A DNA stretch of 64,000 nucleotides from assembly GCA_902594855.1 (NCBI GenBank), contig CACJNS010000002.1, forward strand, positions 18,003 through 82,002, read 5' to 3'. The position numbers were made by a program, and so were the translations under genes. Positions 1-64,000 of the stretch are shown piece after piece. Positions within the stretch are counted from its first letter, which is position 1. Each line of letters starts with the position of its first letter. A model generated the notes under the pieces. It saw only the letters and a program-made list of their open reading frames with translations, was not told where the DNA came from and ran no database searches. The DNA is from an uncultured SAR86 cluster bacterium (GTDB lineage: Bacteria; Pseudomonadota; Gammaproteobacteria; Magnimaribacterales; AG-339-G14).

Positions 1-810
1 AGTGATCTTCAAACAACCAGTACCAAAATCTTTATCAACGTATGAATCAGCAATGATGGGGATGTATTTATCGGTAAAAGGTATTTTTGCTTTTAAACCT
101 ATTAATTTTTTATATCTTTTGTCTTTGGGATGAACAGCTATTGCCTGATCACCAAACATTGTTTCAGGCCGAGTTGTAGCAACAATAATAAAGCTATCTC
201 CAACTTCGTATTTGATATGCCAAATATTCCCATTTTCTTCTCTCGTAGTTACCTCTAAGTCGGATAAGCCAGTCTCATTTTTGGGATCCCAATTAACCAA
301 CCTATTCTTCTTATAAATCAGTCCTTTTTCATAAAGTTCAATGAATACTTTTCTTACAATATGCGCATAATCTTCATCCATGGTGAAAGCTTCATTTTCC
401 CAGTCTAAAGATGCACCTAACCTTCTCAATTGACTTGTGATGGTATTTCCTGACTTGCTTTTCCACTTCCAGACTTCCTTGATAAATCTATCTCTCCCTA
501 ATTTATTTTTACTTTTATTTTCCTTTTCAAGATTTCTTTCAACGACTATTTCTGTTGATATGCCAGCATGATCTGTACCTGGTTGCCATAACACATCGTA
601 TCCATTCATTCGTTTGTATCTACAAATCGAGTCCATGATAGATGTTTGAAAGCCATGCCCCATGTGTAGAACCCCTGTCACATTTGGGGGCGGAAGCATG
701 ATGGAGAAAGCTTTGCTATTTTTCTTTAAGCTTGGTGAAAATAATTTAGATTCTTCCCATTTAGAAGACCACAATCTCTCAATTTTTTTGGGTTGATATT
801 TAGAATCCAT
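1..810 (-). CDS. valS: valine--tRNA ligase (N-terminal part; runs off the window start)
   Basis: Manual translation from ATG 810: MDSKYQPKKIERLWSSKW...MLPPPNVTGVLHMGHGFQ (HIGH-like motif). TAATG overlap with holC stop; pepA-holC-valS order. Confidence 0.97.
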   Translation of the reverse strand, partial: MDSKYQPKKIERLWSSKWEESKLFSPSLKKNSKAFSIMLPPPNVTGVLHMGHGFQTSIMDSICRYKRMNGYDVLWQPGTDHAGISTEIVVERNLEKENKSKNKLGRDRFIKEVWKWKSKSGNTITSQLRRLGASLDWENEAFTMDEDYAHIVRKVFIELYEKGLIYKKNRLVNWDPKNETGLSDLEVTTREENGNIWHIKYEVGDSFIIVATTRPETMFGDQAIAVHPKDKRYKKLIGLKAKIPFTDKYIPIIADSYVDKDFGTGCLKIT

Positions 811-1247
811 TATCCAATATAGTTTGGTTTAATTCCGTATTCTAAACAAACTTTAAAACTCTCTCTCGCAATCTTTTGATATTCACCGCCATCTTCAATA
901 ACCAATTGATAAGAGGATTTAAAATCTTGAAAATTCGAAGGCAATTTTGGGTTCAAATTAATCAAATAAGTATTTTTATTACAAGGATGCTTTATTCCAG
1001 GGAAGGAAATCAAAATTGGAGCATCAGGTGAATCTAAATCATTACAGATTTTATGAGGTAGAAAAATATCTGAAATATTTTCCCACAGAAAGTCATCTAA
1101 TTTTTTTGCTTGATTTAGATCTTCACAATTTATGACAATATAATTTTTTTCGTCAGATTCAATATTTTGCCAATAGAGGTCTTTTGTAAACTGGCAGCAA
1201 AACTTTTCTCCCTCGTCTAAGGAAGTTCCAGCCTTGTAAAATTCCAT
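810..1247 (-). CDS. holC: DNA polymerase III chi subunit (diverged)
   Basis: AKKLDDFLW...IFLPH matches the HolC motif; lies between pepA and valS. Confidence 0.8.
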   Translation of the reverse strand: MEFYKAGTSLDEGEKFCCQFTKDLYWQNIESDEKNYIVINCEDLNQAKKLDDFLWENISDIFLPHKICNDLDSPDAPILISFPGIKHPCNKNTYLINLNPKLPSNFQDFKSSYQLVIEDGGEYQKIARESFKVCLEYGIKPNYIG

Positions 1248-1250
1248 TAA

Positions 1251-2756
1251 TTACGATTGAGACAATAGGTAATTAGTTAAGAGTGGAACAGGTCTTCCTT
1301 TAGAGGCTTTGGCTTTTCCAGAACCATGAGCTGTCCCAGCTACATCAAGATGCGCCCAAGGATACTTTTTAGTAAACCTTGAAAGGAAACACGCAGCAGT
1401 AATTGTTCCAGCTCGCCCACCAATGTTGGCTATATCAGCAAAATTACTATCTAAATCACCTTGATATTCATCCCATAGAGGCAATTGCCATGCTTTGTCC
1501 ATTGAAGCATGACCAGCATCTATTATTTTGTCGGCTAATTTCTGATTATTACTCATCAAACCTGAAGCAACATGACCTAAAGCTACTATCACTGCTCCAG
1601 TTAATGTCGCTATATCTATGACATTTTTAGGTTTAAATCTTTCTACATAGGTGAGTGCATCGCAAAGAACTAATCGTCCTTCTGCATCTGTATTAAGTAT
1701 CTCCACAGTTTGCCCAGACATTGTTTTAACAACATCTCCAGGTTTGGTTGCCTTGCTGCCAGGCATATTTTCAGCAGAGGCGACTACTCCAATGATATTA
1801 GACTTTGGTTTTATCAAAGCAATAGCCTCCATGGTTCCTAGAACGCTCGCAGCCCCACTCATGTCATATTTCATTTCATCCATTGCTGGACTTGGTTTTA
1901 AACTTATTCCGCCAGTATCAAAAGTTATACCTTTTCCAACAATAACTTCCGGTTGTTCTGTTTTTTTACCACCTTTGTACTCGATAATAATGAACTTAGA
2001 TTCTTGTACACTCCCATTTCCAACAGACAAAAGACAATGCATTCCAAGCTTTTCCATTTCTTTTTCACCTAGAACTTTCACAGATAGATTTTTATATTTT
2101 CTTCCAAGCTCTTTAGCTGTATTTCCAAGGTAAGTGGGCGTACAAATATTTGCAGGAGTATTGCCAAGCTCCTTCATTCTGTTTATACCAACACCTATGT
2201 TAGTCCCAATAGATATTGATTTTCTTAGATCGGTAATATCCTTTTTGGAGTTAACAAGTAAATTTACGGACGTAAGAATATTATTTTTTTGTTCTTTTTT
2301 TCCATCAAAAATATATTTATAAGTCGATGATTCCAATTGCATTGAAAGGTTTTGCAAGAACCAAGAAAAATCTCTTTTTTCAAATTTAATTTCTGGAAGA
2401 AACAAAGAAACTTTTTTTGTATTTGCAGTTTTTGCTAAGGTGCAAATCTTAGTTATCAACTTCGATGCACCATCATCTTTGAATTTATCTGACGTATTAC
2501 CTAAACCTAATAAGAAAAACTTTTTATCTTTTTGATCCGCTAGGGCGGGGATATAACAAGAAGTATTAACTTTTCCTGAGAATTCTTTTCTTTTTATCAA
2601 AGTGTTCATTAGGCCCTTAGAAGCCTTATTGAATATATTTTTACTGGATTGAGAGTTGCCGTTTTCTTGAATACCAATAATAAGAGTTTCGTTTTTATCA
2701 GAAAGCATCTCATTTGGAGAAGTTATAGATAGGTTTATTTTTAAATTTGATGTCAT
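1251..2756 (-). CDS. pepA: leucyl aminopeptidase (M17)
   Basis: GKGITFDTGG, MKYDMSG, NTDAEGRL and WAHLDVAG motifs. Confidence 0.97.
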   Translation of the reverse strand: MTSNLKINLSITSPNEMLSDKNETLIIGIQENGNSQSSKNIFNKASKGLMNTLIKRKEFSGKVNTSCYIPALADQKDKKFFLLGLGNTSDKFKDDGASKLITKICTLAKTANTKKVSLFLPEIKFEKRDFSWFLQNLSMQLESSTYKYIFDGKKEQKNNILTSVNLLVNSKKDITDLRKSISIGTNIGVGINRMKELGNTPANICTPTYLGNTAKELGRKYKNLSVKVLGEKEMEKLGMHCLLSVGNGSVQESKFIIIEYKGGKKTEQPEVIVGKGITFDTGGISLKPSPAMDEMKYDMSGAASVLGTMEAIALIKPKSNIIGVVASAENMPGSKATKPGDVVKTMSGQTVEILNTDAEGRLVLCDALTYVERFKPKNVIDIATLTGAVIVALGHVASGLMSNNQKLADKIIDAGHASMDKAWQLPLWDEYQGDLDSNFADIANIGGRAGTITAACFLSRFTKKYPWAHLDVAGTAHGSGKAKASKGRPVPLLTNYLLSQS

Positions 2757-2814
2757 TTATTACTCCTTAGTAAGCCAAATTTCTGTGGGATAATATCACC
2801 ATAGACAAATTAAA

Positions 2815-3981
2815 ATGTTCAGCATTATATCTAAGTATATTATCAGAAGCTTCTTACAGACTTTTTTAGTTATATTCTCAGTACTATTTTTAGCCTTTTT
2901 CTTTCTAAGAAGCATTGATTTCCTAGAGATTGCAGCCAGAGGAGATATGTATCCACAAATTGCCTTGGGTTATATATTTTTTAACATTCCAAGTGTTATT
3001 GAGATTATTCTCCCTTTGAGCATCTTCCTCTCAACTTTAATTTGCATTGCAAGAATGAACACAAGCAATGAAATAAATTTCATGAGGCAGATGGGGTTAA
3101 AGAGCGGTAACTTTCTTAAAATCCTTGCAATACCAATACTGTTAATGTCTTTTTTTGCACTATTTATATCTCTGATAGTCTCTCCTTATTCTCTTGACTC
3201 TTTGTACAAGCTTACAAGTAATCAAACTTTCTCTGATAGATTCAAAATGATGGGGGCAGGCAAGCCTACCTACTTTGAGGATGTGAATACTACCTTTTTT
3301 GCCAAAGAATCTAATGACTTTGATTTTGGATTCAGTGAAATATTTGCATCAATTGAACATGAGGATATGGAGATCATTTTAACGGCAGATCAAGTTTCTT
3401 CTATACCCACTGACAAATCTACCAATAGATTAACTTTTAAGAATGGGAAAATTGTTGGCCTAGAGATGGAGGGAGACTTTTTGATGAACTTTTCGCACCT
3501 AGAATTTACTTTTCCCAGAAAAATTAAAACCTCATCGACCGATCTAAGTCATCTTTCAATTACTGGCTTGATCTCAAATTTAGAGAATAATCGAGAACAA
3601 TCAGAACTTTTTAAAAGGCTATCAATTTTTGTATTAATTATTGTGAGTGCCTTCGTTGCTCTCAATTTTGGAATTTCAAATCATAGAATTGGCTTTACAG
3701 TATCGTTAATTACCGGATCGTTATTCTTTTTGCTTTATTTTGGTATTTATTTAGGTTTGCAAAACTGGACGCTATCTTCTGAGTACAATCCATCTATTTC
3801 TTTTGCTGCTTTTCACTTCGTATTTTTTTTGGCAGGTATTTTCCTTAGTTATTTTCTTAATAAAGAGTCACCCATAAATATTTACAGTAGTGGAGTAACT
3901 TCAATAAATAACTTCCAATTAATATTTAATCTAGCTCTTCTGATTTTTGTAATTTATATGTTTTTTTACTTTTTAATCTAA
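2815..3981 (+). CDS. lptF: LPS export ABC transporter permease LptF
   Basis: YjgP/YjgQ topology (3 TM, periplasmic domain, 3 TM); divergent from pepA. Confidence 0.85.
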   Translation: MFSIISKYIIRSFLQTFLVIFSVLFLAFFFLRSIDFLEIAARGDMYPQIALGYIFFNIPSVIEIILPLSIFLSTLICIARMNTSNEINFMRQMGLKSGNFLKILAIPILLMSFFALFISLIVSPYSLDSLYKLTSNQTFSDRFKMMGAGKPTYFEDVNTTFFAKESNDFDFGFSEIFASIEHEDMEIILTADQVSSIPTDKSTNRLTFKNGKIVGLEMEGDFLMNFSHLEFTFPRKIKTSSTDLSHLSITGLISNLENNREQSELFKRLSIFVLIIVSAFVALNFGISNHRIGFTVSLITGSLFFLLYFGIYLGLQNWTLSSEYNPSISFAAFHFVFFLAGIFLSYFLNKESPINIYSSGVTSINNFQLIFNLALLIFVIYMFFYFLI

Positions 3982-5001
3982 ATGTTTAAAAGTTTATTTG
4001 ATATAACTGGTGTGCTGATACAGCTTTCAATCCTCAAAAGCATAGGTTTGGTTTTTCTGATCCTTTTTTCTCTTGATTTCATTCTAATGATGGTGGGTGA
4101 GTTACAAAATATATCCGATTATCAGAATTTTGAATCTTTTATAATTTCTTTAACTTTTAGTCTGCCTAAAAGAATTTATGATGTGGTCCCTTTGGCCTGT
4201 TTGATTGGCGCAATAGTTTCATATGGAAGACTTCAAGAGTCTGGAGAACTGATTGCCATAAGGGTTTTGGGAAAATCTTTCAAACAAATCTTCTCTTCAA
4301 TGCTTCTTCCAATATTTATCCTCTTATCAATAATGCTCATGATAGGGGAATTTGTTATTCCAAGTTCAAATTTGATGTCTGAAGTTTATAAAACAAATCC
4401 TCAGCAAGCGCAAAAAGCTCAGTGGTTAACGAGAAAGAATGAACTCATTTACCTAGGTGATATATCTAGCGATAAAATTGATAATTTAAGAATTTATGAA
4501 TTTAACTCTGAAGGAGATATTGATTCAGTTTTTAAAAAAGATGAGTTTGATCTTTCGCTCGATCAAAAAGAAGCATTTTTTAAAGATAGAGCTTCCGATA
4601 ATCAAATACAAAAAATATGGAAAGCTCCTTCAAAAATTGAGCTTTCAAAATACATTAAATTAAACAGACAACCTCCATCTTTGCTTTTTCAGAATTTTAA
4701 ATTTTCAGATAGCACCAGAGAGAAGAACTTATTTCTGTGGCAGTTTTTAAAAAAAATTATACAACCAATATCTGTCTCAATTTTTGTGTTGTTAGCCCTC
4801 ATCTTTTGCCAAGCATTCTTAAGAGATTATTCCATCACTTATAAGGTACTCACAGGAGTGGTTTTAACAATATTTTTCAACTTTACAGAAAAAATAGCGG
4901 GGAACGTCTCCATCGTTTTTGGCTTCAGCCCACTTATAACTACTTTTATTTTTCTTCTTGGGCTTGTAAGTCTTATTTTTCTATTCAGTAAAAGACTTTA
5001 A
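3982..5001 (+). CDS. lptG: LPS export ABC transporter permease LptG
   Basis: LPKRIYDVVPLACLIGA and GELIAIR motifs; second YjgP/Q gene. Confidence 0.85.
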   Translation: MFKSLFDITGVLIQLSILKSIGLVFLILFSLDFILMMVGELQNISDYQNFESFIISLTFSLPKRIYDVVPLACLIGAIVSYGRLQESGELIAIRVLGKSFKQIFSSMLLPIFILLSIMLMIGEFVIPSSNLMSEVYKTNPQQAQKAQWLTRKNELIYLGDISSDKIDNLRIYEFNSEGDIDSVFKKDEFDLSLDQKEAFFKDRASDNQIQKIWKAPSKIELSKYIKLNRQPPSLLFQNFKFSDSTREKNLFLWQFLKKIIQPISVSIFVLLALIFCQAFLRDYSITYKVLTGVVLTIFFNFTEKIAGNVSIVFGFSPLITTFIFLLGLVSLIFLFSKRL

Positions 5002-5396
5002 GAGCGAACTATTCTGGTCTTTGAGAAGATATCATTGAGACTTTTTTTATCTGATCTAAACAGAATCACAAAAAAATTTAAACCTGCTATTGATCCAAAT
5101 AATAAGCCCAATACCAACCTTTGAAGCATTGATTTTATAGAGATTGCTTGATTGTCATCTGCAACTAATTTTATTTTCCAAGCTTGCATTCCAAGGGTTT
5201 GTCCATCGTTGAAATGCCAAAAATAAACATAAAAAATAAAAGAAATTAAAAAATACGAAAGAAGCATCAAGTTGCCTCCTAGGAAAGATGAAATCGCACC
5301 ACCGTTAATGATAACTATCAATAAGGTGAAACTGAGCAATATGCCTGCTATTAAAAGCAGGTCATAAAATAACGCCAATAATCTTCTAAAGAACAT
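4998..5396 (-). CDS. RDD family membrane protein
   Basis: RRLLALFYDLLL...GQTLGMQAWKIKLV...KSLNDIFSKT. Start moved to ATG 5396 to avoid overlapping the POT gene; the start is uncertain. Confidence 0.85.
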   Translation of the reverse strand: MFFRRLLALFYDLLLIAGILLSFTLLIVIINGGAISSFLGGNLMLLSYFLISFIFYVYFWHFNDGQTLGMQAWKIKLVADDNQAISIKSMLQRLVLGLLFGSIAGLNFFVILFRSDKKSLNDIFSKTRIVRS

Positions 5397-5429
5397 ACTA
5401 GAATTATGATATCTTAAATTCCTATATTT

Positions 5430-6923
5430 ATGATGAATCCAGATACAGAAAATACAGATTCGATCGACCAAGGATTTTTTGGTCATCCAAAAGGCTTAAG
5501 AACACTTTTTTTTACCGAACTTTGGGAAAGGATGTCCTACTACGGGATGCGTGGTTTATTGGTTCTCTATATGACCGTAGGGGTGACTGGTAATCCTGGT
5601 TTAAATTGGTCCAATGCAGAAGCAAATGCAATTTACGGCATCTATGCAGGAATGGTCTATTTCCTAGCTCTTCCAGGTGGTTGGTTAGCAGATAACCTAT
5701 TGGGCTATCAAAGAGCGGTTTTATTTGGAGCTTTGATCATAATGCTTGGTCACTTCACTTTAGCGATTCCATTAGAACAAACATTTATTCTAGGACTAAT
5801 TTTAGTTGCCGCTGGAACAGGTTTACTTAAACCCAATATATCATCGATTGTTGGTCAGCTTTATTCTACTAATGACGATAGAAGAGATTCCGGTTTTACT
5901 ATTTTCTACATGTCTATCAACATCGGAAGCATGCTTGGTTTTGCAGTCTGTGGATGGTTAGGGGAAAAAGTAGGATGGCATTGGGGATTTGGTGCAGCCG
6001 GATTTGGAATGCTCCTTGGTATAATCCAATTTATTTATTTTAGAGGCCAACTTGGAGAAGCCGGTTTGAATCCGAATCCTAATTCTGACGAGTATAAAAT
6101 TAAGCTCAGAAATATTTCTTTAGGGATTATTGTGTTAGTTACCTTAATAGTCCTCTCAGGCCTTTTAGGGTGGTGGTCGGTTGATGCAGTATTTTTTGCT
6201 GAAAGATTTAGAGATTTCCTTGTCATCCTTTCAATGGTTTATTTTGCCTACCTTTTCCTTTTTGCCGGACTTAACTCAGCAGAGAAAAGAAACGTCTTGA
6301 TGCTTCTATTATTGTTCATAGGTGCTGCAGCTTTTTGGTCTGGATTCGATCAATCAGCCGGATCTTTGACTATTTTTACAAGAGACTATGTTGATCTAAC
6401 CTTTGGATCATTTACTGCACCTGTTAGCTGGACTCAATTTGCAAATCCACTGTTCGTAGTAATGTTCGCTCCGTTTTTTGCCTACATATGGGTATTCTTA
6501 GGAAAAAGGAATCTCAATCCAAACACTCCTGTTAAATTTGCTATAGGTTTAATCTTCATGGCATTGGGTTTTATAATCATGCTCTTTGCAGTCGATTACG
6601 CTTTAGTTTCATCCCCAGTAGGTGTCCAGTGGTTACTGTTAACTTATTTACTCCATACCTTTGGAGAGTTAGCTTTATCTCCAGTAGGGTTATCAGCTTT
6701 TTCTAAATACTCTCCAAAGAGATACTTAGGACAGATGATGGGATTGTGGTTTCTTGCCTCTTCCTTGGGAGGAGTCCTAGCAGGATTGTTCGGTGGTGAG
6801 GCAACGTCAACTGGATTAGATAGCATGACGCCTATATTTTCAGAGCTAGTTTATTACTACCTTGTTTTAGCAGTGGTTTTAATTGTTTTATCTTTCTTTA
6901 TTAAAGGAAAAGTTGAAGAGTAA
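5430..6923 (+). CDS. proton-dependent oligopeptide transporter (POT/PTR2, MFS)
   Basis: FFGHPKGL, ELWERMSYYG (ExxERFxYY), GGWLAD, GTGLLKPN, FYMSINIGS and GELALSPVG motifs. Confidence 0.95.
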   Translation: MMNPDTENTDSIDQGFFGHPKGLRTLFFTELWERMSYYGMRGLLVLYMTVGVTGNPGLNWSNAEANAIYGIYAGMVYFLALPGGWLADNLLGYQRAVLFGALIIMLGHFTLAIPLEQTFILGLILVAAGTGLLKPNISSIVGQLYSTNDDRRDSGFTIFYMSINIGSMLGFAVCGWLGEKVGWHWGFGAAGFGMLLGIIQFIYFRGQLGEAGLNPNPNSDEYKIKLRNISLGIIVLVTLIVLSGLLGWWSVDAVFFAERFRDFLVILSMVYFAYLFLFAGLNSAEKRNVLMLLLLFIGAAAFWSGFDQSAGSLTIFTRDYVDLTFGSFTAPVSWTQFANPLFVVMFAPFFAYIWVFLGKRNLNPNTPVKFAIGLIFMALGFIIMLFAVDYALVSSPVGVQWLLLTYLLHTFGELALSPVGLSAFSKYSPKRYLGQMMGLWFLASSLGGVLAGLFGGEATSTGLDSMTPIFSELVYYYLVLAVVLIVLSFFIKGKVEE

Positions 6924-6927
6924 AACT

Positions 6928-7089
6928 TTAAAAAAAGTTATACCAAATTACCGATACTAGAAAACCTAAAAAGCTTAATTGTAAAGACAGCCACCATCTT
7001 TTCTTAGGATCGATACCCTTGAAAATAAAAGTTGTTGCGTATGCGATTACATAAAGAGCCAGCCAAGTTAGAAGAAGATTAATGACCAT
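6928..7089 (-). CDS. small two-helix membrane protein, 53 aa (not in the ORF track)
   Basis: Manual translation MVINLLLTWLALYVIAYATTFIFKGIDPKKRWWLSLQLSFLGFLVSVIWYNFF*. ATG overlaps the dapD stop (TAATG) and the ORF fills the whole gap. Confidence 0.75.
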   Translation of the reverse strand: MVINLLLTWLALYVIAYATTFIFKGIDPKKRWWLSLQLSFLGFLVSVIWYNFF

Positions 7090-7976
7090 TAATTATTATC
7101 GTGAAGGTCCTCGTTTAACTCGTTCACGTTTCGGTTGTCTCGGCATTCAATAGAGCCGGTGATTGAATTTCTAATGAACAATAGATCAGATTTATGCGCC
7201 AACTCCATCGCTTTGACAGTTTCTTTAACTTTTCCGTTTTCTATTACTTGAACCTTTGATGAACCAGTCACATAAAGGCCTGATTCAATTGTGCATCGAT
7301 CTCCAAGAGGAATGCCTAAACCTGAATTTGCACCCAGCAGACAACTTTCTCCGATGGATATGATCACTTGGTTGCCTCCGGATAGAGTTCCAAGAGTAGA
7401 TGCGCCTCCGCCAATATCTGATTTATCCCCAACTATCACCCCTTGAGCAATTCTGCCTTCAACCATTGCTTCTCCTAAGGTTCCACCATTGAAATTTACC
7501 GAACCTTCATGCATGACTGTTGTCCCTGGTCCAAGATAAGCTCCTAATCTGACTCTGCTGGCATCTGCTATCCTTACATCGTTCAATGCAATGTAATCCG
7601 TTAAGCACGGAAACTTATCTACTGAATAAACTTTTACATATTCGCCTTTATTTCTTTTTTCATTAAGAAATTCTTTTAATTCATTTGAATCTATTGGACC
7701 AGCTGAGGTCCATGCTACCGTGTGTAATATGCCAAAAATACCGTCTAAATTAGTTTCGTTGGGCTTTACCAAGCGAAGAGAAAGAAGATGTAACTTCAGA
7801 TAAGCTTCTGGGACTGAAGAAGGTGGCACATCATCAGAAACTTCTACCTTTTCATATCCTTCTTTGATTTCTGCAGCACTTGTAGATATATCATCAGGTG
7901 AAAAATACATTTCAATGTATTCACCCTTTTTATTTTTGGTTCCTTTACCAAAACCAATCCATTTTTGATTCATCAT
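7089..7976 (-). CDS. dapD: tetrahydrodipicolinate N-succinyltransferase (Pseudomonas-type)
   Basis: AYLKLHLLSLRLVKP, VDKFP and VRIADASRVRLGAYL motifs with hexapeptide repeats. Confidence 0.95.
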   Translation of the reverse strand: MMNQKWIGFGKGTKNKKGEYIEMYFSPDDISTSAAEIKEGYEKVEVSDDVPPSSVPEAYLKLHLLSLRLVKPNETNLDGIFGILHTVAWTSAGPIDSNELKEFLNEKRNKGEYVKVYSVDKFPCLTDYIALNDVRIADASRVRLGAYLGPGTTVMHEGSVNFNGGTLGEAMVEGRIAQGVIVGDKSDIGGGASTLGTLSGGNQVIISIGESCLLGANSGLGIPLGDRCTIESGLYVTGSSKVQVIENGKVKETVKAMELAHKSDLLFIRNSITGSIECRDNRNVNELNEDLHDNN

Positions 7977-7980
7977 TTTT

Positions 7981-9144
7981 TTATAAAAGATTATTGATTC
8001 TTTTCAATGCTTCTTCTGTGGTTTCAAGATCATACACTAAAGCAATTCTTACGTATTTTTCTCCAGGATTAAAACCATTGGCCTCGGCAGATAAATAACT
8101 TCCAGGAAGTACAATTAAACCCTCTTTTTCAAGAATATTTTTTGAGAAAGATTGACCGTCTTCAACATCCAACCAAAGATAGAAAGCACCTTCAGGAATT
8201 ACATTGCTTACTTTATCCTTAAACATATCTGCTGCCAGGCTAAATTTATCGTTGTAAGACTTTCTATTTTCAGCGACAAAATCATAATTCAGCCAAGCTT
8301 CAACGCTCGCCTTTTGAATTGGCAAAGGAACGCTGACCCCATGAAAAGACCTAAACTTCTTGTAGGCAGAAATGGTTTTTTTACCGGAGCAAGCAAAACC
8401 CGATCTAAAGCCAGGTAAATTAGATCTTTTCGATAAGCTATGAAGAGCAATCAATCTATCCGATCTATCTGATGAAGCTTGGAGGATACTTGGACAGGAT
8501 TTCTCAGAGGTATATAAATCTACATAGCACTCATCAGAAACAACATAAAAGTCATACTTTTCAGCTAAATCTAAAATATTCTTAAGTTTACTCAGAGGTA
8601 AAACAGACCCAGTTGGATTGTTTGGGGAACAGAGAACTAAAATTTGACACTTCTGCCAATCCTCACTTTTAAGGGAATCTAAATCAGGCTGAAAATTGTC
8701 TTCTTCAGGACAATCCAAAAACTTCGCTTCTCCACCGGCAAGAGTCGTTGCTCCGCCGTAAATTTGATAAAAAGGATTTGGCATTACAACATAGGGCTTT
8801 TCTTTAACATTCTCTTTATTAAAGAGAGCCTGAATGATTGAGAATGTTCCTTCTCTTGTGCCAGCTACAAGACAAACTTCATCCTCAGCAACATTCTCAA
8901 TACCGAAATGATTTTTCAAATATTGCCGATATGCCTCTGATAATTCAGGAACTGCATTCATAGGAGGGTAGTTTGAAAAAGAATTTGTTTCTTTATTCAA
9001 AATGCCCAGGACTTTGGAGTCAGCATTTAATTTTGGCTCACCAATGGACAGATTGATTACTTCTTTTGATGGCTTTATGTCCTTATGAAGAAGATTAAGT
9101 TTTTCAAATGGATAAGATCCAATTTTAGACAGTAAATGATTCAT
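7981..9144 (-). CDS. dapC: succinyldiaminopimelate aminotransferase
   Basis: LSIGEP, PNPFYQIY, SDECY and SLSKRSNLPGFRSG (PLP lysine); adjacent to dapD. Confidence 0.92.
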   Translation of the reverse strand: MNHLLSKIGSYPFEKLNLLHKDIKPSKEVINLSIGEPKLNADSKVLGILNKETNSFSNYPPMNAVPELSEAYRQYLKNHFGIENVAEDEVCLVAGTREGTFSIIQALFNKENVKEKPYVVMPNPFYQIYGGATTLAGGEAKFLDCPEEDNFQPDLDSLKSEDWQKCQILVLCSPNNPTGSVLPLSKLKNILDLAEKYDFYVVSDECYVDLYTSEKSCPSILQASSDRSDRLIALHSLSKRSNLPGFRSGFACSGKKTISAYKKFRSFHGVSVPLPIQKASVEAWLNYDFVAENRKSYNDKFSLAADMFKDKVSNVIPEGAFYLWLDVEDGQSFSKNILEKEGLIVLPGSYLSAEANGFNPGEKYVRIALVYDLETTEEALKRINNLL

Positions 9145-9905
9145 AGAGTTTCTTCTGATCTAGCAGTAAGAACTTCGCAGCCATCATCGGTTATAGCCAA
9201 CGTATGCTCCCATTGGGCTGACAATCTTCCATCAATAGTTTCTACTGTCCAGCCATCATTTTTAGATAATTTGGTTTTATGAGTCCCAAGATTAATCATA
9301 GGTTCAATGGTAAAACACATACCCGCTTTTAATTCCATTCCAGTTCCTGGATTTCCGTAGTGAAGAATTTGAGGATCCTCATGGAAAACTTTGCCAATAC
9401 CATGCCCGCAATAATCTCTGACAACTGAGTAGTGATTTTCTTCTGCATGTTTTTGAATCACATATCCTATGTCACCTAGGTTTATTCCTGGTTTGCATAT
9501 TGCTATGGCTTTATAAAGACATTCTTGAGTAATACTTACCAGCCTTTCTGCATGAGGTTGTTTTTTTCCAACAAAAAACATCTTACTTGTATCTCCGTGG
9601 TAACCATCTTTGATCACAGTTACATCAATATTGATAATATCTGCGTTTTTTAGGACTCTGTTGTCATCAGGTATTCCGTGACAAACCACTTGATTTATCG
9701 AAGTGCAAATAGATTTTGGAAAACCATTGTAATTTAAGGGAGCAGGAATACAGTCAATTTCATTGACAATGTAATCGTGACAGATTCTATCCAACTCACC
9801 TGTAGATACCCCTGGTTGAACGTGTTGTTCAATCATTTCCAAAGTTTGAGCTGCAAGCTTTCCTGCAACCTTCATTTTGGCTATTTCGTCAGAACTTTTA
9901 ATCAT
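9141..9905 (-). CDS. map: methionine aminopeptidase type I
   Basis: VCHGIP, DVTVIKDGYHGDTS, YCGHGIG, FTIEPM and SAQWEHT motifs. Confidence 0.97.
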   Translation of the reverse strand: MIKSSDEIAKMKVAGKLAAQTLEMIEQHVQPGVSTGELDRICHDYIVNEIDCIPAPLNYNGFPKSICTSINQVVCHGIPDDNRVLKNADIINIDVTVIKDGYHGDTSKMFFVGKKQPHAERLVSITQECLYKAIAICKPGINLGDIGYVIQKHAEENHYSVVRDYCGHGIGKVFHEDPQILHYGNPGTGMELKAGMCFTIEPMINLGTHKTKLSKNDGWTVETIDGRLSAQWEHTLAITDDGCEVLTARSEETL

Positions 9906-9931
9906 TTTTTAAGATTTTACATCATAAGTCA

Positions 9932-9960
9932 TAGACTTATTAAGTACTCTTCATTATAGT
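9932..9960 (+). promoter_or_regulatory. sigma70-like promoter for carAB
   Basis: TAGACT (9932-9937), 17 nt, TATAGT (9955-9960). Confidence 0.6.
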
Positions 9961-9969
9961 GTCCTTCTA

Positions 9970-10017
9970 ATGCCAGTAGCATTAGAAATCATCCAAGACG
10001 CGAGACTAAAAATTTAG
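9970..10017 (+). CDS. putative carA leader peptide, 15 aa (MPVALEIIQDARLKI)
   Basis: ATG 9970 lies just after the predicted TSS; the stop TAG is inside the 3' arm of the terminator hairpin. Confidence 0.45.
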   Translation: MPVALEIIQDARLKI

Positions 10018-10033
10018 TGCCGCGTTTTTTTTT
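9995..10033 (+). terminator. intrinsic terminator/attenuator in the carA leader
   Basis: ACGCG/CGCGT and ACTAA/TTAGT stems, followed by a run of 9 T (10025-10033) ending 6 nt before the carA ATG. Confidence 0.65.
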
Positions 10034-10039
10034 GCCTAA

Positions 10040-11161
10040 ATGACAGAAAAAAAAGCATATTTATATCTAGATTCCGAAAGATTTTTTGAAGGTTTTTCCG
10101 TTGGGAAAAATGCTGATACTTGCGGAGAAGTCGTTTTTAATACTTCCATGTCTGGGTATCAGGAAATAATTTCCGATCCATCTTATACCGATCAAATTAT
10201 TAATTTTACTTACCCTCACATAGGTAACGTAGGAACTAATGATGATGATTTAGAGTCCGATTCAAACGGATGTAATGGGGTCATCATCAGAGATCCGCCA
10301 AAAATTACAAGTAATTGGAGAAAACAGGATGATTTATCAAACTTCCTAAAGACAAAAAATATTTCAGGTATTTATGGAATTGATACTAGAAAAGTCACTC
10401 GAATAATCAGAAACGAAGGTGCAAAAGTAGGTGCCATCGTTTCCGGCAAAGATCATAAAAAGAAAGCGCTTAAATTAATTGAAGAGTTTGTGCCTTTAGG
10501 TGGAAAAGATCTCGCCTCAGTTGTTTCAACGAAAAAAGTATACGAATGGAAAGAACCCTCTTGGAGGAAGGATTTCGATGATAATAATTTAAAAATAGTT
10601 GCGATCGATTTTGGAGTAAAGCACAACATTTTACGAATGCTTAAAGATAGAGGATTTCAGGTGATCGTGGTTCCAGCTAAAACAATTGCTGCAGAGATTA
10701 TTGCAATGAAGCCCGATGGAGTATTTCTTTCTAATGGACCTGGTGATCCTGAACCCTGCAAGTATGCAATTGAATGCATTAAGGAACTAAGGACAAAAAG
10801 AATTCCAATGTTCGGCATTTGTTTAGGCCATCAACTTTTAGGATTAGCTTTGGGAATGAAAACTATCAAAATGAAGTTTGGACATCATGGCGCTAACCAT
10901 CCAGTTAAAGACTTGGATTCAAATAGAGTTTTCATAACGAGCCAAAATCATGGATTTACCATTGATTCGAAATCAATTCCTGAGGATGTCAAAATTACAC
11001 ACCTGTCTTTATTTGATGAAACCATTCAAGGAATAGAAACATACGATAAAAGATGCTTCAGTTTCCAAGGACATCCCGAAGCCAGTCCCGGTCCCCAAGA
11101 AATACAAGAATTATTTGATAAATTTTTAACAGTAGTAAAAAGCAATGCCAAAAAGAAATGA
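10040..11161 (+). CDS. carA: carbamoyl-phosphate synthase small subunit
   Basis: [28 protein letters not shown] and [10 protein letters not shown] motifs. Confidence 0.98.
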
Positions 11162-14100
11162 TTTAGATTCTATTTTGCTTATTGGAGCTGGTCCAATTGT
11201 GATTGGTCAGGCATGTGAATTTGATTACTCTGGTGTGCAAGCATGCAAAGCTCTTCGAGAAGAGGGATATAGAGTGATTTTGGTGAATTCTAATCCTGCA
11301 ACAATAATGACCGATCCTGAGACCGCTGACTCAACCTATATAGAACCTATTAATTGGAAGACATTAGAAAAGATAATCGAAAAAGAAAAACCATCAGCTC
11401 TTTTACCGACAATGGGAGGACAAACAGCCTTAAATACTGCTTTAGATCTAGATCAAAAGGGTATTTTGAAAAAACATAATGTCGAGTTGATAGGAGCCAC
11501 TAAAGAAGCTATCGATAAGGCAGAAGACAGAGAACTGTTTGCAAAAGCGATTAAAAAAATAGGTTTAAAGACTCCAAAAGCTGGATTAGCACATAATCTA
11601 GAGGAAGCACAAAAAATCCAACAGGAAATTGGTTTCCCTTGCATTCTTAGACCAAATTTCACTCTCGGCGGCATGGGCGGTGGAATAGCTTATAACTCTG
11701 AAGAATTCGAATCCATATGTTTAAGAGGTTTGGATTTATCGCCAACTTCTGAGCTATATATAGACCAGTATCTTTCGGGCTGGAAAGAATACGAAATGGA
11801 GGTTGTAAGGGATAAAGTGGATAACTGCATAATTATTTGTAGCATAGAAAACTTCGATCCTATGGGGGTGCATACAGGAGACTCCATTACTGTTGCACCT
11901 GCTCAAACGTTAACGGACAAGGAATATCAAGAAATGAGAAATGCTTCTTTTGCCATTCTCAGAGAAATAGGAGTGGAAACCGGCGGCTCAAATGTTCAGT
12001 TCGCTATAAATCCAGAAGATGGAGAAATGGTGGTTATTGAGATGAATCCAAGAGTCTCCAGGTCTTCAGCTCTAGCATCGAAAGCAACAGGATTTCCCAT
12101 AGCTAAAATCGCAGCAAAATTAGCTGTTGGGTTTACCTTAGATGAATTAAGTAATGATATCAGTGGAGGAAAAATTCCAGCTTCTTTCGAGCCAACTATT
12201 GATTATGTGGTGACTAAAATACCCAGATTTAACTTTGAAAAATTCCCTCAAGCTGATTCCACTCTAACTTCTCAAATGAAATCTGTTGGTGAAGTGATGG
12301 CGATAGGAAGTAATTTTGCGGAGTCATTACAAAAAGCTATAAGAGGAATGGAGAATGGAAAGACTGGTTTTGACAACATAGAGGAAGAACTAACAAAGAC
12401 TACTTTGAGATCAAAATTAATATCTCCTTCTCCTGAGAGACTTTGGTTTATTGGCGAAGCTTTTAGAGAAGGTAGTTCTCTGGAAGAAGTGCATGATTTA
12501 ACCAAAATAGATAAGTGGTTTCTTCAAACCATTGAGGAGATTATTTCTGCTGAGAAAAAAATAAATAAAAAATCTTTGTCTTCTAGAGATTTCTTTTTGA
12601 ATCTCAAAAAAATGGGTTTTTCTGATCAGCGTTTAGCAGCTCTTTCAGCTCAGTCAGAAGAAAAAATTAGATCTTTAAGACAGAAGCTAAATATTAAACC
12701 TGTCTTTAAGAGAGTTGATACATGTGCAGGAGAGTTTGAAACTACCACAGCTTATATGTACTCAACATATCAAGACGAATGTGAATCAAATCCAACTGAA
12801 GATAAAAAAGTAGTTGTTCTTGGAGGAGGGCCAAATAGGATCGGTCAGGGCATAGAGTTTGATTACTGCTGCGTTCATGCATCAATGGCAATGAAAGAAG
12901 AGGGGTATGAAACAATAATGATTAATTGTAATCCTGAAACTGTTTCCACTGACTACGATACTTCCGATAGATTGTATTTTGAACCAATTACTCTTGAAGA
13001 TGTTCTTGCAATAATTGAATTAGAAAATCCATATGGCGTAATCATTCAATTTGGAGGACAAACTCCATTAAAACTAGCACAAGAGCTAGAAAAAAATAAT
13101 GTCCCAATTCTTGGAACTTCACCAGATAAAATAGACCTTGCGGAGGACAGAGAAAGGTTTCAACAATTCGTTAATGAAAATAAATTAAAGCAGCCTCCAA
13201 ATGGGATGGCCTCAAATAAGTCTCAAGCTAAATCTATCGCACATCAAATTGGTTACCCTATAGTTGTAAGACCTTCATATGTCCTTGGCGGAAGAGCCAT
13301 GGAGATTGTGCATAACGATAATGATTTGGAAAAATATCTGGATGAAGCCATACAAGCTTCTGATTCTAACCCCGTACTTTTGGATAGATTTCTAGATATT
13401 GCCACTGAGTTGGATATTGAAGCGATATCCGATGGAAGCCAAGTTGAAATTTATGGAGTTATGCAACACATTGAGCAAGCAGGAATCCATTCAGGCGATT
13501 CAGCTTGTTCTCTTCCTCCTTACAGTCTCCCAGACAAAGTTATTAAGAAAATTAAGGAACAAGTGAAAGTCATTGCAAAGGAAATGGATATTATTGGATT
13601 AATGAACGTTCAAATGGCGTATGCCAACGAGGAAATATTTCTCTTAGAAGTTAACCCCAGAGCTTCAAGGACAATACCATTTGTTTCCAAGGCTATTGGA
13701 CTTCCTCTGGCAAAAATAGCTTCCAAGACAATGATTGGAAAGTCTCTTAAGCAACAAAAAATAAAAAATCCTTCAAATTTGAATCATTTTTCAGTTAAAG
13801 AAGCAGTACTTCCTTTTGATAGATTCCAAAACGTTGATCCTATTTTAGGCCCAGAAATGAAATCCACCGGGGAAGTAATGGGTATAGGTACATCATTTGC
13901 TGAGGCATACGATAAATCTCAAATCTCAGCCGGAACAATTATTCCAGATGGAGGGTCGGTATTTCTTAGCGTTAGAGAGAATGATAAACCTCATCTTGAA
14001 GAGCTCGCAACCAGGCTAGATCAATTGAACCTATCTATTGTGGCCACTAAGGGAACTGCTAGAGAGATTCAAAACATGGGGATTAAGGCAAGAATAATAA

Positions 14101-14348
14101 ATAAAGTAGCAGAGGGAAGACCACATGTTGTTGATTTAATTAAAAACAATGAAATTTCTTTGTTAATTAATACGACGGAAGGCAAAGAATCTATCCAAGA
14201 TTCTTCCTCTATCAGAAGAACTGCTCTAGATAATAAAATTCCATGTACGACAACTTTGCAAGGTGGTTTAGCCATATGCGAAGTCCTAGAAAAGAGACTT
14301 GATTGGTCCGTCCAAAACATTCAAGATATTCATAAAAGTATTGAATAA
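11145..14348 (+). CDS. carB: carbamoyl-phosphate synthase large subunit
   Basis: MPKRNDL...[10 protein letters not shown], two ATP-grasp halves and a C-terminal MGS domain. Confidence 0.99.
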
Positions 14349-14350
14349 AA

Positions 14351-14827
14351 TTGAACAGAGAGCCAATGACAGTCGAGGGAGAAGAAAGCCTTCGAACGGA
14401 ATTACAGCAACTAATTACGGATGTTAGACCAAACATTACCAAAAAAATTGCCGAAGCAAGAGAATTTGGCGATCTTAAAGAAAATGCTGAATATCATGCT
14501 GCCAAAGAACAGCAAGGTCTTACCGAAGCGAGGATAAGAGAAATTGAAGGAAAATTGAGTGCATCTCAAATTATAGATATCAAAAAAATTGAATGTACAG
14601 GTAGAGTCATTTTCGGATCTACGGTTTCCCTCTTGGATATGCAAAACGATGAAAAAATCAGCTATCAAATTGTAGGAGAGGATGAAGCAAACGTGAAAAA
14701 TGGAAAAATATCTTATTCTTCCCCTTTGGCAAGATCTCTCATTGGTAAAGAAGAAGGAGAAGCTACAAAATTTGAAAGTCCCTCCGGCATCAAAGAGTAT
14801 GAGATCCTAGAAGTTTTTCACATTTAA
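14351..14827 (+). CDS. greA: transcription elongation factor GreA (TTG start)
   Basis: [18 protein letters not shown] and [10 protein letters not shown] motifs. Confidence 0.97.
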
Positions 14828-15400
14828 ATGTCATATTCAGCAGGCGAGCACTTTAATAAGCTTGCTAAGTCTAGAGGGTATAGATCGAGAGCAGCCTTTA
14901 AGCTTCATCAAATAAATAATAAATTCAATCTTCTCAAAAAGGGTTGCTCTGTTATGGACTTAGGCAGTTCTCCAGGCGGTTGGAGTCAAGTAGCAAGAGA
15001 ATTAGTAGGCAATTCAGGAAAAGTATTTGCTTTAGACATCATTCCAATGAAACCCATAAAAGGGGTTGAATTTATAGAATTCGATTTTAGGGATAAAGAT
15101 ATAAAGAAATTTATTAATCTTGATTTTAATGTTGTAATTTCTGATATTGCGCCCAATATAAGTGGTATAGCTATTACAGATAAAGAAAACATGCTTGAAC
15201 TATTAAATAATGTCGTTGATTTCTGTAACTCCTCTTTAATGAAAGGAGGTTCTCTGATAGCAAAATGTTTTGAAAATTCAAAAAATGATCTAAAAAGATC
15301 TTTATTAAACCACTTCAGTAACGTAACTTTTTATAAGCCAGATGCATCAAGAAAAACATCTAAAGAAATTTATGTTATTGCACAAAATAAATTGAAATAA
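14828..15400 (+). CDS. rlmE: 23S rRNA Um2552 methyltransferase
   Basis: YRSRAAFKL, DLGSSPGGWSQ, SDIAP and SKEIY (K-D-K-E tetrad). Confidence 0.95.
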   Translation: MSYSAGEHFNKLAKSRGYRSRAAFKLHQINNKFNLLKKGCSVMDLGSSPGGWSQVARELVGNSGKVFALDIIPMKPIKGVEFIEFDFRDKDIKKFINLDFNVVISDIAPNISGIAITDKENMLELLNNVVDFCNSSLMKGGSLIAKCFENSKNDLKRSLLNHFSNVTFYKPDASRKTSKEIYVIAQNKLK

Positions 15401-15403
15401 GTT

Positions 15404-17308
15404 ATGTCAGATTTTCTAAGAAATATTTTCCTTTGGTTGGCAATTGCTGGTACTACCTTTTTTGTTATTCAAAGTCTTTCGGGTCCAGCAACTTCATCTT
15501 CGATGAATTATTCTGAGTTTGTGTCTCTTGTAAATTCAGATCAAGTTTCATCAGTAGAGTTCAAAGGTGATGGATATACACTTGAAGGTACACTTCAAGA
15601 TGGCTCTCAATTTAAAACAACACGTCCTGTCTATGTGCAAGACAATCAATTGATGGATGATCTTTTCGAACATAGAGTACAAGTATTAGGTGAAGAGCCA
15701 CAACAAGAAAGCATTTGGACTCAATTGTTGGTTGCAAGTTTTCCAATTCTAATAATTATTGCAATTTTTATGTTTTTTATGAGGCAGATGCAAGGCGGAA
15801 TGGGCGGCAGAGGTGGCCCTATGAGCTTTGGTCGAAGTAAGGCTAAACTCCTTGAAGGTGGTAAAGTTAAAACTACATTTGCAGATGTTGCCGGGGTTGA
15901 AGAAGCAAAAGAGGAAGTGCAGGAATTAGTCGATTTCTTAAGAGATCCATCAAAATTTCAAAAATTAGGAGGAAAGATTCCTCGAGGAATTTTAATGGTT
16001 GGGTCTCCTGGAACAGGTAAAACTTTGTTAGCTCGTGCTATAGCAGGTGAAGCAAAAGTTCCTTTTTTCTCAATATCAGGGTCTGATTTTGTTGAAATGT
16101 TTGTTGGAGTTGGTGCTTCAAGAGTGAGAGACATGTTTGAGCAAGCTAAAAGACAGTCACCATGTATTGTGTTTATAGATGAGATCGATGCTGTTGGAAG
16201 ACATCGTGGTGCGGGTCTCGGAGGAGGGCATGATGAAAGAGAACAAACATTAAACCAACTACTTGTAGAGATGGATGGTTTTGAAGCTAATGAAGGAATT
16301 ATCATAATTGCTGCAACAAATAGACCTGATGTTCTAGACCCAGCTCTTTTAAGGCCTGGTAGATTTGATAGACAGGTTGTCGTTCCTTTGCCAGATATCA
16401 AAGGTAGAGAACAAATACTTAAAGTGCACATTCGAAAAGTGCCAGTAGATAAGGATGTTGAAGTATCCTTTATTGCAAGAGGTACCCCAGGATTTTCAGG
16501 TGCTGATTTAGCTAACTTAGTTAACGAAGCTGCTTTGTTTTCTGCTCGAGCAGGAAAAAAGAAAGTCACTATGGAAGAGCTTGAATTGGCTAAAGACAAA
16601 GTCATGATGGGTGCAGAAAGAAAGTCCATGGTTATGAATGAAGCCGATAAAATTAAAACGGCTTACCATGAATCTGGTCATGCAATTGTCGGAAGATTGC
16701 TTGAAGAACATGATCCAGTTTACAAAGTATCCATAATTCCACGAGGAAGAGCTTTAGGAGTGACTGTCTTTCTCCCTGAAGAGGATAAATACAGTAACAG
16801 CAAACAAGAAATTCTCGATAGAATTTGTGGTTTATTTGGTGGCAGGATTGCAGAAGAATTAATCTATGGTGATAAAGGCATTACCACTGGTGCTTCTAAT
16901 GACATTGAAAGAGCTACAGATTTAGCAAGAAACATGGTTACTAAATGGGGTTTATCAACTGCAATCGGACCAATGAAATACGACGAAGATTCAGACGAGC
17001 CCTTTCTAGGAAGATCGGCTAGTTCGCAATCTAAGGGAATTTCTGATCAAACTGCTGAGAAGATTGACAAAGAAATCAAGAAAATTATTGATGATTGTTA
17101 CAAAAGAGCAACCAAAATTCTTAAGGATAATATTGATAAACTTCATTTAATGTCTGAGTCTTTAGTCGAGCTTGAAACTCTTGATACAGCACAAATTGAT
17201 GACATTATGGCAGGGGCTAAACCAAGAAGAGAGTCAGATGATGATTCTGCTCCAAAGAATACTGGCAAAAAAAGCTCTTCTATAGAAGAACCTGTGAATC
17301 AAACTTAA
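15404..17308 (+). CDS. ftsH: ATP-dependent zinc metalloprotease FtsH
   Basis: Two TMs, Walker A GSPGTGKT, second region of homology, and HESGH zinc motif. Confidence 0.99.
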
Positions 17309-17309
17309 T

Positions 17310-18122
17310 ATGCCTTCTATATCTAGGAGCCTCATAAAAGAGTCTCCTAGAATAATGGGGGTAATAAATCTAACTACTGATTCATTTTCAGATGGTGGTC
17401 ATCTATTCTCTGGTAATAAAGTTGATTTATCGAAAGCTCATAGAAAAGTTGAAAAACTCATAAATGAAGGCGCCGATATTCTAGATTTTGGAGCCGAGTC
17501 TACAAGGCCAGGCTTCACTGAAATTCCTTCACAAGTCCAAATAGATAGATTGATACCGATACTAGAACAGATTAAGGACGAAGATATTTTGATCTCTGTT
17601 GATTCAAGGGATTATAAAGTTCTCTACGAAGCTTCTAAATTTGGAATGAAATTTATAAACGATGTATCAAAGAATATATCTCAAAAGAAGTTAAAGTTAG
17701 CAAAAGAAAAAGAACTTTTCATATGCACAACTCATCATGGAAATAAAACAAAAAAAACATCAAATATTCTTTTGGATGTAGATAACTTCTTTGAGGCTAA
17801 AGAAAAATCATATCTTTCGAAAGGCATAAATATTAAACAATGCTTTTTTGATCCCGGGTTTGGTTATGGGAAAACACCCCTGGAGAATATATTTATGATG
17901 ACTAATATAAATTTTTTCAAAAAAGAAAACAGGAAAATACTTACTGGCACTTCAAGGAAGAAATCTTTTGCAGATTTCTTTAAAGATACCTCAAAAACTA
18001 AACTATCAGCTAGCTTACTGAGTGGTATAATTTGTGCTCTTGGCGGGAGCAATATAATAAGAAGTCACGAAGTTAAACAACTTCGAGAGGAATTAGAAAA
18101 ATTAGGTATTTATGAGAGATAG
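17310..18122 (+). CDS. folP: dihydropteroate synthase
   Basis: NLTTDSFSDGG, GAESTRPG, DPGFG and SRK motifs; ftsH-folP-glmM order. Confidence 0.93.
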   Translation: MPSISRSLIKESPRIMGVINLTTDSFSDGGHLFSGNKVDLSKAHRKVEKLINEGADILDFGAESTRPGFTEIPSQVQIDRLIPILEQIKDEDILISVDSRDYKVLYEASKFGMKFINDVSKNISQKKLKLAKEKELFICTTHHGNKTKKTSNILLDVDNFFEAKEKSYLSKGINIKQCFFDPGFGYGKTPLENIFMMTNINFFKKENRKILTGTSRKKSFADFFKDTSKTKLSASLLSGIICALGGSNIIRSHEVKQLREELEKLGIYER

Positions 18123-19461
18123 AAAACTAATATTTTTTGGTACCGACGGCGTAAGGGGATCCATAGATAATGAAGTTAATCCAGAGTCAGTTCTAAAACT
18201 TGGCCATGCAGCAGGAAGACACTTCAAAAAAAGAGGAATCAACACTTTAGTAATCGGAAAAGACACCAGAATTTCCGGATACATGTTGGAGTCAGCACTT
18301 CAAGCTGGAATTATTTCATCTGGAGTAAATGTGCGATTAGTAGGCCCTATGCCCACACCTGCAATTTCATATCTTGTATCTACTTTCAAAGGACATGCTG
18401 GTGTGGTGATAAGTGCCTCACATAATTCATTTGAAGATAATGGCATTAAATTTTTTGATGAAAATGGAGAAAAGTTATCCATTGAAAATGAAAGAGAAAT
18501 AGAAAAATTTGCTGAAGAAGCTTATGAATTTGTGCATCCTGAAAATCTTGGCAAGGCGGCAAGGATTAGTGATGCAAAAGGTAGATACATTGAATTTTGT
18601 AAGAATACTTTAAGTGAAGATATTTCATTTTCAAGTTTAACTCTTGTTATTGACTCTGCTAATGGCGCCGCCTATGAAGTTGCACCTAAAGTTTTTAAAG
18701 AGCTAGGAGCCGAAGTTTATTCGATTGCCGATAGTCCGGATGGTTTAAATATTAATAAAGATTGCGGAAGCACCAACATAGATTTTTTAAAAAATGAAGT
18801 TTTAAACAGAAATGCAGATTTTGGCATTGCTCTTGATGGTGATGGAGATCGATTAATTATTATTGATTCATACGGTCGAGAATTAGATGGAGATGATATT
18901 TTATATGTCATCGCAAAAAATAAATTTGAGTCAAAAATACATCTTGGCGTTAAAGGAGTAGTTGGTACTCTTATGACAAACAAAGGGTTAGAGAGAGCTT
19001 TTAACGATGAGGGTATTGAGTTGGTGAGATCGGATGTTGGAGATAAGTATGTTTTACAAAAGCTAAATGAACTTAATTGGACTCTTGGAGGAGAACAGTC
19101 TGGACATATTCTTTGCCTAGATAAGTCAAATACTGGAGATGGAATAATCGCTGCAATTCAGTTTCTTCAATCTATAGTAGTTTTAAATAAAACAATACCC
19201 GAATTACTTTCAGAGTTTAAAAAATATCCTCAAATTCTTACCAATGTAAAAGTTAAGGATGGAAATAAAGTTTTAAAAAATAAAAAATTACAGAAAGCTC
19301 AAAAAAAATCAGAGGAGTTATTAGAATCTTTTGATGGCAGAGTGCTTATAAGAAAATCTGGTACAGAAAACAAGATTAGAATAATGGTTGAAAGTAATTC
19401 TCAAGAAGCAACTTCAGAGCAATCGGTTTTATTAACTGAACTTGTAGAATCAATTTCATGA
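18112..19461 (+). CDS. glmM: phosphoglucosamine mutase
   Basis: FGTDGVRG, ISASHN, DGDGDR, GGEQSGH and RKSGTE motifs. Confidence 0.96.
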   Translation: MRDRKLIFFGTDGVRGSIDNEVNPESVLKLGHAAGRHFKKRGINTLVIGKDTRISGYMLESALQAGIISSGVNVRLVGPMPTPAISYLVSTFKGHAGVVISASHNSFEDNGIKFFDENGEKLSIENEREIEKFAEEAYEFVHPENLGKAARISDAKGRYIEFCKNTLSEDISFSSLTLVIDSANGAAYEVAPKVFKELGAEVYSIADSPDGLNINKDCGSTNIDFLKNEVLNRNADFGIALDGDGDRLIIIDSYGRELDGDDILYVIAKNKFESKIHLGVKGVVGTLMTNKGLERAFNDEGIELVRSDVGDKYVLQKLNELNWTLGGEQSGHILCLDKSNTGDGIIAAIQFLQSIVVLNKTIPELLSEFKKYPQILTNVKVKDGNKVLKNKKLQKAQKKSEELLESFDGRVLIRKSGTENKIRIMVESNSQEATSEQSVLLTELVESIS

Positions 19462-20186
19462 AGCATTTAATTGCAAATTGGAAAATGAATTTTATTAATT
19501 CAGATGCATGGTTGAAAGATTTTGATCTAAATAATATCCCAAAAGAAATTCAGGTAGTAATTTGCCCCAATTACCTAGATATAGAAGATTTTTATGAAAT
19601 TTCATCTAAAACTCACGAAAAAATTTTAATCGGTGCTCAAAATTTGTCTTCAGAGATTCAAGGCGCATTTACTGGTCAAATATCTGGAAAAATGCTGAAA
19701 AAAATTGGAGCTTCTTACTCGATAGTTGGCCATTCTGAGTGTAGGCTTCAAGGCGAGGACGATGAAACTATTCTGAATAAAGTCCAAACTGCTATAGAGT
19801 GTGAGCTCATACCCATTTTGTGCATAGGTGAAAATCAAGAGGAATACTCCGAAGGTAGAACAGAAAATAAAATAAAACACCAATTAACTGAAAATTTATT
19901 TCCTCTTAAAAACTTATCAAAAAGTGTTCTGATTGCCTACGAACCCATTTACGCTATTGGCTCTGGAATAGCTGTCCAAAACGATCATTTGGAAGAAGTT
20001 TCTCTTCTTGTAAAAGATTTAGTTAGAGACAATTTAGGAATAGATTTAACATTGATTTATGGGGGCAGCGTAACTTCAGAGAGCGCTAAGAATCTTGTCG
20101 AAGTAGATGGAATCGATGGATTTTTAGTAGGAAATGCTTCTCTTGACCCTAAAGAATTTGCTAATATCGCGCTGAGTTTAGAGTAA
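19458..20186 (+). CDS. tpiA: triosephosphate isomerase
   Basis: NWKMN, GHSE, AYEPIYAIG and YGGSV motifs. Confidence 0.95.
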   Translation: MKHLIANWKMNFINSDAWLKDFDLNNIPKEIQVVICPNYLDIEDFYEISSKTHEKILIGAQNLSSEIQGAFTGQISGKMLKKIGASYSIVGHSECRLQGEDDETILNKVQTAIECELIPILCIGENQEEYSEGRTENKIKHQLTENLFPLKNLSKSVLIAYEPIYAIGSGIAVQNDHLEEVSLLVKDLVRDNLGIDLTLIYGGSVTSESAKNLVEVDGIDGFLVGNASLDPKEFANIALSLE

Positions 20187-20500
20187 TGATTCTTTTTTTG
20201 ATTATATTCCAAGTGATTTCCGCCATATTATTGGTTGGAATAATTTTGTTGCAGCACGGTAAAGGAGCCGATATTGGTTCTGCATTTGGATCTGGTTCTT
20301 CAAATCCAATGCTTGGCCCAATCGATTCAACTAATTTGTTGACAAAAGTTACTTGGGTTTTAGTAGCTATATTCTTTGTTGTAACTATTTCTATATCAAT
20401 AGTTCAAAAAAATGAAATAAATAATGAATTTGATTTTCTTATTGATCAAAATAATATTGAACAGATTGAAGAAGAAATCATTCAAGAATTACCAGAATAA
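20186..20500 (+). CDS. secG: preprotein translocase subunit SecG
   Basis: ILLQHGKGADIGSAFGSG; tpiA-secG-tRNA-Leu order. Confidence 0.95.
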   Translation: MILFLIIFQVISAILLVGIILLQHGKGADIGSAFGSGSSNPMLGPIDSTNLLTKVTWVLVAIFFVVTISISIVQKNEINNEFDFLIDQNNIEQIEEEIIQELPE

Positions 20501-20502
20501 GG

Positions 20503-20589
20503 GCCGAAGTGGTGGAACTGGTAGACACGCTATCTTGAGGGGGTAGTGGACAACTGTCCGTGGAGGTTCGAATCCTCTCTTCGGCACCA
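20503..20589 (+). tRNA. tRNA-Leu(GAG)
   Basis: GCCGAAG/CTTCGGC acceptor stem, CTATC-TTGAGGG-GGTAG anticodon arm, long variable arm, encoded CCA. Confidence 0.97.
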
Positions 20590-20595
20590 ATTTAC

Positions 20596-20630
20596 TTGAA
20601 AAACAAGCTTTAAAAACCTATACTCGCGCA
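20596..20630 (+). promoter_or_regulatory. sigma70 promoter with GC-rich discriminator for tRNA-fMet-rimP-nusA-infB
   Basis: TTGAAA (20596-20601), 17 nt, TATACT (20619-20624), then CGCGCA. Confidence 0.75.
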
Positions 20631-20642
20631 GTTTAAGAATAT

Positions 20643-20719
<77 letters not shown>

Positions 20720-20725
20720 TTTTTT

Positions 20726-20747
20726 GGGCCCTTTATGGGCTTCTTTT
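20726..20747 (+). terminator. hairpin plus U-rich tail between tRNA-fMet and rimP (partial terminator/rimP leader)
   Basis: GGGCCC-TTTAT-GGGCTT followed by CTTTT. Confidence 0.5.
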
Positions 20748-20751
20748 ATAT

Positions 20752-21222
20752 GTGGTTATGACAAGTACGATAGAAAAGTTAGAAACAAACATTACAAAAG
20801 ATATTGAATCTTTTGGTCTTTCTCTTTGGGGGATTGAATTATCAGGGAATTCAAGATCAAAATTAATAAGGATTTTTATAGATAAAAAAAATGGCGTTGA
20901 CATAAATGACTGCCAGAAAGTTAGCAATCAAGTGAATGAATTACTCACCAATGTAGTGCTTGTGTCATTTGATTATACTTTAGAAGTATCTTCGCCAGGA
21001 CTTGATAGAAAATTCTTTAAATTAGAGCAATTTCATGAATTTATTGGACATGAGATTAAAATTAAATTTTATGACGGAAACAAAAAAGTAACCAAAATTG
21101 CTTTATTGCTAAATGCCAACGAGGAAGGTATTTTTTTGAAAGATGAAAATGAATTCTTTATTAATTTTGACAAAGTTATAGTCGCAAGACTTGAACCAAT
21201 TTTCGAGGTATCAAATGAATAA
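20752..21222 (+). CDS. rimP: ribosome maturation factor RimP
   Basis: IRIFIDKKNGVDINDCQKVS and YTLEVSSPGLDR motifs; start GTG 20752 or ATG 20758. Confidence 0.95.
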   Translation: MVMTSTIEKLETNITKDIESFGLSLWGIELSGNSRSKLIRIFIDKKNGVDINDCQKVSNQVNELLTNVVLVSFDYTLEVSSPGLDRKFFKLEQFHEFIGHEIKIKFYDGNKKVTKIALLLNANEEGIFLKDENEFFINFDKVIVARLEPIFEVSNE

Positions 21223-22672
21223 TGAAATATTAATGGTTGCAGAATCAGTCTCTAACGAAAAAGCATTACCAAAAGATACTATTTTTGAAGCAATTGAATT
21301 TGCTTTAGCTAGTGCTGCTAAGAAAAAATATGCTGATGAGGTAGATATTCGCGTGGATATAGATCATCAAACAGGAGATTATGAAACTTTCAGATGTTGG
21401 GAGGTAGTCGAAGTTGATGACTATGAAACTCCTGAAATGCATATTCTTATTGATAGTGATGATGCAGAGGAAAAAAATCTTTCTCTTGGTGATTTAGTCA
21501 AAGAAAAGATTGAAAATGTTGAGTTTGGAAGAATTGCTGCTCAAATAGCAAAACAAGTAATTGTTCAAAAAGTAAGGGATGCAGAAAGGCTTGAGATAAT
21601 TAAAAAATTCAGATCTTACTTAGGCCAACTTGTTACTGGGACAGTAAAGAAAGTTACAAGAGAAACAATCATTGTTGATATTGGAGAAGGAGCTGATGCA
21701 ATTCTACCTAGATCAGATTTGATACAAGGAGAGATATATCGCATTGGAGATAGGGTTAGGGCTATTCTTGAAGAAACTGTTCGTGAGAATAGAGGTTCAC
21801 AATTAACTTTATCTAGAGGGTCAAAAGAGATGTTAGTTGAATTATTCAAGCTAGAGGTTCCTGAGATAGCTGAAGAAGTAGTCCAGATAAGAGCTGTGGC
21901 TAGAGAACCTGGAGGAAGGTCTAAGATTGCAGTCAAAACAAATGATACAAGAATTGATCCTGTTGGAGCATGTGTGGGAATGAGAGGAGCGAGAGTTCAA
22001 GCAGTTTCAAATGAATTAGGTAATGAGAGAATTGATATTATTGTCTGGGAAGATGATCCAGCAAAATTGCTTATAAATACTTTGTCACCAGCTGAAGTTA
22101 CTTCGATAGTTTTAGATGAAGACGCAGATAAAATGGAAGTTCAGGTCAAAGATGAAAGCTTGGCTCAAGCAATAGGAAGAAATGGCCAAAATATAAGATT
22201 ATCTTCAGAACTTATTGGATGGGATATCCAGATTCGTGGAGAGAATGAGAATAAAGAATCTTCTGGGTCTGATCAAGCTTCAAATATTCTTGAAAAATAC
22301 TTAGATATCGATACTTCTACTTCAGAAATTTTAATTTCTAATGGTTTTGAATCAGTTAATTCTATTGCAGAAGCTGAAATATCAAAACTTTGTGAAATAG
22401 AGGAGATTAATGAGGAAATTGCTGAAACGTTAATTGAAAGAGCCTCTGATGCACTTATTGAAATTGCTCTTTCAGATATGGAAGAGGCATTTGACTTTAA
22501 TTCTTTAGATGATGTCGATGAAGAAATTGCAAAAGTTCTTTCAGATAATTTATCTAGTAAAGACGAGCTAGCTGATCTTTCTGTTGATGAATTAGTAGAA
22601 ATGATCAAAATAGATGAAGAATTAGCTGCAAAAATTATTATGGATGCTAGATCTGATTGGTTTGAGGGATAA
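21215..22672 (+). CDS. nusA: transcription termination/antitermination factor NusA
   Basis: FGRIAAQIAKQVIVQKVR, S1 and KH domains, acidic repeats. Start placed at ATG 21215 after a GAGG Shine-Dalgarno. Confidence 0.97.
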   Translation: MNNEILMVAESVSNEKALPKDTIFEAIEFALASAAKKKYADEVDIRVDIDHQTGDYETFRCWEVVEVDDYETPEMHILIDSDDAEEKNLSLGDLVKEKIENVEFGRIAAQIAKQVIVQKVRDAERLEIIKKFRSYLGQLVTGTVKKVTRETIIVDIGEGADAILPRSDLIQGEIYRIGDRVRAILEETVRENRGSQLTLSRGSKEMLVELFKLEVPEIAEEVVQIRAVAREPGGRSKIAVKTNDTRIDPVGACVGMRGARVQAVSNELGNERIDIIVWEDDPAKLLINTLSPAEVTSIVLDEDADKMEVQVKDESLAQAIGRNGQNIRLSSELIGWDIQIRGENENKESSGSDQASNILEKYLDIDTSTSEILISNGFESVNSIAEAEISKLCEIEEINEEIAETLIERASDALIEIALSDMEEAFDFNSLDDVDEEIAKVLSDNLSSKDELADLSVDELVEMIKIDEELAAKIIMDARSDWFEG

Positions 22673-22677
22673 AAAAT

Positions 22678-25032
22678 ATGGATGTAAGTGATTTAGCAAA
22701 AGTCATAGGATACGAAGTAGATTCATTGTTAGAAGCAATAAATCAAGCAGGTCTATCTCAATCATCTGCCGACGATAATATTTCTACGGAAGATAGAAAA
22801 AAAATTCTTGAACATATTAAGAGCACTAAGAAAGGTTCCAAGAAAACTATTTCTATTGCTAAGAAAACAAAGACCGAGACCAAGAATGATGAAGGACAAA
22901 TCTCTATAACTAGGTTTAAATCTGAGAGTCAATCTGCTAATCAAAAAACTTCATCAGGAGATTTATCTGGAACAATTGATTTTGAGGCTGCTGAAAAAAG
23001 GAGAGTTCAGGCGTCGAGTGATAAAAAAGCCCAAGACGAAGAAAGAGAAAAAAGAATAAAAGATTCTTCTACCAAGGTAATAAGGAAGACTAAACAGGAG
23101 CAGGCAAAACAAAGCAAAGGAAATACTTCAGCAAAAAAATCAACTAAAACTCAAAGAAAAGATCTCACAAGTCCTGCCAAAGATTCAAAACTAGATAAAA
23201 AAGAACAAGAAGGTGAAAAGTTTTTAGAATCTCAGCTTGCATCAGTTCAAAAATTTGAGAAGCCTTCTGAATTTATTCAAAAAGAGATATCAATCCCTGA
23301 AACTATTTCTGTAGCTGAACTTGCCAAAGGACTTTCCGTAAAGTCTTCTGACCTCATTAAAGCTCTTATGAATAATGGAATTATGGCTACTGTGAATCAA
23401 TCTCTTGATCAAGAAACTGCAGTTCTTATAACGACTGAACTTGGTCATGTAGGCAATCCGATTCAAGAAAATGAAGCTGAGGAAAAAATGCTCGAGGGAT
23501 TTGCTCAAGAAGGAGAACAAATTGGAAGAGATGCCATCGTTTCTGTACTGGGGCATGTTGATCATGGAAAAACTTCACTTCTGGATTACATAAGAAATTC
23601 CTCCGTTGCAGATAAAGAAGAGGGAGGCATCACTCAAAGCATAGGTGCTTATCAAGTATCAATTGAAGACAAGAATCTCACATTTATTGATACACCAGGA
23701 CACGCTGCATTTTCAAAAATGAGAGCTAGAGGTGCAAATTCTACAGATATTGTTGTTCTTGTAGTTGCTGCTGATGACGGAGTTCAACCTCAAACAGTGG
23801 AAGCCATAAATCATGCTAAAGCTGCTGGTGTGCAAATTGTGGTTGCAGTAAATAAAATCGACAAACCTGAGGCAGATGTAGACAAAATAAAAGGGGATTT
23901 AGCCAAGGAAGAACTTGTTTCAGAAGATTGGGGCGGTGATATTCAAATGGTTCCTGTATCAGCACAATCCGGAGAAGGAATCCCTGAATTATTAGAAACA
24001 ATTTTCTTAGTAGCAGAAATTATGGACTTGAAGGCATCTTTTGAAGGGCCTGCAACTGGAGTAGTTTTAGAATCTGGCGTAAAAAGAGGTGAAGGTGCAG
24101 TTGCTACATTATTAATTCAACAAGGCAGCCTAAATACAGGTGACTTTATTCTTGTAGGAGATCAAACCAGAAAAATTAGGGCTTTAAAAGATTTTAATGA
24201 TAAACCAATTAAAACTGCTCAACCTTCCTCACCTGTTTCAATATCAGGTTTGGAATATCCTCCATCAGCTGGGGATCAGTTTTATGTATTAAAAGATGAA
24301 AAAACAGCAAAAAATCTATCAGAAGAAAGAGCAACAAAAGAAAGAGAAAAAAGACTTTCTAGAATGGGCTCTCTAAATTCTGAAAATATATTTGCAAATG
24401 CTGATGGAACTAAACCTTCAATAAATCTTATTCTTAAATCAGACTCTAACGGAACATTGGAAGCTCTATCCGGTTCAGTTCTCAATATGAAGATAGATGA
24501 GGTTAATTTAAAGATTGTACTCGATGGAGTGGGCTCTATTACCGAAAATGATGTCAACTTAGCAATTGCATCGGAGGCAACAATTTTTGGCTACAACGTG
24601 AGAGCTGATACCACTGCACTCAACTTGGCAGAAAGCGAAGGTATAGAGATAAAGTATTTCGGCATAATTTATGATTTGCTGGATTCAATTAAAGCTTTGA
24701 TAGAAGGATCTTTAGAGCCAGAAATAAAAGAAAGACAGTTGGGCATCGCAGAAGTAAAAGAATTATTTAAATCACCCAAATTCGGCCTGATAGCAGGTTC
24801 AATGGTTACTGATGGAAGCATCATGGCAAATAAACTCGTAAGAGTTCTAAGAGATAATATTGTAATTCATGAAGGAAAATTAGACTCTCTAAGAAGATTT
24901 AAAGATGAGGCTTCAGAAGTAAAAAGCGGCACTGAATGTGGAATAGGAATTACTAATTATACTGATGCAAAAGTTGGTGATGTCATTGAAGTATACGAAA
25001 GAGAAGAAATAGCCAGAAAACTTGAATCTTGA
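22678..25032 (+). CDS. infB: translation initiation factor IF-2
   Basis: GHVDHGKTSLL, DTPGHAAF, NKID and C-terminal ECGIG motifs. Confidence 0.98.
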   Translation: MDVSDLAKVIGYEVDSLLEAINQAGLSQSSADDNISTEDRKKILEHIKSTKKGSKKTISIAKKTKTETKNDEGQISITRFKSESQSANQKTSSGDLSGTIDFEAAEKRRVQASSDKKAQDEEREKRIKDSSTKVIRKTKQEQAKQSKGNTSAKKSTKTQRKDLTSPAKDSKLDKKEQEGEKFLESQLASVQKFEKPSEFIQKEISIPETISVAELAKGLSVKSSDLIKALMNNGIMATVNQSLDQETAVLITTELGHVGNPIQENEAEEKMLEGFAQEGEQIGRDAIVSVLGHVDHGKTSLLDYIRNSSVADKEEGGITQSIGAYQVSIEDKNLTFIDTPGHAAFSKMRARGANSTDIVVLVVAADDGVQPQTVEAINHAKAAGVQIVVAVNKIDKPEADVDKIKGDLAKEELVSEDWGGDIQMVPVSAQSGEGIPELLETIFLVAEIMDLKASFEGPATGVVLESGVKRGEGAVATLLIQQGSLNTGDFILVGDQTRKIRALKDFNDKPIKTAQPSSPVSISGLEYPPSAGDQFYVLKDEKTAKNLSEERATKEREKRLSRMGSLNSENIFANADGTKPSINLILKSDSNGTLEALSGSVLNMKIDEVNLKIVLDGVGSITENDVNLAIASEATIFGYNVRADTTALNLAESEGIEIKYFGIIYDLLDSIKALIEGSLEPEIKERQLGIAEVKELFKSPKFGLIAGSMVTDGSIMANKLVRVLRDNIVIHEGKLDSLRRFKDEASEVKSGTECGIGITNYTDAKVGDVIEVYEREEIARKLES

Positions 25033-25346
25033 CAAATAAATACTCATTTAAGAGGTCTGACAGGATTGCAGATCTTATATTCAGGGAAATTTCTAATTTA
25101 GTTCAAACGCAGGTAAAAGATCCCCGACTAGAAAATACCGTCATCACTAAAGTAGAGATGTCTGACAATATGAAGATAGCCAAAATCTTCTACAGAAATT
25201 TGATATCTTCTTCCGATCAAGCAGAGTTAGAAAAAGGTTTTAAAAAGGCATCAGGCTTTTTAAGATCAAGTCTGGCAAGAAATTTATCTTTGAAAAGAGT
25301 TCCAAATCTGACTTTTATTTATGATGAGCTAAGCATTTATGATTAA
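25029..25346 (+). CDS. rbfA: 30S ribosome-binding factor RbfA (TTG start)
   Basis: RSDRIAD...VKDPRL...LKRVPNLTFIYD. Confidence 0.93.
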   Translation: MTNKYSFKRSDRIADLIFREISNLVQTQVKDPRLENTVITKVEMSDNMKIAKIFYRNLISSSDQAELEKGFKKASGFLRSSLARNLSLKRVPNLTFIYDELSIYD

Positions 25347-26223
25347 TGGTGTACTTCAAATCGATAAGCCAAAAGCTGAGTCGTCTGCTTCTCATATAAG
25401 AAGACTATCTAAATTAGAACCCGAACTAAAAATTGGACATTGTGGAACCCTTGATCCAATGGCTACTGGAATATTGGTAGTTTGTCTTAATCAAATGACC
25501 AGATTTGCTTCATATCTGAGCTCGTCTGAAAAAACTTATCAAGCTTGCATATACTTTGGGAAAAAGACTAGCACTGGTGACTCTGAGGGAGAGATAATCG
25601 ATTCAAAAGAATTTTCATTTGTAGATTTTTCTTCAAAAGATGTTGAAAATACGATTCAAAAATTCCTGGGCAAATCTAAACAAAAACCTCCAGCATTCTC
25701 AGCCTTAAAACACAAAGGAAAATCTCTATATGAATACGCAAGAGAAGGTATAAAAATAGACAAAGATGAAAGAGAAATTTTTATATCTTCAATAAAACTT
25801 TTATCCATAATTGGAAATGAAATCAATATTGAAGTCTCTTGTAGCTCTGGAACTTACGTAAGATCCTTAGCAGAAGATATCGGTGAACTATTTAATTGCC
25901 CTGCGTATTTGAAAGATCTTAGAAGAACCAGATCTGGAAATTTTTATGTGAAAAATGCAATCAAACTTCCTCAAGACAGTTTACCTATCGATAAAATAAT
26001 TTCACCAAATGATGCACTAAATTGCTTTAATGAGATACAATGCGCGCCAGATATAGTAGATAAATTAAGAAACGGCCAATTCGTCGAATCTAACTTGAAA
26101 TACGATTCTTCGACTATTTTAAGGCTAAGGGATTCCAAAAGGGGATTCATTGGATTGGTAGAATATAACAAAGGTTTACTTAAACCAAAACGATTCCTAG
26201 AAAATTTTCTATCTTTATCTTAA
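25339..26223 (+). CDS. truB: tRNA pseudouridine(55) synthase
   Basis: GHCGTLDPMATG, PPAFSALK, CSSGTYVRSL and LRRT motifs. Confidence 0.96.
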   Translation: MINGVLQIDKPKAESSASHIRRLSKLEPELKIGHCGTLDPMATGILVVCLNQMTRFASYLSSSEKTYQACIYFGKKTSTGDSEGEIIDSKEFSFVDFSSKDVENTIQKFLGKSKQKPPAFSALKHKGKSLYEYAREGIKIDKDEREIFISSIKLLSIIGNEINIEVSCSSGTYVRSLAEDIGELFNCPAYLKDLRRTRSGNFYVKNAIKLPQDSLPIDKIISPNDALNCFNEIQCAPDIVDKLRNGQFVESNLKYDSSTILRLRDSKRGFIGLVEYNKGLLKPKRFLENFLSLS

Positions 26224-26239
26224 AAACTAGGAGGACTCA

Positions 26240-26509
26240 TTGAGTTTAACAACAGAACAGAAAAATGAAATTGTAAGTAAATTCGCCGTATCGGATGGAG
26301 ATACTGGTTCACCTCAGGTTCAAATAGCTTTATTAACTGCGAATATTGAATCGTTACAAAAGCATTTTAAAGATCATGCAAAGGATCATCATTCCCGTCA
26401 GGGACTTATAAGAATGGTGAATTCTAGGAGAAAGTTATTAGATTATCTCAAAGGAAAAGATCCCGAGGCTTATTCTTCTGTTCTAGAAGCACTGAATCTA
26501 AGAAAGTAA
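26240..26509 (+). CDS. rpsO: 30S ribosomal protein S15 (TTG start)
   Basis: [13 protein letters not shown] and KDHHSRQGL motifs; AGGAGG Shine-Dalgarno. Confidence 0.98.
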
Positions 26510-26538
26510 TTTAGATTCAGATTTATAAAGGAAATTAA

Positions 26539-28644
26539 ATGTTTGAAGAGACTTATGCGTCAGTTACAACAAATGTAGCTGGAAGAGAAATAAAATTAGA
26601 AACAGGAAAAATAGCACGACAAGCAACAGCATCTATCATTGCTTCTTCTGGCGACAATCAAGTTCTAGTAACTGTTGTTGCTGGAAGAGAGCCAGAAGGC
26701 CAATCTTTTTTTCCACTAACAGTAAATTACACAGAAAAATATTATGCTGCAGGAAAGATTCCAGGTAGTTTTTTTCGTAGAGAGGGTAGACCAACTGAGA
26801 AAGAAACACTTGTCTCAAGACTTATTGATAGACCTTTAAGACCTTTATTTCCGAAAGGTTATTTTCAAGAAGTACAGGTAATATGCACAGTTTTATCTGC
26901 TGATAAGAATGAAAGTCCGGAGATTATTTCTCTCATTGGAGCATCTGCTGCTTTAGCGATATCTGGCCTTCCTTTTGAGGGTCCAATTTCTGCTGCAAGA
27001 GTGGGATTTGTGGATGGATCATATGTGCTCAATCCTGATAATGAATCACTTGAAAAATCGATGTTGGATATGGTTGTTGCTGGAACGAAAGATGCTATTT
27101 TGATGGTTGAATCTGAGGCAAAAGAACTTTCAGAAGATCAAATGCTCGGAGCTGTTTTATTTGCTCATCAAGAAATGCAAAAAACAATTACTTTAATTGA
27201 AGAGCTCGCTTCAAAAACCTCTATTCCTGAAATTGAATATTCTATAAAAGAAGATAATTCTGAATTAAAAGAAAAAATTATAAATATTGTAAGAGACGAC
27301 CTAGTGAGTGCTTATTCGATTCCAGAAAAGTCCAAAAGACAGGAATCAGTCTCTCTTGCTCGAGATAAAATGAAAGAGAGTCTTAACGATGAAGATTTGG
27401 AAGATGAAAACGCTGTTTCTGGATATTTCAAATCAGTAGAATCAGAAATAGTAAGATCTAGACTCCTCAACGGAGATTCAAGAATAGATGGAAGAGACCT
27501 TGATACAGTCAGACCAATAGATATAGAAGTTGGATTTTTAAATAAATCTCACGGTTCTTGTTTGTTTACGAGAGGTGAGACTCAATCTATTGGTGTTGCA
27601 ACACTAGGTGGGTCCAGAGATGCTCAATTGATAGATGCTCTAGAAGGTACAACAAATGATCCCTTTATGCTTCATTATAACTTTCCTCCATTTTCTGTTG
27701 GTGAGGCAGGTTTTATAGGGGCGCCAAAAAGAAGAGAAATCGGTCATGGAAAATTAGCACGAAGAGCTTTGGAAGCAGTTTTGCCATCCCAAGAAGAGTT
27801 TCCCTATACCATAAGGGTTGTATCCGAAATAACTGAATCGAATGGCTCTAGTTCCATGGCAACAGTTTGTTCTTCAAGTCTATCAATGATGGATGCAGGA
27901 ATTCCTATTAAGAAAGCTGTGGCAGGAGTAGCTATGGGGCTTGTTCTTGATGGTGATGATTTCTGCGTCATAACAGATATTTTAGGAGATGAAGATCATC
28001 TGGGAGATATGGATTTTAAGGTAGCAGGAACTTCAGATGGAGTAACGGCTCTTCAGATGGATATTAAAGTTAAAGGAATATCAGAAGAGATAATGGAGGT
28101 AGCTCTTGAGAAAGCACAGATAGCAAGGACTCACATCCTTGAAAAAATGGACTCTGTATTGGACTCACCAAGAAAAGAACTTTCTCCAAATGCCCCGCAA
28201 GCCGTAAATATGACCATTGAAAAAGATAAAATTAGAGAAGTGATTGGAAAAGGCGGTTCGGTAATTAAAAGTATTACCGAAAAATCTGGTGCAAATGTGG
28301 ATATTAATGATGATGGAGAGATTAAAATATTTGGCGATTCACCTGAATCAAGGCAAACAGCCATAGACCTTATTAATCAAATTGTTGCAGATCCTGAAGT
28401 CGGTCACATTTATACCGGAACTGTAGTTAAAATTGTCGAGTTCGGAGCTTTTGTTTCAATAGATGGTGGAAAAGAAGGCCTAGTCCATGTCTCAGAAATC
28501 ATGGAAGAAAGGGTTGAGAAAGTCTCTGACTACCTTGTTGAAGGAGAAGAAGTCGATGTTAAAGTCATTGGTATTGATGACAGAGGTAGGGTAAAACTTA
28601 GTATCAAAGCAGTAAATTCACCGGAAGAAACTACCGAAGGATAA
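26539..28644 (+). CDS. pnp: polyribonucleotide nucleotidyltransferase
   Basis: SRLIDRPLRPLFP, FTRGETQ, SNGSSSMA and GDMDFKVAG motifs, plus KH and S1 domains. Confidence 0.99.
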   Translation: MFEETYASVTTNVAGREIKLETGKIARQATASIIASSGDNQVLVTVVAGREPEGQSFFPLTVNYTEKYYAAGKIPGSFFRREGRPTEKETLVSRLIDRPLRPLFPKGYFQEVQVICTVLSADKNESPEIISLIGASAALAISGLPFEGPISAARVGFVDGSYVLNPDNESLEKSMLDMVVAGTKDAILMVESEAKELSEDQMLGAVLFAHQEMQKTITLIEELASKTSIPEIEYSIKEDNSELKEKIINIVRDDLVSAYSIPEKSKRQESVSLARDKMKESLNDEDLEDENAVSGYFKSVESEIVRSRLLNGDSRIDGRDLDTVRPIDIEVGFLNKSHGSCLFTRGETQSIGVATLGGSRDAQLIDALEGTTNDPFMLHYNFPPFSVGEAGFIGAPKRREIGHGKLARRALEAVLPSQEEFPYTIRVVSEITESNGSSSMATVCSSSLSMMDAGIPIKKAVAGVAMGLVLDGDDFCVITDILGDEDHLGDMDFKVAGTSDGVTALQMDIKVKGISEEIMEVALEKAQIARTHILEKMDSVLDSPRKELSPNAPQAVNMTIEKDKIREVIGKGGSVIKSITEKSGANVDINDDGEIKIFGDSPESRQTAIDLINQIVADPEVGHIYTGTVVKIVEFGAFVSIDGGKEGLVHVSEIMEERVEKVSDYLVEGEEVDVKVIGIDDRGRVKLSIKAVNSPEETTEG

Positions 28645-28647
28645 ATC

Positions 28648-28724
28648 TGGTGGCTATGGGTAGACTTGAACTACCGACCTCTGCGTTATGAGTGCAGCGC
28701 TCTAACCAGCTGAGCTACATAGCC
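28648..28724 (-). tRNA. tRNA-Met(CAT), probably elongator
   Basis: GGCTATG/CATAGCC acceptor stem, CTCATAA loop, encoded CCA. The acceptor resembles elongator Met more than Ile2. Confidence 0.92.
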
Positions 28725-28772
28725 AAAGAAAGAGAATTCTCTTAGTCTGATCATTAAAAGTCAAGCAACAAG

Positions 28773-29858
28773 CTATACATTGAATCTGAAGTGAACTATG
28801 TCTCCATCTTTAATGATGTATTCAGAACCTTCGGATCTTAATTTTCCTGCCTCCTTAGCTCCTAGCTCACCATTAAACTCAATATAGTCTTCATAGGAAA
28901 TGGTTTCAGCTCTGATAAAACCTTTTTCAAAGTCTGTATGAATTGTTCCTGCAGCTTGAGGAGCCAGAGATCCTTTTTTTATTTCCCAAGCTCTTACTTC
29001 TTTTTTTCCAGCCGTAAAAAAGGTTTGAAGACCTAAGCTATCAAATGCTGCCCTGATCATGACGTTTAATCCAGGCTCTTCCAGACCTATATCTTTCAGA
29101 AGATCATCTTTGTCATCTCCAAGTTCAGCTATTTCAGCTTCAAGCTGATTGCATAGACTAATGACTTGAGAATTATTTTCAGAGGCGAATTCTTTAACGG
29201 ATGAATAAAATTCATTTTCTTCAAGGCTATCATCTATGTTTGCAACATATATAACAGGTTTGATTGAAATAAGATTTAAGCCTTTAAGTTCAGCTAAATC
29301 GTTATTTTCAAAGTTTATATTTCTTAAATTCTCTTCTTTATTGAGAAATTCCAATGTTTTTTCGTAAACTTCTAAGGTAAAGAGAAGCTTTTTGTCGCCA
29401 CTTTTAGCTTTCCTCTTAACATTTTCAATGGCGTTCTCAAGAACTTCCATGTCTGCAAGGATAAGTTCAAGTTCTATCGTTTTTATATCATCTAGAGGAG
29501 ATATTTTATCTTTGACATGAATTATGCTTTCATCTTCAAAGCATCTAACTACATGAATAATCGCATCTGTTTCTCTGATATTGGCAAGAAACTTATTACC
29601 TAAACCCTCTCCCTTGGAAGCTCCCTCAACAAGACCAGCGATATCAACAAATTCAACAGTTGATTGAATTATTTCCTCAGGATCAACAATTTCAGCTATT
29701 TTATTAAGTCTTCTGTCAGGAAGATTTACTATTCCAACATTAGGATCGATTGTGCAGAATGGAAAATTTTCAGCTTGTATACCAGATGATGTTAACGCAT
29801 TGAACAAGGTAGATTTTCCTACGTTAGGTAATCCCACAATCCCACATTTAAGTCCCAT
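28773..29858 (-). CDS. ychF: redox-regulated ATPase YchF
   Basis: [28 protein letters not shown] and [12 protein letters not shown] motifs. Start placed at ATG 29858 (TAATG with pth). Confidence 0.97.
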
Positions 29859-30436
29859 TATTTTTTTGAATGTAATTGCGTCAAAGCCTTTTCCCAATCA
29901 TCAAAAGCAACAAGTTCAAAAACCTCCAAGGCATTATGCATCGCTATAAGTTTATTTTTTCTTTCACTAGAAGATCCTTTTTTTACGACAAAGGAATTAA
30001 CTTTTTTTGTATCGCCTGGATGACCTATACCAATTCTTAGCCTCTTAAAATCTTTTTTACCAGACAAGCTCTGCATAATATCTTTTAAGCCATTGTGACC
30101 TCCATCTCCTCCAGAGAATTTTAATTTTGATACTCCAGGAGGAAGATCTAGATCATCATGAACAACAAGAAGATTTTTTAATTTTATATTTTCCCCTTTT
30201 ACAATAGGAGCAACGCTTTTTCCACTTTGATTCATAAATAGGGTAGGGATAGAAAGGATGACTTCCATATCCTTCAATAGAAATTTTCCTATAGAAGCTT
30301 TATATTTTTTCTTTTCTGTTAACTCAACATCATACTTTTCACAAAGCATATGAACGAAATCAGTTCCTGCATTATGTCTTGTATTAGCATACCTTGAGCC
30401 AGGATTTCCTAACCCAACCACTAAAAAGGTTTCCAT
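29858..30436 (-). CDS. pth: peptidyl-tRNA hydrolase
   Basis: VGLGNPG, TRHNAG, FMNQSG, HDDLD and GHNGL motifs. Confidence 0.97.
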   Translation of the reverse strand: METFLVVGLGNPGSRYANTRHNAGTDFVHMLCEKYDVELTEKKKYKASIGKFLLKDMEVILSIPTLFMNQSGKSVAPIVKGENIKLKNLLVVHDDLDLPPGVSKLKFSGGDGGHNGLKDIMQSLSGKKDFKRLRIGIGHPGDTKKVNSFVVKKGSSSERKNKLIAMHNALEVFELVAFDDWEKALTQLHSKK

Positions 30437-30439
30437 AAA

Positions 30440-31141
30440 TTAGTTATCGTTAGATTCTTCTTCTTGAGACTCGTCTGTTTGAGATGAATCGGCAGAAGCT
30501 TCAGCATCGTCTGTAACTTCTTCACCATCTTCTCTAATAACAGGATCATCATCAATTTCAAGTGAAGCTCTGGTAACAGAACAAGAGAGAACAGGTTGAT
30601 CTTGGAGATCATTCAATACGCTGGTCAGTTCGACACCTTCGGGCAAGGAGATTTCTGACATCATCACAGATTGATTCAATTCAATGTTTTGAGTGTCGAT
30701 TTCAATAAATTCTGGAAGAGAGGCTGCAGAGCATAAAACTTCTACTTCGTTTCTGAGGTGAGAAATCATACCGCCTTGTTGTTTGACGCCAACACAAATA
30801 TCCTCATTAATAAATTTTAATGGGACATTAACAGTTACTTTGGTATCTTTTGAAACAACAAGGAAGTCAACGTGTGAAGGTCTATCATTTCTCGGGTTTC
30901 TTTGAATATCTTTCAATAGAACCTCAAAAGGGGATCCATCAATATTCAAATCGATAACTTGGGAAAAAATACTTGGGTTTTCAAGAATTTTCTTAAGATC
31001 TTTCTCCATGACTTTAATATTTGAAGATTTTTCTTCTCCGTATATAACCCCGGGGACTATTTCAGAAGATCTTAAGCTTCTTGAATTTGCCTTACCTGTT
31101 TCTTGTCTGGATTCTCCAGATATAGTTATTTTTTCGCTCAT
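30440..31141 (-). CDS. rplY: 50S ribosomal protein bL25, long (CTC-type) form
   Basis: VPGVIYG and HVDF motifs, C-terminal domain and acidic tail. Confidence 0.95.
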   Translation of the reverse strand: MSEKITISGESRQETGKANSRSLRSSEIVPGVIYGEEKSSNIKVMEKDLKKILENPSIFSQVIDLNIDGSPFEVLLKDIQRNPRNDRPSHVDFLVVSKDTKVTVNVPLKFINEDICVGVKQQGGMISHLRNEVEVLCSAASLPEFIEIDTQNIELNQSVMMSEISLPEGVELTSVLNDLQDQPVLSCSVTRASLEIDDDPVIREDGEEVTDDAEASADSSQTDESQEEESNDN

Positions 31142-31144
31142 TTT

Positions 31145-32101
31145 TTATAAAAACATTTCACTGATTGATTCTTCTCTATTCACTCTTGTTATAGCGCCTG
31201 CTAATGTTGAATCCATAGAGACAATCTTTATTTTCTTACAATTTTCAGCCTCTTTTGAGAGCGGAATTGTATCAGTTACTATCAATGAGTCTAGCTTTGA
31301 TTTGGATATTTTTTCAATTGCAGAACCAGAAAGAACTGGGTGAGAAATATAAGCATAAACTTTTTGAGCGCCTTGTTTTTTCAACGCATCGGCAGCGTTG
31401 CAGAGAGTTCCTGCTGTATCAATTATGTCATCGATAATAATGCATGTTTTTTTCTTAACGTCCCCAATAACATTCATGACTTCAGATTCATTCGCCTTTT
31501 CTCTTCTTTTATCAATGATAGCTAAATCAGTATCCCCCATATATTTTGCTAGTGCTCTTGCTCTTACAACACCACCTACATCAGGAGAAACTACAATTTG
31601 GTCTGGATATCTTGATCTGTTTATATGATTTAAGAATGCTTTTGTAACATAGATATTATCCACAGGTATATTGAAAAAACCCTGTATTTGGTCTGAGTGC
31701 AAATCCAGAGTCATGATTCTATTTGCACCAGCAATTTGAAGAATTTCAGCGACTAGTTTTGCTGAAATAGGCACTCTTTCAGATCTAACTCTTCGATCCT
31801 GTCTGGCATAACCAAAATAGGGAATCACTGCAGTAATTCTGGATGCAGATGCTCTCCTTAAAGCATCTATCATAATTGATAACTCCATAAGATTTTCATT
31901 TGCAGGAGAACAAGTTGATTGGATTATAAATACATCCTTTCCTCTGACATTAACGTTTATCCTTACATCTGACTCGCCATCGCTGAATCTTTCTACTTCA
32001 GCTTTTCCTAGATTTTTACCAAGTTTTTTAGCAATCTTTCCAGCTAACACACTGTTAGCATTACCTGAAAATAAAATAAGATTTTTAGCAGGCTTTAACA
32101 T
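31145..32101 (-). CDS. prs: ribose-phosphate diphosphokinase
   Basis: [26 protein letters not shown] and [10 protein letters not shown] motifs. Confidence 0.98.
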
Positions 32102-32107
32102 TTTGTC

Positions 32108-32182
32108 TGGCTGGGGTGGTAGGATTCGAACCTACGCATGGCGGCATCAAAAGCCGCTGCCTTACCGCTTGGCCACACCCCA
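32108..32182 (-). tRNA. tRNA-Gln(TTG)
   Basis: TGGGGTG/CACCCCA acceptor stem, GCGGC-TTTTGAT-GCCGC anticodon arm, CCA. Confidence 0.97.
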
Positions 32183-32983
32183 TTATTTATTAAGTTCATC
32201 ATATATCGGAGACTTGTCTAAACTTCTTGTTACAAAAAACTTACAGTTAGTCGGAACTTTCGTTGCAATTGTATACGCCTCTTCTGAAGAATTAAAATTT
32301 AAATACATTGAAGAGCCAGTTCCAGATAATTCTACAGTTCCATATTGAGACATGAGGTTAAAAATTTCATTTATTTCTGGGTATACTTTTCTTGCAAAAT
32401 ACTCAAAATCATTTTTTAAATGTTTTGGAAAATCTGTCTTATTTTCTTCATAAAACTTGAATGCATCAGCCGTGGATATTTTTATATCTGGATAGATAAT
32501 TAAATAATAGTTTGCCTCTATTTCAATATTTTCAAGTAATTCGCCTCTTCCTTTAGCAACAGAATTTTCTCCTTTTATGAAAAAAGGAACATCGCTTCCT
32601 AGACTAAGTCCAATTTTTAATAACTTACTGTCTGGTAAATTTAATTTAAAAAGTTTATTTAGAGCGATCAATGTAGAGGCACAATTTGAACTTCCACCCC
32701 CTAAGCCTGCACCAATTGGTATATTTTTCTGTACTTTAAATGAGAAATCAGATTTTTCATGGCATAAGTTTTTCATCAAAAAATAAGCTTTTGTAATTAG
32801 ATTATCTTCAGTTTTAATCTCATCATTATTGATGTTAAGTTGGAAATTTTTACTTTCTTTTATTTCAAGATAATCATACAAAGATATTAATCTGAACTCA
32901 GTTTCAAGATCATGATAGCCATCAGGTCTCTTTGAATTTATTTTCAGACCAATGTTTAACTTCGCTGGACAGGAAACTTTCAT
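32183..32983 (-). CDS. ispE: 4-diphosphocytidyl-2-C-methyl-D-erythritol kinase
   Basis: PAKLN, GYHDLET, KNIPIGAGLGGGSS, LGSDVPF and SGTGS motifs. Confidence 0.96.
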   Translation of the reverse strand: MKVSCPAKLNIGLKINSKRPDGYHDLETEFRLISLYDYLEIKESKNFQLNINNDEIKTEDNLITKAYFLMKNLCHEKSDFSFKVQKNIPIGAGLGGGSSNCASTLIALNKLFKLNLPDSKLLKIGLSLGSDVPFFIKGENSVAKGRGELLENIEIEANYYLIIYPDIKISTADAFKFYEENKTDFPKHLKNDFEYFARKVYPEINEIFNLMSQYGTVELSGTGSSMYLNFNSSEEAYTIATKVPTNCKFFVTRSLDKSPIYDELNK

Positions 32984-33495
32984 TTATTTATCAAAATCTT
33001 AAGTTTATAAAATGGATTAGTTGCAACTAATTTATCCGTATCTTCTTGAGCGTCGGATATTTTTTCAACAAGGATAGAATCTTCTATTATTTCTAGAAGT
33101 TTGCAGTCTCCAGATAAGCAATCTCTGTAGTACCAATCCACTACAGAATAAAGTGTAAAAATTAATTTATCATTCTTTTGAATTATTTCTTCTGCTTTGC
33201 TTCTAAAGGAATTATTGACTAGTAATTGATATGTATTTTTATTTTTGAACACAAGGCTGAATTTTGGATAGAACCTACTACTTTTAAAATTTATTATTAA
33301 TTTTTCTTTTTGTTTTAAAAAACTGACTTTTCCGTTAAGGAAAGATTCACTTGTTGTAAATGAAAAATTTGCATCTAAAAAATCTCTATCATTTTTTGAA
33401 GTAATTAAGTCATCTTTAACAGTTGCACAAGATGAAAGATAGGATACTAAAATAAAAATAAGTAGAATTGACCTCAGGATTGAATTTTTATTCAT
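32980..33495 (-). CDS. outer-membrane lipoprotein, probably a highly diverged LolB
   Basis: Lipobox-like LSSC. Position directly upstream of ispE is the usual lolB site, but the sequence is not clearly recognisable. Confidence 0.5.
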   Translation of the reverse strand: MNKNSILRSILLIFILVSYLSSCATVKDDLITSKNDRDFLDANFSFTTSESFLNGKVSFLKQKEKLIINFKSSRFYPKFSLVFKNKNTYQLLVNNSFRSKAEEIIQKNDKLIFTLYSVVDWYYRDCLSGDCKLLEIIEDSILVEKISDAQEDTDKLVATNPFYKLKILINK

Positions 33496-33513
33496 CTTTT
33501 AAAAATTTTATAA

Positions 33514-34605
33514 ATGTTAGATTCAATAAAAACAAGATTAACTGAGATTAAGGATAATTTCTCTGATATTCAGACTAAATTGAGTATGCCAGATGTAATA
33601 AATGATCAAAAGCAGTATGCATCTTTATCGAAAGAATATTCTAATTTAAAACCTATTGTAGAAAAATTCGAAGAGTACATTCAGTGCGAAAGCAATATCT
33701 CAAGTGCTGAAGAAGTCCTTAATGAATCTGATATAGATTTAGCGGAGTTAGCAAAAGAGGAAATTAAAGAAAATAACGAAAGAATTTCTGAGATTGAAAT
33801 AGAGCTGAAGAATCTTCTTATACCAGTTGATGAGAATGATGATAAAAATGTTTTTGTTGAAGTTAGAGCCGGAACCGGTGGCGATGAGGCAGCACTTTTT
33901 GTTGGAGACCTTTATAGAATGTATCTAAGGCTAGCAGAAAGAAATAGATGGAAGAGTGACCTTATTTCGTCAAGAGAAAGCGAGCAAGGTGGATTTAAAG
34001 AAGTTGTAATAAAAATTTCTGGAGAGAATGTTTATAAAAAATTGAAGTTTGAATCTGGGATACATCGTGTTCAAAGAGTTCCTTCAACTGAATCACAAGG
34101 AAGAATTCATACCTCAGCATGCTCGGTAGCTGTTCTTGCAGAAATAGAAGATGTTGAAGAAGTCGAGATAGATAAGTCTGAAATCAGAACTGACACTTTT
34201 CGTGCCTCTGGTGCAGGAGGACAGCATGTTAATAAGACAGATTCAGCTGTGAGGTTAACCCACATTCCGACCGGAATAGTCGTTGAATGCCAGGATGATA
34301 GGTCTCAACATAAGAATAAAGCAAAAGCACTTACTTTGCTTGGTGCAAAGCTCAAAGCAATGGCAGAACAAGAACTAACTCAAGAGCAAGCTGAAAAAAG
34401 AAAAAATATGGTTGGGTCAGGAGATCGATCTGAAAAAATTAGAACATATAATTTTCCTCAAAGTAGAATCACTGATCATAGAATTGAATTTTCGGTTCAT
34501 AATTTGGATGGTTTCCTCGATGGTGAAATGGAAATCATGATCTCAACGTTATTGGAAGAAAATCAAGCTAGATTATTATCAAACCTTGAAAAAACATTCT
34601 CGTGA
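33514..34605 (+). CDS. prfA: peptide chain release factor 1
   Basis: GGQ motif (GAGGQHVN), PST specificity tripeptide, RTYNFPQ. Confidence 0.98.
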
Positions 34606-35408
34606 CGAATCTTCGAAAGTTATTTTCAATTTCTAACCTGCCAACATTAGATAAGGAACTGATTTTGTGTCACATCCTCAAAATTGAAAGAGTTGATCTT
34701 TATAAAAAGTCTGATATTGAAATTCAAGATAAAACAAACAAAGCCTTTACCGACCTTGTAAAGAAGAGAGAAGAAGGTTTTCCTTTGGCATACATAACAG
34801 GCATAAAACCTTTCTGGAATGATGAATTTCAGGTTAATGAAAGTACGTTAATCCCAAGACCAGAGTCAGAATTATTAGTAGAAACAGCCATCTCTTTTGA
34901 TTTAGAGAATTGTTCACTTCTTGAGCTTGGAACAGGATCTGGAGCTATAGGTATGTCTATAGCTAAAGAAAAGCCTTTTTGGACTTGTACCTTAACAGAT
35001 AAAAGTTTTGAAGCTTTATCTGTTGCGAGAGAAAATATGAAAGCTCTAAATCTAAAAAACTCTCTTCTAGTTCAGCATGATTGGCATAAAAGATGGCTTT
35101 TTGAGCCTATGGATTTGATAATTTCTAATCCACCATATATTTATCGTAATGATTTAGATGGTGATGAGGATGGAATTTGGTTTGAGCCACCATCAGCACT
35201 TTTTTCTGAGAAAAAGGGACTGGCTGACATTAGTACAATCGTAAAAAAAAGTGTTACTTTCTTAAAAGAAAATGGGAAGTTGCTTTTAGAACATGGATTT
35301 GATCAGAAGGATCCAATTAATAAAATGGCAAATCAAAATGACTACAGTGATGTTTCTTTTTTAAAAGATTTGAATGGAAAATGGAGAGTAGCGTGTCTAA
35401 CCAAGTGA
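34602..35408 (+). CDS. prmC: release factor glutamine methyltransferase (GTG start)
   Basis: [23 protein letters not shown] and SNPPY motifs. Confidence 0.96.
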
Positions 35409-36151
35409 ACTTTAGTGAAAAAGAGCTGATGAAATACAGCAGAAACATCATGCTTACTGACATAGGGGTTGAGGGACAAAAGCTACTAAAAAATTCTACT
35501 GTCACGATTATTGGGGTTGGTGGTTTGGGTTGTGCCTGCTCGCAGTATCTGGTTGCAAGCGGAATTGGTAACTTAAACCTCTTTGATCCTGACCAAGTTG
35601 ATCTAAGTAACTTACAAAGGCAAATTTTATTTCGTGAAGAGGACTTAAATGCTTTTAAAGTCGATGCTGCAGTTATATCTTTACTGAGACTTAATCCTGA
35701 TGTGAATATAAAAAAATTCAGACAAAGTTTTGAAAAAAATAGTGTTCCTGATGAAATAACAAAGAGCGAAATTGTTATAGATTGTTCTGATAATTTTGAA
35801 ACAAGAAGGTATACAAATAATTTTTGTTATAAAAATAAAATACCCTTAATTTCAGGTTCATGCATTCAGTGGAAAGGGCAGCTTATGAAATTTGATTTCC
35901 AAAATGATAGTGCATGTTATGAATGCTTATTCGAAGATACATCTTCGGAAGACTTAAGCTGCACAGAATCAGCAATATTTTCTCCAATAGTAGGGATAAT
36001 TGGGTCAATGTTAGCTTCAGAATCAATAAAAACAATTACTAAGATATCCAAGAAATGCCAAATTTTCCAAGATTATGATTTCAAAGATAATTTAAGCAGG
36101 GAAATATCTTTTAAAAAAAATAACCAATGTAAAATTTGTGGTAAGTGTTAA
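35381..36151 (+). CDS. moeB: MoeB/ThiF-family E1-like adenylyltransferase
   Basis: YSRNIML, GVGGLG and SNLQRQ motifs, CYEC and CKIC zinc ligands, and a crossover-loop Cys. Confidence 0.85.
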   Translation: MESSVSNQVNFSEKELMKYSRNIMLTDIGVEGQKLLKNSTVTIIGVGGLGCACSQYLVASGIGNLNLFDPDQVDLSNLQRQILFREEDLNAFKVDAAVISLLRLNPDVNIKKFRQSFEKNSVPDEITKSEIVIDCSDNFETRRYTNNFCYKNKIPLISGSCIQWKGQLMKFDFQNDSACYECLFEDTSSEDLSCTESAIFSPIVGIIGSMLASESIKTITKISKKCQIFQDYDFKDNLSREISFKKNNQCKICGKC

Positions 36152-37209
36152 TGATGAAAATCAGAGGATTCATAGAAGGTTTTTATAATAGAAAGCCAAA
36201 AAAGAACGATTATGGTTTTGAGAATAGTAATATTACCCATTACATTTATGCGCCAAAAGAAGATTCTTACATCAGACAAAAATGGCGATTAAAAGATAAA
36301 TCTCTTGAAGCACGAAGCATTCCCAAAAATATAGCTCAAGTATATACATTATCTCCAGGAGCAGACTTTAATAGAAAATCTAAGAAGGATTTTAACTTTC
36401 TGCTTTCAAAGTTTAATTTTGCCATTAATAAAGGATTTTCCGAGGTAGGTTTATTGTTTGATGATATTGATATAAATAACATTGGAATAGAATCTGATGA
36501 TAAGGATTTAGGTAAATTTCACGGCGAATTAATTTCAGAGGTAACTACTAAGTTGGGTCTTAGTAATGGATGGTTTTGTCCATCAATTTATTGCGAAAGC
36601 TTTTCTAAAAAAGGAATTCAAAATGATAAGTATCTCGAAGGAGTATCAGAAACCATAAATAATGATTTATTTTTTCTTTGGACGGGTCCAAAAGTAATTA
36701 GCAATTTTATTTCTCAAGACCACCTCAAAGAGCTAGGTCAAGTAATAAAGAATCCTGTGGTTATTTGGGATAATTTTTATGCAAACGATTATTGTCCTAC
36801 AAGGCTTTTTTTAGGCGATATTACGGGCAGGGATTTTTTTAGAGGTAATCCTTATGGACACGTTATTAATGGCACCGGACTCATAAACACTGATGAATTT
36901 TTAACAGGTAAAGTTTTTGATAAGAAAAAAAAGATAAATTTACCCAGTGAACTGCTGCCTTTATTTGATAGTCCATTCAAAAATATCAAGAAATCTGAAA
37001 TCAATAAAATGATTAGAAATTTTAAAGGTATTAAGAAAGCAGTTTTTGAGACTACAGATGATAATTTGTTTTTGGAATGGAAACCTTATTTAGTGCAAGC
37101 CTTAAACGATATAGAGCTAATAAAAAATTTTAAATCTAAGCAGACTATTGAAACTTACTTGCATCGAAGATATTCTCCATTAGTAAGTCAGACTTTCAAT
37201 AAATATTAA
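36151..37209 (+). CDS. GH84-family beta-N-acetylglucosaminidase (O-GlcNAcase-like), no signal peptide
   Basis: GFIEGFY, YIYAPKED, catalytic LLFDDI, CPSIY, WTGPKV and WDNFYANDY motifs. Start placed at ATG 36151 (TAATG with moeB). Confidence 0.85.
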   Translation: MMKIRGFIEGFYNRKPKKNDYGFENSNITHYIYAPKEDSYIRQKWRLKDKSLEARSIPKNIAQVYTLSPGADFNRKSKKDFNFLLSKFNFAINKGFSEVGLLFDDIDINNIGIESDDKDLGKFHGELISEVTTKLGLSNGWFCPSIYCESFSKKGIQNDKYLEGVSETINNDLFFLWTGPKVISNFISQDHLKELGQVIKNPVVIWDNFYANDYCPTRLFLGDITGRDFFRGNPYGHVINGTGLINTDEFLTGKVFDKKKKINLPSELLPLFDSPFKNIKKSEINKMIRNFKGIKKAVFETTDDNLFLEWKPYLVQALNDIELIKNFKSKQTIETYLHRRYSPLVSQTFNKY

Positions 37210-37224
37210 TCAAAAGAGGTAATA

Positions 37225-38850
37225 ATGCTGGGTAATATGATGACTGAACCTTTGCTCATTTCAGGAATTCTTGAGCATGCAATTCAAAATAATTCTAAAA
37301 CTGAAATAGTAAGCAAGAGAGTTGAAGGAGACATTCATAGATATTCTATTTTAGATGCTGCAAAAAGATCAAAGCAGCTTGCCAATGCTTTAGTTAACTT
37401 AGGAGTTAAAGAAGGCGATGTTCTCGGCACAATGGCTGTCAATGGCTACCGACATTTTGAACTTTATTTTGGAATCTCTGGGATTGGAGCAGTATTGCAT
37501 ACTTTAAACCCCAGGCTTTTTCCGGAGCAGATAGATTTCATTGTTAATCATGCTGAAGACAAGTATCTTTTCATTGATCTTCCTTTTATACCAATAATTG
37601 AGGCAGTAGCTAAAAATTTAAAAAATGTGAAAGGCTTCATTGTTTTATGTGATAAAGAAAACCTTCCCAAAGATTCCAAGCTAGAAAATTTGATTTGTTA
37701 CGAAGAGTTAATTAAAGATGAAAGTGAAGAGTTTGATTGGCCAACTTTTGACGAAAACACAGCATCTTCTTTGTGTTATACGTCTGGCACAACAGGAAAT
37801 CCAAAAGGAGTTCTTTATTCTCATAGATCTACAATACTTCATGCTTGGTACTCAAGTGCAGGAAATGCAATGAATTTAACTTCAAAAAGTGTGGTCCTCC
37901 CTGTGGTTCCAATGTTTCACGTTAATGCCTGGGGAGTTCCTTATGCAGCTAGTATGCTTGGGTGTAAATTAGTATTTCCTGGTCCTTTCACTGATGGAGA
38001 GTCTATTTACAACTTGATTAACGATGAAGGAGTAAATAATTTGCTTGGTGTTCCCACAGTATGGCTCGGATTACTAAATTATTTAGATGAAAAGGACATT
38101 ACCCTAAAAAATGTAAATTCAGTATTGGTAGGTGGATCTGCCGCTCCAAAGTCGATGATAAAAGACTTCCAAGAAAAACATAACGTTTTTCTTTTGCATG
38201 GGTGGGGAATGACTGAAATGAGTCCTCTGGGGACATTAAATCAAGATACAGCAGAGATGGATTTAATGGAGTTAGATGATCGTTATGAGCTTCAAACCAG
38301 TCAAGGAAGAGCAATATATGGATGCCAAATTAAAATTGTTAATGATGAAGGAAATACTTTACCTAACGATGGGAAAACTTTTGGCAGGTTAATGGTTAAA
38401 GGACCAGCAATAATTGAAAGATATTACAAGTCATCAGAGAGCGCTTTAGAAAATGGTTGGTTTGATACTGGAGATGTATCAACTATTTCGCCAGACGGAT
38501 ACATGAGGATAGTAGATAGGAGTAAGGATGTAATCAAGTCTGGAGGTGAGTGGATAAGTTCTATTGACCTAGAAAATACCGCCCTCGGATGCCCTGGAGT
38601 TTTAGAAGCATGTGTCGTTGGAGTTGCTCACGAAAAATGGGATGAGAGACCTCTACTGTTTGTTGTTAAAAATTCTGACGAATGTACAAAAGAATCTGTT
38701 TTGGAGTATCTTTCTGATAAAGTTGCAAAGTGGTGGTTGCCTGATGATGTGATCTTCATTGATGAGTTACCTCACGGAGCAACCGGAAAACTATTGAAAA
38801 CAGGTTTAAGAGAAGATTATAAAAATCATTTAATTACGAAAGGAGATTGA
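37225..38850 (+). CDS. acyl-CoA ligase of the DmdB (3-methylmercaptopropionate-CoA)/medium-long-chain fatty acid family
   Basis: [51 protein letters not shown] and ATGK motifs. Confidence 0.9.
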
Positions 38851-38851
38851 A

Positions 38852-39304
38852 ATGGCGGGATTAGTACCAGCAGATACTTTAAAAGATTACATAGGAAAAG
38901 ACATGGGTACATCAGATTGGTTGGAAATTGATCAAGAGAGAATAAATCAATTTGCTGATGTAACGTTAGATCATCAATTCATTCATGTCGATGAAGAAAA
39001 GGCAACACCATTATTCGGTTCCACTATTGCTCATGGTTTTCTTTCATTATCTTTGATGGCTGGAATGCCTGCTCCTCAAGTAGCTCCAGATAATATGAAA
39101 ATGGCTTTTAATTATGGTTTAGATAAGGTTAGATTTCTAACTCCTGTAAATGTTGGCTCAAAAGTTCGAACAAAAGCTACTTTGTTATCTGTAGATGATA
39201 AAGGAGATGGAAGGTATCTAGTTAAAAATGAAATAAAAATGGAAATTGAAGGGCAAGAAAAACCAGCATATATAGCTGAAGCTCTTACTATGTATGTGAC
39301 TTAG
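38852..39304 (+). CDS. MaoC-family (R)-enoyl-CoA hydratase/dehydratase
   Basis: FADVTLDHQFIHVD hydratase-2 motif, TIAHGFLSLSL and NYGLDKVRF. Confidence 0.9.
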   Translation: MAGLVPADTLKDYIGKDMGTSDWLEIDQERINQFADVTLDHQFIHVDEEKATPLFGSTIAHGFLSLSLMAGMPAPQVAPDNMKMAFNYGLDKVRFLTPVNVGSKVRTKATLLSVDDKGDGRYLVKNEIKMEIEGQEKPAYIAEALTMYVT

Positions 39305-40740
39305 ACTAATTTCTTTTTTAGAATCTCATTTACCAGCTTAGGATTGGCCTTGCCCTTGGATTCTTTCATTACCTGGCCCACAAAGAATCCGAATAAACGA
39401 TCTTTTCCAGAAAGAAACTGCTCTTTTTGATCAGGGTTATTATTTATAACTTTTTCTATTATCTCTTCAATCTCGTTGTCGTCTGATATTTGCTCTAAAC
39501 CCAGGTCTTGAATGCTTTTGGAAACCGATAAATCTGGATTTTCCCATATGTTTTCCAGAACCTTTTTCGTAGCTTGTCCAGAGATTTTTTCTTCCTTGAG
39601 ATAAGTCAGTAGTTCGGCGAATTTGACTGCATCAACTTTTGAGTCTTTAGCCTCTACGTCAAATTTATTTAATATGGCTGAGAAGTCTCCTAATATCCAA
39701 TTTGTCACAAGCTTAGGATCATCAATATTAACCAAGGTTTTTTCAAAGAAATCTGCAAGTTCTAGATCATATGTAAGATTCCTCGCATCATATTCTGATA
39801 GACCTAATTCATTTATAAATCTTTCTTTTTTCTCATCAGGCAGTTCTGGTAATTCATTTTTGATTCTTTGGATTTGATCAGATGTTATTTGAATAGGGAT
39901 TATGTCTGGTTCAGGAAAATATCTATAATCGTTAGCTTCCTCTTTCGATCTCATTGATCTAGTGGTGTTATTTATTGCATCATACAGCCTAGTCTCTTGA
40001 ATAATTTCTTCTCCTTTCTCCAAACAAGAAATTTGGCGTTTTATTTCAAAATTAATTGCTTTTTCGACAAATTTGAAAGAATTTATATTTTTAAGTTCTG
40101 TTCTTGTACCTAATTTTTCATCACCTTTCTTCCTTATAGAGACATTTGCATCGCATCTCATTGAACCTTGAGACATATTTCCATCAGAAATTTCCAAAGC
40201 ACAAACTATAGAATGAATTTTTTTTAAGTAAGCAACCGCTTCTTCAGCATTCGACATATCTGGCTCAGAGACAATTTCCAATAAAGGTGTGCCAGCTCTA
40301 TTAAGATCAATCGCAGTCTCATTTTCAAATAGATCATGTATCGACTTGCCCGCATCTTCTTCGAGATGAGCTCTTGTGATTCCAATAGTTTTGATCTCTT
40401 GATCTCTTAGTTGAATTTCAATTGATCCTTTGCCAACTATTGGATCATCAAGTTGACTTATTTGATATCCTTTTGGTAAATCAGGATAAAAATAGTTTTT
40501 TCTAGCAAAGCCTACTTTCTCAGCAATCTCTGCATTGATTGCAACTCCAAACTTAATTGCCTTTTCAATGGCTTTTTCATTTAAAACTGGAAGAGTGCCA
40601 GGCATGCCAAGATCAACTTCGCATGCTTGCAGATTTTGATCAGATCCAAATTTAGTAGGAGCATTAGAAAATATTTTAGATTCTGAATTCAACTGAACAT
40701 GAATTTCTAGTCCGATAACACTTTCCCAATTGTTTGTCAT
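39301..40740 (-). CDS. gatB: Asp/Glu-tRNA amidotransferase subunit B
   Basis: IGLEIHVQL, YFYPDLPKGYQISQ, HLEEDAGK and YRYFPEPD motifs. Confidence 0.98.
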   Translation of the reverse strand: MTNNWESVIGLEIHVQLNSESKIFSNAPTKFGSDQNLQACEVDLGMPGTLPVLNEKAIEKAIKFGVAINAEIAEKVGFARKNYFYPDLPKGYQISQLDDPIVGKGSIEIQLRDQEIKTIGITRAHLEEDAGKSIHDLFENETAIDLNRAGTPLLEIVSEPDMSNAEEAVAYLKKIHSIVCALEISDGNMSQGSMRCDANVSIRKKGDEKLGTRTELKNINSFKFVEKAINFEIKRQISCLEKGEEIIQETRLYDAINNTTRSMRSKEEANDYRYFPEPDIIPIQITSDQIQRIKNELPELPDEKKERFINELGLSEYDARNLTYDLELADFFEKTLVNIDDPKLVTNWILGDFSAILNKFDVEAKDSKVDAVKFAELLTYLKEEKISGQATKKVLENIWENPDLSVSKSIQDLGLEQISDDNEIEEIIEKVINNNPDQKEQFLSGKDRLFGFFVGQVMKESKGKANPKLVNEILKKKLV

Positions 40741-42161
40741 TTTTCACCTAACTGAAATTTATTTGAAATATTTAGAAGAGAGGACTCCTCTAAAATGTTC
40801 CCTATGAATTGTATTCCAAGGGGCATATTATTCTTTTCTCCAAATGGTACAGATGTAGCAGGCAAACCTCCAAGGTTTGCAGGAATAGTAAAAATATCCT
40901 GTTTATACATTTCAACAGGATCAGTTATTGAACCTAAATCAAAAGCTTCTCCAGATGTTGTAGGTAACATTACTGAAGTAACATCTTTGAATGCATTAAC
41001 AAAATCACTTGAAATCAGGTTTCTAATCTTTTGTGCCTTTTTGTAGTAAGCGTCGTAAAATCCTGAAGATAAGCAATAAGTTCCTATAAGTATCCTTTTT
41101 TTTGTTTCGTTTCCAAAACCTTCTCCTCTAGATTTAAAATATAGATCTTCGAGATTTTCAACGTTCTCAGCTCTGTATCCAAACCTGATCCCATCATATC
41201 TAGCTAAGTTAGCTGAACATTCAGCAGGGGCTATTACGTAATAAACGGGTAATGATAATTCTAAATTTGGTAATTCAATCTCTTTCGTCTTAATTTTTAA
41301 TTTTTCTAGCCTCTCGATGGCTTCGCCATAATTTTTTGATAAATCTTCATCTCCAAAAGAATGAATTAAATCAGTAACCAAACCAACAACATGCTCAAAT
41401 TCACTTGATTCACAATCTTCAGAAAAATTGGGAACTTCCGCTTTTATCGAAGTAGCATCTTTTGAGTCATACCCTGATATGCATTCAAGAGCAATCGCCG
41501 CATCTTTAATATTTTTTGCAAGTATTCCTCCCTGATCAAGACTTGATGCAAAGGCAATCATTCCATACCTAGATACTCTTCCGTAGGTTGGCTTAATTCC
41601 TGCTATACCGCAGAATGAAGCGGGTTGTCTGATAGATCCTCCTGTGTCAGTTCCAGTTGAAAAGCTACTGAAGTTTGCGGCAACCGCTGCTGCAGATCCT
41701 CCAGAAGAACCTCCTGGAGTTTTTTTAATGTTAAGCGGATTTTTTACTGCCCCATAAAAGCTTGTTTCATTTGAAGATCCCATCGCAAATTCATCCATGT
41801 TTGCCTTTCCTAGACAAATTGATCCAGCTTGTTCTAACTTTTCTACAACTGTTGCCGAGTAGGGAGGATAAAAATTATCCAACATTTTTGATCCACATGA
41901 TGTTTTGATCCCTTTAGTACAAAAAATGTCTTTGTGTACCATTGGTATTCCATTCAATGGAAAATCTTCTTGGCTCTTTTTGGACCCATCAGACTTTTTT
42001 GCTTCCTCAAGCGCTTTTTCAAAATCATTGGATACAAAGATATTGAGATCTTCTTTATCTTCTATTACCGAAATATAATTTTCTACCAGCTCTACGGAAG
42101 AAAATTTCTTTTCTCTTAAGCCATCTATCTGCTCTTGAAGTGTTAATGTTTCCAAATTCAT
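40737..42161 (-). CDS. gatA: Asp/Glu-tRNA amidotransferase subunit A
   Basis: Amidase signature GGSSGGS, GTDTGGSIRQPA. Confidence 0.98.
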   Translation of the reverse strand: MNLETLTLQEQIDGLREKKFSSVELVENYISVIEDKEDLNIFVSNDFEKALEEAKKSDGSKKSQEDFPLNGIPMVHKDIFCTKGIKTSCGSKMLDNFYPPYSATVVEKLEQAGSICLGKANMDEFAMGSSNETSFYGAVKNPLNIKKTPGGSSGGSAAAVAANFSSFSTGTDTGGSIRQPASFCGIAGIKPTYGRVSRYGMIAFASSLDQGGILAKNIKDAAIALECISGYDSKDATSIKAEVPNFSEDCESSEFEHVVGLVTDLIHSFGDEDLSKNYGEAIERLEKLKIKTKEIELPNLELSLPVYYVIAPAECSANLARYDGIRFGYRAENVENLEDLYFKSRGEGFGNETKKRILIGTYCLSSGFYDAYYKKAQKIRNLISSDFVNAFKDVTSVMLPTTSGEAFDLGSITDPVEMYKQDIFTIPANLGGLPATSVPFGEKNNMPLGIQFIGNILEESSLLNISNKFQLGEK

Positions 42162-42449
42162 TTATTCAATAACTTTAGGCACGAGGTAAAATCCGTCTTC
42201 AGTTTTATTTGAAGTTTTTTGAAGACTTTCTCTGTTGATATCTTTAGAAACTACATCTTCTCTTAAATTAAAATTATTTTTTATTGGATGACTTAGTTCT
42301 TCTATTTGATCGCAATCAATTTTATTGATTTTATCAATCATATTCATCGTCAAATTAAGATCTTCCTTCAATTTATCTCTCAGATTATCGTCAATTTTAA
42401 TCTTAGATAATTTCGAAAGATTTTCTAAAGTCTTATCATTTATTGTCAT
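42162..42449 (-). CDS. gatC: Asp/Glu-tRNA amidotransferase subunit C
   Basis: LREDVV...FYLVPKVIE; first gene of gatCAB. Confidence 0.92.
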   Translation of the reverse strand: MTINDKTLENLSKLSKIKIDDNLRDKLKEDLNLTMNMIDKINKIDCDQIEELSHPIKNNFNLREDVVSKDINRESLQKTSNKTEDGFYLVPKVIE

Positions 42450-42478
42450 TTTTTTAAATTTTATTTTATTGCTATTTC

Positions 42479-42507
42479 TTGCCCCTTCGACACAGCATTG
42501 ATACGAT
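42479..42507 (+). promoter_or_regulatory. sigma70-like promoter for mreBCD
   Basis: TTGCCC (42479-42484), 17 nt, TACGAT (42502-42507). Confidence 0.55.
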
Positions 42508-42529
42508 TCGCTTATAAAACGAGAAACTA

Positions 42530-43570
42530 ATGGTACTAAAATATTTTAGAGGATTATACTCCAATGATTTATCAATTGATCTTGGAACGGCAAATACTCT
42601 TGTTTACGTCCGAGATAAAGGAATTGTCCTCAATGAACCAAGTGTAGTTGCCATTAGAAAAACTGAAGGGGCAAGAACAGTAGTAGCAGTTGGAACTGAA
42701 GCAAAAAGGATGCTTGGAAGAGTACCAGGAAACATTGAAGCTATAAGACCACTGAAAGATGGAGTGATAGCAGATTTTCAGGTTACTGAGAAAATGCTTC
42801 AACACTTCATTCAACAAGTTCATGGCGATAACTTTATGCGACCTAGCCCGAGAATTCTCGTGTGCGTACCTTGTCAGTCAACACAAGTGGAGCGAAGAGC
42901 AATCAGAGAGTCTGTGCTTGGAGCTGGGGCAAGAGAAGTAAGATTAATAGAAGAGCCCATGGCGGCTGCAATTGGAGCAGGACTTCCTGTAGAGGAGGCT
43001 TTTGGATCCATGGTAGTTGATATTGGTGGCGGTACCACTGAGGTTGCAATTCTGGCGCTTAATGGAGTGGTTTACTCAAATTCACTAAAAACTGGTGGAG
43101 ACAGGCTTAATGAATCAATAATTTCTTATTTAAGAAGAAAATATGGAATTCTCATTGGTGAATCTACTGCTGAAAGAATAAAAGAAACTATTGGATGTGC
43201 TACCCCTGAAAGTGAGTTACAAGAGATGGAAATCAGAGGGCGTAATTTAGCTGAGGGTGTGCCTAACACTCTTTCTATTTCAAGTTTAGAAGTATATGAA
43301 GCAATGTCTGGCCCTCTATCTTCTATATTGCAAGCAATTAAAAATGGCCTTGAGCAATCTCCGCCTGAGCTGAGTTCCGATATATCAGAAAGAGGAATTG
43401 TTTTGACTGGTGGAGGAGCCTTACTCAGAGACCTTGATGTTATGATCTCAGAACAAACAGGTATACCTGTTATCCCAGCTGATGATCCTCTTACTTGCGT
43501 TGCAAGAGGAGGGGGAGTTGCCCTAGAAATAATGGATAAATACGATATCGATCTTTTATCAACAGATTAA
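42530..43570 (+). CDS. mreB: rod shape-determining protein MreB
   Basis: [26 protein letters not shown] and VLTGGGALL motifs. Confidence 0.99.
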
Positions 43571-43579
43571 TAATCCCTT

Positions 43580-44425
43580 ATGGCCAAGGAGCATAAACAA
43601 GCTGTAATTGCTCAAAAAGCCATTTTTACAACTGGCTCCATGAGGCTTTCCAGAGTGGTTCCATCTATACTCTTTGCCATTTTAATTCTCGCAGCTGACG
43701 TTCGATTTAATGTAGGTGAAAAAGTAAAGATTTATGTTGGCTTTGCAACTGAGCCTATTATTTATATACCGCAGTTTGTAAGAGGAGGATGGATTTCTTT
43801 TTCTGATTATTTCGAGGATAGGGAAATATTACAAAATGAAATACTTCGCTTAGAAAAAGACGTCGATGATCAAAGATTCAATCTTATAAATTATGAAAGG
43901 GTCCTTCAGGAAAATATAGAACTGAAAAAATTACTGGGATACCTAGAAAAGACTAGTAAAAAAGAGTTCATCTATGGCGAAATAGAGGAGATAAATTATG
44001 CTCCTAAACCTTCACTAACTGTGGGGATTGATAGGAGTCAAAGAGCAGATCAAATGGTAGCATTTAATTGGACGGGCTTGATAGGATCGGTAGAATTATC
44101 AGCAGGTTCCAAAGTTGAAATTAAACCAATCTTTGCCGAAGATTCTCAAATTCCTATAAGGAATAGAAGGACAAATTCAAACATGATTTTGGTTGGAACT
44201 GACATGCCTCAGAATTTTTTAATTAAAGGATTAAAGAAAAACGAAGATATTGTTCCAGGCGATAAACTTGTAACATCTGGTCTTGGCAAGAAATATCCCA
44301 AGGGAATTGATGTAGGAATAGTTAATAAAATTTCAGCAACATCAAATAATGAATTTTTAGAAATTGAGGTACTAGGAACTTCAGAATTTAGTTCCGGCGA
44401 TCAAATTTTGTTAACTTTACCGTAA
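43580..44425 (+). CDS. mreC: rod shape-determining protein MreC
   Basis: TM, coiled coil (ENIELKKLL) and GDKLVTSGLGKKYPKG. Confidence 0.93.
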   Translation: MAKEHKQAVIAQKAIFTTGSMRLSRVVPSILFAILILAADVRFNVGEKVKIYVGFATEPIIYIPQFVRGGWISFSDYFEDREILQNEILRLEKDVDDQRFNLINYERVLQENIELKKLLGYLEKTSKKEFIYGEIEEINYAPKPSLTVGIDRSQRADQMVAFNWTGLIGSVELSAGSKVEIKPIFAEDSQIPIRNRRTNSNMILVGTDMPQNFLIKGLKKNEDIVPGDKLVTSGLGKKYPKGIDVGIVNKISATSNNEFLEIEVLGTSEFSSGDQILLTLP

Positions 44426-44937
44426 TGGCTTATTTTTCTTCAAGAAATCCTAATAAGACTTTTTCCACTCAATTAGCAATTGGCATTTCATTAATATTTG
44501 GAGTTTTTTTTCAATCGCTCTTAAATTTCTTTTCATTGGAAATTTATGGATCTTCCATTCCAATTACTTTAATGATTCTAATCTATTGGAATATTGCTTT
44601 ACCAAAAAATATTGGTCTGTCTTGGTCATTTATTTCAGGGATTCTTTTAGATTTGAATCTGGGATATTTTTTAGGATCTCATGTAATTTTATTTTTATTT
44701 ATTTCTTATTTAACTCAGAGATATTTTCATCGTATTAGAGCTATGTTTCAAATTCAACAATCTCTCTTGATAGCAAGTATCGTATTTCTTTATCTTTTAA
44801 GTCTTTATGTTTTTTTTCAGGAATTCAGTTTTTTTGTCATCCTTGCAATTATATTAAATAGTTCGATCTCAGCTTTTGTATGGCCAATTTTATTTGGATT
44901 ATTAAGGATCATCAGAAGAAAATATACCTATGCGTAA
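44425..44937 (+). CDS. mreD: rod shape-determining protein MreD
   Basis: Hydrophobic; LIYWNIALP...GILLD; follows mreC. Confidence 0.88.
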   Translation: MAYFSSRNPNKTFSTQLAIGISLIFGVFFQSLLNFFSLEIYGSSIPITLMILIYWNIALPKNIGLSWSFISGILLDLNLGYFLGSHVILFLFISYLTQRYFHRIRAMFQIQQSLLIASIVFLYLLSLYVFFQEFSFFVILAIILNSSISAFVWPILFGLLRIIRRKYTYA

Positions 44938-46268
44938 ACGACAGATGCAAATCCAAGGAAAGTAAAAAAACCAACGATATCCGTTATTGTTGTAACTATT
45001 ACTCCACCGCCAATGGCAGGATCAAATTTTAATTTTCTCAATACCAGAGGTATGGAGATACCTGACAAGGCTGCTGAAATTAAATTAATGGTCATAGAGA
45101 AGATAATAATTAAGAAGATATCAAAATCTTTAAACCAAAATGAAGCTATTAAACCTAAAATTATTGACCAAAAAAGACCGTTCCAAAAAGAAACAATTAA
45201 TTCTCTAGATAATATCCATTTTAAGTTGCCTGAAACTATTTGACCTAATGCCAAGCCCCTCACTGTAATGGCAAGAGTTTGAGTTGCAGCAACACCGCCC
45301 ATACTCGCAATAATTGGCATTAAAACTGCTAAAAATATGACTTTTTCAATAGTATCTTGGAAGAGATTAATAACTGAAGAAGCAAGAAGAGCTGTTATGA
45401 GGTTTGCACCCAACCACAAGCCTCGAGATCTTAAAGCTAAGAAGGTTTCTTGAAAAGTATCCCTACTTAAACCTGAAATTTGTCTGAAGGGCTGATCAAC
45501 TTCTTCTTTGATAGAATCAATGACATCATCAATGGTAATTCTTCCTAAAAGTTCACCATCATCGTTAGTGACTGGAGCAGAAATTAGATGATTACGTTCA
45601 AATAATCTATCTACTTCTTTTTCTGAGTTCGTAGCAAGCAAAGAATGAAATTTTCTGATCATCAAGTCTTCGGCTTTCTCTGAACTTTTGGCGGATAAGA
45701 TCTTAGTAAGAGGCAAATTTCCTCTTAAAACATTATTTCTATTCACAACAAAGACTTTATCCATATCCTGAGGAAGCTCATCTCTAATCCTAAGGTAACG
45801 TCTTATCACTTCAATAGTATGAGAGGGTCTTACCACCACAACGTCAGGATTCATCATTCTTCCTGCAGTACCTTTGGCAAAAGAGAGATCTTTACTAACA
45901 AGCGTTCTGTTTTGGCTTGACATTGCTTTCAAAACATCTCGAATTACCTTTTCAGGCAATTCCTGAATAATTTCAACTATTTCATCCGCTTCAAGCTTTT
46001 CTGTTACTTGAGCAACCTCAGTTGCATCCATATTAGAAAGGAAGAATTCTCTTACCTCTATTGATAACTCATTTAATACTTCTCCTTCGACATTAAAATC
46101 TACAAGCTCCCATAAAATTCTTCTGTTATATGGGCTACTTGATTCTAAAGCTGATGCAATATCAAAGGGCGACATGCTATTAAACATGCCTCTAATAAGT
46201 TCAAATCTTTTTTTTGTGAGTTGTTTTTGGATTTCTTCAGAGAGAGAAATGTCGCTTCCTTGGATCAT
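44928..46268 (-). CDS. mgtE: magnesium transporter MgtE
   Basis: TAGRMM, CBS pair, GRITIDD, PIIASMGG and DPA...TTITD motifs. Confidence 0.96.
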   Translation of the reverse strand: MIQGSDISLSEEIQKQLTKKRFELIRGMFNSMSPFDIASALESSSPYNRRILWELVDFNVEGEVLNELSIEVREFFLSNMDATEVAQVTEKLEADEIVEIIQELPEKVIRDVLKAMSSQNRTLVSKDLSFAKGTAGRMMNPDVVVVRPSHTIEVIRRYLRIRDELPQDMDKVFVVNRNNVLRGNLPLTKILSAKSSEKAEDLMIRKFHSLLATNSEKEVDRLFERNHLISAPVTNDDGELLGRITIDDVIDSIKEEVDQPFRQISGLSRDTFQETFLALRSRGLWLGANLITALLASSVINLFQDTIEKVIFLAVLMPIIASMGGVAATQTLAITVRGLALGQIVSGNLKWILSRELIVSFWNGLFWSIILGLIASFWFKDFDIFLIIIFSMTINLISAALSGISIPLVLRKLKFDPAIGGGVIVTTITDIVGFFTFLGFASVVYA

Positions 46269-46279
46269 CTCAAGAAATT

Positions 46280-46996
46280 TTAAGTTAAATTTTCGCCTAA
46301 ATAAATTTGTTGAACGGTATTATTTTCTTTAATGCTGGAAGGATTACCCGATGCAATTATTTCTCCATTATTAATAACCGAAATATTGTCACAAATATCC
46401 ATTGTTGCTTGAGCATTGTGATCACTTATAACGACACCGACATTTTTGGCACGAAGTTTTGAAATAATATTTTTGATTTCATTTATTGTTAATGGATCAA
46501 TCCCTGCAAAAGGTTCGTCTAATAAAATAAATTTAGGTTCAAGTGCAAAAGCTCTGGCTATCTCAAGTTTTCTTCTTTGGCCGCCCGAAAGATTTTCGGA
46601 GATTTGTTTTTCTAAACTAAGAAGATCAAATTCTTTCATTATGCTTGTATATTTATCTTCTATTTCAATATTTTTGAATTTAGTCTGCAGGGCAGCTTTA
46701 ATATTATCTGCAACTGATAGTTTTCTAAAAACAGATGGTTCTTGTGGCAAATAAATTATCCCTTTTGAAGCTCTAAAAGAAATATCCCTGAAAGTAATAT
46801 CGTATTCATCAAGAAAAATTTTTCCTGAGGTAGTGATCTCCAAACCAGAGATTAAAGAAAATAAAGTAGTTTTCCCTGCACCGTTAGGTCCCAGTAGACC
46901 AAATACTTCAGAGCTTCTTATTTGAAGATTGATCCCGTGTAAGATTTCTTTTTTCTTAAAGCTTTTTTTAATATTTTTGAGTTCAAGAGTTTTCAC
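46280..46996 (-). CDS. lptB: LPS export ABC transporter ATPase LptB
   Basis: GPNGAGKTT, YLPQEPSVFRKL, LSGGQRR, DEPFAGIDP and SDHN motifs. Confidence 0.95.
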   Translation of the reverse strand: MKTLELKNIKKSFKKKEILHGINLQIRSSEVFGLLGPNGAGKTTLFSLISGLEITTSGKIFLDEYDITFRDISFRASKGIIYLPQEPSVFRKLSVADNIKAALQTKFKNIEIEDKYTSIMKEFDLLSLEKQISENLSGGQRRKLEIARAFALEPKFILLDEPFAGIDPLTINEIKNIISKLRAKNVGVVISDHNAQATMDICDNISVINNGEIIASGNPSSIKENNTVQQIYLGENLT

Positions 46997-47702
46997 TTTT
47001 GATCCTCAAATTTTTCGAATTTAAAATGCTGTTATTTTCATAGTCAAAAACGATATCTGCACCAGAGATATTTTTCCCATCAATATAAATGCTTGATGTT
47101 CCAGAAAGATATAAAAGCTTTCTTTTTAAATCTATTTTAATTTCATTAGAAAGCCCTTTAAAAATATTCTTTTTAGCAAAACTTATAGGATTTCCAGACA
47201 CAGAAATCAATTCATCAGACAAAGAAACTTCTTTCCCTGAAAAGGTAATATCATTGTGGTTCAGATTCAGATTATTTGAACTTAAATATTCTTTATCAAT
47301 ATCTACAAAAACTTTTTCTGCAAAAAGCTCTATCTTTTCTTTATCTTTGATAAGGTTCACATTTATTTTTTCTGATAGATCAAACTGATTACTCTCAAAG
47401 AAAAAAACACCCTTATTTGCAGACAAGTTTACTAGATAGCTATCTTTATTATTTATTTCAATTTTAGGTTTGAAGATTGATAAGTTATCGGAATTAGAGA
47501 GAGCATTAATCATCTCGCTTTCGATGGTGTAAAGAATTTCTTTATTCTTTGAAGAAGCTCTAATTTCAATTTCTTTTGCATTGAAAATTGAAGAATTATT
47601 TTCTTTTGAGGAAAGAGACTCATTTTCAATTGTTATAAAAAGAAACGAGCCTGTTAGCGCTAATGCTAGGACACAATAAACAATTAATCTCCATCCCATC
47701 AA
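46983..47702 (-). CDS. LptC-like protein with an LptA-like C-terminal half (apparent fusion)
   Basis: N-terminal TM plus LptC-like jellyroll, then SGNPISF...LYLSG...ISGADIVFD resembling the LptA C-terminus. Sole gene between kdsD and lptB. Confidence 0.7.
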   Translation of the reverse strand: MMGWRLIVYCVLALALTGSFLFITIENESLSSKENNSSIFNAKEIEIRASSKNKEILYTIESEMINALSNSDNLSIFKPKIEINNKDSYLVNLSANKGVFFFESNQFDLSEKINVNLIKDKEKIELFAEKVFVDIDKEYLSSNNLNLNHNDITFSGKEVSLSDELISVSGNPISFAKKNIFKGLSNEIKIDLKRKLLYLSGTSSIYIDGKNISGADIVFDYENNSILNSKNLRIKSENS

Positions 47703-48667
47703 AATACTCTTGATTCATTCAACTCATGCATCCTTATGACACCAATAACTTTTTTTTGATTTTTTACAACCAAGCTATAGATTTTATTCTTGGACATGAT
47801 CTCTCTAGCTAAGTAGGCATTTTTATTATGCTCAATGCTTTTAAAAGATTTTGTCATTACTTTTGATATTGATAAATTTCTTATATCGATTTTTTTATTA
47901 AGAGTTCTTCTCAAATCACCATCAGTGAAAATTGCATTAATGGTTTGTTTTGAATTTTTAACTAAACAAAACCCTAAGCCAAATTGTGTAATGACTTTAA
48001 TTGCCTCTAAGATAGAAGTATTTTCTTTTACTATGGGTATTTCTTTAATATCAATCATTAGATCTTTCGCAAGGAGAAATCTTTTTCCTAATTTCCCGCC
48101 TGGATGATTCTCTGCAAATTCTTTTGGACTGAATCTATTATTTTTTAGTAATGCAATAGATATTGCATCCCCTAATATAAGCATGAATGAAGTGCTTGTT
48201 GTAGGTGCTAAATTATTTGGACAAGCTTCTTTATCTACTTTTGCTTCTAGATGTACCAGTGATTTTTTGGCAATAGAAGACTCTTTATTGCCAGTAATTG
48301 AAAGAATATTCTTTGTCTTTTTTATGAGGCCGCTAAGTATAAAAACAATTTCATCGGTTTCGCCTGAATTTGAAATTATCAAAATTCCATCACTTTTGGA
48401 AATAGCTCCAAGATCACCATGACTAGCTTCTGATGGATTAATAAAAAAAGAAGGAGTGCCAGTGCTTGATAAAGTAGAAGAAATTTTTGCAGCAATGTGG
48501 CCTGATTTACCAACACCCATCAAAACTAATTTTCCCTTAAGATTTTTTATATTATTGCAAATTGAATTGAAATCTTTTTTAGATAGACAATCTAAAGAGT
48601 GATTTATTGATGAAATTTCATCCTTAAAAGTTTTTTTAGCATGAATGAAAAAGTTATTTGTAGTCAT
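47699..48667 (-). CDS. kdsD: arabinose-5-phosphate isomerase
   Basis: GVGKSGHIA, EASHGDLG, EACPNNLAPTTS and HPGGKLG motifs, CBS pair. Confidence 0.95.
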   Translation of the reverse strand: MTTNNFFIHAKKTFKDEISSINHSLDCLSKKDFNSICNNIKNLKGKLVLMGVGKSGHIAAKISSTLSSTGTPSFFINPSEASHGDLGAISKSDGILIISNSGETDEIVFILSGLIKKTKNILSITGNKESSIAKKSLVHLEAKVDKEACPNNLAPTTSTSFMLILGDAISIALLKNNRFSPKEFAENHPGGKLGKRFLLAKDLMIDIKEIPIVKENTSILEAIKVITQFGLGFCLVKNSKQTINAIFTDGDLRRTLNKKIDIRNLSISKVMTKSFKSIEHNKNAYLAREIMSKNKIYSLVVKNQKKVIGVIRMHELNESRVF

Positions 48668-48711
48668 TATTTTTAAATTTCATTAAAGAACATATAGTAA
48701 ACTTAGAAACC

Positions 48712-49332
48712 ATGTTAGGGAAATTTGCTTCACAGATTAATTTTATATTAATTGCATTGCTGTTATTGATTCATCCTGTCTACGCAGATGATGAATTAGA
48801 TGATTATGTCAATAATCAACATGAAAAAATATTTTCATTCTTGAAGGAAAATACCGAAATTTTGAGTGAAAACAATCGAATTGATCTTATAGAGAAAGAA
48901 TTTTCAGGACTTATTTCTATAAGCGAAATATCCAAACGGGTTATGGGTAAGAAATATTTCATGAGCGCCTCAGAGGAACAAAGAAAGAGATTTACAAACA
49001 AATTCAAGGAGACTTTTTTTAACACTTATTCGAGTGCTTTAAGTAATTTAGAGGACCAAAAAATTGAAGTAATAGGTCATGCTCATCCAAAGGATAAGCC
49101 CAATGCAGCAATCGTAAGAGTGAGAATAACATCAGGTGAGGATTCATATGATCTCAATTATCAAATGATAAAAAAGAAAAATAGATGGGGAGTTATTAAT
49201 ATAATTTTCAGTGGAGTGAATATCGTTTCTATTTTTAAGACTCAATTCTCATCTCTTGCCTCTGAATATCAAAATGATCTTGATAAAGTAATTGATAACT
49301 GGGAAATTTCAGATATTAGGCAGAATTCTTAA
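48712..49332 (+). CDS. mlaC: phospholipid-binding periplasmic protein MlaC (Ttg2D)
   Basis: Signal peptide, SKRVMGKKY...ASEEQRKRF and W.VINIIFSGVNIVSIFKTQF; upstream of murA. Confidence 0.85.
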   Translation: MLGKFASQINFILIALLLLIHPVYADDELDDYVNNQHEKIFSFLKENTEILSENNRIDLIEKEFSGLISISEISKRVMGKKYFMSASEEQRKRFTNKFKETFFNTYSSALSNLEDQKIEVIGHAHPKDKPNAAIVRVRITSGEDSYDLNYQMIKKKNRWGVINIIFSGVNIVSIFKTQFSSLASEYQNDLDKVIDNWEISDIRQNS

Positions 49333-50598
49333 ATGGATAAATTGGTCGTCGAGGGCGGTTTTCAGCTTAATGGTTCTATCACATCATCCGGAGCAAAAAA
49401 TTCTGCCTTGCCAATCCTAGCTGCATCAATTCTCCTCGATGACACAATAATTATAAAAAATATTCCGCATCTTAATGATGTCACAACTATGCTTGAATTG
49501 CTTGGTTCTATGGGGGTCGATATGACTTTATCTGAAGACATGGAAGTGGAATTAGATCCATCAGGTTTGAATGATGTAGGTGCAAGATATGAATTGGTAA
49601 AAACAATGAGGGCATCCGTGCTAGTTTTGGGGCCTCTTTTAGCAAAAACTGGCTACGCTAAAGTAGCTCTTCCAGGCGGATGTGCAATCGGCAGTCGCCC
49701 AGTCAATCTTCACATTGATATTATGAAGAAAATGGGCTCACAAATTTTTATAAAAGATGGATACATAGAGGCGAAGTCTAAGGGTAGGCTTAAAGGTTGT
49801 GAGTTTCACTTTGATCTTGTAAGCGTGACTGCAACTGAGAATGCTCTTATGGCAGCATGTTTGGCAGAAGGAAAGACAATACTCAAAAACTGCGCAAGGG
49901 AGCCAGAGGTATCTGATCTAGCAAATTGTTTAAATTATTGCGGTGCAAAAATATCTGGAATTGGATCTGATGAACTGGTTATTGAAGGAGTAAAAGAATT
50001 ACACGGAACATCTTTCTCAATAATGCCTGATAGAATCGAAACTGCAACATATTTAGTTGCAACCACTATGACAGGCGGTGAGATTACTATTAAGAACTGT
50101 CAACCAAATTCCTTGGGCGCAGTAATTACTAAATTAGAAGAGGCTGGAGCTAATATAATTTGTAGTGATAATGAAATTAATTTAAAAATGAAAGAAGATT
50201 TACCAAAATCAACTTCTCTTAGCACCGCACCGTTTCCTTCATTTCCAACAGATATGCAAGCACAGTTCATAGCCCTGAATTCCATTTCCAATGGGTCTGC
50301 AACTGTTACTGAAACTGTATTTGAAAATAGGTTTATGCATGTAAATGAACTCATAAGAATGGGAGGAGACATAGAACTGAGGGGAAATACTGCCTTTATA
50401 AAAGGCAAAGGCAGGAAATTAATCGCAGCTCCGGTAATGGCTACAGATTTAAGAGCTTCAGCTAGTCTAGTCTTAGCAGGCCTTGTTGCCAAAGGAGAAA
50501 CTTTAGTTGATAGGATTTATCACATTGATAGAGGATACGAAAGAATCGAGGAAAAACTTAAGCTTTTGGGCGCAAAAATAGAAAGGATTTCAGCATGA
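49333..50598 (+). CDS. murA: UDP-N-acetylglucosamine enolpyruvyl transferase
   Basis: [23 protein letters not shown] (catalytic Cys retained), FPTDMQ and HIDRGY motifs. Confidence 0.99.
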
Positions 50599-51200
50599 TA
50601 TTAATTGGATTACCAAAAGGAAGAATCTATAAGGAAATAAGGCAGTTACTAGAGAACTCAGGAATACATTTAAAGGAAGATAAAAGAAAATTAATTTTTG
50701 GTTCCTCAGAAAAGAATATTCAGTTTTCTATTCTTCGAGGTTGGGACATTCCTAAGTTCGTAAGTTATGGAGCAGTTGATATTGGAATCGTTGGAAAAGA
50801 TGTTCTTTTGGAAACAGAAGAAGAAAATTTTTTTGAAGTCCTAGATCTAGAGATTGGGAAATGTAGATTATCTTTGGCTGCTAAAGAAAAAAAAGTCAGT
50901 GAATTAGCTGGTTCTACTATAGCCTCAAAATTTCCCAAAGAAACAAATAATTTTCTATCAGAAAATTTTATAGATGCTGAAATAATTGAGTTGAAAGGAT
51001 CTATTGAAATTGCTCCTATTTTGGGAATATCGGACTATATTGTTGACTTAGTTAATACAGGCAATACTCTGAAAGAAAACGGATTGAAGGAACTTAAAGT
51101 TATAAAGGAGATCTCGACTAGACTGATTGTCAATAAATCAAAATTTAGAACAAAAAATAAAGAAATTAAAAAATTTATTCAAAGGATTAAGAGTGATTAA
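50595..51200 (+). CDS. hisG: ATP phosphoribosyltransferase, short form
   Basis: [20 protein letters not shown] and DLVNTGNTL motifs; no C-terminal regulatory domain. Confidence 0.95.
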
Positions 51201-52482
51201 AAAGATCGAAAGCCATTATTTAGAAGATTATTTAGTAAAAGAAAAAAATCTTCGAAATGAAATCACCGTCACAGATGTTGTAAGAGAAATAATTCAAGAA
51301 GTCAAAGACTATGGAAACGAAGCATTACTTAAATTTATAAATAAACATGAAGGAAAAAAACTTAAATCTATTGATGAAGTTTTATTTAATCAAGATTTTT
51401 TAGAGGATAAGTTCAATTCCTTGAGAGATAAAGATAGAAATATGTTGATCTACATGGCTGAAAGAATAGAAAAATTTCACAATAACGATATTAGATTATC
51501 TGAAGAGCTTGAAGATGACACGGTAGAAAAGTATGGATATTTTTTGAGGCCTATAGATAAAGTAGGCTTGTATGCTCCGGGAGGAAAAGCGCAGTATCCT
51601 TCTTCTGTTCTCATGACGGGTGTTTTAGCTAAGTTAGCAAGAGTTAATGAGATAACCGTTATGTTTCCTGGAAACATTGATGACTTGAATCTTATGTTTG
51701 CGGCTTCTCATTTAATCGGAGCAAAAAGTGTTTTAAATTCTGGTGGGGCGCACACTTTAGCTGCTGTTGCATTCGGGACTGAGTCCATAGGAAGAGTTGA
51801 TAAAGTATTTGGACCAGGAAATAGCTATGTTTCTGAGGCAAAAAGACAACTTTATGGCGAGGTAGGAATTGATTCTCTTAATGGACCATCAGAAGTTGCA
51901 ATTATTGTTGATGAAAACTCTTCAATTGAATATGCAGCGAAGGATTTTTTAGCTCAAGCTGAACATGGTGAGGACTCTAGGTGTTTTCTAATACATCTTC
52001 CAGGCTTTGATTTAAATCAGTTCAATAAAACGTTAAAAAAGAATCTATCAACATCAAAAAGAAAAAAAATTATCAATGAAGCTTTAAAAAATTGTTGCTC
52101 AATTGAAGCCTCATCATTAAAAAATGCTATTTCGTTATCGAATTTAATTATCCCTGAACACTTAGAAATTTTGATTGATGAAATTGATTTAAATCAGATG
52201 CCAGTAATCAAGGCCGGTGCAATTTTTATTGGAGCAGAGGCTTCTGCAGTAATGGGAGATTATTGTGCAGGACCATCACATGTTATTCCTACCGGGGGTC
52301 AAGGAAGATTTAGTTCACAAGTTTCATTGAATGACTTCTTTATAAAAACTTCCTACATTGTTACTTCAAAAAACTCATATAAAAAAAATGGGTACAAAAC
52401 GCTTCTCAGTGAGTCAATAAATATTGCTGAAAGCGAGGGTCTCTGGGAGCACGCTAATGCTCTAAAAGAGAGAGAGAATTAA
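51193..52482 (+). CDS. hisD: histidinol dehydrogenase
   Basis: YAPGGKAQYPSS, GPGNSYV, GPSEV, QAEH, PEHL and GDYCAGPSHV motifs. Start placed at GTG 51193 after AAGGA. Confidence 0.95.
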   Translation: MIKKIESHYLEDYLVKEKNLRNEITVTDVVREIIQEVKDYGNEALLKFINKHEGKKLKSIDEVLFNQDFLEDKFNSLRDKDRNMLIYMAERIEKFHNNDIRLSEELEDDTVEKYGYFLRPIDKVGLYAPGGKAQYPSSVLMTGVLAKLARVNEITVMFPGNIDDLNLMFAASHLIGAKSVLNSGGAHTLAAVAFGTESIGRVDKVFGPGNSYVSEAKRQLYGEVGIDSLNGPSEVAIIVDENSSIEYAAKDFLAQAEHGEDSRCFLIHLPGFDLNQFNKTLKKNLSTSKRKKIINEALKNCCSIEASSLKNAISLSNLIIPEHLEILIDEIDLNQMPVIKAGAIFIGAEASAVMGDYCAGPSHVIPTGGQGRFSSQVSLNDFFIKTSYIVTSKNSYKKNGYKTLLSESINIAESEGLWEHANALKEREN

Positions 52483-53259
52483 CTATCTTTTTGTTTCTTT
52501 AAGGATTTTAGAATAACTCTCTGATACAACATCAATTGGAATGGCAAAATTTAAACCTTGATTCCCACCAGTTGTCGATTCAATGAAATTAATTACGCCT
52601 AATAAATTTCCATTTGAATCAACCAACGCTCCACCAGAATTTCCAGGATTGATAGAAGCATCAGTCTGTATAAACGAACCTTGCTTGTTAATGAACTTCC
52701 TGCCGATTGCGGAAATTATTCCCATGGTGACTGATTGTCCAAGCCCTTGAGGGTTACCAATCGCATAAACAGTTTCACCAATATTTATATCTTCTATTTT
52801 TCTTTTTCTTTGAATCGGTGAAATATTTGCAGTTTTTTCTACTAATTTTAATACTGCTAAATCATTGTCTCTATCTATGCCTATAATTACAACTTCGTGA
52901 TTTGATCCGTCATAAAATTCAGCAAGAAGTTTTTGTTTCAATTTAATTGAATTATTCAAAACATGTAGATTAGTGATTACATGACCTTCATCATCAAAAA
53001 TTACTCCAGATCCATCAGGAAAAAAACCTGTTTTGATGACTTGTTTCCATCTTCTTAGGCCTAATGAAGGAGTTTTTTCTTGCCATTCTCTCCACCGACG
53101 AAGACTCCAAATATTTACAACAGATGATGAAGATTTTTCGAAGTTAAATCCTCTCGAAGAATATTCATTTCTATCTCCTAAACCTACCAAAGTTAGGAAA
53201 CCATACCCTGCAAAGGTTCCCAGTATTATCCATATAGATAGTGTGTAAAAAGAGCGCAT
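52483..53259 (-). CDS. membrane-anchored HtrA/DegS-like serine protease lacking a PDZ domain
   Basis: N-terminal TM, GSGVI, TNLHV (His), DLAVLK (Asp) and NPGNSGG (Ser). Ends shortly after NFAIP; degS/algW position next to rplM. Confidence 0.88.
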   Translation of the reverse strand: MRSFYTLSIWIILGTFAGYGFLTLVGLGDRNEYSSRGFNFEKSSSSVVNIWSLRRWREWQEKTPSLGLRRWKQVIKTGFFPDGSGVIFDDEGHVITNLHVLNNSIKLKQKLLAEFYDGSNHEVVIIGIDRDNDLAVLKLVEKTANISPIQRKRKIEDINIGETVYAIGNPQGLGQSVTMGIISAIGRKFINKQGSFIQTDASINPGNSGGALVDSNGNLLGVINFIESTTGGNQGLNFAIPIDVVSESYSKILKETKR

Positions 53260-53275
53260 TTTTTATTATTCAGAG

Positions 53276-53314
53276 TTGTAAATTATAACCTCTCTAATGT
53301 ATCATTCACGCGCC
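53276..53314 (+). promoter_or_regulatory. promoter for rplM-rpsI with GC-rich discriminator
   Basis: TTGTAA (53276-53281), 18 nt, TATCAT (53300-53305), then TCACGCGCC. Confidence 0.65.
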
Positions 53315-53327
53315 TTTTACGTTAATT

Positions 53328-53756
53328 ATGGATACAAAATCTTACAAACTAGATTCACTTGATAAAGGTTGGTTGTTAGTAGATGCTTCCGACAAAACCT
53401 TAGGTCGTTTAAGCACTAACATTGCAAAGATTTTAATGGGGAAAAATAAACCTGAGTATACCCCTCATAATGACGTTGGAGACTATGTAGTTGTTATAAA
53501 TGCTGAGAAAATAAAAGTAACTGGAAATAAAAACGAGCAAAAAATGTATTACCGACATACCGGTTATCCTGGTGGAATAAAATCTCAAAATTTTAATGAC
53601 CTAATTGCTTCATATCCGGATAGAATAATTACCTCTGCAGTTAAAGGTATGTTGCCTAAAAATAAACTATCAAACTCAGTTATAAAAAAACTTAAAGTCT
53701 ATAAGGGAGAATCTCATCCGCATAGCGCTCAAAATCCTGTAAAACTCGAGATCTAA
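53328..53756 (+). CDS. rplM: 50S ribosomal protein L13
   Basis: [25 protein letters not shown] and GMLPK motifs. Confidence 0.99.
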
Positions 53757-53764
53757 AATAAAAT

Positions 53765-54157
53765 ATGAGCGATAATCAGTATTATTCAACCGGCAGAAGA
53801 AAAACTTCTACAGCCAGGGTTTATCTCAGTTCTGGCGGGGGCTCCATATTAGTTAACGATCTACCATTAGAAGAATATTTCGGTCGAGAAGTAGCTAGAA
53901 TATTGGTCAAACAACCAATTGAGCTAGTTGAGATGGTAGACAAATTCGACTTGAAAATTTATGTTTCTGGTGGTGGATATTTTGGCCAAGCAGGGGCTAT
54001 AAGACATGGACTCTCTAGGGCCCTTGTCAAATATGACGAATCTCTTAAGCCAGTTCTTAAAGAGGCCGGTTTCCTTACAAGAGATTCAAGAAAAGTAGAA
54101 AGGAAAAAGGTAGGTTTAAGAAAAGCTAGAAAAGCTCCTCAGTTCAGCAAAAGATAG
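53765..54157 (+). CDS. rpsI: 30S ribosomal protein S9
   Basis: [14 protein letters not shown] and [11 protein letters not shown]...QFSKR. Confidence 0.99.
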
Positions 54158-54162
54158 ACTTT

Positions 54163-54756
54163 ATGCAGCCAAAATCTCCTCCTAACCCAATAAGACGACA
54201 ATTACTAACCTCAATCACATCCTTGCTTGGGTTTGTGGGTGTTATTTTTGCAGCTATTCCTTTTCTAAGTGCATTCAAGCCTAGTGCTCGAGCTGAAGCT
54301 GCTGGAGCACCTGTAAAAGTTAATATTAGCAAGCTAAGTCCAGGAGAATTAATGACTGTGGAATGGAGAGGTATGCCTGTATTTGTTTACAAAGTCTCAA
54401 GCGAAGCTCAAAACGCTTTATCCGCAGATAAATCTAAATTAGCTGACCCTAATTCAGATCAACAACAACAACCTGAGTACGCACAAAACGATACAAGATC
54501 TAGAAAAAAGGGTATCGCCGTTGTAAAAGGAGTTTGTACTCATTTAGGCTGTGCCCCAAAGTTTTATCCAGAAGCCACCTCACAGGATTTTGATCCTAAT
54601 TGGCAGGGTGGTTTTTTCTGTCCATGCCATGGATCAAAATTTGATCTCGCTGGAAGAGTTTATGCCAATGTACCTGCCCCAACCAACCTTGAAGTCCCAC
54701 CTCATTATTTTGAGACCGATTCTACGTTGGTAATCGGTTCCGATGGAGCAAGTTAA
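54163..54756 (+). CDS. petA: cytochrome bc1 Rieske iron-sulfur subunit
   Basis: Tat-like RRQLL anchor; CTHLGC and CPCHGS boxes. Confidence 0.98.
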
Positions 54757-56009
54757 TGACAACTGATACTAGAACGAAACGTTTCCTTAGTTGGATAGAT
54801 TTTAGATTTCCTTTAACTGAAGTTTTCGAAAGGCATTTATCTAAATATCCTGCACCCACTAACCTCAATATTTGGTATCTCTTTGGATTTCTTCTTATTG
54901 TTGTATTGGCAATGCAAATTGTCACAGGTCTTTGGCTGATGATGAATTATACAAATTCAGCAGAAGAGGCTTTTTCTTCTGTTGAATATATCATGAGAGA
55001 TGTAGAGTATGGATGGCTTATCCGTTACATGCATGCTGCAGGAGCCTCAGCATTTTTTGCACTTATCTATTTGCATATGTTTAGAGGAATGATGTACGGA
55101 TCCTATCAAAAACCTAGAGAGCTGATATGGCTCGGAGGTTGGTTTACCTATCTCATTCTAATGGCTGAAGGTTTCACAGGCTATGTTCTTCCTTGGGGTC
55201 AAATGTCGTTTTGGGCTGCTCAAGTTATCATTTCATTGTTTAGTTCAATACCTGTTGTAGGAGAAGATTTGGCAACATGGATAAGGGGTGATTACTTGGT
55301 ATCAGGAATTACTCTATCAAGGCTATTTGCATTTCATGTAGTCCTTCTTCCAATATTACTAATTGCAATTGTTTTCTTTCATATACTTGCACTTCATGAA
55401 ATTGGTTCAAATAATCCAGATGGAATAGACGTTAAAAAACATCTTGATGAAGACGGAGTTCCATTGGATACAAAACCATTTTTTCCCTACGACATTAGTC
55501 ATGATATTTTTGCTCTCGGCGTATTCCTGATTATATTCTGTTCTGTGGTCTTCTTCTTTCCAACAGGTGGTGGGTACATTATCGAATATGTAAATTATGA
55601 GCCAGCTAATCCCCTTTCTACTCCAGCTCACATCGTTCCCTCATGGTATTACACTCCGTTCTATGCCATGTTGAGAGCTGTGGATTTCCCTTTATTCGGA
55701 CTAACTGCAAAATTTCTTGGGTTTGCCACTATGATGGCTGCAGTTGCTATCTTTGCTGTTCTACCTTGGCTTGATCGAAGCCCTGTGAAATCGATCAAAT
55801 ATAAAGGGATATTAAGTAAGACTTTCTTAGGAATCTTTGTGGTAAGTTTCTTTGCCCTTTGTTATCTAGGTATGGTTCCTCCCACAGAAACAAAAACACT
55901 GCTATCAAAAATTTTCACATTGGGTTATTTCTCATATTTTCTATTGATGCCAATTTATACAAGGATAGAGAAATGCAAACCTGTTCCGGAGAGAGTAGCA
56001 GAAGCATGA
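54756..56009 (+). CDS. petB: cytochrome b
   Basis: [23 protein letters not shown] and FAFH motifs; PSWY variant of PEWY. Confidence 0.98.
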
Positions 56010-56668
56010 AGCTATTAGTTTTTTTGGCTTTTGCTTTTTTTTCAGGGCTATCTATTTCCGCAGGAGATTACAAATGCGGCTCAATTGAATGTTATGAATT
56101 CAGCCCTGATACAAAAGATAAAGAATCCCTTCAAAGAGGTCTTTCAGCATATATGAACTATTGTTATGGATGTCACTCTCTCAAATATTCACGTTACAAA
56201 AGAGTTGCCGAAGATCTCTCAATCCCTCTTGATATTTATGAGCAAAACTTGATTTTTGATGACTCTAAAATAGGTGACTTGATGCATATAAGTCTCAAGG
56301 AATCCAAGGCTATAGAGCTATTAGGAGCCAAACCTCCTGATTTGACTTTAGAAGCAAGATTAAGATCTCCCGAGTGGGTTTATACTTATTTAGATACTTT
56401 TTATGAGGACTCCTCTAGACCTTATGGAGTCAATAATAAAGTTTATGTAAATGTTTCCATGCCACATGTTTTGGAAGACATCCAGTTAGAATTATCTGAA
56501 GAGGAATACGATAGATATATTGCTGATATAACCAATTTTCTTACGTATGTTTCAGATCCATCAGCTGAAACCAGAAAACAGCTTGGTATATATGTTATCC
56601 TTTTTCTTTTAATCTTCACTGCTTTCGCTTATCTGGTTTATAGAGAGTTTAAAAAAGACTTAAAATAA
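56006..56668 (+). CDS. petC: cytochrome c1
   Basis: CYGCH heme motif, PPDL, SMPHVL and C-terminal TM. Start placed at ATG 56006 (ATGA overlap with petB). Confidence 0.96.
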
Positions 56669-56677
56669 ATTTATAAA

Positions 56678-57322
56678 ATGACAAGTTTATTAGGTAAAAG
56701 ATCATCCATGGTCTTATTTCATAATGAAATTGGACATCAAAGCCATAAAGTAAGAATAGTACTATCAGAAAAGGGTATAACCGCCGATCTTGAAGCTTTA
56801 GATCCTGAAAATCTTCCAAAAGAAATTCTAGAAGTTAATCCAAAAGGTTTTCTTCCTTTACTCATAGACAGAGAGTTAGCCTTGTATAAGTCTCAACTAA
56901 TTGTTGAATACTTGGATGAAAGATTTCCTCATCCCCCCTTGCTTCCTGTTTATCCTGTGGCAAGAGCTCAAACAAGATTAATTCTTCATAGAATTGAGGA
57001 AGAGTGGACTTATCATGTTGATATTCTGGAAGATGCATCTGCCACAACAGCAAAAAAGAATTCTTCAAGAAAGGAGCTCAAAAAAAATATAACAAATTCA
57101 ATGATGCTTTTTGATGGCTCTGAATACTTCCGAAGCGAGGAATTTTCCGTATTAGATGCAACAATCATTCCTATTTTGATTAGATTGAAATTCTTAGGCG
57201 TGGATATTCCCAACAATAAATCAACTAAAAATATGCATGAATACGTTGAGAGGATGGTTGAAAATGAGCTTATACAAGAGAGTTTAACGTTACGCGAGAG
57301 AGAATCTTTTTTTACCGATTAA
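56678..57322 (+). CDS. sspA: stringent starvation protein A
   Basis: SHKVRIVLSEKG and YLDERFPHPPLLPVYPVAR motifs. Confidence 0.95.
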   Translation: MTSLLGKRSSMVLFHNEIGHQSHKVRIVLSEKGITADLEALDPENLPKEILEVNPKGFLPLLIDRELALYKSQLIVEYLDERFPHPPLLPVYPVARAQTRLILHRIEEEWTYHVDILEDASATTAKKNSSRKELKKNITNSMMLFDGSEYFRSEEFSVLDATIIPILIRLKFLGVDIPNNKSTKNMHEYVERMVENELIQESLTLRERESFFTD

Positions 57323-57323
57323 G

Positions 57324-58379
57324 TTAACCTTGCTTTACTCCGCTAAGATCTATTCTGAATTTTAAAGGATTAGAATAAAGAAAATTCTCTTTAATTTCAT
57401 ATTTACCAAGTAATCCAGAAAAATTAGAAGATCTGCCTCTAATTTTTGCTCCAAAGAAGAAAATATCAAAGCCAGCCGAAAAAGCAATTTTCTCGTTAAC
57501 ATTCAATTCAGGAATGATTTTTTCAAAGATATTCATTCTGTTTAATAATACTGGATACTCAAGGCCTTCAACTTTATTAAGTTCGCTTAAGCTTAATTCT
57601 GAATTCCAAACATCTAATGATTTAGGGTAAGTTAAAACCTCAGCATCAAAAATTAAATTATAGCGAATAGCAGGAATAATTCTTTTTGTTTCATTCGGTA
57701 AGGCATTGATAAATATTTTATCAATATCCTTTCTTTTTCGAGGAGAGAAGTTAATTTTTTCTTTTAAAACATTCCTCAAGGACCTTGCTCTTTCATTGCT
57801 TAAATTGATTTCAAAGTAATCAGCAATTTTTTGTTCGTAGTCCGAACTGTTCCTTAAAGACAAGGTATTTTCATTATTTTTTGAATTTCGATTTTTTCCA
57901 GTAATGAGAAGAGATTTTTCATCGATCTGGATAAACTCATTTTCACTATTTATATTTATCGATGTGAAGAGAGAATTTCTTGATAATCTTCTTTTGCACT
58001 TTCTGTAGAATTCTGAATTGATATCACTCACTAGTATTAAATTGAAACCCCTGGCTTTAATTATGCTGCAATCACTTTCTTCATTAAAAGCGATAAATGA
58101 GAGTTTCGACTTCATAGAATCTTCATTAGAAAAAAACCCAAACTCTATACCTTTCATGAAAGAAGAAATGAGTTTTTCATCAATCTCTTCCGAGAAGAAA
58201 ATATGATAAGAAGAAGAGAAGTTTTTATTTTTATAGAAATTTTCAACAAAAGACTGCGAAAAGTTACTATCGATGATTTGCTCTTTATCTAATAAAACTT
58301 TATCTTCCATATTCATAGAACAGTGAAATAGGAATACACTGATGATTAAAAAATAAACTTTTTTCAAATAGTCTTTCAT
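57324..58379 (-). CDS. shortened LpoA/LppC-family outer-membrane lipoprotein
   Basis: Lipobox-like LFHC; SPRKRKDIDKIFI...KRIIPAIRY resembles the LpoA C-domain; divergent from rsmI. Confidence 0.65.
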   Translation of the reverse strand: MKDYLKKVYFLIISVFLFHCSMNMEDKVLLDKEQIIDSNFSQSFVENFYKNKNFSSSYHIFFSEEIDEKLISSFMKGIEFGFFSNEDSMKSKLSFIAFNEESDCSIIKARGFNLILVSDINSEFYRKCKRRLSRNSLFTSININSENEFIQIDEKSLLITGKNRNSKNNENTLSLRNSSDYEQKIADYFEINLSNERARSLRNVLKEKINFSPRKRKDIDKIFINALPNETKRIIPAIRYNLIFDAEVLTYPKSLDVWNSELSLSELNKVEGLEYPVLLNRMNIFEKIIPELNVNEKIAFSAGFDIFFFGAKIRGRSSNFSGLLGKYEIKENFLYSNPLKFRIDLSGVKQG

Positions 58380-58382
58380 AAA

Positions 58383-59219
58383 TTGCCTACATTATATTTA
58401 GTCAGTACACCGATAGGAAATAAATTAGATGTTTCTTTAAGGGCTCAAAATGTGCTTTCCTCAGTTGATGTCATTCTATGCGAGGACACAAAAAAATCGG
58501 GTATCTTTTTGAAAGATTTAGGCATAAAAAATAAATTACTCTCTTATCATGATCACTCGAATGTTTCGAAAATTAATTATTTCCTAAAGCTACTAAAAGA
58601 AGGCGCCTCTTTGGCCATAATCTCTGATGCAGGAACACCTTTAATATCTGATCCCGGATACGAATTAGTTGCTAAAGCCATTGATGAGAAAATTAAAGTT
58701 ACCTCAATACCAGGACCTTCTGCTGTTACTTCGGCTTTAATATCGTCAGGTTTACCAACAAGTTCTTTTGTATTTGAAGGTTATGCTCCAAAAAAAAAGG
58801 GTCAGCTAGAAACGTTCTTAAAAAATTTACAATATGAGATGAGAACTATCATTCTGTTTGAATCTCCAAAGAGGATAGAAAGATTGATGCAGATGATTGT
58901 AAAAATTTTAGGTCCTAAAAGGAAAGTATCCTTAGCAAAAGAGCTCACAAAGAAATTTGAGAGAGTCATAACAGATGAGGCTAAAGAAATTCATGAATTA
59001 ATAATAAAAGATGAAACTTTAAAAAAAGGTGAGATGGTTATAGTGATTGAAGGCTCCAAAGAGAAGCAACTTATTTTAGTCGAACATGAGAAAGTCCTCT
59101 TTAAAGAGATCCAAAAATTAAACGGAACCAAGGCAGCATCCAAAATTGTCTCAAAGATTTCCTCAAAAACCTCAAAAGAGATTTACTCAATTTTCAGCGA
59201 ATCAAAGAATGACAAATGA
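58383..59219 (+). CDS. rsmI: 16S rRNA C1402 2'-O-methyltransferase (TTG start)
   Basis: LYLVSTPIGN, CEDT, SDAGTPLISDPG, FESP and KELTKKFE motifs. Confidence 0.97.
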   Translation: MPTLYLVSTPIGNKLDVSLRAQNVLSSVDVILCEDTKKSGIFLKDLGIKNKLLSYHDHSNVSKINYFLKLLKEGASLAIISDAGTPLISDPGYELVAKAIDEKIKVTSIPGPSAVTSALISSGLPTSSFVFEGYAPKKKGQLETFLKNLQYEMRTIILFESPKRIERLMQMIVKILGPKRKVSLAKELTKKFERVITDEAKEIHELIIKDETLKKGEMVIVIEGSKEKQLILVEHEKVLFKEIQKLNGTKAASKIVSKISSKTSKEIYSIFSESKNDK

Positions 59220-59243
59220 GTCCAAATACTTATAATTAGCATC

Positions 59244-59574
59244 GAGCTGACCGGGTAATCGCTGTCAAATAGATAGAGGAAAGTCCGGGCTCCATAGAGA
59301 ATGATGCCAGATAACATCTGGGTGCTGCGAAGTAACGGATAGTGCAACAGAAAATAAACCGCCTTGTGTTAAAAGGTAAGGGTGAAAAGGTGCGGTAAGA
59401 GCGCACCAGACTTTTGGTAACAAAAGTCGTTGGCAAACCCCATCAGGAGCAAGACCAAATAGAGACCTGCTAATGTTTCTCGCATTAGGTCAGGGTAGGT
59501 TGCTAGAGGTTTATGGCAACATAAATCCTAGAGGAATGATTACCAATTACAGAACCCGGCTTATAGGTCAGCTC
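59244..59574 (+). ncRNA. rnpB: RNase P RNA, bacterial type A
   Basis: GAGGAAAGTCCGGGCTCC, AGTGCAACAGAAA, GGTAAGGGTGAAA, GAGCAAGACCAAATAG and ACAGAACCCGGCTTA; P1 is GAGCTGACC/GGTCAGCTC. Confidence 0.98.
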
Positions 59575-59620
59575 ACATAATAAATATCCTTAAAACCCTT
59601 ATATTTTGGGACTAAACCTC

Positions 59621-59649
59621 TTGACAGTGATTATACAAATGTCTAAAGT
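59621..59649 (+). promoter_or_regulatory. dcw (mraZ) promoter
   Basis: TTGACA (59621-59626), 17 nt, TAAAGT (59644-59649). Confidence 0.8.
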
Positions 59650-59690
59650 GTGCTGAAGTGCACATTTGTGTATCTATGTGTGTAAAAGGG
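59648..59690 (+). promoter_or_regulatory. MraZ operator: GTG direct repeats at a 10-bp period
   Basis: GTG at 59648, 59658, 59668 and 59678, and GGG at 59688; overlaps the -10 element and TSS. Confidence 0.8.
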
Positions 59691-59697
59691 GTCTTGT

Positions 59698-60180
59698 TTG
59701 ATGGCTATAGGACTTTATGGATACAGTAGTTTGGCATTGGATTCTAAAGGACGAATTGCAATGCCAGCAAAGTATAAAGAAGCTTTAAAAGAAGTTTCAG
59801 AGGGTTCTTTGGTCATTACTAGGGACCCACAATATCCTTCCTTAAGAATCTATCCAGGCAGTTTATGGAAAACCATATCGAAAGCTTTTGAAAACTTATC
59901 TGGCCTAGATTCAAAAATTAGATCTATTCAGTGGAATTTTCTTGGATATGCAAATTTAATTGATTTTGAAGTCAATGATCGGATGCAAATACTTATTCCT
60001 CAAAGCTTAAGAGATTACGCTCAATTAAAAGTTAAAGAAAAAGTATCTTTGATTGGTATGGGTCAGAAATTTGAAGTATGGAATGAAAAAAATTGGCTTG
60101 CAAAAGAGAAAGGTCAACAAATTCAAGGTGAAAAATTAGATATCGACTTACCTTCTAACGTCCAGGAGATCCCTTTTTAG
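59698..60180 (+). CDS. mraZ: division/cell-wall cluster transcriptional repressor MraZ
   Basis: LDSKGRIAMP, ILIPQSLRDYAQL and FEVW motifs; start TTG 59698 or ATG 59701. Confidence 0.92.
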   Translation: MMAIGLYGYSSLALDSKGRIAMPAKYKEALKEVSEGSLVITRDPQYPSLRIYPGSLWKTISKAFENLSGLDSKIRSIQWNFLGYANLIDFEVNDRMQILIPQSLRDYAQLKVKEKVSLIGMGQKFEVWNEKNWLAKEKGQQIQGEKLDIDLPSNVQEIPF

Positions 60181-60184
60181 CATC

Positions 60185-61039
60185 ATGTTCACTCATCAGC
60201 CAGTAATGATCAACGAAACTATTAAAAATTTAGTTCATGATCCTGCCGGCACTTATTTAGATTGTACTTTTGGCTTAGGGGGACATTCAAAAAAGATTTT
60301 AGAAAACCTTAACGATAATGGCCGATTAATTGCAATAGACAGAGACAAAGAAACTGTCTTGTATTCACAAAAAATAAAAGACAAAAGATTTCATTTTAAA
60401 AATCTAAATTTTTCAAAAATTGAAAGTTTAGATACAAGACTAGACGGTATCTTTTTTGATCTAGGGAATTCTTCTATGCAATTAGATGATCCAGAAAGAG
60501 GATTTAGCTTTCAAAAGGATGGTCCTCTTGATATGAGAATGAACAAAGAAGAGGAAATTACAGCAGAACAATGGATAAATACTGCAACAGAGAAAGAAAT
60601 AAGTGACGTCTTATTTCATTTGGGCGAAGAGCGAAAATCTAGGTTTTATGCCAGGAAAATTGTTGAATCAAGAAAAAAGACCAAGTTTAAAAGCACAGCA
60701 CAGCTTTCTTTATTTATTCAGAAATATAGCAGTTCACAAAAGCGTCATCCAGCAACTAATGTATTCAGAGCAATAAGAATGCATATAAATAATGAAATTG
60801 AAGAGATGATCAATGGATTTAAATCAGCAGCTTGCCTACTCAAGCAAAATGGAAAATTAATCATCATAAGCTTTCATTCCATAGAAGATAGAATAGCTAA
60901 AAACTTTCTCAGATCAGAGGAAGCAAAAAATCTTAATCTTAAAAAGCAAGGAAAGCCTATTAAGCCAACAAATAATGAAATTAAGTCTAATCCGAGATCA
61001 AGGAGCGCAATAATGAGAATTGCGATAAAAAATGTTTAA
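60185..61039 (+). CDS. rsmH: 16S rRNA C1402 N4-methyltransferase
   Basis: HQPVM, DCTFGLGGHS, QLDDPERGFSF, PLDMRM, SFHSIEDR and NPRSRSA motifs. Confidence 0.97.
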   Translation: MFTHQPVMINETIKNLVHDPAGTYLDCTFGLGGHSKKILENLNDNGRLIAIDRDKETVLYSQKIKDKRFHFKNLNFSKIESLDTRLDGIFFDLGNSSMQLDDPERGFSFQKDGPLDMRMNKEEEITAEQWINTATEKEISDVLFHLGEERKSRFYARKIVESRKKTKFKSTAQLSLFIQKYSSSQKRHPATNVFRAIRMHINNEIEEMINGFKSAACLLKQNGKLIIISFHSIEDRIAKNFLRSEEAKNLNLKKQGKPIKPTNNEIKSNPRSRSAIMRIAIKNV

Positions 61040-61310
61040 TCAAATGATATTGATATTTATTTTAGGATCTCTGATTTCTGCTTTTTTTAGTTCCTGCTTA
61101 GTTTTGAACAAGAATGCTAGTTACAAGCAATTAGTCTCAGAAAAGTATCTTTTAAACGACTATAAGTCAAAACTAGATGAGGAATCAGTTTATCTCAAGA
61201 ATAAGATATTAAATCTAACTTCTCACAATTCAGTAAAGGAAAAAACGGTTGACGAATATGGAATGATTTTGCCTGAATCCGTTCTTTTGATTCAAGGAGC
61301 AGAAAAGTGA
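61032..61310 (+). CDS. ftsL: probable cell division protein FtsL
   Basis: Single TM, coiled coil and YGMILP tail; immediately follows rsmH. Confidence 0.7.
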   Translation: MFNQMILIFILGSLISAFFSSCLVLNKNASYKQLVSEKYLLNDYKSKLDEESVYLKNKILNLTSHNSVKEKTVDEYGMILPESVLLIQGAEK

Positions 61311-61858
61311 AATTCTTAACTTTCATTGTAATGATTTTTTCTTCAACCTTTGTTTTATCCGAAGTTTTTGAAGACCCAAAACCTTTGTTTTCAAAACATA
61401 ATCCTAACTTTGTTGAATCATCTAAGGAAGTCAATTCTTGGCCAATAAAAAGATTGCATGTGAAAGAATTTCAACCTCTTGCTTTTTGGGGAAAAGACCA
61501 GATACTGACCCAATCTGGTCGCCTCCTCAAATTTAAAACAAAAGAAAATTTGAAGTTAGTTAATATTGAAGCAAACAGAAATAATATTGACTTTGTCTTA
61601 AGGTATTTTTTTGAGCTAAATCAAATTTTGAAAGGATCTAACTTGGTTCTTAATAGAATTCTAATTGAAGAGTTTGATTTAATGACCTTAGAGGATAATT
61701 CCGGCATAAGGTTTCACATGAATAAATCAAAAATAGAAATTCAATTAGAAAACCTTAAAACATTCCTGAAGAGCGAATACTTTAACAACATAAAAGATAC
61801 CTTTTCATATTTAGATTTAAGGTATCAAAACAAAGGAGCAATTGGGTTAAGGGATTAA
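61307..61858 (+). CDS. ftsQ: truncated FtsQ/DivIB (beta domain, most of POTRA missing; GTG start)
   Basis: WPIKRLHVKEFQPLAFW...SGRL and C-terminal YLDLRYQNKGAIG; directly upstream of ftsA. Confidence 0.8.
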   Translation: MKFLTFIVMIFSSTFVLSEVFEDPKPLFSKHNPNFVESSKEVNSWPIKRLHVKEFQPLAFWGKDQILTQSGRLLKFKTKENLKLVNIEANRNNIDFVLRYFFELNQILKGSNLVLNRILIEEFDLMTLEDNSGIRFHMNKSKIEIQLENLKTFLKSEYFNNIKDTFSYLDLRYQNKGAIGLRD

Positions 61859-61859
61859 T

Positions 61860-63089
61860 ATGGCCAGCAACGGATCAAATAACATCAGAGTAGGTATTGA
61901 CATAGGCACCTCGAAAGTCGTGTGTCTAATCGCTGAATATGTTGATCACGAATTACGAGTTATCGGCTTAGGAAGCCAAACTTCTCAAGGTTTAAAAAAC
62001 GGTGTGATTGTTGATATTGAATCAACTGTATCCGCAATAGAATCCGCGGTAAATGATGCAGAATTGATGTCTGGAAAACAAGTTACATCAGCTTTTGTAG
62101 GTATAAGTGGAGGTCATATAAATGGTTTAAATTCTGAAGGTGTTGTAGGTATTAAAGATAAAAAAGTCAAAGTTAGTGATGTTGATAGAGTCATCACTGC
62201 CGCACAAGCATATGCTATTCCAGATGACTCTCAATTGCTTCATGTTCTGCCAAGAGACTACATTATTGATCAACAAAATGGCATTAAAGAACCTCTTGGA
62301 ATGGCTGGCGTCAGACTGGAGACCAAAGTTCATTTAGTCACCTGTAACAGGAACTCTGCTCAAAACATATCCTCTTGTATGAAAGCTTGTGGTATTACTG
62401 TTGAAGGATTTGTTTTGGAGCAACTAGCGTCAAGTTACTCCGTCCTATCAGAAGATGAAAAAGAGCTGGGAACGTGTTTAATTGACATGGGCGGTGGAAC
62501 TTCAGACGTTGCAGTTTTTCAAAATGGAGCGATAAGTCATACAGCTAATATTCCAACTTCAGGCGATCATATTACTAAAGACATTGCTAGAGCGCTTCAA
62601 ACTCCAAGTATGCAAGCAGAAGAACTTAAGAAGAAGTATGGCTGTGCTTCAAGCTCGATAATTCATGAGAATGAAACAATTGAGGTTCCAGGTATGGCAG
62701 GAAGAAAAAATAAAATTTTCTCAAGAATGGCCCTAGCCAGTGTAATAGAGCAAAGGTATTTGGATATTTTTGGCTTAATAAAACAAAAACTTAACTTATC
62801 TTCTTTAGAAAATAATATTCCCGCTGGGATTGTAATCACAGGTGGAACATCCAGAATGGAAGGAGTAGCTCAATTAGCAGAGGAAGTTTTTAATGCTCCT
62901 GTTCGTATTGGTTCGCCATCAGGATTGATAGGATTGAGCGATATTTTAAGGAATCCAATATATGCAACTGCTGTAGGGTTGGTTTTATATAGCCAGAAAT
63001 CACAAGAAGAAGACCATATGAACTATCTGTTCATGAAAGATAAGAACATTTTTAACAAAGCTTTTAGATGGATCCAAAACAATTTCTAA
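61860..63089 (+). CDS. ftsA: cell division protein FtsA
   Basis: GIDIGTSKV, IDMGGGTSD and VITGGTSRMEG motifs, C-terminal amphipathic helix. Confidence 0.98.
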   Translation: MASNGSNNIRVGIDIGTSKVVCLIAEYVDHELRVIGLGSQTSQGLKNGVIVDIESTVSAIESAVNDAELMSGKQVTSAFVGISGGHINGLNSEGVVGIKDKKVKVSDVDRVITAAQAYAIPDDSQLLHVLPRDYIIDQQNGIKEPLGMAGVRLETKVHLVTCNRNSAQNISSCMKACGITVEGFVLEQLASSYSVLSEDEKELGTCLIDMGGGTSDVAVFQNGAISHTANIPTSGDHITKDIARALQTPSMQAEELKKKYGCASSSIIHENETIEVPGMAGRKNKIFSRMALASVIEQRYLDIFGLIKQKLNLSSLENNIPAGIVITGGTSRMEGVAQLAEEVFNAPVRIGSPSGLIGLSDILRNPIYATAVGLVLYSQKSQEEDHMNYLFMKDKNIFNKAFRWIQNNF

Positions 63090-63107
63090 TTTAAATAAGG
63101 AGGGACT

Positions 63108-64000
63108 ATGAACTGGACCGTTGTAGAAAATGAAACTAAATCATCTGCTCTTATAAGAGTAGTTGGAGTAGGTGGAGCTGGAGGAAACGCAGTGAACCAT
63201 ATGGTTGAAAGCGGTATCGAAGGCGTGCAAATGATTTGTGCTAATACAGATGAGCAAGCGCTTGATACCAACTTAGCAGAATTAAAAATTACTCTTGGGA
63301 CTGGTATTTCGAATGGTCTTGGAGCAGGAGGGAAACCTGAGGTTGGAAGAGATGCTGCTCTTGATGATCTTGAAAGAATTAAAACCTTGCTTGAGGGTTC
63401 AGATATGGTTTTTGTTGCAGCAGGAATGGGTGGCGGTACTGGAACTGGTGCAGCCCCAATTGTTGCTAGAGCTGCTAAAGAAATAGGTGCTTTGACAGTT
63501 GCAGTAGTCACCAAGCCATTAGAGCTTGAAATGAGAGATCAAATTGCAGATGCTGGTTTAAAAGAACTTACTGATGAAGTTGATTCACTAATCGCAATCC
63601 CTAACCAAAAATTATTGGAAGTTCTTGGAAGAGAACATAGTCTTCTTGATGCCTTCAAGCAAGCAAACGATGTTTTACTTGGAGCTGTTAGAGGTATATC
63701 AGATATCATCACACAAACCGGGCTCGTAAATGTTGATTTTCAAGATGTTAAAACAGTAATGTCAGAAAAAGGAACGGCTATGATGGGAACGGGAATTGCA
63801 AATGGGCCAAGCAGGGCAAAAGAGGCAGCCTCCGCAGCTGTAGGAAGTCCACTATTAGAAGATATTAATCTAGAAAACGCAAAAGGAGTTCTTGTTAATA
63901 TCACAGCTGGGCCAGATATGAAAACGGGTGAAATTGAGGAAGTTCTCGCCTTGGTAAGAGAATTTGCTGCTCAAGATGCAACAATCATACACGGTGTGGC
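63108..64000 (+). CDS. ftsZ: cell division protein FtsZ (runs off the window end)
   Basis: Manual translation from ATG 63108: VGVGGAGGNAVNHM, GMGGGTGTGAAP and NVDFQDV; AGGAGG Shine-Dalgarno. Confidence 0.98.
   Translation, partial: MNWTVVENETKSSALIRVVGVGGAGGNAVNHMVESGIEGVQMICANTDEQALDTNLAELKITLGTGISNGLGAGGKPEVGRDAALDDLERIKTLLEGSDMVFVAAGMGGGTGTGAAPIVARAAKEIGALTVAVVTKPLELEMRDQIADAGLKELTDEVDSLIAIPNQKLLEVLGREHSLLDAFKQANDVLLGAVRGISDIITQTGLVNVDFQDVKTVMSEKGTAMMGTGIANGPSRAKEAASAAVGSPLLEDINLENAKGVLVNITAGPDMKTGEIEEVLALVREFAAQDATIIHGV

Follow-up and report, generated by a model that had tools for sequence, protein, structure and literature searches.

A minimal FtsQ with a signal-like N-terminus and a truncated POTRA domain in a SAR86 bacterium

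SAR86 is among the most abundant bacterial groups of the surface ocean. To our knowledge, FtsQ is regarded as a hub of cell division that is universally bitopic and carries a POTRA domain. It is a candidate antibiotic target, and the purpose of its cytoplasmic tail, its transmembrane (TM) segment and its POTRA domain is disputed in domain-deletion work on Escherichia coli. A literature search returned no description of a lipoprotein, secreted, POTRA-less or SAR86 FtsQ, which does not prove that none has ever been described. The 64,000-nucleotide stretch of DNA analysed here (the window) comes from a SAR86 genome of 1.23 Mb (~35% G+C, 94% complete, a draft of 15 contigs) and encodes an FtsQ of 183 amino acids (61307..61858; this and all other features of the window described below are on the + strand), compared with 276 in E. 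coli. Is so short a protein a working FtsQ, and which parts of FtsQ has it kept?

The Pfam model FtsQ_DivIB_C (PF03799) matched residues 59-172 with a score of 24 bits, above the cut-off of 21, and the NCBIfam FtsQ model aligned residues 45-181 with residues 115-256 of the E. coli protein. When a profile of SAR86 homologues was compared with the PDB, all solved FtsQ structures were matched (E ~1e-24). An AlphaFold2 model, computed from an alignment of 36 SAR86 sequences, had a mean pLDDT of 87.5 and a pTM of 0.76, and the ten best Foldseek matches to this model in the PDB were all FtsQ. The complete beta domain (residues 55-183; 61469..61855) was modelled with a pLDDT above 90 over most of its length. 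Its fold is shared with E. coli FtsQ (PDB 2VH1, 6H9N/6H9O, 5Z2W and 8HHF; Foldseek E ~1e-10 to 1e-11), and the best structural match was Pseudomonas aeruginosa FtsQ (8BH1 chain C), with a TM-score of 0.87 and an rmsd of 2.0 Å over 132 residues. A preliminary description of this DNA had located the conserved WP junction at residue 45 and a YLDLRY motif in the beta domain; both are borne out by the alignment, in which W45-P46 corresponds to E. coli W115-P116 and YLDLRY to Y243-Y248. Synteny, fold and partner conservation make the protein an orthologue of FtsQ, one that departs from the textbook in two features, a complete POTRA domain and bitopic topology.

A complete b-a-a-b-b POTRA domain between the anchor and the beta domain is absent. 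The Pfam POTRA_1 model (PF08478) was not matched in the 183-residue protein even at E<=1, and no match was detected anywhere in the 1.23-Mb genome, where the best hit had an E-value of 0.25. The AlphaFold2 model shows what is left: strand b1 and helices a1 and a2 (approximately E. coli residues 55-102) are deleted, and the b2-b3 hairpin is retained (residues 36-54; 61412..61468). Strand b2 (residues 36-44) aligns with E. coli 106-114 and strand b3 (residues 47-54) with E. coli 117-125, the hairpin as a whole covering E. coli 106-125. In residues 20-45, where a POTRA fold would have refuted the preliminary description, the model shows none. Pfam, AlphaFold2 and the E. coli alignment thus agree with the preliminary claim that this open reading frame encodes an FtsQ without its cytoplasmic tail and most of its POTRA domain. 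Ahead of the hairpin, the model has a short helix (residues 4-11) and then low-confidence coil (residues 12-32). This part of the protein includes a linker at residues 19-35 (EVFEDPKPLFSKHNPNF; 61361..61411), which is strongly conserved despite its predicted disorder (pLDDT ~50-55). Compared with E. coli FtsQ, the WP junction, the b2-b3 hairpin and the FtsB-binding motif are kept and the gene likewise lies directly 5' of ftsA, whereas the 24-residue cytoplasmic tail, b1-a1-a2 of the POTRA domain and the Gln-rich C-terminal tail are missing and a 16-residue signal-like segment takes the place of the 25-residue TM segment.

The cytoplasmic tail is certainly absent. The first 18 residues (MKFLTFIVMIFSSTFVLS; 61307..61360) resemble a Sec-type signal: they read MK followed by 16 residues without charged residues or N, Q or H, and then S-E-V-F-E-D. 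In E. coli FtsQ, the corresponding uncharged TM segment is 25 residues long. Type I Sec signals have a positive n-region, a hydrophobic region of 7-15 residues and small or neutral residues at positions -3 and -1. Here the n-region is K2, the hydrophobic region measures 15-16 residues (F3-L17), and V16 and S18 would occupy positions -3 and -1. The features of a bitopic, N-in protein, a cytoplasmic tail followed by a TM helix of at least ~20 residues, are not found; two residues precede a segment of 16. There is no cysteine in residues 1-40 and hence no lipobox ([LVI][ASTVI][GAS]C).

We searched 154 SAR86 genomes, mostly drafts, with a profile and then read the loci individually. Across the order, the median length of the N-terminal segment free of charged residues and N, Q or H is 15 residues, and any cytoplasmic tail of a SAR86 FtsQ is limited to a few residues. 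In families f3 and f4, FtsQ is ~205-230 residues long with an aligned region of POTRA length and the canonical gene order murC-ddl-ftsQ-ftsA; its N-terminus is short and hydrophobic, with a lipobox in seven f3 sequences and otherwise mostly AxA-like ends (ambiguous in f4). Family f2 has an orthologue of ~220 residues that shares with the window protein the order ftsL-ftsQ-ftsA, the beta domain and the lack of a cytoplasmic tail. In contrast to the window protein, which has neither an N-terminal cysteine nor b1-a1-a2, f2 FtsQ carries a lipobox (L-[AGS]-[GAS]-C) in 25/25 sequences, with the cysteine at position 15-29, and a complete b-a-a-b-b POTRA domain (AlphaFold2 pLDDT 87). The +2 residue is Ser, Thr or Ala in the f2 sequences read, never Asp. 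The window belongs to genus g1 of family f1, in which the gene order is derived, the N-terminus signal-like and the POTRA domain reduced to the b2-b3 hairpin. Genera g3 and g4 of the same family share the derived gene order, the signal-like N-terminus and the conserved DLR[YH] motif; they differ in having FtsQs of 155-166 residues with no POTRA domain at all, not even the hairpin, so that, once mature, the protein would begin with the beta domain. In the POTRA-less f1 relatives checked, the hydrophobic region is short and closes with a site of the AxA or xxS type. In genus g2, ftsQ was found in none of five genomes, one of which is a closed, 97%-complete contig, and ftsL abuts ftsA.

In a tree of MraZ and RsmH rooted on f2, the sister group of g1 was g3+(g4,g2) (bootstraps 87 and 93). 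The most economical history for the order is a partial deletion of the POTRA domain, followed by its total deletion and then by loss of ftsQ. A gene of the E. coli type, in which a cytoplasmic tail precedes a long TM segment, was found nowhere in the SAR86 order; other families do keep a complete POTRA domain, and only in this weak sense do relatives have the full-length gene that would have refuted the preliminary description. The 183-residue form itself is shared by the members of the genus examined, and reduction of FtsQ is order-wide in SAR86. Among 1.84 billion representative proteins, 6,663 matched; the best ~50 matches were SAR86-like, many of them with a lipobox, and those below were FtsQs with ordinary K/R-rich tails and TM segments of 17-26 residues.

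Two fates of the N-terminal segment have to be weighed. We lean towards cleavage after S18 by signal peptidase I, because the hydrophobic region is short, acidic residues follow it directly, the helix modelled by AlphaFold2 is short, and the relatives are lipoproteins or have AxA sites. The preliminary description had mentioned a cleavable signal and a soluble FtsQ in passing; this idea now gains support from the lipoboxes in f2 and the AxA or xxS ends of the POTRA-less relatives, and cleavage to a soluble product is likely. Its primary picture was that of an FtsBL-binding module anchored close to the membrane, which we keep as a rival and rank below cleavage. On this less probable but serious alternative, protein and function would be the same and the N-terminal segment would stay uncleaved as a tail-less type-II signal-anchor, holding the hairpin and the beta domain near the membrane. 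A stretch of 16 hydrophobic residues is at the lower limit of a TM helix, and the TM segment of FtsB in the same genome is comparably short; the site with Val or Leu at -3 and Ser at -1 is weaker than the AxA of genus g3, and canonical FtsQ sits anchored in the membrane. Against anchoring, the modelled helix spans merely eight residues before giving way to low-confidence coil, the hydrophobic segment is delimited by E19 and E22, and the SAR86 relatives checked carry lipoboxes or short hydrophobic N-termini with mostly SPase-I-like ends (f4 being ambiguous). Since the relatives have lipoboxes or small residues of the SPase I type, processing is apparently the rule in the order. Residues 1-18 are also the fastest-evolving part of the gene, with a dN/dS of 0.41 compared with 0.17 overall (13 distinct alleles from the same genus).

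Whether cleaved or anchored, the protein has the parts expected for binding FtsB. The predicted FtsB-binding patch (YLDLRYQNKGAIGL; residues 168-181; 61808..61849) corresponds to E. coli Y243-W256, with Y173 at the place of Y248, R172 of R247, D170 of D245 and A178 of A253; of these, D170 and R172 do not vary in SAR86. Y248 and A253 have a role in the FtsB-binding patch of E. coli FtsQ, and E. coli FtsB needs its residues 64-87 to bind FtsQ, for which these residues also suffice (PMC6134095). In the genome of the window, ftsB lies on another contig (C9:10927-11220; 97 residues) in the context eno-ftsB-ispD, and the C-terminus of its product, ...GLARSERGLIKKGEQLVEFK, resembles this E. coli segment. 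The segment (EALEGxARxxLGLIKxGE..F) is retained in all SAR86 except g2, including g1, g3 and g4. In g2, FtsB has 74-77 residues and ends before the FtsQ-binding segment, and FtsL has 73-74 residues compared with 89-96 elsewhere. The missing FtsB tail indicates that the loss of ftsQ in g2 is real, and the tail kept in g1, g3 and g4 suggests that their truncated FtsQs still use the FtsB clamp. In the P. aeruginosa FtsWIQBL complex, FtsQ is tethered via its beta domain and FtsB only, and the POTRA domain and TM segment are flexible (bioRxiv 10.1101/2022.11.21.517367). By analogy, the POTRA domain and the TM segment would be dispensable for the core complex. The SAR86 protein has essentially kept the portion of P. 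aeruginosa FtsQ seen ordered and bound in that cryo-EM structure, and the two flexible parts are those that have been genetically removed. We consider it very probable that this gene codes for a working FtsQ of minimal build, with the clamp on FtsB preserved.

What is left of the POTRA domain may have a partner of its own. AlphaFold2 and EVcouplings place the periplasmic loop of E. coli FtsK (W51-H57) on POTRA strand b2 (V109-K113) (bioRxiv 10.1101/2022.11.21.517367), and the strand b2 retained in the window FtsQ is this predicted FtsK-docking strand. It appears that the edge of the domain facing FtsK escaped the deletion. FtsK of g1 has 787 residues, keeps the four-TM N-domain and has AAWTTQN in its first periplasmic loop. 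The motif W-x-[ST]-Q was found in g1 (4/4) and f2 (5/6) and was absent from g2 (4/4), g3 (7/7) and g4 (4/4), 15/15 in these three genera; the loop motif has been lost in relatives whose FtsQ is without b2. In f3, a single genome was examined; it combines a POTRA domain (full-length profile match) with the absence of the motif. Because g2, g3 and g4 form one clade, set against g1 with a bootstrap of 87, and amount to roughly a single contrast, and because of the f3 genome, we regard the FtsK evidence as suggestive. Purifying selection on the gene is strongest in residues 19-44, the linker and the first hairpin strand (dN/dS 0.08, compared with 0.16 in the beta domain). FtsK-based recruitment may thus be conserved in g1, its loss being confined to the sister genera. 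The earlier proposal that the protein is recruited differently is unnecessary for g1, where both the FtsK-docking strand and the W-x-T-Q loop motif are kept.

That the gene is instead a decaying remnant, no longer part of division and headed for loss as in g2, is very improbable. It is true that ftsQ has been lost in g2 and that at least one f4 genome does not have it between ddl and ftsA, where it normally lies, losses from which it follows that the SAR86 order tolerates life without the gene. However, the overall dN/dS of 0.17 and the value of 0.08 in the linker region, the 183-residue length without stops or frameshifts in 26/26 members of the genus examined, and the confident fold prediction all run against decay, as does the retention of both the FtsB-binding residues and the FtsB tail, which is removed where FtsQ is gone. 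The window ftsQ is under purifying selection, and pseudogene and artefact readings are essentially excluded.

Evidence on the artefact reading comes from the locus itself. The head of the dcw cluster consists of mraZ (59698-60180; Pfam MraZ) and rsmH (60185-61039; Pfam Methyltransf_5), followed by ftsL (61032..61310), whose 92-residue product has four residues before its TM segment. FtsL gave only weak matches to the Pfam and TIGR FtsL models, and its assignment is supported by the position of the gene after rsmH. The GTG start of ftsQ overlaps the stop of ftsL (GTGA), and a Shine-Dalgarno sequence, AAGGAG (61294..61299), was read 7 nt upstream. There is an in-frame stop 10 codons 5' of the GTG, and the DNA there encodes the C-terminus of FtsL in another frame; a longer FtsQ N-terminus is therefore impossible. 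A single nucleotide separates the ftsQ stop from the start of ftsA (61860-63089), and ftsZ begins at 63108 and extends past the end of the window (64000), giving the synteny ftsL-ftsQ-ftsA-ftsZ. That the real gene is longer, hidden by a frameshift, by a misassigned start or by a split that left its TM and POTRA half elsewhere, is even less credible than decay, for all that the genome is a 15-contig draft, given the closed upstream frame, the ideal Shine-Dalgarno sequence and spacing, and the same architecture in metagenome proteins and in single-cell genomes obtained independently. A split or relocated N-terminal half in particular was rejected, the genome having no POTRA_1 match and the upstream frame being both closed and occupied by ftsL.

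Taken together, the locus probably encodes a working FtsQ cut down to its essential core, which would be exported, clamp FtsB and dock FtsK through b2, and which would represent one stage of a reductive series. The removal of the signal and the contacts with FtsB and FtsK are the steps that we infer, whereas the series of relatives, the conservation of the partners, purifying selection, fold, architecture and orthology are shown. In this model, the short N-terminal Sec signal would export the protein and signal peptidase I would cut after V-L-S18, leaving a periplasmic protein with neither a membrane span nor a cytoplasmic part. Its N-terminus would then be E19, and the semi-tryptic peptide EVFEDPKPLFSK would arise. 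The mature protein would consist of the conserved, flexible segment of 17 residues, the last two POTRA strands and the full beta domain. The beta domain would clamp the C-terminal helix-loop-strand of FtsB via a patch centred on Y173, which would correspond to the sole contact holding FtsQ in the FtsWIQLB core complex of model organisms, and the retained b2 would probably dock the first periplasmic loop of FtsK. Order-wide, the TM segment would have been replaced by a signal or lipoprotein anchor, after which part of the POTRA domain, the whole domain and finally ftsQ itself would have gone.

A broader joint reading is more tentative, and we hold it to be somewhat short of probable. SAR86 FtsQ would no longer be an integral membrane protein, being a lipoprotein in f2 and a free periplasmic protein in the family of the window; FtsQ would be recruited by FtsB and FtsK instead of itself recruiting FtsLB; the FtsQLB complex would have almost no cytoplasmic mass; and FtsQ would be so dispensable that one genus could lose it along with the FtsB tail. 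By the Lol rules of E. coli, Ser or Thr at +2, as in f2 FtsQ, would direct a lipoprotein to the outer membrane. If the joint reading were true, SAR86 would have a natural minimal divisome in which the clamp between the beta domain and FtsB is the only indispensable function of FtsQ. The order offers a natural deletion series of FtsQ under selection, which indicates the parts of the protein that bacteria can do without. The changes in the partners match it, with the FtsB tail lost only together with FtsQ and the FtsK loop motif lost with b2. Two matters become testable now: which contacts of FtsQ are essential, and how FtsQLB is recruited to the Z-ring without cytoplasmic parts. The SAR86 proteins could also serve as compact constructs for structural work. 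For annotation pipelines, short or POTRA-less FtsQs of this kind are genuine genes.

The surroundings of the gene also differ from those in E. coli, in that ftsL and not ddl is its 5' neighbour. A reading in which ten peptidoglycan genes were absent was rejected: murC-ddl was found at the opening of contig C9, and ftsI-murE-murF-mraY-murD-ftsW-murG lies 3' of ftsZ on the same contig as ftsQ, beyond the window. No peptidoglycan genes are missing, and it is the ftsQAZ block that has been relocated.

The dcw cluster in the window's genome is rearranged, not collapsed. From 59698 to the end of the window at 64000 and beyond (to 90978 on contig C2), its order is mraZ-rsmH-ftsL-ftsQ-ftsA-ftsZ-ftsI-murE-murF-mraY-murD-ftsW-murG, where the contig ends, and a second contig begins with murC-ddl (C9, 1-2159), with rpsF next. 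Formerly located after ddl, the ftsQAZ block now sits between ftsL and ftsI. This relocation is marked by the ftsL-ftsQ-ftsA junction, which is common to SAR86 families f1 (that of the window) and f2, and the murC-ddl-ftsQ-ftsA order is retained in families f3 and f4.

FtsW recruitment by E. coli FtsL occurs via a cytoplasmic tail of 37 amino acids, whereas the window's FtsL (61032-61310) has only four residues (MFNQ) ahead of its transmembrane segment. FtsB of the same genome has six cytoplasmic residues and FtsQ has none. Judged from these sequences, the SAR86 FtsQLB module is predicted to have virtually no cytoplasmic part. Residues 19-35 of the window's FtsQ (61361-61411) form a linker that is predicted to be disordered and that lies inside the most strongly conserved stretch of ftsQ (dN/dS of 0.08 for residues 19-44). 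This linker could serve as a short linear motif that binds some partner. Two chimeric ORFs in public collections, P0011 (271 aa) and P0053 (188 aa), have unrelated N-termini joined to an FtsQ of the window's type.

Genus g2, which also belongs to family f1, offers a naturally occurring example of a gammaproteobacterial divisome that lacks FtsQ. In this genus ftsQ is absent and ftsA directly adjoins ftsL (loci L027-L029 of genomes G019, G016 and G022, and loci L126 and L128-L130), FtsL is 73-74 aa long, and FtsB is shortened to 74-77 aa and is without the FtsQ-binding C-terminus. A second, independent case of ftsQ missing from its usual place is a family f4 locus (L039, genome G033), where the gap from ddl to ftsA is only ~70 nt.

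A lipoprotein lipobox is present on FtsQ in all 25 family f2 sequences (loci L015-L021 and L060-L078) and in seven f3 sequences (L105, L109, L110, L111, L113, L115 and L116). At position +2, every sequence read carries S, T or A and none carries D, which would direct these proteins to the outer membrane if the Lol rules of E. coli apply. P0153, a 256 aa protein (...VMLGCNF...), may be a lipobox FtsQ from outside SAR86.

Upstream of the cluster, a class A RNase P RNA (59243-59579, 324 bits) sits in the gap separating rsmI from mraZ. An LpoA-like protein of 351 aa (57324-58379, minus strand) is a partial match to the LppC model, aligning only with positions 375-489 of 563 (E-value 8e-7, slightly below the cut-off). 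Its gene start is 3 nt from the divergent start of rsmI.
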